DNA of 64,000 nt from Zygnema circumcarinatum SAG 698-1b (Eukaryota; Plantae; Zygnematophyceae), in the NCBI GenBank assembly GCA_037447605.1, contig CM074805.1:1149361-1213360 (forward strand), given 5' to 3'. Within the stretch, counting starts at the first letter, position 1. Every line of letters begins with the position of its first letter. The notes under the pieces are model-generated. The model saw only the letters and a list, made by a program, of their open reading frames with translations. It was not told the origin of the DNA and searched no databases. Both the position numbers and the translations under genes were made by a program. Positions 1-64,000 of the stretch are shown piece by piece.

Positions 1-179
1 AGATTGAAAGTTTCTGCTTCTTTGCTTCGAACTGGTTAGGAACTTTGGATTCTCCCGTGTCTGAGGCAGGAATCAAGTTCTCATCAATTATAGAAAGGAT
101 GTCCATGGAAATGAACATAAAAGTACTGCTGAGGAACAGCGTATTGGCCGCTTATAAACAATCGTTGTTCTACCAACAG

Positions 180-3100
180 AGTATCGAGGAAAACACCCCA
201 GCTCGTCGAGGACATGTTTCAAGATGGCCCTGTGAAAGCAGCTTTGCGATCCTTACACAAGCAAAAGAAACCAGATTTGCTTGAAGAGATTCGGAATCTA
301 GTGATATTGTTGAACGAAAGCCAAGGCCCGCTGCGTAGGTGAGGACGGCCTTGCTTTGCTGCCTCGTTTCTGAATAGACAGCAAATTTCTAGATGTGCGT
401 GTATTGGTCCTACGCTTTAAAGAAGACCCGAGTCCCTCATCCAACTACTGCGCTCTGTTTTTTTCCAAAAAGGCAATAACCGACGGCCTTGAACTGCGCG
501 TTGTGACTTGGGCAGCGTATACTCGTTTCTTTTGTCGAAAGTTACCATCAACGGGCGAGACGCCACTTGTGCCAGGGAGAAGTGGGTGGATTTTACAAGC
601 GGACTCACTACAAGTCACAATCATGTCAGCTTCTATGCAAGATTGGAGGATCCTTCGTCTGAAGCTGTAAGCGTCCAAAATTTTTTCCCTGCTATTAAGA
701 AATCGGTATAAACCAACTTTTCTAAATTTGCATCAAGACGAGGTTGATTCCTTTTTAATAAAAAACACGTCTTTTTATTCTTGCAGGCTGACGACGGAGC
801 TTCATTAATTGACATTCCTTACTACCAAATTCATCAGATTGGCAGTAAGCTTTGACCTTACAAAAAGAAAATAGAAAGGACTGCAGTCATTGAGATATTG
901 GACAATCCTGGTAGCGAGTTGTCCTTAAGCAGGCTGCATCTATTGATGAGTGATCTATGAATTTATTTTGCATTTGACAGTCAACTGTTATTTCCTCCAA
1001 AGAAATCATGACTGTGACCTACATGAGTAACTGCCGCCTGGGAGCTGAAACTACTCAGCACAAATATGACTGATTTGCGGTTCTCGTTTTGATAAGCCTT
1101 GACATTGTTGCCAACAACATTTTTTCTGACGGTAACTCGTTTTTGCCACAGGATATTCAACTCGGAATTTAGAAATTGTGACCTACGAGCCCATTCTCGA
1201 CGAGTTGACTTCAAGGGTACGCACGCAGAATAGTCTTGATCCTGTCTTATACTTTCTGGACACGAGACCTCTCGTTTCACTTGTCTTGTTTTCTTTGTTA
1301 CTACTACTGAATTTGTTTTAGAAACTGAAACATGCTAAGCTGACAGTACGAGACCTTCCGTCTGAGTACAGGCCCCTGCTAATGACAAAACTGAAATCCA
1401 CATCTTGATGGAGTTTGCTACTGAAGGTATGGCGGAACATCGGTGAAGCTGATTGCCATTTGAAAATAGAAGTCGTTTTAAGATGTAGGTTGGATTTTTC
1501 TGCTCAAGCACACTAGCAACATTCCCGTTAAACAGTCTGGTATCCGGCACTGATTCGTTCACAGTTTTTTCAATTTGCAGATTTAAAAATTATCGAAAGC
1601 CGCCTACTTTGCCGAATCAAGAACCAAATGCGTCAGGTGTGGCATCACATCCCAGGTGCTGTCCTTAGGACAAGTTGCCCTTTTGGGTTACCTTGAATCT
1701 CAAAGATCCGAAATGATCATGCCTGTTCAATGACGTCGGTTCCCCTGGATTGTGTACAGATTAACGATATTAATTCATCTCAGAAAGGTTCATTAAATTC
1801 CTCAGAAACAGGAGGTTCTGATAGGCCTACGAGGAAAGCGTCCATTGGCATCATGCCGGACTTCAACAGAAGTTATCCAAGGCCCCAGCAAGTACAGAAT
1901 ACGCCTCAAGCCACAGCGACACAGGCTGTCAATTTGGGTTACCCAGTGCCAAAAACACGCAATGCTAAAGCTGGAACAAATACCGATGTGGAAAACGGCA
2001 CAGGCACCATACGAGAAATTAATCAAGATATAGAAAGCTGGGAGGCAATCTTCACAAGTCAACCTATTCCCCTGCAGAACAACAAAAGCTCCCCTAAGAA
2101 ATTTCGTGAAGAGGATAAAAGGAGCAACAGCGGGGTGGACATACTGTCCAGTTTGGATGCTGGGGTTGGGCCAATTTCCCAGACGCATCTGACGATGGCT
2201 ACACAGAATGTCATAAGCGAAACATACCGGGAAACGAAGAAAGTGACTACAGAAGCTGCCACGTCTAACGAACAAAGTCTCCCCTCTGACATTCAGGAGG
2301 AATTAACTCTGTCGATCCTTGTAAGGTCCAAGACCCAAGTTCCTTCAGGCATAATCGTCAAAAGAGATCAAGATTTTAGCATGCGAGACAGCGACACTCA
2401 TGAAGTTGCTGGAATAGCTCCCACTGTACGCGGAAACTCCGATGCAACAGGAGCATCGGGAGAGGAGAATGTTCCGAACATCTTTGACGATGCAGTGGAG
2501 CCTCCGGAACAAGCAGTGGGGACGGAGGTTGGAAAAATTGATCAGGCTTCCTCTCCAAGTACCCACATCAAAGAGCAAGCCAAGGAGAACTCTGTGAAGA
2601 AGACTAACGACTTAAAGAAACGGTTGGAAGGAATGGGGCCTTCTTCTGGTTCTCCTGCTCCCTTCCAAACGGATAAGGAAGATGCTATTGTTAGGAAGAA
2701 TGCTAACGATTGTTCCCGCCAGCTGGGTGAGCAGCAGTTGAATCAGATTAACAAACGTCCAAGAAGACGTGCGTCTGCACTATCAACGAAGCCTCTGACT
2801 TCAGTGAAGGAAAATGAAAAGCTTACGAACGTGATCCAGAATGATCCAAAGCAAAGGCCAGTCGACGGGCCTCCTCCAGAGGAAGGAAAAAGAAATGACA
2901 AAGGAGAGTCCAGGCACGAGGAGAAACAGGAGCAGGCTTGTTCAGAAAAACCAGGCAGGGCAGTGGACTCATCAAAGGGGCGTCTCAACAATTCTAATGT
3001 TGAGAAAAAGAGGAAATCGCCTCCGGCCTCTCAGGCACCTTCTCCTCCTGTCCCTTCTGTTCAGCGGGTTGGCAGAAACAAGTCACGCATTGTCCGTGAA

Positions 3101-6100
3101 GGACAAAAGGGAAATCCTAGAAGAAGAGCGAGGCCAAGCGAAGGGAACAGTTTCGTTGAAGTGCCAGTGAAGGAACCAATTCCAAATACATCCGAGACAG
3201 ACAACCCAAAAGCAGGCTTAACCCTTAACCCAGTCAGTGAAGAAACGCTACTTTTGAAGGAGCCTCAGAAAAGGCTTCGGGAGATATTCCAATCTGAGCC
3301 GACCCCTGATGCCACCTTTGAGAATTTGAGACGTCAATCAGCACATACTGAGGACCCCATTGAAACCGACAGTGAGGATCGAGATCAGGTTCTTCAAAAA
3401 AGTCCAGTCTTGAAGGCACGAAGAAGATGCAGTAAACCAAAGCAGGGGACGAAAAGTACACAAGGGGAAGACGAGAGAAACGATGTCATTAAGCGTAGAG
3501 TCTCGGCCCACACTCGGAGGAAAGGCTTGATTGGAAAGAAAGCGCTTAACAACACCAATCAGACTTTCTGTGACGCTGTTGACAACTGTGCTTCTCCGGA
3601 AATGGGTCGGTCAGAGTTTGCCTCGGTATTCATCAGTACACCTATAGTCACAAAGCCTGCTCCACAGCTTGAAACACCTCCATGGCAGCTGGAGGAGGGA
3701 AAAACAAAGCAAGGCGAAAGCAATGATGAGGATGAGAAAGAAAATCACTCAGATCAGCTGCTTGTAGTACCGTCTCCAGAGCTCAGAACTCCCCAGGCCC
3801 CTCTTTCTCCAGTAGGTTACGTGCCAGAAAATGAATTGAATGATCGATCGCTGTCTTCCCCGGAAAAAGAAGGTATGTAATCATTCTCTGATCTGAAGCC
3901 TGAACAGTCAGAACCAGCTTCTCCTTTCCGTCAAATGGGTGATTGTAACTTGGTGACCTGGTGAGTGTCGCTCAAAACATATTTTCCTGTCAACATAATA
4001 CTCAAACAAAAGGTGTTCAATTGTGGAGAGTGGAGATAAGGTCCACTCACGAGTTGTGCCCTCCGAATAGGCTGAATATTTTGCTGCTGATTCCCGGCGG
4101 GCATACGGATTGTGCTGTTTTTGCGGATGCTTTTTTTTTTTATATTTTGTCATATCGTTGAGATCGATGAGGTGCACTTTAGATTTCAAAAGAGATAACA
4201 GATTGCTGGTCTCAGCAGCGTAATGCAACAGAGGTTCTTCGTCATGACTTGCAGTACCGGAGCAAGCCAGTAGAAGGAAGCCGAGGGCAATCAAGCGAAT
4301 GGAAGGTATGACTGCCAAATGTCGTGGATGGAAGCCCCTGCAACTCTCTCCACCTTCATCGCCACAATTAACGCCTGGTAATTTGTCCAAGACTGTCCCA
4401 ATGTCCATTTTTTAGAAGTTGTCAGGAATCCATTCTTGTCTTTGAAAGGAAAGTTGCAGTGCTCACTTGATCAACAAAATTCAAGCAAATGGTACACAAG
4501 TTGCACGCTTGACCAATAAATCAGCTTTGGGTGGAAAACATGCAGAGCCTCCCAAGCGGAAGGGGTCTAGAAGGAGGAGGCCACAACTGAAAGCGAAAGA
4601 TAGGATAGATGAAGGTTTTGGCCATCCAGACAGCCCAGGTCTAAGGCAGGTCTCTCTGTCAAGAGGTACGGGATACATCACCTTAAGCCAGCAAGTCGTG
4701 AATAACGGACAGAATAGCGCCCGTTTGCCTGAAGTCAAATGTACGCTCACAAACTTATCCATTCATCAGCTGTACATATTTTGCACTTTGAGTGCTTTGT
4801 TAGTCACGACAATTCTTACATCCAGAAAGTGGTTTCACTTTGGACGTTACTCCAGAAGAGCATTGGTCCCGGGCTTGACGTTCCCTCTTTGCAGCAGGAA
4901 ACAAATCAGGTGTTGAAGTCGACTCCAACGACGACACAGGAGGCTTTCACGGGTATGTTGACCATCTGAAGACTGCATTGTCAGCGCTGGACCTGAGGTT
5001 AAATTTTTTAATAAATTTCGCTCGAAATGGACTAAATTTTTTATATCGAACTTGCAGAGCTGTCAATACGGTGGCCAAGATGCTCAAGAAGCTCAAAGGA
5101 AAGGTGCAAGCCAAGACAAAACAGAAAACTTTGGACATTCTTCAAGAAACTGACAAGAGCATACGACATGAGATCGTCACGGTTGAAACCGAGGTCACCA
5201 GAAGTATGTAAGTTTTTCTAATCGAGACAAATTATGAATTGGAATTCAAATCTAACTTGAACTCAAAATAGAAATCGAATCCACCGAGGTCCAGTCAGTA
5301 TTAACTTAATCTTAACAATGTGTAAGTCTGCTTTTGGCTCGCATTCTCTAAAAGGTGGCTGTCTCCCAAATTTGTCAACAACAAGAGAAAATCGAAAATC
5401 TACCACTCGCTTTAACTTCTTTGCAAAGGTTTAGAAGCTGCATCACGAGCCTGTTTGTTGGAAGTCATTCTGAAGAAATTGATGTTACTTACACGCTTTA
5501 GCCTCAAATGCGCTTGACAGTGAAAAGTGTATGTCTCTCGGGAAGAGGAAGACCAGAGAGATTGAAGAAAGCCTGTGTGGTAAGTTGTTTCTTTCGAAAC
5601 TTTCACATGCTTTAGGATCCCTCCTGTTGTTCTCGACGGTGTTTATTTTCTTCAAGTTTAATGGGGTATTTAATGCTGGTTGCTTGTAATCGTTAGGGCA
5701 ATGGCATAAAGGAATCATAACGTATTTGTGTACTGACAGTAGCACCCCTAGGAGTCGTAAGAAATTGAAGTGACAGCTCATCGTTTACCACGATTTTTCA
5801 CCTCCTTGTGCTCTTCTGCCTTCGTTCTTGCAGCTCAAACCAAGAAGGTCAAGGCCACTTACGAGTCGTTTGTGAAAGATTTCGCGGAGCATGTCGGCGA
5901 GTACAACAGACTATTTGCAGAAGTGGACGACACCGAACTCGAGCTGAAGACACAATTTGAACATCAGAGTGAGTAGCAAACCAATCCATGTTCCTGGTGC
6001 GCCTCTGACTAAGGTGGTATGTTTTTGTTTCCGTTCTCCTGATCAGAATGTCGATAATTCTCTCGCGTAGGTCTCTTGCAACGTTTGGCAACACTCACGA

Positions 6101-6494
6101 TATCTCAATTTGGAAGAGGTAGTTCCCTCGCTTACTAGTCACTGAGGTAGCTCTTTCATGCTCGAGTGCAGGGGCAGCCCACCAGGAAATGCTAGCACAG
6201 GCCAAGAAGGCCACTACAGCGTGCTTGGCAGAAGCGGAGAGCAGACTTTTGGTGGTGCAAAAGGTTCGTTGACTGCGGCCTCCTTTTCAGTTTGTAGTCT
6301 GGGGGCGCACTTCCATCTCTGGCAGGAGCAGTACCTCATGGCGTCTTTGCCATAATTCTTTCGGGAGGGTTACTGGTTTGCAATGTAATACTCAAGTTCA
6401 CTGTCGGCGTCTGACCATGCAGAGTGAGTTAACAATGAGAGGACTCCGAGCGGCACTGCAAGACGCCCTTCAAGAAGTTCTCGGATCTCCGTGA
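180..6494 (+). CDS. ASY3: Meiotic chromosome axis core protein, ASY3/PAIR3-SYCP2-Red1 family (5' end outside window, multi-exon)
   Basis: Exons 180-338, 516-666 and 787-844 splice in frame to give ..DLLEEIRNLVILLNESQGPLRSVYSFLLSKVTING..EKWVDF..HVSFY.., resembling the SYCP2 ARM/PH region. The long exon to 3872 is disordered and contains RKASIGIMPD, matching the ASY3 closure motif. Terminal exons (5059-5208, ~5520-5580, ~5834-5969, ~6181-6263, 6423-6494) give DLRRAVNTVAKMLKKLKGKVQAKTKQKTLDIL..KCMSLGKRKTREIEESL..RAAHQEMLAQAKK..SELTMRGLRAALQDALQEVLGSP*, collinear with the ASY3 coiled coil as I recall it. Middle exons (3.9-5.0 kb) are approximate. Confidence 0.85.
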
Positions 6495-7283
6495 CGTCAG
6501 GTTCATGCTGTTCAGGCTTTTGATCCGCATCCTGTGGCAAAACCCTGCGTTCAAATGGTAGAGGTATTGCTGCATTGCAAGTCCTTTATTGGTAAGTGCA
6601 GGAGGACGTGGAGCCGCACGGTGGTGCTTGCGTAGGTCACATGCAGAGTACAAATTGCTGTGTCCAGACTTTGATTCTCGAGTTTAGTTCGAGCTTAGTC
6701 CAGTCCCATCAGTGGTTATGGTTTTTTCATGAATGGCCTACTTTTAGGCTGTACAGACAATGCATGCATAGGTTTAGGGGCATTATGGTCTCAACTGGTT
6801 GAACACTGCTAAGCCTCGGCAACGCTTTCCAGGTGCAGACTTCTGTCGCATTCACATACCGCATACTCTGTGAATTTGTCGTCCTTATTCCGTACGGTTC
6901 TCGAATGAACCCTCATTCTGCCATCATGGATAGGTTAACAATCACTTTCTGCTCACTTTAGCGGCATCGCAGATCCTTGTTCGTGCTTGAGCACACATAG
7001 AAAAGCGTGTTTTGCGACATCCATCCAAGCTCACGCGCCCCTGTAGGGATGGAAGGCAGTTAAGAGGCAATCAAGGTACACGATACAAAGTAGTATGAGT
7101 TCAAGATGTCCTAAAAGAATGAACGCTCTCCAAACGAGAACTAAGGTAACAACTTCACCTTTACGAAAGACTTAAACTGACCGATCGGCCAAACGAGTTG
7201 TAAATGTAATTTACTTCCCACTTTTCGATTGTAAGAAAGTCCTAAAACAGTCAAAAGCGAGCGAGCTTTGGGGGGAGCCCCAG

Positions 7284-10200
7284 TCAGTGGTCGCTGATGC
7301 TCCCCGCCCCTCTGGTCATGAGCCACTCCAGCAGCCGCCCCTTGTGGTGCGTGTCCTTCAAGGAGTTGGCGTACCGCGATAGCACCTTCGTGACAAGTCC
7401 GCTGCTCTGAGAGTCAATGGCGGTCAAGTCAAAGCCCTTCCATTGCTCCATGTGGCTCAGTACCTCTCCATAGGATGCCAACTTGCTCAGCTCCGCTCTA
7501 GAGAGCACTAACCTCCGCTCCTAATTAGGTCACACCCATAGGCACACACATATTCAACCGGTCATTAGCAGAACAAGGGGCAGCAGGACCTGAGGGCTTT
7601 ACCATTGAAGCGAGAAAATTGACGTTTGAAGAAGACACCTCCTCACGTAAACATGCCGCCTGCAGGTGGAGGAAGGTACCTGAATGAAATACACTGCGCC
7701 GGGTTCCAACTGAGTGACGTCATAGTGATGCGCTATAGAGAGCAGTTTACGTGTTTCCTTCTGAGACTTGTAACGGATGGATCGCAGAGAGGATCCATTG
7801 TAGAGGAAGGTGAAGACAGGGTCTTCTCCAGCCCTGCCACATCGGCATTAAAACAACACGATACGGGACATTGAAGTTCGCAGAATGGAGCAGAGCAAAG
7901 AGCAGAGAACAGAGCGCAGAGAAGAGAGCAGAGCAGAGCAGAACACAACACAACACAACCCAAGACAACACAATACAACAGTTTTTGCGTTGACGATTTC
8001 AAGGAGCTCATGACTTAAAAGGGTTTTTTCATACTTCAAACACCGGAGATCAAAACACAAACATATATGCATACTTTCGCACCTTTCACGGATGTACATC
8101 AATGTTTCTTAGACTTTATAACTGGATCAGAAAAAAATCCGTTCAAAAGTCCTCCTGACATCTTCGGCATAGCAGTCACACAATGTTTCATACCTTTGAT
8201 TTGTCCACTCCCCATGCATGCATCTCCTATATGATGTTGGGTTGAGTGAAAGTGCCGTACCTTGTTGTTATCACGTCCCACTGCAGGACTTCTGACTCCA
8301 TATCAGAGTCAAACATCAGTCCGTCCCCCTCGAAGGTCGTCTTCCTAAGCTGCCCTCCTTCAGCTGTTAATGCATAGAAAGCAGTAGGTCGCGGCTTTAC
8401 TCTGTCTCCAAAGCCTATTTTAGTCACAATTTCCGCCATATCTACTCTCTGTGTGCACCCCACCCACTCTCCCATCAGTGTCGGTCAATGGGAGGGGCTG
8501 ATGGATAGTCAAACGACATTGGTGGGCACGAATTTCAGAAGTTTGAGGGCCATAGGAATTTTAGGATGTTCCAGGGAAAGTCCACACTCTACAGAGTCAC
8601 AACATCACCTTCTAGCTGAAGGTTACCCTGCTTAACGCTCAGTCAGAAGACTAGCTCTGGCTCTAAACTACTGAACAACTACATGGAAGACAAAATGAAA
8701 GTCATCACCAAGCATCGGTGGTAAACACAAAGAAACCGAGCGCCTGCGATCAAATCAAGTACACAACAACAAAGGGATGAAACCAAAACTAAACCAGCCT
8801 TCATCCCATCTTCCGTCCGAAACAACCTCCGTGGCAAGCACTCTATCACCAACTCTTTCAAAATGCGCCCCCCTCTCCCAGAACTTCCAGTAGCTGCTAT
8901 CTGCTTGAAGGTGTGCGCAGTACCAGTCCTCCAGCGAGGCGCAGCTCATGACGAATGTCGACTGCCATCATGCCTTCCTGCAGCACATACTCCACACGCA
9001 GCTTTCCAACAAGCTGCCCTTTATCTGCACGAAGAATTGCTTCAGACCACCATTTCCTGTCGCCATTTTTGCTTGTTTCTCCCATGCCAAATTTCCCCTC
9101 CTGACCACCCGAGTAAACCTCGCACTGTCAGTGTTGGCACGTCACACGGCTAAAGGGAAGCTGTGAAGGACGAGACTCCACAACACTGAACTTTACTGCG
9201 TACTCAAAATTGTGCCATATAGAAGAGACAAAGCTAGAAGAGACAAAGCTGGCAGGTTTGTGGCTTGTCTCAACAGCCTTACATCTCCAAGTTTGTCTGT
9301 TGAAGCTGAAAAAATTCGCCCATGCACTATATACACAATCTCTGTCGTGTAAGATACCCCCCATCCAAAAAGCAGGCCTTCACTCAGACTGCTATGCAGC
9401 ACCAAGCCTTTAGAGAGGTCCCCATGGAGAGCGGCGAGCCGATTATTGCCATAAAAGGGCCCGTTTGTATTAAACTCTGCCACCCACGCCAAGTCATGTA
9501 ATTATCTTTAATACCAAACAAACAAAAGAGGACCTGGTAGATGGCCATGAATGATGTAAATCTTTCCTCTCCTTAAAAACCTCTTTGAAGATCCGACAAA
9601 AAACCTCCCTGAGGTATTGCAGCTCCAAGTAATTTCAACAACACAGTCAAATGATTCCTGCAGCTAGAGGGATCTGCCGTTTCTTCAGAATTCCTGGACA
9701 ACTACTAGATGAACAATTAAACATCTAGATCAACTAGAAGCTAGATCAATCAAACAAAGGTTTACAGAAGATGTTTCTTTAATACTTCAACAGGAATCAC
9801 GCGTAGACAAAGGACGCGAAGCACCTTAGCACCACAGATTCAAATCCTCATAATCCAAAACTCTACCGACTTCGACCAAACTAAAAAGTTCTGTAAGGAC
9901 GCGAACCCCCTTCACAGACTTACTCAACCTTGCAACGCTAGAATCCAACTGGAAAGTGTGCTTCCTCCAACAACAACTGAAAATGACACTCAAGCCCACT
10001 TTATTGAGGGAACACCCCACCTGTAATGTACAACCTTGAGGCTTCTCGGGGTAACCAGCGAGAGAACTGAACTCCCCTATGTGAGAGGAGCTCCACAAGC
10101 CCATCAGCCGCTTCCTTTACTGTAAGGTCAGTCTTCTGCTGCCCATCCCCGTTGACTGCTTCCAATGCAGCTGCAACCCGAGAGGTGTACAACCACATAG

Positions 10201-13200
10201 AACCAGTGCGCATTTCGTCTTTTGGAAGCGACAAAATGGGCGGCATTGTGAAATCAGTGGATGCAAAGCTAACAATGTGTGACGCCAATGCGGAAAGTCT
10301 CGTTTGAAGAGTTGAGTAGTCCCAGCCGCTTAGTAAAATTGCCGTGTTTTCAGAGGTACTCATTTGAGCGCCCATTCCCAACTTCACATTTCTGGACAGC
10401 CAGAGCAGAGCAGGAGGGGTGGAAGTAAGATGGGGGGAACTGGCCTTTCGAGAGTTCAAAACACAGGATTTGCAAAGCATTCTTGGATTGTAACGTATCT
10501 TCAATGAAAGAAGTGTCAAAATGTGGAGATGGATGCAAGCAGTCACTGCAATGGCACCTTCACCTGGCTCAGCTTCAGAGATCTGTACCTGCTCTCTAAA
10601 GCAAGCAACCCCACTAGGGCTGACACAATGTGCCTCTAAACTAATCTCACAAGCTAATGTGCTACAAGGGGAAACACCACCAAAAGATTGTTCAAAAAAA
10701 CCCAACAGTCAACCTCACTTGAAGATTCACCTAAGCAGCTGAGCATGCGCCATAATTTCCTCCTCCCATGTGTTGCCCTCCATCGAAGCCCTTGCTGCAC
10801 CCTGTGTCTCCATCAGGAGAGTGTCATTCGTGAGAAGACGGAGCACTGTTGAGGTGAGTGCTGCCTGATCCAAACGACGCTCCCCCACAAACGGTACAGT
10901 CCAGCAAGGGGGGGCTCTGCAGGGAGACAGCAACACAAGAAAGATTGCATAATGCGACAATAAAGCTATATGCAGATGATTACACGGAAAGTACACAGGG
11001 CAAGTAAAGAACTTCAGGCTATTTCCCGCCACACTTGAAAACTTATGAGAACAGACCTGATCTCGCGACTGTTAGTGCCAATACCGTCTCGTGAAAGCGA
11101 GGTGTCCGTTTCTCTCCCCAAAGTAGGTGCATTGGGGTTGCAAATGCATTCCTGCCATCACAATAACTCGCACAGAATTCATGCACCGGATATGTCCCAT
11201 ATGACGTTCAACGACACAAGAAATCCTACAACCTGCTCAAAATACTTTTTGTGGCAAAGAAGACTCGGACTGCCACCACTGGACTTTACACAAATGCTGT
11301 ATTGACTCCTTGGAGCTGACAAATGAGATGTGGAGAGCATGAATACAACGAAATTGTTAGCATTCTTCAGCATATTAGCATTTAGGGACTGTCGTTCTGA
11401 TGTATGGCTGCACTTTCAACATATTTTTGCTGGTTCCTTCAATTCAGGACCGCAATTTCAGCAATTTAAAATTGATCTGACAATCAATTATAGAAAATGC
11501 CGAAACTGCGATGAAAAAACAGCGAGAATATGCTGAAAATGCAGCCATACATTGGAAAAACAGTCTAAAAATGCTGATAGCCCCCGATTGGAATAACCAA
11601 AAGTGAACTGAAAATCCAATGTACCCTCCAAGTTCAACCTGCACTTTCCTACAACTTCGCTTATGCATGCCCAGGCCAGACCTTCAACATCCCTTCCAGA
11701 CTGCTCTCCACTGTGCCTTTATGATGCCATGGAGAGACTAATAATTGCAAGAAAGGGCGGTATCAGCCGCTATTGATCTTCACGACAGAAAATGGGGTGG
11801 GACCTCACCTCGGCAAAGCGAAAGGACGATGCGACGACCGCTTTTCCAAATCCCATGGCCATGCTTATGATTCCTGAAGAGATCTGTTACAGTCACAACA
11901 CCAACAACCAAGTCATGCACAAAACAAGTTTTTCCTTGACTCTGGCTTATCGAGTTGCCACATCTCGTTCCTTGAAAGGGGCTTTGCTATAATTCTTACG
12001 AATTGCAAAGAATCAAGGTAGGAGGGATTGTCTAGTGCTCCAGGTATTGTAAAATGTAAAGGCATGCGAAAAGGGCTTTAATACCAGCTCTTTTCTCTTT
12101 CCCTTTCTCCTTCTTTTTTCATTCTGTCCCTGTCATGAACAAGCCTTCAGAAGAGAGAGCAGGATTCACCTGCTGCTTCTGGAGGTTTGTCACAACGACA
12201 ATCTCTGCCACTTGCATCCACTCCAGAAGTTCCGATTTCAACAAATTCTGCCCCTTGACAAACACCACACTACTGTGCAGATGCAGGTGGTCCACTAAGG
12301 TCTCCAGTTCACTCAAGTAGTCGCTTTGCAGGCCGGGCTGCTGCCCCCCAGCAATGACATAAAGGGCATCGGGGACTTCTACAGACACCTGCACCATAGA
12401 CTTGATCATGTACTCAAAGCCTTTGTCAGAGCTGATAAGCCCCGTGCTGAGGATGACTCGGCGTCCATCCAAGACAGAGGCGAAGTCGCGGCGGATGTGA
12501 ATGGCTGCTGGAGGAGAGCGCTCAAACCCATAGGGGATGTGGCTGCCAATACATAGAGTGTCAAGTTCAGGACAGTCTACGGCAAGGCATGATGGAAGTG
12601 AATCGGATGAGCAGTACAAATCATGGAAGCAGTACAGCCTGGCTCTCTCCTGAACTGGCCATTCTAATCTTCCTGCTACAGCTGCAGTATTTATGTTGCA
12701 TATTGTAGGAGCGCAAAAGAAAGAAAAAGGATTTTCATCACAGCTGGAAAGTGAAGAATTCAACAAAAAAAGCAGCGAGTCAACGTCAGTCTTATCAAGT
12801 AGCATGTGAGAGCAGCAAACCTGCATTGGAGCCCGGGCATAAGGGCCTGAATCTCAGAGCAGACACTGGGAACAAAGGTAGTCACCAGATTGACTCGCTT
12901 TAAGATCTCACGCAGGCGGACACGAACGGTCAAGTTGGTGGAATCGCCTATCAGCGTGTGAAAGCAAACCTGCACTGGTACTCTGCGTTCCCCACAGGTT
13001 GCCACCTGTCATCCTCACGCCCGCACTTGCAAGTCAAGTCGTATGAAAGGATAGTACATACTCCTTACTAGAAAAGACCTAGGTTAAGTCTTCAAGGGTG
13101 GGAATTCGACTGACTCTCTACAGGAAAAGCTGCCAATAAATCGGCCCTGTTCTGGAACCGATCGATACTGAACGGAAGCTCCACAAGGAAACGAATTGAG

Positions 13201-14845
13201 CAGGTTGAACGGAAGCAGAAACAATGAGCATGGCAAACTGACAACAGTTGCACCATTTTTCTTGAGGAGTAAAACATGAAATTCACTCAAATTATGTCCG
13301 TTTAGGATAAAAAAACAAAACGGCAGATAACCTCGGCTCCGTGGAAAGGTAATTCCAAGTGGACCAGGAGCCGAGGTTATCTGTTGTCTGACCTTCGGTT
13401 AGACTGACTTAATTTGACTGAATTGCATGATTTAAACCGTCAGTTACAAAGCCAAATGAAAAAAGGTGATTCATGCCGTACATGATACCTTTGCTTGGTC
13501 TATTTCACTCCTGGCACTGCCATAACCACCTGTAACGACTTGCACATTTAGGCTCGTAGAGAGCGCAAGCTTTAAAGGAAATGACGATTTACCTGATCCG
13601 ATCCAAAAAAGGAAACAGAAAGTCGCCAAACGTCCCACCGAATATTGTATTCTCGTGCTGCAAGCTGACGATATCATAATGCTTGTTCACGTAGTCTGCT
13701 GCATCCAAATAATCTTGCAGGACCTCCTTCCGAATCTCAAACTCTACTTCTGGAGGAGGCCTGCATTGCAATCTCAAGTTGTTGAATCAAAACCATGGTT
13801 GCTCTTCCTGTGAGTGTGATCAAGACAGCCTCAGTTCTGTGCCTTAGAATGGTAAAAAAATAGAATGGTTGTTAACAAGCACTCTCAACTACAAATTGGC
13901 GGTTTCTCAATTCTCACAACACACTGTAGCAACGAAGAACGATATTGGGGGTGGCGCCGAGAGTCGTAAAGGGCTCCACCATGATGACGCAAGATTTTCG
14001 AGTCATACATTTGTGGCGATAGGCGGCCTTCGAAACGGCTGGAACTCTTGCTTTACTACGTGACTAAACATCAATACTGATGCCAAATAAGCGACCTCAG
14101 CTATTGTGGCTGTGGTAGTGAGATTATCGCACCTCTTCAAATTTTTGCCTTGACGCAAAGCGATAAGACCAAGCTCCATGGGGCATGCCTCTGATGAAAG
14201 TCCTTCGCCACAACCTTGTAAACGCTGCTTGACGTTCAAAACAGTAGCATTGGTTAAGAAGGACCATGGGTATGTGCCATTCCTTATCGAGCTGACTTTA
14301 TCAATCCTAAGGCATTCTAAAAAGCAATGCCGTTCTTGTCAAACCGTGCGTCCACAAGCTGGTATCCGATAGCTGCATTTCATCGGAAGTCAGAAACTAA
14401 ATGCCATTAATGCAACATTACAGCAGGCTGTGCAAGCAGACCAGAACCCTCAGGCGCTTTATATGTGCCTCATTCCCTGCTTCTGTTTCTGTCTCACCTG
14501 CACTCCGAGATGGAAAAATCCAGCAGACCATTCTCCCACGGCATGAAGCTCGGGTAGATACGGTGAAACAAGAGCCACCCTCAAAGTGAGAGGAGCCAGC
14601 ACTTCCAGGCTCCCAGTCGAGCCTGCATTTTGCGAAGCAAGCTGATCTGGAGCTCGTATGCGGGAGCGCACCAAAATCACGCACAGAAAACCCGCGCAGA
14701 GCAAGATGAAGTTCCGCCATTGCCGGCTCCGCTGTGCTGTCGAGCGCCGCTGTTGGCGGAGGGAGTACATGAGCGAGCGCCGAGGGAGGAGCCGCGCAAG
14801 CGCGCGCCAGGCCGCCCCCAGAGAGCCGAGCGCCCACGGGCCCAT
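7284..14845 (-). CDS. Type II membrane-anchored GT4 glycosyltransferase (bacterial mannosyltransferase-like subfamily) fused to an unidentified C-terminal region
   Basis: Exon 1 (14845-14498) has a basic N-tail, a TM segment FILLCAGFLCVILV, then RVALVSPYLP. Later exons give PPEVEFEIRKEVLQDYLDAADYVNKHYDIVSLQHENTIFGG, VPVQVCFHTL, HIPYG, VILSTGLISSDKGFEY, QQISSGIISMAMGFGKAVVAS and TVPFVG..ALTSTVLRLL..GNTWEE, all collinear with GT4. Further phase-compatible exons continue at about 10.4-10.0, 9.47-9.27, 9.13-8.8, 8.45-8.27, 7.83-7.75 and 7.5-7.28 kb. The 3' exon structure and stop are tentative. Confidence 0.75.
7887..7979. repeat. Compound pentanucleotide microsatellite (CAGAG)n/(ACACA)n, intronic
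   Basis: gagcagagcaaagagcagagaacagagcgcagagaagagagcagagcagagcagaacacaacacaacacaac is directly visible. Confidence 0.85.
13324..13383. repeat. Perfect 17-bp inverted repeat (hairpin) in a GT4 intron
   Basis: CAGATAACCTCGGCTCC (13324-13340) and GGAGCCGAGGTTATCTG (13367-13383) are exact reverse complements, with a 26-nt spacer. Confidence 0.95.
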
Positions 14846-16483
14846 GCCTGCCTCAGCTGCTCCCTCCTCCCCAGCTCCCGCTCCCGCTCCCTCTCCTCTC
14901 CCACTCCCGCTCCCTCTCCTCTCCCACTCCCGCTCTCTCCCTCTCTTTCTCTTCCTTCGGGAGGACCCTTCCTGTCTTGCTGCTGCAAGCCTTTTAAGGG
15001 ACAACGTACTGTACGGCAAAACGACACGAAGTGGACGACACGTGGACCTGCGTACGGATGAGTTCTGTACGGGTTATACTTTCATACGAACGGCGCACTG
15101 TCTGGTGCTTTACCCGTCTACTTGTTCAAACCGCAGCGGGGTATAACCGCAGCACCTTCTCATTCTAAGCATGACCTCTTATAGTATTAGAGTGTTCTTG
15201 CCAATAAGATTTTCTTTCGAGGCGGGGTGAACTCCATTGGTTTACTAATGATTTTGGCGAATCGTTCAAGAAGGTTCACCCACGAGTCACTGCGGGCGGG
15301 GGACCAGACGAAGACGGTGGGGCCCTGGGCTGGGCTGTGCTGGGCTGGAAAGAAGCGTGGACGGCAGCTTGCGGCGATGGGAGGAGCGAGCTGAGCTGAG
15401 CTGCCTGCAAGTGGAGGAGGCAGCGGGCGGGGCCTGACATGCTCTGTTTGTTGTGATGAAGTTGATGTGACCTAGACGTTGTGTCAAATGGGAAAAGGTG
15501 TCAGCTTGAGGGTGGATTATTCTGGAGGGGGTGGTTGCGATTATGGGGAAGACAAGTGCGTGAAGTGCTGAAGGAGAGTTTTAGAAATTGGGAGGGAAAG
15601 TGGAAGGGGGAATACGGAGGTGCACTGATATAGGGTTTTGGAAAGAAAGCAACACTTGCATAGTTGATATGTGAAATGTATCCTGTCTTCGATCGAACAT
15701 ATGTCTTGCATCCTTGCTGGCAAATTTGCAAAACACAGGAAAGTAAACTACTCTGCGATCTTTGCTTTATGCCCGAAACTATCGTCTTTGACTTCTCAAT
15801 TATGTGCTCAGGGCATGACAGCTTCCTTTTCTCTACGTGCCCATTTCAATCTTCGCCCTGCATGCTCACTATTTCATCGCTTTCTTGTTCTAGCCCACGT
15901 CAGTCAGAGAGAGATGCAGTGTAAACAGAGCAGCAAAGCTGTGGATGCACTAAAGTGCAGTGGCTCATGCTTTACGAGGGAGATATACCAGTGCTCTCCG
16001 TTTTGTTCTCATGGCGTACAACCGACCCGAACACAGGTCACAAAAGAGAATGAATACATAGCCTCATTCAAACTACACGGGTAAACGAGGAGCTGAAGTA
16101 CTGGAAAACTGTACTTGTTAAAAATATTATCCGCAAGTACACGAGGATACCTGAGCACATTTGTGCAAAAAAAAAAAAATCGGTCTTCACATTGTGCTGT
16201 ACACTGGCATCTGGCATCAGTCCCTACTAAAGTATTCTGCTAGCTACAGTTCCGTCTGGCACTACTCACGACTCCCGAAGTGTCTTCTGTGAGTTATAAC
16301 TGGCAATCCTACCTCCGCCTTCTTGCAAGATTGTCGCATGCTGATAACATACAATATTAAGTTCTAGATTTTGAAAGGTATCAGATAAGCAGTTTTCTAT
16401 AATGGCAGCCAGTTGAAGGACGTACCACGCATGTGTGAGAGAGTACGCTTTAACTTTCACAGTGCAGCTGAGCGATTTAGAAG

Positions 16484-19400
16484 TTAATTAGCCATGGAAG
16501 GCAGATCCTTCACCCAGGGGTCCAAAGGCTTGCCGATAGAGAAAACGATAAATCCAATTTCTCGCAGCTTCTCGACTGGGAGAAGGTTTCGGCCATCAAA
16601 AATGAAGGCAGGCTTCATCATGTTGTCATAAATTTTCTGCAGGGTAAAAAAGCATAGCATGCGTGAGACCTGGATGGAGGTAGAAATGTCAATGTTGTAT
16701 TTGCTTCAGGTCTAAGACCGGAGGAGGCCAAAAACAATTCCTTAGTGTGGCATTGGCACACTTTCACACACGAAGGCGTTAACTTGACCTTAGCCTACGT
16801 AACCTGTGTGTAACAATGGAAAGGCAGGCCTGGTCTGAGCATCCATATTAAACCAGACCGAGAAAACTGTGATCAAATTTTGGACAAAGGCTAAAAAAAT
16901 ACCTGGTAATCGAGTGTCTTAAACTCGCTCCATTCAGTAATAATGCAAATCCCCTGGGCATCTTTGCATGCCGCATAAGCGTCCCAGCACACCGTAACCT
17001 GCCCAACAGAACGAGCTGTTAGTGGAGAAATAGAAGAAAAAGTGCTTAGAAAAAAAAAAGGCCGTCAGAACATCTTGAAAGGGTGAAGGTGCCATCCATT
17101 TGAAAAAGCATTGCACCCTCTCATATATAGTCTATTTACGAATAGTGAAACAAATGACGATGGTCGTATTGGCTAGATCGAAATCAAAACTAAGCCAACT
17201 ACCAACAATTGTGATCGAAGCTCGAGCCTTCGATGCATCGATCCAACCTTTCCAGCATAAACTCACCTCTGAACTCTCCGCAAGCGAGATGTAAGTCTCT
17301 AAGTAAAAAATCAACCCTTAATGTTTTGCTACCTTCAACCATGTATCGCAGTAAAGAAAAACAAATGTTGACGGAAATCTACATTTACAGAACTTATCCT
17401 TACCGCGGCTGCCTTGCAAATAACTGTTCTCTACTAAGGAGGCACAAAACTCCCTCTGCCACATGATACGATTTAAACCAGCCAACCACACTATGCTAAT
17501 CCTTTCACATACCGATGGCGAAGGATTGTGAAATCATACCTTCTTGTGGGCTGTTGGGCTAACAGGCTGCAGATGTTGGGGATGGTCCCAGTCGAACTTG
17601 TTCATTGAAAGGTCGCGCCTAATCTGCTCCTCTGTCACTTGAGGATCATAGATGCTCAGGATGGCGCGATCACCCAGAAGGCCATGCGCAACATCAATAG
17701 CAGGTGTTTCACGGGTGTCTCCAGTGTCTTTCTTGAAGGCGAAACCAAGAAGTGCAATCTTCTTTCCAGACACGGTATTAAACATTGATGATACCACACG
17801 CTTGACAAAACGAGACTTCTGATACTCATTAATGGATACGACCTGCTTCCAGTAGTTAGCCACCTCCGGAAGGCCATTGCACTCGCAGATATAAACCAAG
17901 TTCAGGATATCCTGCAAGATGAAAAACAAAGAATTTGATAAGAAATCAAGCTGGCTTGAATGGAGTCCATAACCATCTAAACAAGATCAAGTCAGCCCAA
18001 GAGTCAGGGCGAAAACGCTAGCAGCAAATTCAGCGTTTCGTCAACTCATCGATTGGCTTTCAGGTAAGACAATCACCTTCTGGAAGCAGGAACCACCAAA
18101 ACCCACTGAGGCGTTCAAGAACTTGGGGCCTATTCTAGAGTCCTTGCCAATAGCATAAGCGACCTCTGAGACGTCAGCTCCGGTAGCCTCACAAAGAGCT
18201 GAGATCGAGTTAACAGAAGAAATACGCTGCGCCAAAACTGCATTCGCTGCAAGCTTTGACAGCTCGGCAGACCTGAGGATATCAGATGACAATGCGATAA
18301 CATGTCAGTACAAGCAGGTGATAGCACACTTCTCTATCAAAAAAAGAGACTAGAATAGAAACTCTAGACGATGAATTGCTGCGGATACAGGCTCTCACTC
18401 AACTCTCATTTTGCCGAAAAGATCTCAATTCTGCAAATTGAAGAAGGCGGGAATCTGAAAAGAAACATTCATGATTCTGGTTTCTGTCTTCCTGATTGTC
18501 TATCTGAGATTACTGCATTACTTAACGTAAACAGGTTAAACGGGTTATAGACACTCACCAGAGGTTAGTGCGAATAATGTTCTCGTCAGGGATCCAGTGA
18601 GCATAGACGGCAGCCAAAGTCTCCACAGCTTTCTTGCCCTCAGGTGTAGTGCGTCCACCTGTGGTATTGATCAGTGCATATGTTAGCATCATTCCGGTGA
18701 AATCTACGTTATTCACTGCTCAGAAGCAATCTGGCACCATGAACTGTGCAAGCTTACACCTCTCCACAACAGCGTATGAAAATCGAGAAAACGTACCAAT
18801 CAAGACGCGATCAGGCTTTTCCAAGTCTTCCATCGCAGTTCCCTCTGCCAAGAACTCGGGATTTGAAAGGATCTGCACAGAGTGGAGAAGACTGAATAGG
18901 TTACAAACAATCAAACATTAAGCCTAGATGAGCTATAAGGAATTAAAATGGAACTTGAAAGAAACGATTGGCTGACGAAAGCTAAAATTTCTTCATTAAT
19001 CAAGTTAATAACTTTACCGACACTTATCAGACACCATTTAGCAGAGGTTAGATTGTAAGAAGATCGAGTCAATCAGATTGAAGGAACAACCTGAAAGCTT
19101 ATTCCCTTGTTGTTGTGTGTGAGGATCTTTTCAATCGCTTCCGCTGTCTTCACAGGCACAGTGGACTTCTCAACCACAATCTTGTCAGATTTGCACACTT
19201 CACCAATCATACGGGCAGCGCTTTCCCAGTAAGTAAGGTCTGCCGCCTTCCCAGCACCAAGTCCACGAGTCTGCACCAAAAAAAAGCTTTACGTCAGCGA
19301 AGACCACGTACATTAAGTTATCCTGTACCCACCTTTAAAAATAGATCAACAACTTCAAAAGCACCTCTTCCATCGAAACGCCTGCATTCTTAAGTTTTGC

Positions 19401-20057
19401 CTCCCCCAGCAATTTACAGAAGGACGGAAACGCTTAGAGAGAATTCGTTAGCTAACAGTGACAATTAAGGTTGTGATCGTGATTACATCGTTTCTTTCAA
19501 GCATAGATCTTCACATAAATAGACTATCAGCAGCATTACCTTGGTGGGGGTATTGACAGAGACAAAGATGATATCCGCCTCAGCCACATACTTCTCAACC
19601 TCAGTCGAGAAGAAAAGATTGCGGCCACGAGCTTCCTTCACCACTTCGTCGAGACCAGGCTCGTAAATTGGCAGCTCGTCACTGTTAAAAGGGGAAAGCA
19701 TACATACAATTGTCACTAAATCTGCTAGATACAACGTCAGAGATCAAGCCAACTCTGTCATACAAATTATCTCCTCTAGATCCGTAAATCCCGATGTTTT
19801 TGAAGAGGGCAGACACATTGCAATACAAGAATGCCCAGACCTCCTGTTTATGATCTGTAACAGACCGATCTACTGTCTACATGCAGTTCCGGCTTTAAAA
19901 TTGTTAGTTATCTCCGAGATCCACACCTATTCCAGGCTGCAATGCGGGGCTTGCTGATATCCACCACCGTCACAATGATGTCAGGACACTTCTTGGCAAT
20001 CATAGCCATCGTGGGGCCTCCGACATAGCCGGCACCAATGCAGCAAATCTTCACCAT
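16484..20057 (-). CDS. UGD: UDP-glucose 6-dehydrogenase, 9 coding exons
   Basis: [94 protein letters not shown]. Exons 20057-19927, 19681-19540, 19270-19091, 18872-18797, 18658-18559, 18272-18077, 17911-17540, 16998-16903, 16636-16484, all GT-AG and in phase. Confidence 0.98.
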
Positions 20058-20200
20058 ATTGGCAGCAAGAATTGCAACCCTGCAGAGCAACAAGGCAGTA
20101 GCTGTTCCTCCTTACACTCAAAGAGCTGCTGCTGCACGAGCGAGCGAGCAAGTTCTGCTGAAACTGTCTGCACTGTAACCGTCAGATCTCCCTCCGCCAC

Positions 20201-20345
20201 TTTATAGAGCCGCCAGGGACGGTCCGTACCGTCCCGGCAGGCGGTGCCGCTGATTGGCCCGTAGTCGGCAGGTAGACGTGCGACAGATCGTCGCATGCGA
20301 ACTCTGCGACGCGTGCGATCTCAATTCGGGCTTCTGATTGGCCGA
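20201..20345 (-). promoter_or_regulatory. UGD core promoter: TATA-like CTATAAA plus CCAAT boxes
   Basis: CTATAAAG on the minus strand at 20207-20200, ~145 bp upstream of the ATG. TGATTGGCC (CCAAT on minus) at ~20251 and ~20335. CpG-rich context. Confidence 0.5.
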
Positions 20346-23300
20346 TCGGTCGGTCGCAGGACAGGAAAGCGTGGCGGGCGACGACTCCGTTTGACGCGGC
20401 CCGTAAGTCGGCAGGTCCCCTCGATTCCATTAAGCGGCGGTTTTTTTTTTCTGCCCGCCAACGGTTGGAAGGGTTGTTGGCAACCATGGAACGGCCCGAC
20501 GACGGGAATTAGTTTGAGCAATCACCGACTGGTTGGCAAAAATATAATGATTTGACTCCGTGCCAGTTTTAGCCAATGTTAGCTCTCCACGTCGGAAAAT
20601 ATGCGTACGTGGCATGCCTTGATTAGCCAATTTATAAATGTTTAGAATAGAGAAAGGTAATCCTCACTAGAAATCTACAATATCGAGATTCTCACGCGTA
20701 CAGCGAATACCCCCCTTTCTGTGTTCAATATTTGAACGGATTTCGAACTGGGGAGAATGTCGAGTGCATGTGTGCGCCTTTGCGCTTGAAGAAGAGCTAA
20801 CGGCCGCGGCCGGCGGGCGTGACGTGACGCTGTCCCTTCTGTGCGCGGCTCCTGGCCAACGGCCGGGCCCTCCGCTTCCAGGGCTCTGGGAGGGGGGGAG
20901 AGGGAGAGAGGCTGGTGTGCTTGGAAAGTGAGGGAGGGAGAGAGAGAGAGAGAGCGAGGGAGTATTGGAAGGAGGAGGATACAGCAGATGTCGTGGTCTG
21001 GTTTGCAATGTGTTTAGGTGAGAGGGATGGAGAGTCTTGGTAGCTGAAGCTAGAGTCGTCGGAAGCTGAGTGGGAGGAGCTTCTGCAGGTCAATTGAAAA
21101 CGTTTTTTTAATGGCAAAGTTGTGCGGTGTTCTAGGTCGCGACTTGTTTATTGCAGGTAGCTGATTGCTTGTATGACCTTTGCCTGTGACCGTTGAACTG
21201 ATTGCTGCGATTAAAGAAGGTTTCACACAATAATACACGTGTGCTTAATTTTTTTGAGCCAGGCTGAATGCACACAATAAATAGAGCATGCCAGACCCTT
21301 CGCCTTGGCTGCATAAATCACATGTGACCCTCTTCAATATGCGGTGCATCTACTTGATCCTTGGCGGCATCTACAAATGCGTCACCTAGTCTGAAATGTG
21401 GCAAAAATAGGCATTTTCGTGAATGTCAGTCTTCAGTTCCTGGCCGCTTCAGCTTTCTTTCCGATGGCATAAGCGCAGGGTGCAATTCAGTTCGCTAGTT
21501 GGACTGTAGTGGCTGATTGCCTGCCAGCTGAAAGTTCATGCTTTATAAAAAGATAATTTTATGGACACGCCAAATTGCTGAAGTCATCGTTCTGAACGAT
21601 ATGGGGATGGAGTTGATCAGATCGTTATCCAGAAACGAAGAAAGGACCGGTCAATGCCCTCTGGTTAACTGACTTCTTGTTCAACTGTTCATGTGTGACT
21701 CAACACTTCAACTCGGTGGACAATTTGACTGCGGATAAACTTTGCTTGTGGTTTCTAATGATGACTGACGCATTCCCAAAACGGAATTTATTTGAGTTTG
21801 TTGAAGTTATGTTCTTTAAGCGGACACGCTTTATAATTCCACGTGCTTTCCTTTTTTTCTGCATGAATTGCTCCATTTGCAAGTCTGAATTTGGACCAGT
21901 CGGGGGTGTTTGACCAGTCCGGGGTGTTTACTGACTATGAGTTACCTTCATTTATCCAAACGTATGGAGTAGCTCTGTGTCAAATGCTTTGCCCACCAGT
22001 TCCACTCGCTGTGAACGGTTTATTAAGTACTGCTTGGCTACATCAGGTAAAGAGTCTGCCAGGCCGTTGTTCAGCACACTTGAAGAAATATCATGGGTGT
22101 AGAAGGGGTGACAGATTCCCTTAAGTATGGCCATGGGCAGTAGCTCTTGCGTGGTTCGCACCGGGAGCCAAGGGGTAGCTGAGAGGACACTGTGCTTGTG
22201 GGGATTAATGTGACCCGGACCAGGATACTCATGTACACGCAAGGAATCGTCATTGAAAGAGGCTCTATCCCCTGGCGGAGAAACTCGTTCAATGAAGTGG
22301 GAAGCTTGCCAATAGTCGATATGCACGCTACAGTACGGGGGCTGTGTTGTACTGGAGTCTTATTAGTTCAGCCAAGGGACACCCCTGAGTGGTGAGACGA
22401 GGTCACGCCCTCTTGCTCTCAGAAGCTTCTTTCACTAAACTACTTTTTGCCTCATCCCGTAAAGTCAACAAATCGTCTCACGTCAATAAATGTGTAACGC
22501 GAGAGAGGAAGGGGAGGGGGAGGGGGAACTGGGGTAGGAAAGGGGGAGGAAGAGGATTTTTCATTTGCGTAGCTGTTCCGGGCACAGCGGTCGCAATGTG
22601 ACAACTCTCGAGTGTGGATGTCATGGTTCCAACTCCAGTTTGGGTTTCAATTGCCCAGAGCAGTCTATTCAGAAAGCATAAAAGTATGTTTCATCAAGTG
22701 GCTGACTTGCCTTTGGATATTAGGTTGGCAAAGTAAGCTGTAGGTCAGCGGGACTATCAGCAACACCCCGTCAGATTTGTTGATCTTCCTGCCATGGAAC
22801 CTTTAGGTTGAAAGACAGGCTTTTGCCAACTTCTTGCTGTGGGAGTCGTATATGAACGTTACGAGTGCAATGGAGGCACATAATGAGGCTGAAGAGTGGA
22901 AAAAGAACAGGTTGGGCCATAAACAGGTAGAACAGGAAAAATAAAACCAAAATAGAATTAAGAAACAACTGTTTGGACAGCTAACAAGATTACTTAAAAA
23001 AAGAACAGACTTGTGACATTTTTACACCCTCAGACTTTAGTCACTGCATGAGAAGAAGCTATTTCCCACAGACCGTATTTAAATCCAAGCACATCACTAT
23101 CCTCTTGGAATACAAGTTCCTCCTTCTCGACTGTGAAATACGGAACAGATACAAATCAAAAAATGGCTTCCCAGCTCCTGCGACTGATCGCGCTCAAAAG
23201 TGAAGGACAGATGTGCGGAAGAAAAAGGCAACCCCTAAAGGAAAGACACTCAGTGGGCCATTCGAGAAACAATCGCTATGCAAAAAACAGCTTGTACACA

Positions 23301-23353
23301 CAAATGGGCAGGTTTCGCAGGTGAACTGTGACAAGTATACAGGTTCAGTAAAG

Positions 23354-26012
23354 TCATGAGGTGGCAAGTGAAGAATCAGCAGGACTTGTCACAGGTTGAG
23401 TGGAGGGTGCGGTACTGCGGTGGCTCACAAGTGACACGTAGACCGTCCAAATTACCCCCAAGGCGCTAGCACTGGCAACCTGCACAAGTAGAATTCGGCC
23501 CTATCAAGCCTCAACATTAAGCGGCATCCTTCAGCATGAGGTGACTAGACATTGGCTGCCTCGTTGAACTGCAGAGTCGTTTGACTGTCACACCACTGCA
23601 TGTGAGGTTGACTTGAAACATGTGGGGCTAACGATACAGAACCAGCAACTATACTACGGCCTGCGTAAGGAAAAAATAACCTATGAAAAGAGGTTAATTG
23701 GATCGTGCACTCGGCATACCTGGAGGGAAGGAGGTACAAACTTAAAGTTGGCGAATTGAAAAGGGATCCAAACTTTCCATTGGGCAAAAACTGTGGGCAT
23801 CAAGTCCTGTACGACGAGCCATAAACAAAGTGCATAAGAGCTTCTGATTCCCAACAAGACCCGCTTTAGCCTGTAGTTGGAATTCGTGCTAGAAAGAAAC
23901 CATTTGGGCCCTTCTTTTTCCGATAAGACTTTCTTATCTTTGAAAAATAACGAAAAGGAAGGCCTGCTTCTGCTTACAATGGACGGCTTCACTACTCTCC
24001 CAATTTCATATAAGCAATGGTTTTGATACTCGGCTGCGAAGGTTTCTTATACCTTTTCCAATTTTGGTAGAACTTCCCCCGGCTTTCCCTCCAGTGTCAA
24101 AACTATCCCGAAAAAGCAGGCCAAGGAAGCAGGTGCAAAAATAAGCTGGAGCCGCCATCACCCCAACATCCCGGTCAAGAAGGGGCGCAAATGAGCCTCC
24201 TGCAGCAGATGCCCCTTGCGAAAATGCATTCAGACAGACCTAGACAGCTACTGAAACATATTGGACTATCCCTAGCTCTCTGAAGAAATCCAGCTACAAG
24301 AGCTACGCAGTGGAAAGGGAGGGTAAAAGTCACAAAAGGGAGGGTTATTCACGAGTCGGAATTGGGATCAGAGGGGAAAGTTGAAGTTGGTTCAGAGGAG
24401 CACCTGGTCAAGAGCAAGACGTATCAATGTGCCCTTATCTCCTGGTACAGAAATGATGCGTGGCAGGAGACCGTACCTACATGCAGCATCGATGTGCAAC
24501 TTCAGTTAAAGCTCCTGAACACCATTCAAGTCAACGCGTTCCTCGCTCAGTTATATCAAATAAAAGAGACGGCCTTTTAGTTTTGAGGCAAAGACTGACG
24601 CAGTCAAATGTATTGCCAGGGTGAGGTTTTATTACCAGATGTGCAAGCATGGTCCTACAATAAAGAGGCCAATTGCAGCAAATCCAAGGAGGCGTGTTAA
24701 ATCCACCCTAGGTGATCGTTCCAAGACAACCTGCAGTTGTAACGTCCGCCACCAATTTCACATTCATTCTGTATGGGATGAGAAAATCCAGCCTTGCGTT
24801 TGAGTTTGTGTTTGCAGAGGTTTAGGTCATAACTACTGTTGGATGAACAGTGCAGTGTATGATTTCGTGCTGCTTAAGGACCAGCGCATCGGAATATTCA
24901 TCGACAAATGTGAGAAAGAGACATAATTGAACGAGAGAAAGTTCCTCTCTCTGACAACTGTAACCGCAGCTGCCAGTTTAAGCCTGCAATTAAGGGGAAT
25001 CTGGGTGCAGGATTTTGTGTGGTATGGAAAAAAATTGCGGTGTGCGGAAGTCACCTGACAGAAGAGATCTGCCACAAAGTTTAAAAAAGCGGCAGTTATC
25101 GCTTTAGTCAAAATTGGATACTTCTCAACGAGAAAGCAATACCTGCCAATTGGTCCCACCGCCAAACAAAAACCACTCCAAGTTAGATTTTCCCAAGCCA
25201 AGCCAGAAGATGAGGACATAGGTACGCTAACACCATTGGAAATCATACTAGTGGACATTCGTGTGTATTGAATTCCACCAGTATCATGTCTCCATGTTTC
25301 TTTTATTACCACCACCCCAACCAGCTTAAAAAATCATCGTCAGCAAACGAAAACAAAGCAGTTCCTCCCAACCCGCCTTCAATAACCCTCACGGCATTGT
25401 CCTTAGAAATAAAGGGCTGCATTTCCATCACAGCAAAGCTGAACAGCCATGAAATGTAAATATGACAGGGAGAACCAACCTCGCCCATAGACCCCCATCA
25501 TTTCCCGGGTCCTCTCCCTCTAATCTACCTTCGTCACCGGATCCTCCCCCATCACCACCTCCAGGCCCCTTTCCTCGTCCCGACCCCCATCCCCCTCCGC
25601 CTGGGGGATCACCTCCCCAGCCGCCATCTGCTACGTTCTCCATACTGCCAACAGCATCCGCACTGCTCTCGACTTGCCACCTGTCCTTCCGAGTCGAACT
25701 CATCGCAAGAGAACCGAACATTGCTCCTTTGCCACAGTTGGCTTCAGCCAACCGGAAGCCATGGCGCCCTTCGTCTCCTGTAGCTTCACTAGTCGCTAAG
25801 GAGTGCGTGGAGTGCCTCAGCTGCCTGCTGCTTGTGGTTTGCAGACTTGTGCGAACCGCAATACTCCTAGAGATCTTACAAACTTGAGGAGAAGAAACGG
25901 TTCTTGATGTTAGGGAAGCTCTGTAACTTGCAGGGGACGTCAATGCGCAACTCCTCAAGGAAGAATTTGAAGCTCTCAGCGTGCACTGTGCATTCATCTG
26001 CATTGCCGCCAT
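23354..26012 (-). CDS. Mpv17/PMP22 family membrane protein with predicted plastid transit peptide and Gly-rich linker
   Basis: Ser/Arg/Thr-rich N-terminus MAAMQMNAQCTLRASNSS, then a GGG-rich linker, then YCFLVEKYPILTKAITAAFLNFVADLFCQ, DLTRLLGFAAIGLFIVGPCLHIWYGLL, RLALDQLIFAP, AQWKVWIPFQFANFKFVPPSLQVASASALGVIWTVYVS. Seven exons splice in phase; stop at 23354. Confidence 0.93.
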
Positions 26013-26145
26013 GGATCCACGCCCAGGCAAGATAGGACCCCCTCCCTTCCAAATGAAGCAGCTCCTCCAACTCTCCCTACTCTGCACTCTGCAGGAGAAG
26101 TTCCCGGGAAGAAAGCAAACCCCTTCATGGAATTGCTCTCAGAGC

Positions 26146-26351
26146 GCCACGTGGGGGAGGAGCGAGAAGAAACTAGGAAAGGGGAGGTGCCACGTGGTAG
26201 CAGGGCAGAGATATGTACCCGGCTGTGGCGACACGCGTCAGCGGGCTGTAGGGAGAGCAGATATGCGCCCTGTGGGAGGGGATTGGGGAGGCAGGAAGGG
26301 GCGCCACGCGGCAGAGCAGCCGATTACCTTTTGCTGAAAGAGAGGCACGTG
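26146..26351. promoter_or_regulatory. Cluster of G-box/ABRE and CE3-like elements upstream of the Mpv17/PMP22 gene
   Basis: CACGTG at 26148, 26191 and 26346; ACACGCGTC at 26231; CACGCG at 26305. Confidence 0.6.
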
Positions 26352-27178
26352 GGCCATGGCCGGATAAGCAGGCTACATCCACCCACCTCTCTTTTTAAAC
26401 CTTTTAAGCAGCATGGAATATATTACAATCTTGAACCTTGGAGGTTGAAGGTGGGTGGAAGTTGAGATGTGCCATCTTGGAAAATAGTTTTCAACTGCCC
26501 CCAATGACATTTTGATGCTTTCAAAAAAGTCGGAATTTGGTCAACTGTTTTGGGTGTTGGCGCTAGACACTAGACATTTCGCTTTGTTGAAGTTGGCGAA
26601 CAATGGCCGACCCAACAAGTGCCACCTTGGGTTTGCAGGGCTCCACAGACCCAGGTTCATAAGGGGAAGCCAAACGGAGCCTTTATAAAAACGCATATCG
26701 TAAAAACAACTTGAAATTGGGATCTGATACTTTCTGAAAACGCCACCTCCGTATCGAGGCCAAAGGGGGATTTCCGGATTTCCGGGATTGCCTCAATCCT
26801 GCCGGTTTTCCGGCCCAATTCTGGACACCTTCTTTACCTGGCACATGAACTTCCGTTTATATGCTGCCGCCAATTGCACGGCTTACATGAGGCTACATAC
26901 AACGTTTTACCTGTTGGGAAAAAAGGCACTCTAAAATCAAGCTATCGTGCCCCTTACTGTCCTCACCAAGCTCCTCTCTCCCCCCCCTCCTCCCTCCACA
27001 TATCCCTCTCCCTTCTTGCATGTGGCTTTTATTCCCATGACCGTCCTATGCTGGACCCTCTATGGCATGTACAGCTCTCAGCTTAACCTAAGACAGATGA
27101 GTGAACGCCTCCCATAGAAAAGTGTCTTTCTCCCCAAAAAAAAGAACGGGGATTGCTCCTGCGAGTCCGTACTGCTTT

Positions 27179-30100
27179 TCACCCCGCTGCCTCCACTTTT
27201 CTCTTCTTTTTCCTCCGCTCCATCAGCTTCTCCGCTACCCTCGCTTCGCGGCCTTTTGCCAGCTTAGCCCTCACCTCTGCCACCTTACTTTTTGCATCGC
27301 TGAAAGGGGCGTTGGACTTGGCTGCTAGTAGGTGCTGCAATCTCAGACCCACGTAGATTGAACTATGTGAGAGTCTTGGGCGACTGGGATCCATGTGAAC
27401 AAGCAATGGCAGCGAGAATCCAACAAAGGAATGCTCTAATACAAGATGCAAAACCAAGTCCATCAATGATGAACGGATAGGAGAGATTAGCAGAGCAATG
27501 TTTGCAGACTATGGCAGATGCTGGGCGAACCTTCATATGTCCCAATGCGGCGAGGTTGAGTCCAAGCACATCCTTTAAAGACTGTCCAGCAAACGAGACC
27601 CCACGTAAGAGTTATGAACTGCACAAAACTCTGAGCCGATAAAGCATGAGAACCTATCTCTAGATGCTGCAGAATCGACCCACCTGGACCGATTTTCGCA
27701 AGCTCTGATGCAGCACAGTGAGAACAGGCCGTGACGAAGGCATGGCGACAAGCTGCTGCTGATGTATTCTCAACAGAAGGACTGCCACTCGCACTGTTAA
27801 TTCTACCTGCATCAGAACAAGCACCCCATTATGTGCTTTAGGTCCTTTGTAACTTCCAGACTGTCAAACTTTTTGCTCCGAAAAGCCATCAACACCTTCA
27901 CCATACAGGAAAAGATATTCCATGGAACATTTTTAGAATGGGGAGGGAGGGAGGCATAGCACAGCTGCTTCAGGATGCAGTACTAACCTGGGGTCCCCCA
28001 TGCATCCATTCTGGCAACAGCTCCATCAATTTTAGGGCGTCTGTGAATGGAAGGCTCTGCATCCCCAACCGCCATAAAAGGAAATGATTGAAGGGAAATT
28101 CTACAACACCAAGTGAGCGAATAGGAATAATGACAAAACCTGCAGTTGCAACTTACATCGTGAAGCCCATGCTCATCAAGTGCAACAGTCAAAATCTACA
28201 AAAAAAAAGAAAAGACTGCCGCAACTCAAGTGTCAACACAACACATTGGAAACTATTTTCGCGCTTTGTCAAAAGGAGAATCGCCGGAAAAGAGCTTGTT
28301 TCTTCCACTAAGCCACCTTCGTCACTCTACAACAAAAACTTCTGCAGAGTACTAGTCATTACCTACCAGATAGCTAGACTTCCTACCACAATTGAAGAAG
28401 AGTGGCAGAAAGGAAGTGGTTTGAGGGGCCGTGAGAGAACCCACCAGCAGTGCCTGCTCCAAATCGTTTGTTCGCACATTTGAAAGAGACTTCAACACAT
28501 ATTCAGAGGGTGATAGGCCGAGGAGCAGCACATTGGGTGCGAAAACCTTTGAGCTCTTTCCTCCACTATTTCTCTTCTCCGCCTGATCCTCCAATCAACA
28601 CAAAAAGAAGGTCCAGTTTCTCACTCTCCATTAAGCAGGAAAAACAACCCGCATGCACTCCTTTCAGCGGAAGTGAGCTCGGGGGTTCTACTGGGGCTCA
28701 GAAATAGACATCTCGGCCTTGACTTCCAACGACCAATCCCTTCAAAACAGATAACTGAATACTCACTTCATGAGCCTGTAGCCTTTCCGTTTCTGATGCT
28801 GCAAGGTCAAGTGCTTCAATGATGGAGTCAGCAGCTGAGAGTGTCTCTTTCGTTCTCAGTCCTGCAGCAGCCACTCCTCCCTCCTCGCCCCCCTCGCCTC
28901 TCTCTGCCGCACTCGGGCCTTCCTCCACGTCTTCCTCAAACATTGCTTCTAGCCGCTTTTCACGCTCTTCCTGCATCACACCCACAAGTAAGCAGTCAAC
29001 TAAAGTCTCTCCCTATAGCCAACAGAGCCTTCGAGCAGCAGCTTACAAATCCCAACAAGTGCTGTATTGTAAACCACTCCCCCACCCCCAACCAACCCCC
29101 AACCAACCCCCAAACTCTCAATTCCGAACACACTCTTACCTCGTGATAAAACAAAAATGACGAGAAGCAATCAAGCATCTAAGAACAGCCATTGTCTCGC
29201 ACTTAGCAGAGACTACAAGAACCCCATGAAACCACGAAAGGCTCCCACACACCTCCACAAAGAAAGGCTCATCCGTCCTCTCCCACCGCCGGAGTGAGCG
29301 GTCGTGCGAGCCTGTAACCACAAAGTCTCCCAACGAGCTCACTGCCAAAGCCCACACTTCAGCATGGTGGCCCTCCAACGTGAGCAGATGTTCAAATCTG
29401 TCACCGTCCCAGTACTTCACCAAACGGTCTTTTCCTGCAGTGAAGAAATAGTGCGTCCGGGGCACAAATTGCACCTGCATCACACTGTGAAATACCCACC
29501 AAGCGGAAATTTGGGAATCTGACTTCATGTGCGTGCAAGCCTACTCTCTCCCCTTCTTCTCCCATTCTTCCGCTCCCCCTAACCTCTCCCCCTCTCTCTC
29601 CTTGTCCGCATCTCATTTCTCTACTGATACAGAAGCTGCAAGTCCACTTCTTAGCCTTCTCATTTCTAAATACTTTCTGACCTTTTCCCCTGAACCATTA
29701 GACATTAATCGGACAACTATCACGGAAGGTCCTCGCTAATACCTAGCTTACTTACTTCAAAAGGAGCAACAGCCAAACATCGCCCCACTCAGCTTAAATA
29801 AGACTTGGCAGCACAATTTCTCCTGTCGAGAAATCGCTGCATGTGGGCATGAAAACAAGGAGCAAGATGGAAGTGAGTCAGACCTGTCAGCATGTGCAAA
29901 CAAGGACTTGTGGCAGTCCCCAAAATCCAAACCCCATAGCTTCACATTTTTGTCTGCCGAACCGCTGACCAAAAGTGCGCTGTCGGAGGAGATGTCGAGG
30001 CAAAGCACGGGCAGCTTGTGGCCATACATGGAAAGGAAAAATTTGAGACTGTCGGCAAAAAAGACCTACCCCACAACATAACGAAAAAATGTAAGCGGGT

Positions 30101-33100
30101 GGAGAACTGCACTAAGAGTCAAGAGCTTCGCTTGTCAAGATTTCAGAGCCGAATTACAAAGTGGTGAGGGTGAAAAAACGGAACGACGAATAGAAATTGG
30201 GAAGGTGATATGCATATGCCCACCTTGATAGTGGAGTCTAACAACGCCACTGCGATGTACTTCCCATCGGGGCTGAAACGCACACTCAGCACATCCTCTG
30301 TCATCTTCAGAGTACGCGTGTGTGCCACTGTGAATTGCTTGGCTGCCTGTAAGCATTAGCGTTAGTGACCAGTTAGTTTTAAGCTGTGACTAAAGGATCC
30401 ATACAAGGTTGCTGCTTGGAGACTGAGCAGCGCCTTCTAAAGGGTAGGAAAGGCTTTTCTTGTGGAGGTGAACTCACTGAGCTATCGCCGATTGCAACCT
30501 CATATTCCCAAAACTGCACATCCCTTGAGCCCCTCAAGAAAGGCATGTCAATGGGGCCCATATGAGAGTATACGACACCAATTTGTGAGTCATTCCTATA
30601 GTCGACCATGAACAAAAAAATTAGCATCTCGAATGGCGGTGAGAAGTCAACAAGTCAACGGTGGTTAATTCATCTCCTGCAATCTAAACGCATATACATC
30701 AGAAATCGACAATAGTAAGTCTGAGACCCACGAGAAAAGCCTAGAGAGCACCAACAGCCCGGAAAAAAACGCAAAATAGTGAGGGGATGTTAGGAGCAAC
30801 AACGACAGCTGTGAATACAACTCTAGCATTCGAATGTATTCAGCTACATCAGGCGTTTTGGGGGACTCCCAGCGGAATCCCTTCCCTTCCGCATAGCTCA
30901 CTGCCCAAAGTGGCAAAGGATAGAGAAAAGGCAAAGAGCAGCCCACCTTCACATGATGGTCTGCGCTGGCAGTGGCGAATCCCGACCCGTCGGGCAGTGC
31001 GGCAATGCCCCAAATGGCTCCCTCGTGGGCGGCTAAAACCTCCACGCGCTGAGCCCCTCCCACATCAAAGAGCTCCAAGGTGCCCTCTTTCGTCCCTACC
31101 ACCGCCTGTCCGCGGAACAATGTGTTTCGCACACAGGTGGGGACAACATATATATATACGTCAGCTGCTGTTCAGACCACATGTGAGATAATAAGCCGAT
31201 ACAAGCGCATCCTTACACAACGCAAGGGGGTCAACCTATGATCAAGCATTCGACATAACTATGCATACCAGAGAGAGCGCAAGAACACGGATAAATCCCA
31301 GGCCAACAAAGAGCTTGCACGCCCACGTTCACGCCTGAGAAAGTTTCTCAAGTCTCGTTGTGCTTTCCGACTGCTGACCCTTGAATCATAGAGCTCTCAG
31401 AGTCCCAAGTTCGCCTGCTGCAATTCCACCAACTTGCAGTGCTGGAAATTAAGAAGAAAGAGACAGACCTGCCGGTTTGAAGGGGCGAAGAGTCCGCATA
31501 GGCTGTACCCCGATTCCACCGTTCGCAAGCAGACTCCTTTATGGGGGTTCCAAATCTGCATGCACCCAAGCGCCGACTCAAATAGTGCTCAAATGATCCA
31601 ATTGCTTTGCAAGGTAGTCTTCAGCATGCCTCCGATAGAACAATAGTCATTCGAGCTGCAGTCACATTAGGTTTGCTGAAGTTAAATGGAGCCTCGTGCT
31701 TCTCGTTTCCGACCTGTCTTTCTCAGAGCGCTCTATGAAAGAGAGTTGAAAGCCGAAGAAGTTGTGACAGTAGACGGATTCTCACCTTGACGGAATTGTG
31801 AGAGCAGGAGAGGAGAAGGGAAGCGTCCGAACTGAGTGCTACTGCACGCACATCGGAACTGTGGCCCGGTAGATTGATTACATGTGTTCTCTCTGCAGTA
31901 GCTTCATGCACGTCATGGACCTGCCAAAAGCAACTTGAGACCAGCAGTCAAACACTGTTAGGAACACCCGACATTTTTCACTACAAACTTGAAGCGATCG
32001 ATGTCTGCAATGAGGGTTCCCATTAGACTGTCGGCTGCTTGGTTTCTATGTCAACCACCTTGATTCTTCTAGTTGTTCCCTTTCGATTTAGTAATGCCCT
32101 TTAAAGAAAATCCGGAGGTACAACTGACAGAAAGAAAAACTAATGTGACCGGTGGTTATTGTCCAAGAAAAAGCAGCCTCCTTTCACATGCTGTGCGAAG
32201 TCATGGTCACTAGCAGTGGGAAAATTTCACCTCCAAAGAGTTATTGTGCAGAGCCAACGCAACCACAGCTTCTATCCCTTTCTTCGGAGGTGCCTCGGAG
32301 AAGGCAAATGAACGAATTTTCTGTTTTGTCCGCAGCACCTGCATGAGAAAAGACGCTCCTGAGAGTCTGACACCTACGACAAAGGGGCTTCCTATAAAGC
32401 ATGTCTCCCCCAGCGTAAGTTTGTCCCTGACGATTCCACTCAAAATTATATGGTTACCTTCCTTCTGCAGCCACCTCTGTCACTAACTAAGCTGTATTAT
32501 AGAGAGATAACCATCAGTGGATTTTCCATCCCAATGACCTCGTTGTTTACATTGCAAGGAAAAACCATGCAACAATGCACCTCCATAGAAGCCAGTCAGG
32601 GCCGAGGTAAGCAGGCAACTCAGCAGTATCAGACTATCCATAAAAAGGACACCGTCCTGTGTTAAGATAGCACAGCCAATGTAAGATGCCAAAGGCCAGC
32701 ATAGAAAGCTGCTTGACCTGAACTTTCAGGATTTTGTTTTGGGCTACTTGTAAAATATTGCAAAGACTAGTGAACTCAATGACGGAATATCTTTAGGTTA
32801 ACGTTGGACAACCTACCTGAAGGAGGCTTAGCTCGTCAGTCGCAACAATGGAATTGGAGTCCTCCTCAGCAACCTCATCCACTGCGGTGTCAACAGCATC
32901 TGCAGCACCTGTTTTTCGAGCCTTCTCTTTTTTTCGAAGTTTACGCCGTTTTGCATGCTTCAGTGCCTCTTTGGCAGCTCTCACCCTGCCATTGCGACGG
33001 ACAGAGTCCTTAATATTTCATGGCCCCATCCTATGATCACCAATACTTTCCCTTGCAACAGACATCAAGCAGACCTCGCCTTAGAAACCTTAAGGACAAC

Positions 33101-35140
33101 GGCGGGCATCACACGAAGAGCCATATTCAAAAGAGAGGAATGGCCACCTGGCTCACCGAAAAATCTCCAGGGTCTTTCCAGCCGCTTGACAACCTAGTAG
33201 AGTTCCACCAGAGTTGAAGCGCAAAGTCACTACCCTATCACTGCTTTGCCGTTGAATGCTTCCCATTGGGCTCAATATGTCCCACTGCTTCTCCCCCTCT
33301 TGCTCCGCCCCGTCACTTTTCTGCAACTCTGCACTGACACCAACTACTGCCTTCCCTTGCTCTTTAGCACCCTCATTCCCTCCAATCTGAAAGACGCGCA
33401 GTTCTGCATCAGCAGCACCAGTTATAAGGCGCTCTTCAGAGGGGTCCACATCCAGGCTCCAAACTTCACAGCGGTGTCCAACAAGTGTCTGCAGACAATG
33501 CTGGGTGTCTAAGTCCCATACGCGCACAAACGAGTCCTTGGAACTGCTAACCAACCAGTGGCCACGCTCTATGAAGACAACGTCTGTCACCTGCACTCCC
33601 CCACCCCATTCATCCGCCATAGCTAATAAGCTTCAGCCATTCGAACACTTCAGCGCTGCAGTCTAAATTTCTTTTCAAAACAATGCTAGAAAAATGTTGG
33701 AGGCGATTCAGGCGCGTTCCTTTCGTTCAAATATTGGTAATGACAAATTTAGTCAACCACCTGTCATTGAAATCCTAAGGTCCACCTCCATATTCCCACG
33801 TTTGAAGTCCCTACTTTCTGCTTGTGGACAGCATTCATACGGTTTTTTAAACTCGTACACAGCCCACAATTTACAATCATAAAAATTGCCCCGAATTTTG
33901 AAAAAGAATAAAATCGCCGGGTGATAGGGCTTCACAAACGAATCTACGAATTTCACAATATTGATGTTTCCCTTCCTGTTCTAAGTATACTTGAGAAAAG
34001 CTATGCAAAGACGAAATCCCAACTTATCTACGTCGTCTCCACAAGCTTTATGTAGTAAACCTAAAGAAATTTAAGTGAACCTGTCTTCAAGCCGCTACAA
34101 GAAAAGATCACTGTAGAGTTCATGGTATCAGATGGGTTTGGCCCTTGTGAAGATTAGAAATTTGCTACACTACTTTCTCCTTCAGCAATTTGCGGTACGT
34201 GTTACACTTATCTAATTTAACCACAGTTTTGCAGCCCCGCATTTTGACATCATTGTTTTGTGTTGCTCCAACTTCGAAACGCACACTAACTTCTTGGACC
34301 GGCTGATTTTTGGTGGAAGCATGTTCCACAACAATGATGAGTGCAGCAAAAGCGAAACATCCCAAGTGCTAAAAAAGTAGCAGCATGAAGCTTGTAAGGC
34401 AAATCTTCTTCATGATAGTGGTGGTTTCTGTGCATGGCTTGAACTGCAAACTGGCAGAGGTGACAGACTTGCCGGCCCACGGTGCCCCTTAAGGCGGTAG
34501 AGGCCCATCTCTCCCACCACGTCCCACACAATGACATCTGTGTCTTTCCCGCCGGATGCAAGGAGTCCACCTCCTTGGTTAAACCGCAATGCAGAAACGC
34601 CCGACTTGTGCCCGTTCAGCTGCACATCGCAGATGCCCTTTTCATAATCCCACAGGCGGATAGAGCCGTTCGAGTACCCCACTGCCACCTGCACAAAGGA
34701 AAGCCGCACTCAATACAAACAAACATGTTCGTCTCAAGCAGTTGAACGTCCTCCAGCCTAAAAAAGAAGCCACCTCGAAAAATTACATCATGAAAGCCTA
34801 ATAACAATGCCCTTTTCCTCGTCCACGCCCCCCCAACTGTCCTCATCCAAAGAGCTCAGAATCGAGAAAGGTCGAGCACCAGCGAGGAGTGCGTGGGGCT
34901 CCGCGCCATGGCGGTCACTTCCGGCGCAGCCCCTTCCCCCCCCAGGCCCGCCCCCGCCACCCCCGCCGCCGGCTCCAGCACGTGCTGCGCGGCGCCCTGG
35001 CGCACGCTCCACGCCTGCACCCTCTCCAGCGCCGCCGCCAGGAGCAGGCGCCCCGTGGCGTCCCACAGGACGTTGGCGCCCGGGGACGCGACCACGCCAA
35101 ACGTCCCCGCGAGCTCGTACCGCAGGTACGTCTTCACCAT
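27179..35140 (-). CDS. WDR3: WD40 SSU-processome protein WDR3/UTP12/DIP2
   Basis: MVKTYLRYE.., repeated GH..WD motifs ([42 protein letters not shown]), EEREKRLE and the Utp12 C-terminal domain ([36 protein letters not shown]). All junctions could be spliced in phase; intron 2 needs a GC donor. Confidence 0.97.
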
Positions 35141-35174
35141 GGCTGCCCCCCTCGCCTTGCTGCAGGGAAGCTCA

Positions 35175-35243
35175 CCCTTAACCCTAACCCTAAACCGTGA
35201 ACCCTAACCCCTAAGCTCTAAGCCCTGAGCCCTGAGCCCTAAG
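35175..35243. repeat. Degenerate interstitial telomere-like array (CCCTAA/CCCTAAA/CCCTGAG) just 5' of the WDR3 ATG
   Basis: cccttaaccctaaccctaaaccgtgaaccctaacccctaagctctaagccctgagccctgagccctaag, about 10 units. Confidence 0.85.
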
Positions 35244-35314
35244 CTGTCAAGGAAGGCCTCCTTCTGCAAGGGGGAGCTAACTCTTGCCGCCAACGCAACG
35301 GCTCCCCCTGACAT

Positions 35315-35323
35315 AAACCCTAA
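35315..35323. promoter_or_regulatory. Telo-box AAACCCTAA upstream of WDR3
   Basis: Exact telo-box match 175 bp upstream of a ribosome-biogenesis gene, the gene class where plant telo-boxes are known to be enriched. Confidence 0.6.
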
Positions 35324-35597
35324 AGTGAGAGTGGAGCGCAGGTCGTACGGAGCCGTACGAATGGCCACTTTGCATGCTGAACCGATTGCGTTCGGATTGT
35401 GTGAATGGCGGAACGGTCGTCGTTAGTGGAAGGACGCGTGGCGGCTGCAGGAGAGAAGGTACTCATGCCAGCGTGGCGCAAGAGTGCCAGGTCGCGCCAC
35501 GTGGGTACCACTGGTAGGCGGGCAGCGGCGCTTTGAAAAATCCTTGCAGGGAATTAGCCGCCTGCCAAGAAGGGCTGGAAGGGAGGAAAGGCCCTTA

Positions 35598-35634
35598 GGT
35601 GCAGGTGCAGGTGCAAGGTGCAGGTGCAGGTGCA
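35598..35634 (+). repeat. (GGTGCA)6 hexamer repeat in the SUS 5' region
   Basis: ggtgcaggtgcaggtgcaaggtgcaggtgcaggtgca. Confidence 0.9.
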
Positions 35635-35740
35635 GGAGGCAGGGCAGGAGGCGGAGAGTGGGGGGAGTTTAGAGGGGGGGCAAAGAGAGTCGCAAAGAGT
35701 AACGATCAAGGTCGAAGGGGATTGAGTAAGGAGAAGCGGC

Positions 35741-38700
35741 ATGGAAGAAAAGCCGTTTCGACGACAGCTGGCTCGGATGGCCAGCGCCAACGAACGTGTT
35801 CTTGGAGCCATGGCTGAAAACAAGCACGAGGTTGCGGCTGTTTTGCAACGGTAAGCGTGTAGTTTTTTTGGTTTTTTTAAGTGGAGGTGGAAGGCATTGA
35901 TTGCTATGAGAATTGTTTTTTAGATAGAAAAATTTGAGTGAAAAATAGTTGACAAGGCTATTGCCTTTGCTGCGATTGATCAGGTACTTCGAAACGGTGT
36001 CCCTTTTCGGGTAAAAAATAAAAACCTCGCTTGGAATCGAACTTAGAAGAATGAACTGCATAGTCGTGCATAACTCATGTCTCATGTCTGGTGCAGGTGT
36101 TTGGAATGGAAGAGGCCCATACTGCAGGGACATGAAATGAAGGACATTCTCTTGGATGTGTTAATTCCCGGTGAATCTCAAGACAAGAAATTGACACTGG
36201 TGGAGGGTGCCTTTGGAAGACTTCTACTATCGACACAGGTCAGCTGCGTCGTCTTTTTTGGGAAACTTGGCACCAAGGGCGACCACTTGAATTTCTGGGC
36301 CTGCTATTTCATGCTGAATGATGTTCAAAGTTTGTTCTGTAGCTGCTACACCATATTAAGGAAATAGTTCCAACTTGCGACCTCCTTTTTATTGAAACAC
36401 GGTACTTACGCTTGTCGTACTTATCGTCGGGTTCTGATGTGTATGTCGATGTTGCTTTTGCAGGAAGCGGTTGTCCGTGCACCACTGATTGCACTGGCTG
36501 CGAGACCTCGGCCGGGAATCTGGCAATTTTTGCAAGTTAACACGAAGGATCTTTTAATGGAGGAGCTTACTGTTTCGGATTATCTTGCTTTTAAAGAGCA
36601 ATTGGTGAATGGGCAGACGTAAGCGTCTGCTTTGTTCGACGACAGCCTTTTGAAACCCGTCAACCTTAAAGCACCTGGAAACGGCTTTATGAATTGTACC
36701 GCATTTCATGTCAAAGTTTTCTTGCGATGTTCATTGGACATCTCCTCATCAATAAAGTGATGCCTTGCTGGATTAGCTGTAAAGAAATATCTAAGATTAA
36801 TGATGGAAAAAATGAGATTTGACCGAAAAGGAAACTGGTTACCTTTTGTTCGAGTATAGTGCCAAGTTCTTGTTCGGTATTAACAAAAAGTTTTTGTTTG
36901 CGTGGTCGATTGCAGGTGTAGCCCGCACTACATCTTAGAGCTCGATTTCGAGCCCTTCAACTCATCTTTTCCTCGATTGACACAATCCCGCTCATTGGGC
37001 CATGGTGTGCAATTCTTGAACAAGTACCTGTCTTCGCGGTTGTTCCGGGACCAAAGCTGCCTGCAGCCTCTTGTTGACTATCTTCGGGTGCATCAGCACC
37101 AAGGCGAGGTTTGACTTTCGGCCCTTTGTAACACAGTTGCGGAGGAATCGGAAGGTTAAGTTATACCACTAGATGTGTATTTGCTGAAAGTACTGCCAAA
37201 CTTTTGATATTCAAGAACCCCTGGTCCCCTGTATTGGCCAGGTTAGTAATTTTTTTTTGCTATTGTAACTAAAATAACAGTGTATCGTGATAGAAATTGC
37301 TGCAATGGGCTATCTACAACAGGTTGATTCATTCAATGCCAATTCTGTCGGGAACCTTTATGTCCATCTTTTAGTCGTTTGACCTCAATATGGTCGATGT
37401 GCTCTGTGTGGATAGACCCTTATGCTCCATGAGCGTGTGGCGGGAGTAAGAGAGCTACGATCCGCTCTCTTGAAGGCAGAGGAGTTGCTGTCTAAAGTGG
37501 ATGAAGGGACACCATACTCTTCGTTAGCAAAAAGGTGATCTTCAGCTTCGCCTAACAGAGACTGCCTGCGTTTGAGAACGAAGGATTGGAAAGACTTGAA
37601 TAGGTTGATTCGCCAATAAAAGATTGCGCATTGTTCTATCATTGGATAGATTTCCTCACCAATGTTGGGGTTGAGACAGATTGGAAACTTTGGGCCTGGA
37701 GAAAGGCTGGGGGAACACAGCCGGAAGCATTTTGGAAATGATTCATCTCCTCCTGGACATATTCCAGGTAAACTGCTGCATATTTTTCAATGTCCAGCTT
37801 GGATCTATGAGCATTTTTTGCAGGTTTCTTCTCTCGCAGTCCAATGGCTTGTCCTAACCTAAGGTCGTCCTTTGCTCAGGCACCAGATCCAAACACGCTG
37901 GAGCGATTCCTGGGGCGGATTCCATCTTTATTTAATGTGGCCATCATTTCCCCCCATGGCTACTTTGGACAGGCCAACGTACTTGGTATGCCAGATACAG
38001 GCGGACAGGTTGTGTACATATTGGATCAAGTTCGCGCACTTGAACGCGAACTTACTGCGCATGCCTCTGCTCAGGGGCTTAATGTTCAACCTCAAATTGT
38101 GGTGGTAGGCCCCAACTTAAAACTGCTTTTATTGATTTCACATGTCCAGTCTTTGCCTTTGTTGTGATATCGGTGTTGATTGCTTATCCGAGAGAAAGCA
38201 TAAATTTTGACGCATACAGACGTTGGATACATAGTCGCTGGCGTGAAGTGAGTAGACATTCGACTGAACTTTCTAAGCATGCAGGTAACTCGCCTTATTC
38301 CGGACGCGAAGGGTACGACTTGCGATCAACGGATCGAACCTATTGAAGGAACGATTGCCGCACGCATTCTGCGTATTCCATTTCGGACGGAGAATGGAGT
38401 TCTTCACAAATGGGTTTCTCGTTTTGATGTATGGCCGTATCTGGAACAGTTCGCAGAGGTTAGTCACATCCAGACATGTTAAAGAAGGCTGACGAATATA
38501 GTATAAAATTGCGTGAAATTGTGGTGTGTCATCCTGCTGGAGCTTGGAGGAAAAGAAACATGATTGCAGGCGCGGCTGGTTTCTTTTTTTTTGCACGAAT
38601 AGTGTGTATGAGGACATGCAGAGGAAATTTCAGTGAGATAAGAAAGTGGAAAATGGCGTTACAATGCATGATGCAGGATGTTATGGCAGAACTGCCAGCT

Positions 38701-41700
38701 GAGATGGGAGGGCAGCCTAACCTGATAATTGGGAACTACAGCGATGGCAATCTTGTAGCAACTCTCATGTCCCATCGACTTGGCATCACACAGGTGACTG
38801 CAACTATCAGTGCCTATTCCTAGCAGTGAGGGGAGCAGCTCTGAGCCAATCTATTTAGCTGCATTGTGATGTACAATGCATTCTTTGTTCTAAATCACCA
38901 TAGGATGCCCCGTAGTCGTTTTTTCTTATTAGCCGTACTTATGCTATATACAATGGGTTGTGGCATTGCATCACCCCACGTTCATCCGTTAAGGTCATGA
39001 GATGTCGCATTAAGCCGTGCCCTTAGATTATTACAATTCCGTTTTTTTCGTTTCGTGTTCGTTTGTTTCTGTTAGAAGCTTTAACTGGCAATAATTTGAG
39101 TATGGTTTTACTGATATGAACGCTGGGGTTCTGAACCAGTGCAATATTGCTCATGCTCTAGAGAAGACAAAGTATCCGGACTCAGATATCTACTGGAAAC
39201 AATTTGAAGACAAGTACCATTTCAGCTGTCAGTTCACTGCAGACCTCATAGCCATGAACCACGCAGACTTTATCATCACGAGCACGTACCAGGAGATTGC
39301 AGGCGGGTGAGCTTCTACAAAGGCCTGCTAGAGAGCCGATTCCATCATAACAGCCCTGGTAGTCTAGTTTGGGGTTAACTGCAAGGGAGTTATTGAAATG
39401 GAAAACCCACACTGCACTGAAGAAAAGTGATTTTCACTTGCCATTGTGATCTTCATTGTTGACTAGCCGTACCATATGTTCGTGACTTTTGTCAACAGGC
39501 AAGGTGAACCGGGAAAAATCCCATTCCTTGACGATTTCTTAGGGTTTGAACCTTCACGTTTTGAAAGCGACTGGCTATGTTCCACTTGTTGCCCAGCCTT
39601 CCATCATTGTAACCAGAAACGTATTAGCACGATCCTCACCAAATCTTGTCTTCTGTGTGTATCATGAACGAGCAGGAAGGACGCAGTGGGGCAGTACGAA
39701 AGCCACGCAGCGTTCACCATGCCCAACCTTTACCGTGTGGTAAATGGAATTGATGTATTTGATCCAAAATTCAACATTGTGTCTCCTGGAGCAGACGACT
39801 CTGTCTACTTTCCCTATACGGAAAAGGACAGGCGTTTATACTCATACCATACAGACCTTAGAGAACTCATCTACGGCACTACGGAAACACTAGAGCACTG
39901 GTGAGATACATTGCAAGATGGCCTGTCTGGCAGCTATCCCACGTGTTTTACATATCGCGCATATATTTTTTTTATCTCCTTCATCCCTTGCTCCTCCCAT
40001 TGCTTTCTTACCTTCCCCTTCTTTCTTCCTACCACTTTCCTATTTCTCCACCCTCACCTTCTAACCCAATAGTACATGACAGGAAAGCTCTCGCTCTTCC
40101 CCTTGTTCCACCTCTTCCGCCCCCTCTTCGGGTCTTCGTCGTCCCCACTCCTTATTGTTGGCTGGTCATTTACTAACAGCATAGTTTGCAAGTTTGTAGT
40201 GGCCGATTGGATGATCCCTCGAAACCTTTGCTGTTCTCCATGGCGCGATTGGACCGTGTGAAGAACTTGACGGGACTTGTGGAGGCATACGCAAAAAGTG
40301 ATCGCTTGAAGGAGCTCGTCAACCTTGTCGTGGTTGGAGGGAACCTGGATGCCTCCAAGTCGAAAGACCGAGAAGAAGTGGAACAGATAGAAAAGATGCA
40401 CGGTCTGATCAAGGCTTATAATCTGGTTGGGCGTTTCCGATGGATATGCGCTCAGAAGGATCGCATCAGAAATGGCGAATTATATCGATACATTGCCGAC
40501 ACTCATGGAGCATTTGTTCAGGTTTGACACCTTCTGCCTAGTCTTATGCTTAGGAGCTACAATGGTCTGAATTCCTGCATTGTGGACTCCCGTCCCGTCC
40601 CGTCTTGAAAAATAAAAAATAAAACAACTGTAAAATCAAAGAGACGGTGCAATGCTTAGCACTCAGCCCTAGTCTCAGCATGGCTGTCACTTTGCTTCCT
40701 AAGTAAAGGATAAAATCAATCTTTGCGTACTATCGTGAATCTTTTTCACGCGAGGTTTTGGTTATTGGAGGGTTTTGTGCCATTCCACTTGAACGTTGGA
40801 AAGCTTCCACATGATGGTGTATGAAATTCAAACTTCATTCTGTTCGTGGAGACACCTGCTGGTGGTTGCGGCCCTCAGTCCTTCGAATGAGGCAAAATAG
40901 TAGTTCTTGTCTAACGGCAACTTAAGGCGAGAGCCTGCGAAAACGAAGTGTTGCTGACATTATGTGCTTACTGCTCAGCCATTGACTTGTTTAAGCTTGT
41001 GCATTGCAGCCTGCTCTGTATGAAGCATTTGGTCTCACGGTGGTGGAGGCAATGACGTGCGGTTTGCCCACCTTCGCAACCTGTCATGGAGGACCTGCCG
41101 AGATCATAATGCACCAAAAATGCGGCTTTCATATTGATCCATACCATGGAGACCAAGCAGCAGACATAATGGCTGACTTTTTTGAGCAGTGCAAGAGGGA
41201 CCCGGACTACTGGAACACCATCTCCAAAGCTGGTCTTGATCGAATCTTTTCCAAGTAAGGTTTTCGCCTCGAAGAAGAGCATGGTCGGCTGGGATTGTAA
41301 GGGAGTGCAGAAGCTGCACACGGCATAATTCTCAAGTTCTTCCCTTTTGTGATTAACTGTCATGGCAAAGGGATTAGATTTGGTTTGTGTTATGCAGAAA
41401 TGGTTGGCTTTGCGCAACATGGATCCACTTTTGTGTCTTCAAGGGTAGTTGAAAACTTATTCCAAACTGATTCCGGGCATCTTTTATGGCGCTGTGGGTT
41501 CAGCTATACGTGGGGTATCTATGCAGAACGCTTGACCACACTTGCTAGGGTTTACAGCTTTTGGAAGTATGTCTCTAAACTTGAAAGAAGAGAATCACGG
41601 CGCTACATTGAGATGTTTTACATTCTGAAGTTCCGCGAGCTTGTAAGTCCCTTTCACTTTATGTTTGTTGCAATCGCCAGGGAGTCCGTTGCATATCATT

Positions 41701-41864
41701 AGTATAAAAATATTCCTTTGTTAAAAATCTCCACCAGGCAAAATGATGCGGATCTCGTTACTGATGTGTGGGCTATGTGGGCCTTCTCCTTTCTTCTGGA
41801 TGTACAGGCGAGGACAGTTCCCTTGGTAAAGGATGATGACGAGTTTGTTGAAGCGAAAGGTTGA
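35741..41864 (+). CDS. SUS: Sucrose synthase (GT4)
   Basis: [13 protein letters not shown].., [130 protein letters not shown]. Exons splice in phase. Confidence 0.98.
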
Positions 41865-42738
41865 AAAGCTACGTGGCACTAAGTGGTGGAAAAGTGCGAG
41901 GGGATTGTAAATCATCTGTTTGTTTACTCGTATGGACGACTTCCGCTCTCCCTATGTGCCGCCATTCAAGCTCCCGTTAATGGCAGAGTCGAATGGCGCC
42001 AAGTTTCCAGTAGATTGCTGTAGAGAAATTGTAAGGTAAAGACTATTCAAATACTTCAGATAGACTGCAAACTTGCTACCTATTCAACACTGCTGGCGCA
42101 GTTTTTCGGCTGACATAGTTGATACTGTTTGGTTGTAAGAAAGAGCTGTGCTATGGCGTGAAGAGCGACTAGCTCGAATGGTAAAGAAAAAAAAATCGCA
42201 AATGATAAAAATGCTCCGATTTTTCAATATCACATATTTTGGTCCGCGCTTCCCTCAGATACTCCATGAGTGCATGTGGCGAAGGACATCATGCGGGAGA
42301 TGGGGCATAAGCAGGAGAGGTGCAGCTGCATGGCAGAGACAAATCAAGGCCCACAAGATCAGTGAGAGGCAACCAGCACCCCATGTTCACTTCGGGACAC
42401 ACAAAAAGGAAACACATTAAAAAAAGCCACATCTTCCCATTCAAAAAACTGAACCAACCACACCCCCCCCCAATTTGAAGGTGAGACGGTCTAAAAAGCC
42501 TGAAGAATCTATCATCTTAGTCAGAAAGTCAACCAAGATTAGCCAAATTTAGCCTAGCTAATAGTCCATTGCAGTGTACCTTTTACATGTGGTTCGGCCG
42601 ACCGTTTTCGGTGACTGTAACTGCGCGCAAACGGGGCGTATTAGATCGCGTGTCGACTGTGTATCGATATAACCGTACTGATATCGCGTGACGTGACGTA
42701 CTCCTGACTCCCGTACCTCCCAATCATCCTCGATGGAC

Positions 42739-42816
42739 GGCATGTGTCTCACGATGACAATGATGCCATCAAATGTAACATGGCCAAAAGCAGCATGGGG
42801 AACCACGAGGAACTGG
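42739..42816 (+). repeat. Dispersed ~90-100 bp intergenic element, copy 1
   Basis: ggcatgtgtctcacgatgacaatgatgccatcaaatgtaacatggccaaaagcagcatggggaaccacgaggaactgg aligns with the copies at 47527, 58012 and 61415. Confidence 0.9.
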
Positions 42817-43387
42817 AAAATTCGGAGGGAGGGGTACCGTGGGAAGGTATCATCCTCAATTATTTTTATGCGACAGGCGACAGCGCCAGGCGCTGCAATT
42901 TGGCGCTCAGGTGTGAGCTCGAGGAAGGGCGCATCGCAGCCGTCCAGATCCGATCTTGGAAGGTCTCAGCAGTTCCCTAACGGCTGAGATCCCGTCCGAT
43001 GGCTCGCACTTACTGCCCCCCAAGAGGATCCGGCGGAGGGTTCAATCTCGCGACCTGCGCCGCCTAAAGAGTACGGAGCCGTTGGATGTGGACAGAAAGC
43101 AGTTAGATTGTCCACGTGTCAGTCGATGCCGTGGTAAGGTACATGTCGTCAAACGAGTATGATGACGGTCACCGATAGTTTTGTCGTCAGCGGTCAACGA
43201 GCAGCAACCAGTCAGCTTCTTGATGACGTCATTATCCATCAAATGTGCAATTCTCTGGAAACTTCGCGGGCGTCAATCCAATCTTACACGTGGCGAATTT
43301 CGATTGGTACAACCACACACGTGGCACGAGGCGATCGGGCGAGTGCGTGGTTGTGCCACGTGACACGCTCCCGTTGGCCCAAATGAT

Positions 43388-43388
<1 letters not shown>

Positions 43389-43422
<34 letters not shown>

Positions 43423-43452
43423 NNNNNNNNNNCCCCCCCCCCCCCCCCCCCC
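43389..43452. other. Poly-C tract containing a 10-N assembly gap (43423-43432)
   Basis: Directly visible; true length and contiguity are unknown. Confidence 0.95.
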
Positions 43453-43548
43453 GCCGGTCTCGCCGCGGGGCCTCGTCGGCCGCACTTCCCCTTCGGAGTG
43501 CAACAAAAGCTCAAGGTCAAGTTGGGGCTCGAGGGCAGGGCACCAACA

Positions 43549-43607
43549 ATGGTTCTTGAGCCAACATTTGGTTCCTGAGCCAACATTGGTTCTTGAGCCA
43601 ACATTGG
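43549..43607. repeat. Tandem repeat, 3 copies of an 18-19 bp unit TTGGTTCYTGAGCCAACA
   Basis: tggttcttgagccaacat-ttggttcctgagccaaca-ttggttcttgagccaacattgg. Confidence 0.9.
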
Positions 43608-44218
43608 ACAATTTGACGAACACAGGCACAAGGCACCGTCATCGGTTTCACATCTGACCGAGCTCATTCACAGCTTGAATTTCTATAATGAAAGGGCAAA
43701 GACAAACCTCAACTAACCTCCCACCTTCGTAGACAGAGAAGGGCCTCAACACTATAGGCAATTTGGATGATCCTTTCAAAGATTCACATTCGCAAGAAGG
43801 TTTGTCTGTACACTTTATTAAGTCGGAACAATGGCACGAATCGCATGAAAGCTGTCAGTCGCGGTCTGTGATGAGCTTGGCAGCAGGCTCTCTGTAAGTT
43901 TCTATTGTAAGTTTCTAATAGCAGTCCTATCCTTATTGGCTGACAACATGTACAGCGCTCAATTACAATATCTGCTGGTCCTATAAAGCGGCGCCCTCGT
44001 TGTTCGAGGAGACCAGGTCTTATTGGACTCCACCATTCTATTCTAGGCCTTCATAGCGCTGCGGAAACGCCCTCAGTGGAAATAGAAAGGCACTTCCAAG
44101 AGTGTAATTTTTCCTCTCGTCAGAACCCCGCCTTCATTCAAGAGTAATGGAAACTGAGAGCTTCAAAGTGAACGGAAGAAGCAGCACATATTCCTAACGG
44201 AGACTCCCTTATTGCCTC

Positions 44219-45405
44219 TCATGCACTCGATCCCGTGGAGAGACCCAACCATCCTCTATCAATGTTTTGCCAATTCTCTCTCCCCGCTCCTACTAGGCTA
44301 GGCTCTACTATGGGCGGAGATAAATCTAGCCAGGGGAGGTTCGGCGTCTGAGTGCCACTTGTCCCCTCAGCGACTCTCTCTGAATACCCGGATTTCGGCA
44401 TTTCCTGGTAACTGAGCTCACTTCCGTCAAACTGCGACGACCTGCATGCCTCCTCAGCTCTCGCCCCGCTTTGAAACCTTTCCAAAGAATAGGTGTTACA
44501 AGCTTCAGCAAGTATGTCCGCACTGAGTCGGGGAAATCCTATACTCGCCATCGAGCGAAGGAGGACGTCTTCGTGTGATGTCTTGGTGGGTTCTGTGCAA
44601 TCTTCAGCCCCTGAAAGACCCTGCAACTCTTGCTCTTTCGCAAAATGGTGAAGGTCAACATCGAAAGACCTGAATCCGCCGGCCTCATTCGATGCAGTGT
44701 GATCGAATGTTTGATGAGCGAAAGAACCTTCGCCAGAAATGGCATCTGCTGGAGAGTCAGGGTCCACCGCTACATCAGCAGGATGTGCTGTGAGGGCATT
44801 TCCAACTAATCGCAGCGTTGCAGGTTGCAAGGTTCGAGCCATTCGGTGGTTATGCTGCTCCGCATAGACGATACATTTCCTCTGCAGAGTGTCAACGTCA
44901 AAGTCGATTGTGCGTCTTGCTGGGCAGGCACAGCCTTTAAACAAAACACATCTGTAGTAATTTCTGCAAAACACCATAGAAAACACGAGGAGGTAACGTG
45001 AGACAGGAAGCTGCTGCGCATGACAATAGCGCTTGAGTGCGACGCTAGCAACGCATTCACGTCATGATGCGGAAAGGAAGATGGTCTAAAGCTCTGCGTG
45101 GAGACGCGAACACATAAAAGCGGCTCACCTCATAGAATTGGTGCCCTTGATGCGCTTTTGGCCATACTTGTGCCAGAGGTAGCCATCGTTTGGAATTGGC
45201 AGGAGATGGTGAACCCGATGCCTGCACAGACAATTGGTTTCGTGGCTTTAGCTCTATTGTAGAGAAAGACAGCTCCAAAGTAACGTCATTCTGGACATGT
45301 AGTATTGCTTAGATGCCATTATCAGAAGAGATCCGAGCATCCATTTGCAAGTGCATGAGAAGCAGTTTCGGCTCACCGTTTCTGGGGGCTGTCGGGCTCA
45401 TCCAT
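44219..45405 (-). CDS. WRKY-family transcription factor with a variant domain (start codon tentative)
   Basis: Exons 45405-45377, 45221-45129 and 44963-44219 give ..PNDGYLWHKYGQKRIKGTNSMR|NYYRCVLFKGCACPARRTI..YAEQHNH.. followed by an acidic tail. The phase-2 R-type intron is at the conserved WRKY position. An extra upstream exon is possible. Confidence 0.9.
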
Positions 45406-46090
45406 TCGCTGATGTTCTCCGTCTTCAGAAAAGGCTCTGCAACCACAACAATTTCAGAAAATATTCTCATTTTTTAAGGACTGCGAACAAATATCGTTGC
45501 ATGGCTGAGATGTCAGACCATTCCAGCATCCTCGGCCCCACTCTGGCTCTCTCTCGCACCCCTTCTTTCGCTCTCAGTCTCTTCTAATCCGTCATTTTCA
45601 TTTTCATTTTCAGTCTGTCTGTCTCTCCACCGGCCTTTCTCTCTCTGTCTGTCTAATGTCTGTCCCTGTCTCTGTTTATAACGACTTTATTTCCTGAAAA
45701 AACAACTACTGACATGAAAATAAGATCACTAGCAACACCAGTCATGAGCCCTAAGCCCTCAAAGTCTTCAAGTCTATCCCTCCCATATCCAGACAGAAGA
45801 TGTGCCTCCCAGCAAAAGCAGAATTAGAACAACCGCCAAATCGCAGACGGAGATTAAACGCATTCGAGCCCTGCTTCATGCGACGTGTGAGCATACGGCA
45901 ACGATTCCATCTCTCTGCCCCCTCTCCCCTGCCCTCATAGCTTCCCGCGAAACTGACCTTTTCCGCCCGTCCTCAGTTCCCTCCCCTTCGCCCGCGCACC
46001 CAGGCACCCGTCTCCTCGCCATAGCCAGCCGCCACTGGCTCGTCCAGTTCGTCTCCTGCATGCAGCGAGAACACCCCTCTAGCAAGGTGC

Positions 46091-46094
<4 letters not shown>

Positions 46095-46151
<57 letters not shown>
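46095..46151. repeat. (AG)n microsatellite, ~28 units, in the WRKY 5' region
   Basis: Directly visible. Confidence 0.97.
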
Positions 46152-46155
<4 letters not shown>

Positions 46156-47526
46156 CGGCAGTTGGGGAGCCGGCCGGCCTCCTAGTCCAAGGGCCCAAGG
46201 CGGCCCCTCATTGGCCGAAGCCGGACCACACGTGCGAGCTTAGGGCTAGGCCTGCTGTCGCTGATCCGTACAGGTCACACCGTACGGTATGTACAAACGG
46301 TCCCGGGCGGGCCGTGCCGGCCAATGGGCGCGCGCCGCGCATGTGACAGCGCCGCAAGGGAAGGTCCGCCCGTTTTGTCGCGACGCGCCTGTCAGCGAGG
46401 GGAGGTTTTTGAAAAATTTCGGATCGCAATTTCTGATCTGACTTTTGGAAAAGATACAGTGACGTGGTGCGAGGAGATTGGCGGGGAAATGGACCGGTCA
46501 AGCGGTTTCTGGGCCGGTAGCGGGCTCTGAAGCTTCAGGATGGGGGAGAATATATGTAGAAAATATTTGGGGCACGGGAATTTATTTTTTAGGGAAAAAA
46601 GAAAGAGACCGGAAATGAATCAACGGGGCTGGCCTTTGAAATTTTGTCGTGTTTGAAAGTCCAGCATAAGTCTTGGTTGGGAAATAAAATTAAAAAAATC
46701 TCTGACGGTCAAGATTTTCCGGGAAGTCTTTGGCAGGGCGCCAGGAATCGACGGCTCAGAATGCCCATAGGCGGTGGGCTGTACGGCTGTCACCGATTGC
46801 ACGTGTAACGATTCACGGTGTACGAAAATCAAGACTTCGCTTCCCGTTACAAAATCTGAATTCGAAATCCGTAAAAATTCCGGCAAAATACGATAAACTA
46901 AAGTGACAGAATGGGGCGGTCTAATTTCATGGCCTCGTGGAATACGGATTTCAGATCCGAAATCCGGCCAAAATCCGTCAAGTCAAAGCCTCAATTCCGC
47001 ATCCCTGATTCCAATGATTCCAAAATGTACAGCATTTCGCACGTGTGAGAAAATCTTTTTCCTGCCGCGCTGGTCGCCACCTGGCGTGCCGGGCGGGCCA
47101 GACAGCACTATGTACGACAAATACGGAATGTCGGTGGATCCGTTTTGTCCGTTCCCTCTTGTCCCCTTCATTGACGGGCGGAGCGGATTCCGACCACGGG
47201 GCGACACGTGGCGACCTTTAATTCGCCTGTCAGCGGCGCCTAGGGACTTCCAGATACCCTGTTCTGGATAGGGACCGCATGGAGCGGCAGTTTCACCGTT
47301 CAACAAGAGTGGCGAGTTGGCGAGTCTGTCCAGAGAGTACGGCCAGGGGGGGCCGGGGGGAATCCGAATTTGCTCGCTACGGATTTCGACCAGTTGATAA
47401 GGTCCGGGTCTAGAATCCGTAGCGAGTGGGCACTTCCCTCGTTGCTCGCGTGTTCAGACCCCCCCCCATGCAAACGTCTAGGAGCCGCTATCGGTCTCAC
47501 AGACAGACAGACACCACAAAGAGAAA

Positions 47527-47623
47527 GATGTGGCATGGATCTCACGATGGCGATGATGCCATCAAATGTACATGGACAAAATCAACAACATGAGGAACCA
47601 CGAGGAACTGGTCGCATAGGACC
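47527..47623 (+). repeat. Dispersed ~90-100 bp intergenic element, copy 2
   Basis: GATGTGGCATGGATCTCACGATGGCGATGATGCCATCAAATGTACATGGACAAAATCAACAACATGAGGAACCACGAGGAACTGGTCGCATAGGACC. Confidence 0.92.
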
Positions 47624-48368
47624 TAGGGAAGAAAAAGTCTTAAGAAGTTCAGGTAGCTGAGGTGACCTCCTTTTCCGTTTTCTCGTTACACGATGATGAG
47701 AGAGAGAGCGGTGATGGATGACGGAACAGTTCGCGTGCTTTATAAGAGCACATGAGGACATGCACAAGGAGTCAGCTCTATGAAACAACTCGTTCACAAG
47801 TAGTTCCGTGTAAGTCTCACTCTGTGCAGCAAATACGTATATAGGAAATACAGCCACACTGAGAGGTGGCCTTTACCTAAGCTACTACTACTTGACTGTA
47901 TCTAGTGTTCTCCAATAGACTTGGAAGTTCCAATTCATGAACTTTCCGCTGATGGTCTCCCTCTGCTCAGCAGAACATATGAGAACATAACCGCCATAAT
48001 ACGAAGAACAAAAAACTGTACATTCAAAGCCAGAAAAATGTATTTGTAAAAAAAAAAAAAAAAACAAAGTCGCTGCTGAAGTTACAACCAATCTCAAATT
48101 CACAATTTGTTCTATTTTCTGCGACTGCCCTCGCTGGCTGGTGCAGCCCATGTACTACCCCCCAGGGCCCAGGAACTATATGGGCAATACCCAACAAATA
48201 AATCAAGACCTACATAAAGCACAGATTGCCGAACACTACACATTGACGCATCTTTTCTTAATTACAAGACGACTACAAAGGCGCTGGGAAAGCCCACCAC
48301 CAGAGGCTCTCTTGCCTAATCTCTCCCTCTCTCTCTCCCTCACAAAACTCATACGGCCTACAGGAACC

Positions 48369-51300
48369 CTAAATCCGTGATGTAATAAGAGGCGTGCTCC
48401 CCTCAAAGTAGGCTGCAGCGGCTGCCACTCCGCTGCCCAGAGCCACTGGGTACCCCACTTCCCGCAGAGCGAGCTCCACACCGGCAATTGCCCCCAACAG
48501 TTGTAGCTGCATAAAACGGCACAAGAAGGCCCGTCATAATAAGCCTGCTAACAGACAATGACTAAGAAGTGCAAAACTTAAAGCAGCACGAATTCACAAA
48601 ACAGAAGGAAAGCAAGTGTTGTCATACCTCATTGAGCTGTCCGAGATGTCCGATACGGAACACTTTTCCAGCTACTTTATTGAGTCCCACACCGAGGCTG
48701 AGATTGTACTTCTTCCACGCGATGCGCACCACTTCCCCACTGTCAATGTGGGGAGGCACCAAGACAGCTGTCACTGTGTCGCTGTGCCACTCGGGTTTCT
48801 GCGTGCAGAGCTTCAACCCCCATGCCTTCACGGCACACCTGCAGGGAGGGAGGACCCGAAAACATGTCAGGTTTGCACAATTGAGCACCAACCAAATTCG
48901 TAACACATCAACACAGTTTGGTCAAACACACTAGAGAGCACGTCAGAGCAAGAAATGTTGACAGTCTCCAACTACCTCGCAGAGACTTCGTCTTCAACTC
49001 TTGACCACACAGCTCCAAAACCTATGCCAGCTTTACTCCGACCATCGCTTTTCCATTTACACTTTGTTCCATTCATGTCCAGAGAACTCAAATATGGCAG
49101 CCAGCATGAGTAGAAAACAGCAGTCGATGGTGAAAGTAAGTCTCCTATTTTCATCACACCTTGTGCCCTCAGCGAGGCGAGTGTGGCGCTTGAATACGTT
49201 GCTGAGGCCTTCTTCGAAGAGCAAGTCCAAACTGGCACGAAGTCCATAGAGCATCTGCCACAAAGAATCCTTCAACTTTCAGCACAGTCCGCGCACGCCA
49301 TTGCATTTGGACAGGACAAAGTGATCCCAAAAGGACTGGTGTCTGAGCAGGGTTTGCAGAAACATGCACTTTTCGACAGAGCTCTCGATATCTAAGGATG
49401 GAAGCCTACAATTCTGCATGATTGAGCTCACACTGAGGTCTTTCAACACACATTAAGAAAAGCTAGAAGATTCTTCCCATGTCAATCACAGGTTTCGTGT
49501 CCATGACAGGTTAGGCAGGCGGAAAGGATGACTATGTACCTGGGAGGAGGGCGTGTATGGCCAATAACTGCCCATTTTGTAGAACTTAAGATAATCAGCC
49601 CAGTCGAAGAACACACGAGTGGCGGTACTGCAAGTAGAAAGGTAAGCACTTTCAGAGGTTTGAGCAAAGGTGAACTCAATGACACCGCGAACCAAGCAGC
49701 CTTGTCTCAACCTGTTTTAGTGCTAAGCCAAGTACAGGATTCACTGGCCAAAAAGTACACCAAGCACTCCATACCTGTGCTTTGCAGCTTCTAGAGCCTT
49801 TGGTGAAGCACAGACTATGCCAAGACCAGTGGGAAGGGATAGCGCTTTCTGTGAGCCCGTAAGCGCAACATCAACTCGCCATTCATCCTGACGGAACTCA
49901 ATCGCTCCAATCGAACTCACTCCGTCCACAAGAAGCAATGCGGGATGTGAACATTCGTCTGCCGGCATGCTCCAACAATGCACAGGTCAGCTACAGCTTC
50001 AAACATAATGAGGAGAAGGAGAGAGAGCAGTCCGGAGACAGCAACGGCCAGACTCCTTCCCCACTGGCAATGGATAAGTTCTTCAGAATCGCAAATCCAA
50101 ATGACAGGAAAACATGCGAAGCTATGTGACCAAATGCTTTCGTTACAATTACTACACCGTAACACACTACTACTTTGTGCAGCCGAGTCCGAGAGAAAAT
50201 GACGAATTGAACACCGAGTGTAATGGTCAGCGGGCATGGAAATTGAGATATGCGATTGGGTGTTCCGGGCAATAAGAGAATAAGGAAGGACAATAGACGA
50301 GAGGGCTAGAGGCTTTGCGAACCAACAGCAGCACAAAGCGAGAGAGTGGAAGAGAACGCGAAGGGGGGGGAAGAGAGAGGGCGACAGAGTGAGAGAAGGA
50401 TACAGAGAGAGAGAGAGAGAGAGAGAGAACATGGTTGCTAAACAAAGCAATAGGAAAACAAAGCAGGCATGGATAGTGCCAACGACAAGAGGCAGAAAAA
50501 GAGAAAAACTAGATTGGAGGAAACGCAAAAGCAAGAGGCGAAGATTATACCAAGAACTCGACGAACTGCTCCAATGTTGTTTGTGACACCAGTAGCAGTC
50601 TCATTGTGCACTACACACACCGCCTTCACTCTGTGCCCGGGGTCTGCCAAGAGCTTCTGTCGGAGAACCTCCGGTTCCACACCCGCCCCCCAGTCACAGT
50701 CCACCACATCTACATTGTACTTCAGCCGCTGCATTTGGTCAATCCACAGAAGGCTGAACTGGCCCATGCGGAAGGAGATAATTCGGTCGCCTGGTGAGAG
50801 AGTATTTGTCAATGCAGACTCCCACGCTCCAGTTCCTGCAGGTACAGGCATGCTTTAGGATAACAAATCATGTGCATTATTAAGATTAAGCTTCTTCCAG
50901 AACCTAGTAGTGCGGATAGGCGATACTAAACTAGCAATCTGCACGAACCTGAAAAAAGAGAACTTGTCGAATACAGCTTGAGGAAGTCCTCCTAGTAACA
51001 CCCAGTCTAGAAATGCCTACTTACAGGCTATGAAAAGGTCAACATAAACTACAATACTCGCTTGGCGAGCAGAGCTCACTATCCAGCCTATTCAAACCAT
51101 TCCTCCAATAGACTTGAAAGCTGTATGCCAGCACGCCACAACAGGAAAGTGCGAGTGCCCTGACTCTGCTTGCTGATGCATTTAAGTTGAGGACTGAAAA
51201 GATATAACGGTTCAACGTTCTTATATAAAATAACGACAAAACGGAAAATGTGGAGTAGTCGCATTGTCATGACCAGACTACGACCCTCACCAGTCGAAGG

Positions 51301-51495
51301 AAAAATGAAAGAAGTGCCCTCCGTTGAACCAAAAAGCTTCTTCACGTCGTCAATCACAGAACGGCTGAGCTTTGGAAAGGCAGGCGAGCGATGGTCCTCA
51401 TTCCCGCGAGCCATGGCCCTTGTCACTGCCTCCGGCACATTGGTAGGCCCCGGAACAAACAGATGGTTCCTCCCGGGAGCAGGGTAGTACTCCAT
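48369..51495 (-). CDS. AGT1: Peroxisomal serine:glyoxylate aminotransferase (alanine:glyoxylate aminotransferase 1)
   Basis: PGRNHLFVPGPTNVP, FPSTGTGAWESALTNTLSPGD, VHNETATGV, LLLVDGVSSI, PLP-lysine motif TGSQKALSLP, VFRIGHLG, and a C-terminal PTS1 ..LITSRI*. Seven exons in phase. Confidence 0.98.
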
Positions 51496-52001
51496 CTTCG
51501 CTTATCTCAGCCCTTCCCCTTCAACCAATACTCCACAACACGCACGAAAACCCTCCCTCGCTTACTACCAATACCTCACTCCTACCTCTTCCCACTCTTC
51601 AATCTCCCACACCCCTCCCGTCCTTCCCTCTGCAGAACCTTACCCTAATCCTCACCCCAACCAGCCGGCTGTCTGCCTGCCTATCTTCCAGGGCCTCCTC
51701 CCGGGCAGCCTCCGCCCTCGCCCCGGTTCGAGTCCAGGTGAGCTCCGCCCCCCGGGAGGGATCCCCTACGGCCCTAGGGCCTAGGCCTACGGGGGAGGCT
51801 ACGGTCGCCACGTGTCGCCCGGTCAGCTGCTTGCGGCGGAGTGGCGCCGAGCGAGGGAGGCTCCCAAGGCCGCCCTTCGCACGTGCGGTCGGAGCAAGGC
51901 TTGAGGCTGGCCGCTCGTCCGCCTCCGGACACGTGCGAAGACGGCCGCCGGTTGGATGCGGCAGAGGGCTGTTCACAGAGGACGGGCGGAAACCAGTTTG
52001 G

Positions 52002-52177
52002 ATGGGTCATGGTATGGGCATGGGCATGGGCATCGCCTCATGGGCACGGCCTCATGGGCATGAGCATGGGCAGGTGCTCATGGGCATGTGCACGGGCATG
52101 GCTCCATGAATGGGAGGCGCTGGGCATGGAAGATGTGTATGTGCAAAAATCAATGGCTCTGGGCATGCATGCATGGG
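52002..52177. repeat. Degenerate (ATGGGC)n minisatellite
   Basis: Nine exact TGGGCA units plus variants between the DNMT3 3' end and the AGT1 promoter. Confidence 0.85.
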
Positions 52178-52631
52178 TGGTGTAGCCTCTATTCTATTCA
52201 TAAGATGAGAAATGGGAAAAGGCGAGAGGAACAGGCACTGGAGATTTCACAAAGAGGGTTGCGAAGGCGAAGGGAAGCAAGAGGAGAGGATCTGATACTC
52301 AGGAGGTACAGCAAACCAGACTATAAGTGAGTCAGTCTGCCACTGAAGCCAAGTTATAGGCACAAGTGGCAAGCTTTACGATGATTTCTATGCAACATAT
52401 AAGCTGCTCCCTAGACAATGAATACATTCCTTTATTCCTTCGTCTTATTTGAGACGAAGCTCGCTGAAACCCTCCTAAGCCCACCTTGTGGTTTGTGGCA
52501 GTAATTAGCCAGTGAAGTTTCGTCATGATCTGGGCAACCTAATTGCTGAAACTATGCCACAAATTTTGCAGCAGTAATATAAGTAGCAAGCGCAAAAAAA
52601 AAAAAAAATAAGGAGGACTTCAATGCTTCGG

Positions 52632-55600
52632 TCATTCTCCCCCCAAGTCTGCTTTATTGTCGATTAAGTTGTGCGGCTCCAGAATGAATGTGCAGCAGTT
52701 GTTTTTGTAAAAGTACGGCACCTCAAAGGCAAACACCGACAAATCGGTCGCATCCTGTTCGCGGTCCGAGAACCTGTCCAACCCTCTCAAAAAACATCAA
52801 ATAAAAAATGATTTTGTCAGTAAGTCTCTGAACATCAAACGTTTACCTACAAACAGCCCATCTTTTCGTACCTGCTTTACAATTACAAGCTCACACAGTC
52901 ACTATTCCGACGTGAAGGAGACTATTCTTTCGAGTTCCTCCACATTTGAGTTTTAGACAAAATGTCGTGAATAGAAACAATGTCTACTCACCTATATTCA
53001 ATTCTGCTGGTCTTCACCAAAACTCGGACTCGTGCTTTGAAGCCTTCATTTCCCACTTTGACAAAGTCAAGGCCTTCTCGACGGATGCTACTCTCCACCA
53101 CATACTGCAAACACTTACCACCAAGTGTTGTAATGATTATAATTAAATCGAAATTTAGCACAAACAATCGAATTTGATTAACCCAAAGGAGTACTTTACT
53201 CGCTATCCGATGGTCAAACTTCATGAGCAGAACGGAGCAGCACTCCAAAATGCTCAGTTCATGGCCCCACTGCCAACTATATCAGAAGAGGCTGACTGGT
53301 CCGGCATACATACCACATGCGCAAAAGTATTTTTCATGCTCTTATCTCGCACAGCCCACACTGAGTCCTTTCCTGGATAAATAAAGTAGTTCCCATTCTC
53401 GAGCGACAGGAAGGATGTTACTCTGCGTCCACATGCAAGCAAGCAGATGCAAAGTTCAAGCAGCAATACCCATATATTCCAGATCTGCATGGGTGCATCT
53501 GCCCTCCCTTTTCCTGCCTTCCTTGCTTTTCAGTGTGGCTTTTTCCCAGCCCCAGTGACTAAAATTTTCGCAGCATAAACCATGTCAACAAGCGCTTTGA
53601 AGACGTACTACCACATCATATGCATACTACATGCGTAAGGGGAATGAAAGGTCCGCAAGCCGCAAACCACCTGTGTGAAAACATCTTCAAAGGGTCGGTC
53701 TGCGTGTCGCGAGTGATCTCTTCCGGCGTGTTGCGCGTTTGGAAGGAGCCCGTCCCTCTCTCTGTTGCTCTCCCACTGCTCCCGTCCTTAGGGTTCCAAT
53801 CGAGCTCCAACATGGCATATTGCTCCGTGAATTCGAGATAGTCCCTGGAAACAGCAAGCAGAAAAAAGCTTTGTATAGAGACAAACATATTCGTATACAT
53901 ACCCTTCCCTTCTGCTCGTTTCCCTTGTCGAGGAGACAAGGTAAGGACGAAGAGAGGTAGGCAAAGCTCTTGGGGCTTACAGTACAATTTTTAGGCATGG
54001 AGTACTCCTGCCTTTGGAAGATTCAGCGAATCGCCCCCCTGCCCGACTGCGGATGAATGCATACCAATTGGGTCTTCCAGCATCGCTGTAAAGGGCCCAC
54101 AGCTGCACATCCAGTAAAAGCATGATCCATTTCACATTCATGACCCTTCAGATTGTCTGCAGTACAAACATTTGCATTTGATGTTGTTCCCCTCCCTCTC
54201 GCACTGCTCAGTGATTAGACAAACCTTGAGGGCAGTTTCGTGTTAGAATAGGGAACAGAAACTCAGCAGAAACTTTCCGAATCGCACCTCATCTGGTTGC
54301 AAAAAGGCGCACTTCTGCGACGTAACGTTTGGCGGTACGACTTCAGGCAGCTTTAGAGGAGAGGCTGCTAAGCGCACCTCTGCTTTCAAAAGGGGAGAGC
54401 AGATGTAAGCCATTACAGGCACCTGCACATTGCGAAACGAAAAGGACTCGTAGAGTAACTTCAGCTTCAAGTAGCAAATTTGCAAACACAAGTCTGAATT
54501 GCCAACGCTTCAAAGCGCTCAGCGGGTGGGAGGATTTGTGCTAGCCTTCCGACTATTTGTTGATCGACTCAAAAGTGACTATACAAGAAAATTTACTTCT
54601 GGTCATCTATAATAACGAGACAAACCTACGGTGAGTTCATATGGATCCTCAATCCAGTCAAAAAGCTGATATCAGCAAGTTGTGGATGAGCTGCTATGGA
54701 AGCAGATTTGTTGGAAGTGGAGATTATTATTGGTAACGCAATAGGCTTAGAATATCCAACTGTGGCACCCAGAACTGACATTCTGAGTGGAGTAGAAAGA
54801 GAAGGCCAAAGGTAGAAATGGATGTGAAAAAGCAGTGATTTCCACTGCCCCACTCACAGAAAACGAATTGCCCAAAAGCTTCCAGCGACTCTTCCAATTG
54901 ATCTCGCCTAATCTTGCACGATTACTTCCTACGAGTCTCCTTGTTCCTCCGGGCTTTCCACGCTTTCTGTTTTCTCAAAAGCCCATCCCAACCGAGTGAG
55001 ACTGGTGAAGGGCACATAAAAAAATAGCCCCACATTAGCATAAGTCTTACAAATAACTCGTCATCCTGGACCTCCTGCTTTGAATAAGGCTCACCGTGCA
55101 ATTATACATCTATGGACTGCTTTGAAAACCACAATTCTATCCCAAATATTTCACCTTTTTGGCTTCTTGTGTCTCCATTCTTCCCATTCTTCGTCCTCCA
55201 CGCTATGACCAGACGTGTTGCTTTCTTTCTCGCACTTTTCGTCATAAGGGGATACTCCGTTCAACTCACTATCTTCCCCAGATGGTTCACCATCAATGTC
55301 GACATCCTCCTCCTCATCGATGACATCCTTACGAATGAACAACGTTTCAGTTGTTAAACACGAGTCAGATTCATTTTGTCTACTTCCATTGCTAGCCTTG
55401 TACACATCTTTGCCCTTATCATCCTCCTCGAGCTCTTTGGAATTGCTCCAATTTCCAATCCTCGACAGCCTTGTAATAGGAGTTCGGGTTGCTAAGTTGT
55501 CTGTGTCAGAGGTGGATAGGGGAGGAGATTCTTCATATGAAAGTTGAATATTTGTATAATCATCTGGCAGCCCAAATATGCGCTCAACTTCCCTCGCGTT

Positions 55601-57130
55601 CAGTGATCGGAAGTGATTGGTCTCACGACACCATACAGGTTGAACACGGGCTTTACGTTGGATACCAAAGTTTTTCAACATGATAGTCTGTGCGAAGTGG
55701 TGAAATCACAAACATGCAGAACAAGCAATGGCGGTGTTAGGCAACACTCTGTATGATTATAATCATGCGCTTTTGCTGCCACTTGGTTGACAATGTTGAG
55801 ACTTCAGAACTCGGCAGCTTTCGAATTCTACACATACCCCGCACTTGCTTTCTAACGCTGTTGCATCCTCCAAAACATGTTGCAATTGTGTTGTCCGGTG
55901 CATACGCAGTGAGGGCATCTCTTTGGGGATGGGGATGTTCGTCCAAAAGTAACGCCTGCGTGCTTGCGGAGTCAGCTCCGCAGAATCGATCTCAACGGGG
56001 GGGACTCCGAGGTACTTAGTCACTTCGTCTCGATCTATCCAAGTCATGCTCTGCACATTCTCCACCACAAACCTGCAGTCCCCTTAATAAGGCCAAGTTA
56101 GAACAATAGTCTGATCTTTATCTAAGTACTTTAGTAGCTCCTTCGGGGTCTGATCCATTCATCGCATCATTCGCGCGACTTTACACAGTAGAAAAGGAAT
56201 AATTGACTGCATCTACGAGCAGAACATGAACCAAATGTGGAACTTGCAGTATATCTCCAATAGAGATTTCTGCACCAAGGGCTTGTTTTGAAAGGCCAAT
56301 GGGGGAGGCTTACCAAGTGGGCTTAAACTCTTGGAGAATGCGTAGAAGGTGGAAAAAAAGGCCGCTGCGAGGGCCATGCAGCCTGCAAGGAGGGAAGATC
56401 AGGCATCAAAGAATGGCCCAAATTAGTCGGCTTCATAAGTCGCTAGAGTTGGTTAACAATGCAACGAGTCTCGGTTCAGCAATCAGGGCTTGAGCTTTGG
56501 GCAGGTCGTTGGGACCAAAAGTTAAAGAGTTATAGGGATAGACACAAATTTCAAAGGGATATCAGTACTGTACTACTCCTTAGGTTGGCAAGGAACCAGT
56601 CCAAGGGAGCAGAGCAGGCTTCACCTACCCGAGCCTGTACTTGTTCATTGCGCTCAAATCTTGGCAAGGAAAGCCTCCAACAACAAGGTCCACCACCTGC
56701 TCCACAACATCTTGCGGCTTGATCTTTTGCACATCTCCCAAGTGAATGACGTTTGGCCATCTTTGCTTCACCACTTGTATGGCGTCAGGGTCCTGCAAGC
56801 CGCCATGGAGGAAAGTTCACTCAAACACGTTGGATGTGACGTCACCATCGCATCAGTGAAGAAGGCCATTGACTGATACTGACAGCAGGATCCGTGGAAT
56901 GCTAAGTCCAGCAAGAAAACAAGGAAAAAAGCTTTGGATACTTTCTATTGAGGACTCACCACCTCCGAGGAATAACCAATTGTAGGAATACCCAAGTTAT
57001 GGAGAGCTTGCCAAGTAGCTCCAAGACCATCAAACAGGCTGAGAACAACAAGATTCCGGTCCTTCCATGGTCCTGCTTCCTTCTTTAAGGTTTCAAGCCA
57101 TCCGGGTCCTGAAACCATCTCATTCTCCAT
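52632..57130 (-). CDS. DNMT3: DNMT3-type C5 cytosine methyltransferase with C-terminal DUF3444 (N-terminus tentative)
   Basis: Non-permuted motifs: I VLSLFDGLG, IV GGFPCQDLS, VI VENV, VIII IDSAELTPQARRRYFWTNIP, IX EVERIFGLPDDYT, X RWKLLGNSFSVPVM. DUF3444-like segments follow: LWALYSDAGRPNWYAFI, GTGSF, MFSHR, YFIYPGKDSVWAV, FAFEVPYF..FILEP. Confidence 0.9.
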
Positions 57131-58011
57131 CTGCTGAACCAATGCAGACAATGCGTGCTTCAGACGAGGGACACCCTCTCAAGAGGACCGTCGGTCTGGT
57201 CAGAAGTCTCTCATTTCAAGACTGGCACAAAATGAATATTCAAAGACCAATGCCAATGCAGCATATTATGCCGACAACAACCTGGTTGTTCCAAGATTCT
57301 AGAAAAAGTATGAATATTGAGGACTTTCTTAAAGTTGTCTGTGTTGTGCTCGAGGTTGTTACAACCTGGAGCACCTTTAACTGCTTAGAACCTAATAAAA
57401 AAATCCATCATTATTCCAGACGGGGTTCAAAGGCGATGGACAATTGACAAACTTGTAACTATAATTAAACCTCACATTTTGCAGATCATGCTGGTCTTTA
57501 GTTATCTGATAGCGACTGCGAGAGTTTACTCGCAGAGACTTGAAAGTTGAAAGCCATGCCCGGAGTTAACCGTAGTTCTCTTTAATAGCGACTGTTGGAC
57601 GGGAGGAAGTCAAAGCAGGTAGTGGATTCTTCAAGGTACTAATAAACATGGCACAATTGGACAATGTCTAAACTATATATGGCCCAGAGGAGCAATGCAG
57701 AAATGATTGATTTGAACGGCTCAACAAAAAAAAAGGGGGGAGCATCATCAAACGGTTTACAAACGGAAATGATGACCAGCACTGCTTACATTGTGCAATC
57801 AAGCAACAAGGCAGCCCTAGAAGCAGCCGCAAAGGTCGTCGATGTGTGGCACCTCGCGTGGAGGGAGCGGCGGAAGGCCACCAGCACGGTCACCAGCAAC
57901 CGCAGCACGCCGAAGGAGCGTAGAAGCGAGGAAGACGGCACCGCTGAAGTGCGACGGAAATAAGCGGGAAGCGTAGCGGTGAAAGGAAGGCAGTTTCCAG
58001 CTCAGAGCATT

Positions 58012-58103
58012 TCCTCTGTGACCAATTGGCCCCTCGTGGTTCCCGATGTTGGCTTTGTTGTCCCTCCATGTTGTCCATCGCCATAGTGACGTGACATCAA
58101 TGC
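58012..58103 (-). repeat. Dispersed ~90-100 bp intergenic element, copy 4 (diverged)
   Basis: The reverse complement gcattgatgtcacgtcactatggcgatggacaacatggagggacaacaaagccaacatcgggaaccacgaggggccaattggtcacagagga shares GCATTGAT.TCAC, ATGGCGATG, CAACAT, GGAACCACGAGG and TGGTC.CA.AGGA with the other copies. Confidence 0.7.
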
Positions 58104-58855
58104 TGCTCCCTTTCCAAGGCAGAGCGTGTACCGGCTCCAGCGGAGCGGCTCCTGGAGCCGCCCTCGGCCTCTTTCTTGTTTTGATAGACGAGTAGAAATG
58201 GCGCAGTTGGTTTTAAACCGTGTGACGTGCAGGGCCACTCTGACGCTAGTAAGGCAGGCAGCCCCTGAAGCGGAAGTTTGCAACAATGTAAAGTCTGCAT
58301 GTTCTTATGGTGGCATTTAATCAGGCAGTTTGTGTGGGGCTGCCCGCAGAGGCTGCCCAACGATTTCCTTGGAACAGCAGCCAAGTGAAGACCAGCAGGA
58401 ACAGCCACAGTGGAATCTCAACAGCATCATTCAAGCTCTGATAGGGAGGAGGCTCTCAACATGTACTTTCGCTACTTTATTGCATATCCACAGCATTCAA
58501 ACTTTAGTTTGTCAAACTTTAGTTGTGGCCCTTGGGCCTTTGCACTAGCTATGCCGCGAAATAACTGCTCTTCAATTGACGTCACTCTGAAAGTCACTTT
58601 CTTAATTTCCAAATGATAGAATGACGAGATGCCCCACTTTCAAGCTGGCTAATGCCTAATAATGTCGTTTCTACCCATCCCTATAGAACTTGGGACAATA
58701 CCCTAGAGCTCACAAGGAAGCCGAGGCAGGAAGCCTCGCCCAACAGGGTGAATCTCCCCAAATTCGTTGGATGACAGGAAGCTCAAGTCTTCGATCACAA
58801 GCCTCCTGTACACGAGTCTGAGATGATCACAAAATTTTCCTCCACATTCCTCCGC

Positions 58856-60407
58856 CTAAGGAAGAAGCCGGCGTTGTCGCCTTCGACCTTTTTGGCAGCG
58901 TTGAGATAAGAACAGTGCAATGACGAGAAGGAATGCGAGTGCCAGGTAGACCCAAGCAAGCGCCGCATAGCCGACACATAAAGCCACCATGGTCGCAAGA
59001 AGGAGCACACCGAGTAGAATGAGGCATAGGCTTATTCGGGGGGCCTCATCCTCCCTGCACGAGTAACAAGACAAGAAGAATTGCGTCATGGGCCATTCTG
59101 CCATAAAAACGCCTGACTCTCCCAGGACAGAGTTCCACCCGCACTGCATAGCTTCAAGGACCAAAAACTAAAACTACGACGATGGACATAAGACTTGCGC
59201 CTACAAATCAACAAGTACACTTACAGTCTAGTTATTAATCTCGATCAGATTCGCCTACAGCCCAAATGTTCTACTATGTGATTTCGTCTTGCTAGTCTAA
59301 TCTAAAGTGCAGAAACACAAAGACAAGCCTAACACTGAGCGACTGAATGAGGTCCAACGACTGTGAAACAAGTCAGCCGGGCTAAATAAAAGAATAAGGT
59401 TTTTTGCACAATCCGTGCATAGGAATGAGAGCAAAACCATTCAAGTCAGCTCCAGAAATGCAAGCAGTCAACAAAAATGAACAAGCATGCGATAAAGATC
59501 AAGCCCACGCGTGAGTGATCAGAAAGCTTCTTCACGAGCCAAACGATTGAACTCCAATTGGCAGGCCAAGAAAATAAAAGTTAACGGCCACCTCGTAGCT
59601 CCATAGTACATTCTATACAGGGAAGGTTATGGGGAAGAACAACCCAGCCCAAAAATAACACAGTTAAACAACCACACGAAAGAAGCGAAGGCAGATTTCT
59701 AGGAAAGAAGTATAACAAACGAAATCGCCATTGCTGGCCAAGGAGTTCCATAACGGACACTTCCAGTTTAACGGTTTTAATATCATATCTTAAAGAGAGA
59801 GTAGCCCTCCACAAGTTCCTATTTAGCAACAAAAATGCAGAGAGTCATGCTTTCTTGGTTAAAAAATTCATACAAAGACAAGACTATGCAGAGCTTTAAT
59901 GTCTGATTTCACTTTCCAAGAAAGAGTTCCCCTTCACGCTTAAGATCTTTCCTTCGGCTAATGAATGAATAGCCACCCATCCTTCATCTCCAGTCACCTG
60001 ATCCAAAACAATCGAATACGAGGATCCATCTTTATAGGGAGTCTTATTTTCCTTGGAAAGGCGTGACACGAATAAACATTCCTCTTTCGTTTCTTGGAGT
60101 GGCTCTATGGGCCTTTAATCTACTTGACTAAAGATAGCCGAAGCCAACATGGCCATGTGAGGAAAAATGCAAAAAAATCCCACCTTATAATTTTTCCGAA
60201 GAAGTTTGCTGACGCCCAATCATGACCTTTCCTCTGTTGATATTCCCGCAGCTGCTCCGCAAGGTTTTTACGTGTAATTTTCTTTGGAGCCGGAGTAGAA
60301 AGGGTCCGTGGCAGATTAGGAGAATACTGACTACCAGAGGAGCTGTAACACCTTGACGCGCCGGACGTGGTCCCGCTGAAGCTAAAACTGCTGCTCACAA
60401 AATCCAT
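58856..60407 (-). CDS. Small (~140 aa) two-TM protein of a conserved, uncharacterised plant family
   Basis: Exons 60407-60184 and 59054-58856 join in phase: ..NLAEQLREYQQRKGHDWASANFFG..RISLCLILLGVLLLATMVALCVGYAALAWVYLALAFLLVIALFLSQRCQKGRRRQRRLLP*. From memory this resembles land-plant proteins with LAEQLREYQ..HDWAS and a ..RRMLLP tail. Confidence 0.75.
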
Positions 60408-60878
60408 GGCCTCAAATCCAATGATGGAAATTTCTTCGAGAACAAATATGAGCTACTCGATATCTTCACCCAGGGAGGGAGGCAGGGAGCCAGGGAGTGT
60501 TAACAACGAAGGTGAGCTTCAGGTGTCACTTCACTTCGTGGCAAGAGACAAACGACGACACACGGAATCCAAAACTTCGAGACTCGCATGTCTATGAACT
60601 GCGACCAACGGCAAGATAGTGGTCACCATCTCCTGCTGAGTGAACAGCATCTCTTCCACTACTTCCGTTTTTTTTCCAGTATCACGTAGACATAGAAACA
60701 GGGAGGCAGCTTTGCTCAGTCTTATCCGTGAAAGAATAAGACATCAACAGCAACCAAGCCTTTACGACTGACGAATCAATGATCGACCGAACAACACTCA
60801 GAAAACCAAGATCACTGCTTCGCCAGTTCACAGAACCGCACAGGAGCTACACAAGAGATGTGGATCCCTCTCCCCTTT

Positions 60879-60969
60879 CCCGTTCCCTCTCCTCTCCCTC
60901 TCCCTCTCCCTCTCCCTCTCCCTCTCCTCCCTCTCCTCCCTCTCCCTCTCCCTATCCTCTCCTCTCCCT
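60879..60969. repeat. (CTCTCC)n-type low-complexity tract in the 5' UTR region of the small TM gene
   Basis: Directly visible; GA-rich on the sense strand. Confidence 0.9.
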
Positions 60970-61414
60970 GCTGCACACGTCGCCCGCAAACCGCCAGAAA
61001 ACGGGAGGCAGAGAGCAGCTGACCGTTCGAATTATGACGTCTGCGCCTCCAAGGCGCCCCCCCGTGACCGTACGGGGCCGGGCCCGCCGCCGGCGCTGGC
61101 GCCGGTACGGCCTGTTGGGGACGCCTGGCGAGCACTGGGCGGACAGGCGGACGCGCGGTACGACTCGCCGCAGGCTCCCAGCGACGCGTTGGGACACGGT
61201 TCCCGGACGGGGGAAAGCGCGGGCCGGCCACAACGTTCAGAGCAGAGGACGACGCTTTTGGGAAGCGCGCTTGGGAGGGAGGGAGGGAGGGAGGGAGGGC
61301 GGCGATACGGCGCAGTTCAGCAGTAAGGTATGCGGGCGGCCAAACTTGGGTGCGAAAATTTTGACTGGTTGCATGTGCGCATGAATTAGACGGAACAGAG
61401 AACTTTTGTCCTTT

Positions 61415-61505
61415 GGTCCTTTGCGACCAGTTCTTCGTGGTTCCCCATGCTGATTTTGTCCGTGTACATTTGATGGCCTCGCCATCGTGAGATCAATGCC
61501 ACATC
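61415..61505 (-). repeat. Dispersed ~90-100 bp intergenic element, copy 3
   Basis: The reverse complement aligns to copy 2 with 7 mismatches in 91 columns plus two 3-nt gaps (hand alignment). Confidence 0.92.
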
Positions 61506-62703
61506 CCCTCTATTGAACATAGCAGACTAAACAAGAATAGGAATAGCGCAGGCTAAACACGAGTTAGAAGCATAAGCAGAAAGAAACGTACGGCAGACGC
61601 AGTAATACTCAACGTTGGGGCATGCATTTCAGACGTACTTTCTGACGACTTGCTCTCTTAGAGCCGTCTGTCCATTCTCTATACGTGCTGTGTCGGAGTT
61701 TCAACCCCGCCACTGCCACCCCTCCTATCACGACTATGGCGGTCGATTCTTAATCACTCGAACACTGGGGGTGGGCTTGCAACAACATCAGTCTACTAAA
61801 CACCACTGTTCATAAATACCAAGCTTTACGGAGATATAGGTCGTCAGAGACCAGGAGATAATAACTTACAAAACGTAACGAGAGCACTTTCTTTAGGATG
61901 CTTGTATTGTAACAAAGCATCTGCTGCTTGGAAGCCACTGACAACCTGAACTGCATGCTGGAAGTGCCTTTCAGATCGTGAGAAAGTTTGAGAGGGAGAG
62001 AGACTCTCGCCCTATTTATATAACCATTGGAAACCAGTTAAACAATTCCTTCTGAGGCTGTCAACAATTGACGCGTCTGTATTAGTAGTGAATTTGTGTA
62101 TCCGCCCCTTCGTTGGCCTATCACGGTTTATGAACTTTGTCTAAAGGGAGTGGGCTATCATCGATGCCCACTTGCATTCGGTCTCTCCGGAATTTTCGAA
62201 GTGAATTTACAGCACTTCCTATCCTACCTTAACCTTCAAGACAGTATACACCTCTTGCCAAATGCGCAAAGTCATCGAGTTACTTGTAATGGGTTACTTA
62301 GACCGCCTAGAATGTTTGTCGAGCTATATAGAATACCAGACACATTCTCGACTTGAAAGAGGGGTCACATCTCTTTGATCACTCACCATCAATCCAAATC
62401 CACTCAAATATACACGATGCAAGAATTCAATTAGAGTATAATCAAAGTCTGAGCGACCCTCAGAAGGCCACAAAACTCAGTAACAACAGCACATGGCTGA
62501 AAGATCCTCCATCTCACAAATAATCTAGAGCAAAATAAGCCATTATTGGTTGGAATGTAAGAACCGAAAAAATCGGAGTCCCCAGGCATGCAGGACACAA
62601 GAATAATTAAGAGCTGAAACTAGAATCGAGTTACTGAATGGCGTAAACCCGCTATATACCATAGACAAGAATATTCTCTGCCACGACAATAATAAAAGGC
62701 CAA

Positions 62704-64000
<1,297 letters not shown>

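What the first reader, a model, noticed from the sequence alone, without database searches (positions are those of the whole stretch)
180..1700. Plant-lineage ASY3 that still carries the SYCP2/Red1-type N-terminal ARM-PH module
Seen: the spliced exons give EEIRNLVILLNESQGPLRSVYSFLLSKVTINGRDATCAREKWVDFTSGLTTSHNHVSFYARLED. Knowledge: mammalian SYCP2, from memory, reads [48 protein letters not shown] at the ARM-like/PH junction, whereas Arabidopsis ASY3 starts directly at its closure motif and lacks this domain. The same gene ends in an ASY3-like coiled coil. Inference: this is an ancestral full-architecture axis protein linking plant ASY3 to SYCP2/Red1, which would place loss of the N-terminal module later in streptophyte evolution. 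It also implies meiotic capacity.
Basis: partly seen in the sequence, partly recalled or inferred. Interest (0 to 1): 0.8.

Follow-up and report, generated by a model that had tools for sequence, protein, structure and literature searches.

The report
Algal ASY3/SYCP2-type meiotic axis gene
This is an intact, spliced and transcribed gene that looks like the alga's ordinary copy of the meiotic chromosome-axis core protein (ASY3/SYCP2/Red1 type). That plants other than seed plants keep the folded front end of this protein was already published in 2021.

Summary
Exons 180-338 and 516-666 splice in frame to give exactly the quoted peptide. With 12 further exons they form one open frame of 1132 codons ending at 6272. 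RNA contigs show 12 of the 13 junctions, including exon 1581-1636 joined to the long exon.

The architecture fits an axis-core protein:
- a folded-looking N-terminal part, about 180 residues in this window;
- a basic-hydrophobic-basic motif;
- about 800 disordered residues;
- a proline-free helical tail of 148 residues.

The fold claim could not be tested properly. No reference exists for a spliced protein, exon pieces hit nothing in Pfam or the PDB, and no homologue was retrievable. Each finds its best match here at colinear positions, but the similarity is only suggestive (E about 0.2 protein against protein), and the 64-residue peptide does not hit 5IWZ. The ARM part lies mostly left of the window.

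The evolutionary inference is not new. Tromer et al. 2021 state that ASY3 lost ARM-PH in Spermatophyta. The overlapping window of this scan already noted the same stretch (s1-341356).

Verdict: a probable ordinary orthologue and a new member of a known kind. In passing, a spliced antisense RNA covers the gene.

The parts
180..338 (+). Exon a: 52 full codons, helical-looking. It would be the last part of the ARM-like region plus the junction into the beta-rich domain.
   Evidence: AG/GT borders. RNA joint 338>516 in X3. Best local match of 5IWZ 263-284 falls on residues 36-57. Weak Puf/ARM-like repeat similarity to Pumilio 5ykh, E 0.031.
516..666 (+). Exon b: first strands of the PH/Spt16M-like candidate domain, including the E-x-W-[IV]-D-F ... 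S-F-Y block.
   Evidence: RNA joints 338>516 and 666>787. 5IWZ 306-321 has its best match at residues 74-93, reached by 0 of 2000 shuffles. No Pfam or PDB hit on its own.
787..844 (+). Exon c of the PH-like candidate domain.
   Evidence: RNA joints 666>787 and 844>1152 in X2, X3 and X4. Frame kept.
1152..1216 (+). Exon d of the PH-like candidate domain.
   Evidence: RNA joints 844>1152 and 1216>1372. Frame kept.
1372..1426 (+). Exon e of the PH-like candidate domain.
   Evidence: RNA joint 1216>1372 in X2 and X3. The donor at 1426 is canonical, but joint 1426>1581 was not among those listed.
1581..1636 (+). Exon f: amphipathic helix that would cap the PH-like domain.
   Evidence: RNA joint 1636>1760 in X1 (record 3, 24 letters on the short side). 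This 56-nt exon is needed to keep the frame between exons e and g.
1760..3872 (+). Long exon: 704 codons, predicted disordered linker with basic NLS-like clusters.
   Evidence: Open frame. In residues 182-984 (this exon plus the three linker exons), 74% are disorder-promoting and 73 are prolines. Basic clusters. No homologue found in any search.
1823..1882 (+). Closure-motif-like stretch about 20 residues after the PH-like domain: a hydrophobic core flanked by R/K.
   Evidence: Sequence. It fits the verbal description of the AtASY3/ASY1 closure motifs in PMC6349405. Its position matches SYCP2 395-414 and Red1 346-362. Binding is untested.
3269..3301 (+). Candidate cohesin (REC8) interaction motif, L-x-E-I-F type.
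   Evidence: Resemblance by eye to the Red1 DR3 and AtASY3 180-206 peptides. The pattern occurs once against 0.03 expected, but it was defined after the fact. Local alignments to the two peptides are not significant.
4255..4377 (+). Linker exon, basic.
   Evidence: RNA joints 3872>4255 and 4377>4546 in X2 and X3. Frame kept.
4546..4665 (+). Linker exon with a strong basic cluster.
   Evidence: RNA joints 4377>4546 and 4665>4898. Translation.
4898..4952 (+). Short linker exon.
   Evidence: RNA joints 4665>4898 and 4952>5058.
5058..5207 (+). First exon of the C-terminal helical (coiled-coil candidate) region.
   Evidence: RNA joints. No proline in the last 148 residues.
5521..5579 (+). Second exon of the C-terminal helical region.
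   Evidence: RNA joints 5207>5521 and 5579>5834.
5834..5968 (+). Third exon of the C-terminal helical region.
   Evidence: RNA joint 5579>5834. The loose end at 5969 continues at 6172. Weak match to the dynactin coiled coil.
6172..6272 (+). Last coding exon, with the stop codon at 6270-6272.
   Evidence: The letters of the loose end lie at 6173. Frame and stop.
1500..1691 (-). Intron of a spliced antisense RNA. Further antisense introns lie at 2655-2826 and 4393-4681, and possibly a GC..AG one at 1745-3824.
   Evidence: These joints read CT..AC on the + strand, which is GT..AG on the - strand, in X2, X3 and X4. The antisense ORFs have no Pfam family.

Best explanation
The window holds all but the 5' end of the alga's single-copy-looking orthologue of the meiotic axis-core protein family (plant ASY3, animal SYCP2, fungal Red1), in the ancestral full-length form. 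Shown: it is one 14-exon (in-window) gene, spliced and transcribed, encoding at least 1132 residues. Inferred working, by analogy with the family: (1) the N-terminal folded module (the end of an ARM-like helical region plus a PH/Spt16M-like beta domain, residues 1-181 here) is a docking surface on meiotic chromosomes; (2) the basic-hydrophobic-basic stretch just behind it is the closure motif that captures the HORMA protein ASY1; (3) the roughly 800-residue disordered, NLS-rich linker carries short motifs, possibly a REC8-binding L-x-E-I-F motif; (4) the 148-residue proline-free C-terminal helices pair with ASY4 and polymerise into the axis filament. Seed plants later lost part (1), as already published.
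For: One gene: canonical splice sites and an unbroken frame over 14 exons to a stop at 6272, with 12 of 13 junctions seen in RNA contigs of four runs. Architecture: more hydrophobic N-terminal 181 residues with an alternating strand-like pattern ending in an amphipathic helix; a middle 803 residues that is 74% disorder-promoting with 73 prolines; a last 148 residues without proline; eight basic clusters. Family link: two verified mouse SYCP2 segments at the ARLD/SLD junction (5IWZ 263-291 and 306-324) each have their best local match in the whole protein at colinear places (residues 36-57, p about 0.03; residues 74-93, 0 of 2000 shuffles). The chained score of 48 was reached by 0 of 3000 shuffles. 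The spacing to the closure-like motif mirrors SYCP2 and Red1. Exon a weakly resembles a helical repeat. Literature: the ARM-PH + closure motif + disordered region + coiled coil architecture is the family rule, and only Spermatophyta ASY3 lost ARM-PH (PMC8131943; 10.64898/2026.01.19.700424; PMC12678776).
Against: There is no significant database match of any kind. Pfam found nothing for any exon piece or for the 64-residue spliced peptide. phmmer against the PDB did not list 5IWZ for exon a, exon b or the spliced peptide, and unrelated chains scored higher. No homologue of the long exon exists in 5.8 billion clusters or 1.84 billion representatives, or in JGI metagenomes. A simple heptad-periodicity test of the tail was not significant. 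The ARM part and the start codon are outside the window. An in-frame ATG at 214 and an unspliced contig over 81-311 leave open a shorter product without ARM. The streptophyte lineage rests on other agents' notes and was not tested here.
Confidence: 0.75

Rival explanations
1. It is an axis-core (ASY3-type) gene, but the in-window N-terminal exons form some other small domain, or the protein starts at the ATG at 214. Under this reading there is no SYCP2-type ARM-PH module.
For: No Pfam or PDB hit for the N-terminal pieces. No RNA joint into position 180 was listed, and an unspliced contig covers 81-311. An in-frame ATG lies at 214.
Against: A good acceptor sits at 179/180. The colinear similarity to the SYCP2 ARLD/SLD junction is above all shuffles. 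Non-seed-plant ASY3 is reported to keep ARM-PH (PMC8131943). Run X1 also holds other unspliced contigs, so its read-through says little.
Confidence: 0.12
2. It is an unrelated nuclear protein that happens to combine a small beta-rich domain, a long disordered basic linker and a helical tail. The SYCP2 resemblance is chance.
For: All similarity to the family is below database-wide significance. The motif matches are short and were picked after the fact. The coiled coil could not be compared with ASY3.
Against: The order and spacing of four independent features match the family: folded N-terminal part, motif directly behind it, long disordered region, C-terminal helices of about 150 residues. 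The two SYCP2 blocks fall exactly at the junction before the beta-rich part.
Confidence: 0.1
3. Exons 180-1636 belong to a gene separate from the 1760-3872 exon.
For: Joint 1426>1581 was not listed. A contig of X2 goes 1371-1499 and then 1692-2255 through a CT..AC joint.
Against: Joint 1636>1760 is seen in X1. All phases fit, with no stop over 1132 codons. The CT..AC joint is a canonical intron of the opposite strand, which explains that contig as a sense/antisense merge.
Confidence: 0.03

Closest known systems
SYCP2-type ASY3 homologues of non-seed Archaeplastida (Tromer et al. 2021, PMC8131943)
   Same: The same proposed architecture: ARM-PH N-terminus plus C-terminal coiled coil in a green-lineage axis protein. 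The paper states that only Spermatophyta ASY3 lost ARM-PH.
   Different: No sequence of those homologues could be fetched, so orthology is inferred and not shown. This species' gene was not found in any protein collection searched.
Mouse SYCP2 N-terminal region (PDB 5IWZ; Feng et al. 2017, PMC5498334)
   Same: Colinear blocks at the ARLD/SLD junction: N-L-V ... R-x-V-Y-[ST]-F and E-x-W-[IV]-D-F ... S-F-Y. A closure-type motif follows the domain. [quoted passage not shown]
   Different: Similarity is not significant in a database search. The loop lengths differ. SYCP2 has no detectable REC8-binding motif, whereas this protein has a candidate one.
Arabidopsis thaliana ASY3 (and rice PAIR3)
   Same: [quoted passage not shown]
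   Different: AtASY3 begins at its closure motif (residues 8-35) and has no folded N-terminal domain. Here at least 181 folded-looking residues precede the motif.
Saccharomyces cerevisiae Red1 / Ectocarpus ecRED1
   Same: [quoted passage not shown]
   Different: Red1 forms homotetramers without a short partner. No sequence similarity could be measured beyond a short L-x-x-I-F pattern.

Membership tests
SYCP2-type axis core proteins (SYCP2/Red1/Rec10/ASY3; criteria of Tromer 2021) | N-terminal armadillo-like repeats | not testable with these tools
   Only the last 52 residues before the beta-rich part lie in the window. They give a weak Puf/ARM-like repeat match (5ykh, E 0.031) and a match to 5IWZ 263-284 at p about 0.03. 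The rest lies left of position 1.
SYCP2-type axis core proteins (SYCP2/Red1/Rec10/ASY3; criteria of Tromer 2021) | Complete PH / Spt16M-like domain packed against the ARM repeats | tested here: inconclusive
   Exon pieces and the 64-residue spliced peptide gave no Pfam family and no 5IWZ hit. The colinear motif similarity to 5IWZ 263-324 exceeds all shuffles, but E is about 0.2 pairwise. The whole spliced domain has no reference, so it could not go to a profile or fold tool.
SYCP2-type axis core proteins (SYCP2/Red1/Rec10/ASY3; criteria of Tromer 2021) | C-terminal coiled coil of about 100-175 residues | tested here: inconclusive
   The last 148 residues have no proline. Exon pieces give only weak generic coiled-coil matches. 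The global 3.5-residue periodicity was not above shuffles.
SYCP2-type axis core proteins (SYCP2/Red1/Rec10/ASY3; criteria of Tromer 2021) | Long disordered region between the N-terminal domain and the coiled coil, all on one polypeptide | tested here: met
   The middle 803 residues are 74% disorder-promoting with 73 prolines. There is one unbroken frame, and RNA joints link the parts.
SYCP2-type axis core proteins (SYCP2/Red1/Rec10/ASY3; criteria of Tromer 2021) | HORMAD-binding closure motif directly after the N-terminal domain | tested here: inconclusive
   A basic-hydrophobic-basic stretch at 1823-1882 has the right position and character. No consensus exists to score it against, and binding cannot be tested here.
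SYCP2-type axis core proteins (SYCP2/Red1/Rec10/ASY3; criteria of Tromer 2021) | Short coiled-coil partner (ASY4/SYCP3 type) in the same genome; meiotic expression and axis localisation | not tested
   An earlier unchecked note (s1-350968) reports an ASY4 gene on another piece of this genome. The conditions of the RNA runs are not known to me.
Fungal/plant axis core proteins with a cohesin-interaction motif (Red1 DR3, AtASY3 196-204) | Short hydrophobic motif in the disordered region that binds the REC8 C-terminal winged helix | tested here: inconclusive
   One L-x-E-I-F match lies at 3269-3301, against 0.03 expected for a pattern defined after the fact. Alignments to the published peptides are not significant.
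Seed-plant-type ASY3 (truncated architecture) | Closure motif at the extreme N-terminus, with no folded domain before it | tested here: not met
   At least 181 coding residues in six spliced exons precede the closure-like motif.

The most novel reading that the evidence does not exclude
The axis gene is overlapped along most of its length by a spliced, apparently non-coding antisense RNA, with three or four minus-strand introns between about 1.4 and 4.7 kb. A much more abundant transcript may also start near 4682 and cover only the coiled-coil exons. If the antisense RNA holds the meiotic gene silent in vegetative cells, as in yeasts, or if the short transcript yields an ASY4/SYCP3-like coiled-coil-only product from the same locus, this alga would show how a short axis partner can arise from its long partner, and would show antisense control of a meiotic gene in the plant lineage.
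Probability: 0.15. Interest if true: 0.5.

Novelty: new member of a known kind. Interest (0 to 1): 0.2.

Why it matters
If confirmed, the gene adds one more streptophyte-alga example of the ancestral full-length axis-core protein. It supports retained meiosis in this alga. It would also give a plant-lineage protein in which the N-terminal ARM-PH module, whose binding partner is still unknown in any organism, coexists with a plant/fungal-type cohesin motif, which is useful for comparative biochemistry. It does not change the published picture, in which the ARM-PH loss is placed in seed plants (Tromer et al. 2021).

Tried and rejected
- Pfam on every exon piece of 20 residues or more, and on the 64-residue spliced peptide: nothing relevant.
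- phmmer against PDB sequences with exon a, exon b, two coiled-coil exons and the spliced peptide: no SYCP2, SYCP3 or Red1 hit.
- Long exon against 5.8 billion protein clusters (length window 387-1232 aa only) and against 1.84 billion representatives of any length: 0 hits. No annotated full-length protein or homologue could therefore be obtained for Pfam, AlphaFold or Foldseek.
- JGI metagenome contigs with exon b and with the long exon: none.
- ESM Atlas features with exon b: noise.
- A join-type reference for spliced exons is not accepted.
- No profile libraries exist on the script machine.
- Left out on purpose: handing the whole spliced N-terminus (about 180 residues) to Pfam, the PDB search or structure prediction. 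It has no reference and I did not type it.
- Alignment of the Red1 DR3 and AtASY3 180-206 peptides: not significant.
- Heptad periodicity of the tail: not significant.
- The WRKY hit at 44222-44986(-) was rejected as a lineage marker. Only the zinc-finger half matches, and no WRKYGQK occurs in the window.
- The separate-gene reading was rejected.

Full report
**Observation.** The + strand of 1-6300 holds a multi-exon eukaryotic gene. Canonical AG/GT borders define these exons:
- 180-338, 516-666, 787-844, 1152-1216, 1372-1426, 1581-1636
- the long exon 1760-3872
- 4255-4377, 4546-4665, 4898-4952
- 5058-5207, 5521-5579, 5834-5968, 6172-6272

Joined, they give 1132 codons without a stop, ending at 6270-6272. 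The first base of exon 180-338 completes a split codon, so the gene starts left of the window.

**RNA support.** Six public runs of the same organism hold 0.60-0.71 of the sampled words of 150-3900, close to the exonic share of that stretch. Contigs of four of these runs were laid on 1-6000. They show GT..AG joints at 338>516, 666>787, 844>1152, 1216>1372, 1636>1760, 3872>4255, 4377>4546, 4665>4898, 4952>5058, 5207>5521 and 5579>5834. A loose end at 5969 continues at 6172.
- Only 1426>1581 was not listed; two joints were not shown. That 56-nt exon is needed to keep the frame.
- No joint into position 180 was listed, and a contig of X1 reads through 81-311. X1 also holds other unspliced contigs, so this says little.
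- An ATG at 214 remains a formal alternative start.

**Anatomy.**
- Residues 1-52 look helical.
- Residues 53-181 show six or seven short alternating hydrophobic stretches followed by an amphipathic helix. By inspection this is what a PH-type barrel with its capping helix looks like.
- About 20 residues later, at 1823-1882, a hydrophobic core is bracketed by R/K. This fits the verbal description of the AtASY3 and ASY1 closure motifs and the position of the SYCP2 and Red1 motifs (PMC6349405).
- Residues 182-984 are 74% disorder-promoting, with 73 prolines and six of the protein's eight basic clusters (the other two lie in the tail).
- The last 148 residues contain no proline.
- One L-x-E-I-F stretch at 3269-3301 resembles the cohesin-interaction motifs of Red1 DR3 and AtASY3 196-204. 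The pattern was defined after the fact, and alignments to the published peptides are not significant.

**Test of the SYCP2 link.** They match PDB 5IWZ chain A at 263-291 (E 8e-14, two residues misremembered) and at 306-324 (E 2e-7, one residue).
- Aligned to the whole 1132-residue product, each has its best local match at colinear places: residues 36-57 (score 31, reached by about 3% of shuffles) and residues 74-93 (score 38, 0 of 2000).
- Chained, with the 14 residues between them unknown, the score is 48, reached by 0 of 3000 shuffles.
- By Karlin-Altschul statistics this is E about 0.008 for the 62 residues, 0.2 for whole protein against whole SYCP2, and about 300 for a PDB-wide search.
- phmmer of the 64-residue spliced peptide does not list 5IWZ, while unrelated chains score 12-13 bits.
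- Pfam finds nothing for any exon piece or for that peptide.
- Exon a alone weakly resembles Puf repeats of Pumilio (E 0.031), which is compatible with a helical repeat and nothing more.

**Why a proper profile or fold test was not possible.** The tools take no spliced protein by reference, and I did not type the roughly 180-residue product. The long exon has no match in 5.8 billion clusters (within the tool's length window) or in 1.84 billion representatives. Two metagenome scans found nothing. So no annotated full-length protein or homologue was available to fold or to run against Pfam. The ARM part is almost wholly outside the window.

**Comparison with what is known.**
- Axis core proteins are described as ARM + PH, then a closure motif, then a disordered region, then a coiled coil, with the folded domain 'missing in plant ASY3' (10.64898/2026.01.19.700424; PMC6349405).
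- Tromer et al. 2021 (PMC8131943) used ARM-PH and coiled-coil profiles across eukaryotes. [quoted passage not shown]
- That this genome is a streptophyte alga comes from other agents' notes. I did not test it. The WRKY-like hit in this window is only a zinc-finger half.

**Verdict.** The gene is most likely (0.75) the ordinary full-length ASY3/SYCP2-type axis-core orthologue of this alga. Its PH-like part is plausible but unproven, and its ARM part is unseen. It is a new member of a known kind and of low interest.

**By-product.** Joints reading CT..AC on the + strand are canonical introns of the minus strand: 1500-1691, 2655-2826 and 4393-4681, with a possible GC..AG intron at 1745-3824. They appear in three runs, so a spliced antisense RNA overlaps most of the gene. 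Its ORFs match no family. In X4, a 4.5-kb contig at depth 61 starts near 4682, covers only the coiled-coil exons and runs far beyond the stop. It is either a merge with a downstream transcript or an abundant short transcript.

Noticed in passing
window 1371-4700, minus strand (introns 1500-1691, 2655-2826, 4393-4681; possibly 1745-3824): RNA contigs of X2, X3 and X4 carry joints that are canonical GT..AG introns of the minus strand. A spliced antisense transcript, apparently non-coding, therefore overlaps most of the axis gene.
   Followed up: partly
window 4682-6000 and beyond: In run X4 one 4504-nt contig at depth 61 (other contigs of the gene run at 2-15) begins near 4682 inside an intron. 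It carries the sense joints of the coiled-coil exons and extends about 3.8 kb past the stop at 6272. It is either a merge with a neighbouring transcript or an abundant short transcript covering only the coiled-coil part.
   Followed up: no
window 3269-3301: An L-x-E-I-F stretch in the disordered exon resembles the REC8-binding motifs recently mapped in yeast Red1 (DR3) and Arabidopsis ASY3 (196-204). It is a lead only.
   Followed up: partly
window 44222-44986 (-): This ORF matches only the zinc-finger half of the WRKY domain (E 2e-4). No WRKYGQK-type heptad occurs anywhere in the window. It may be a WRKY/FLYWCH-type finger of another kind, or the first half may lie in a diverged exon.
   Followed up: partly
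window 30668-33620 (-) and 12122-12826 (-): Exons of a WDR3/Utp12-type beta-propeller gene lie at 30668-33620, and a GT4 glycosyltransferase exon lies at 12122-12826. They are ordinary neighbours.
   Followed up: no
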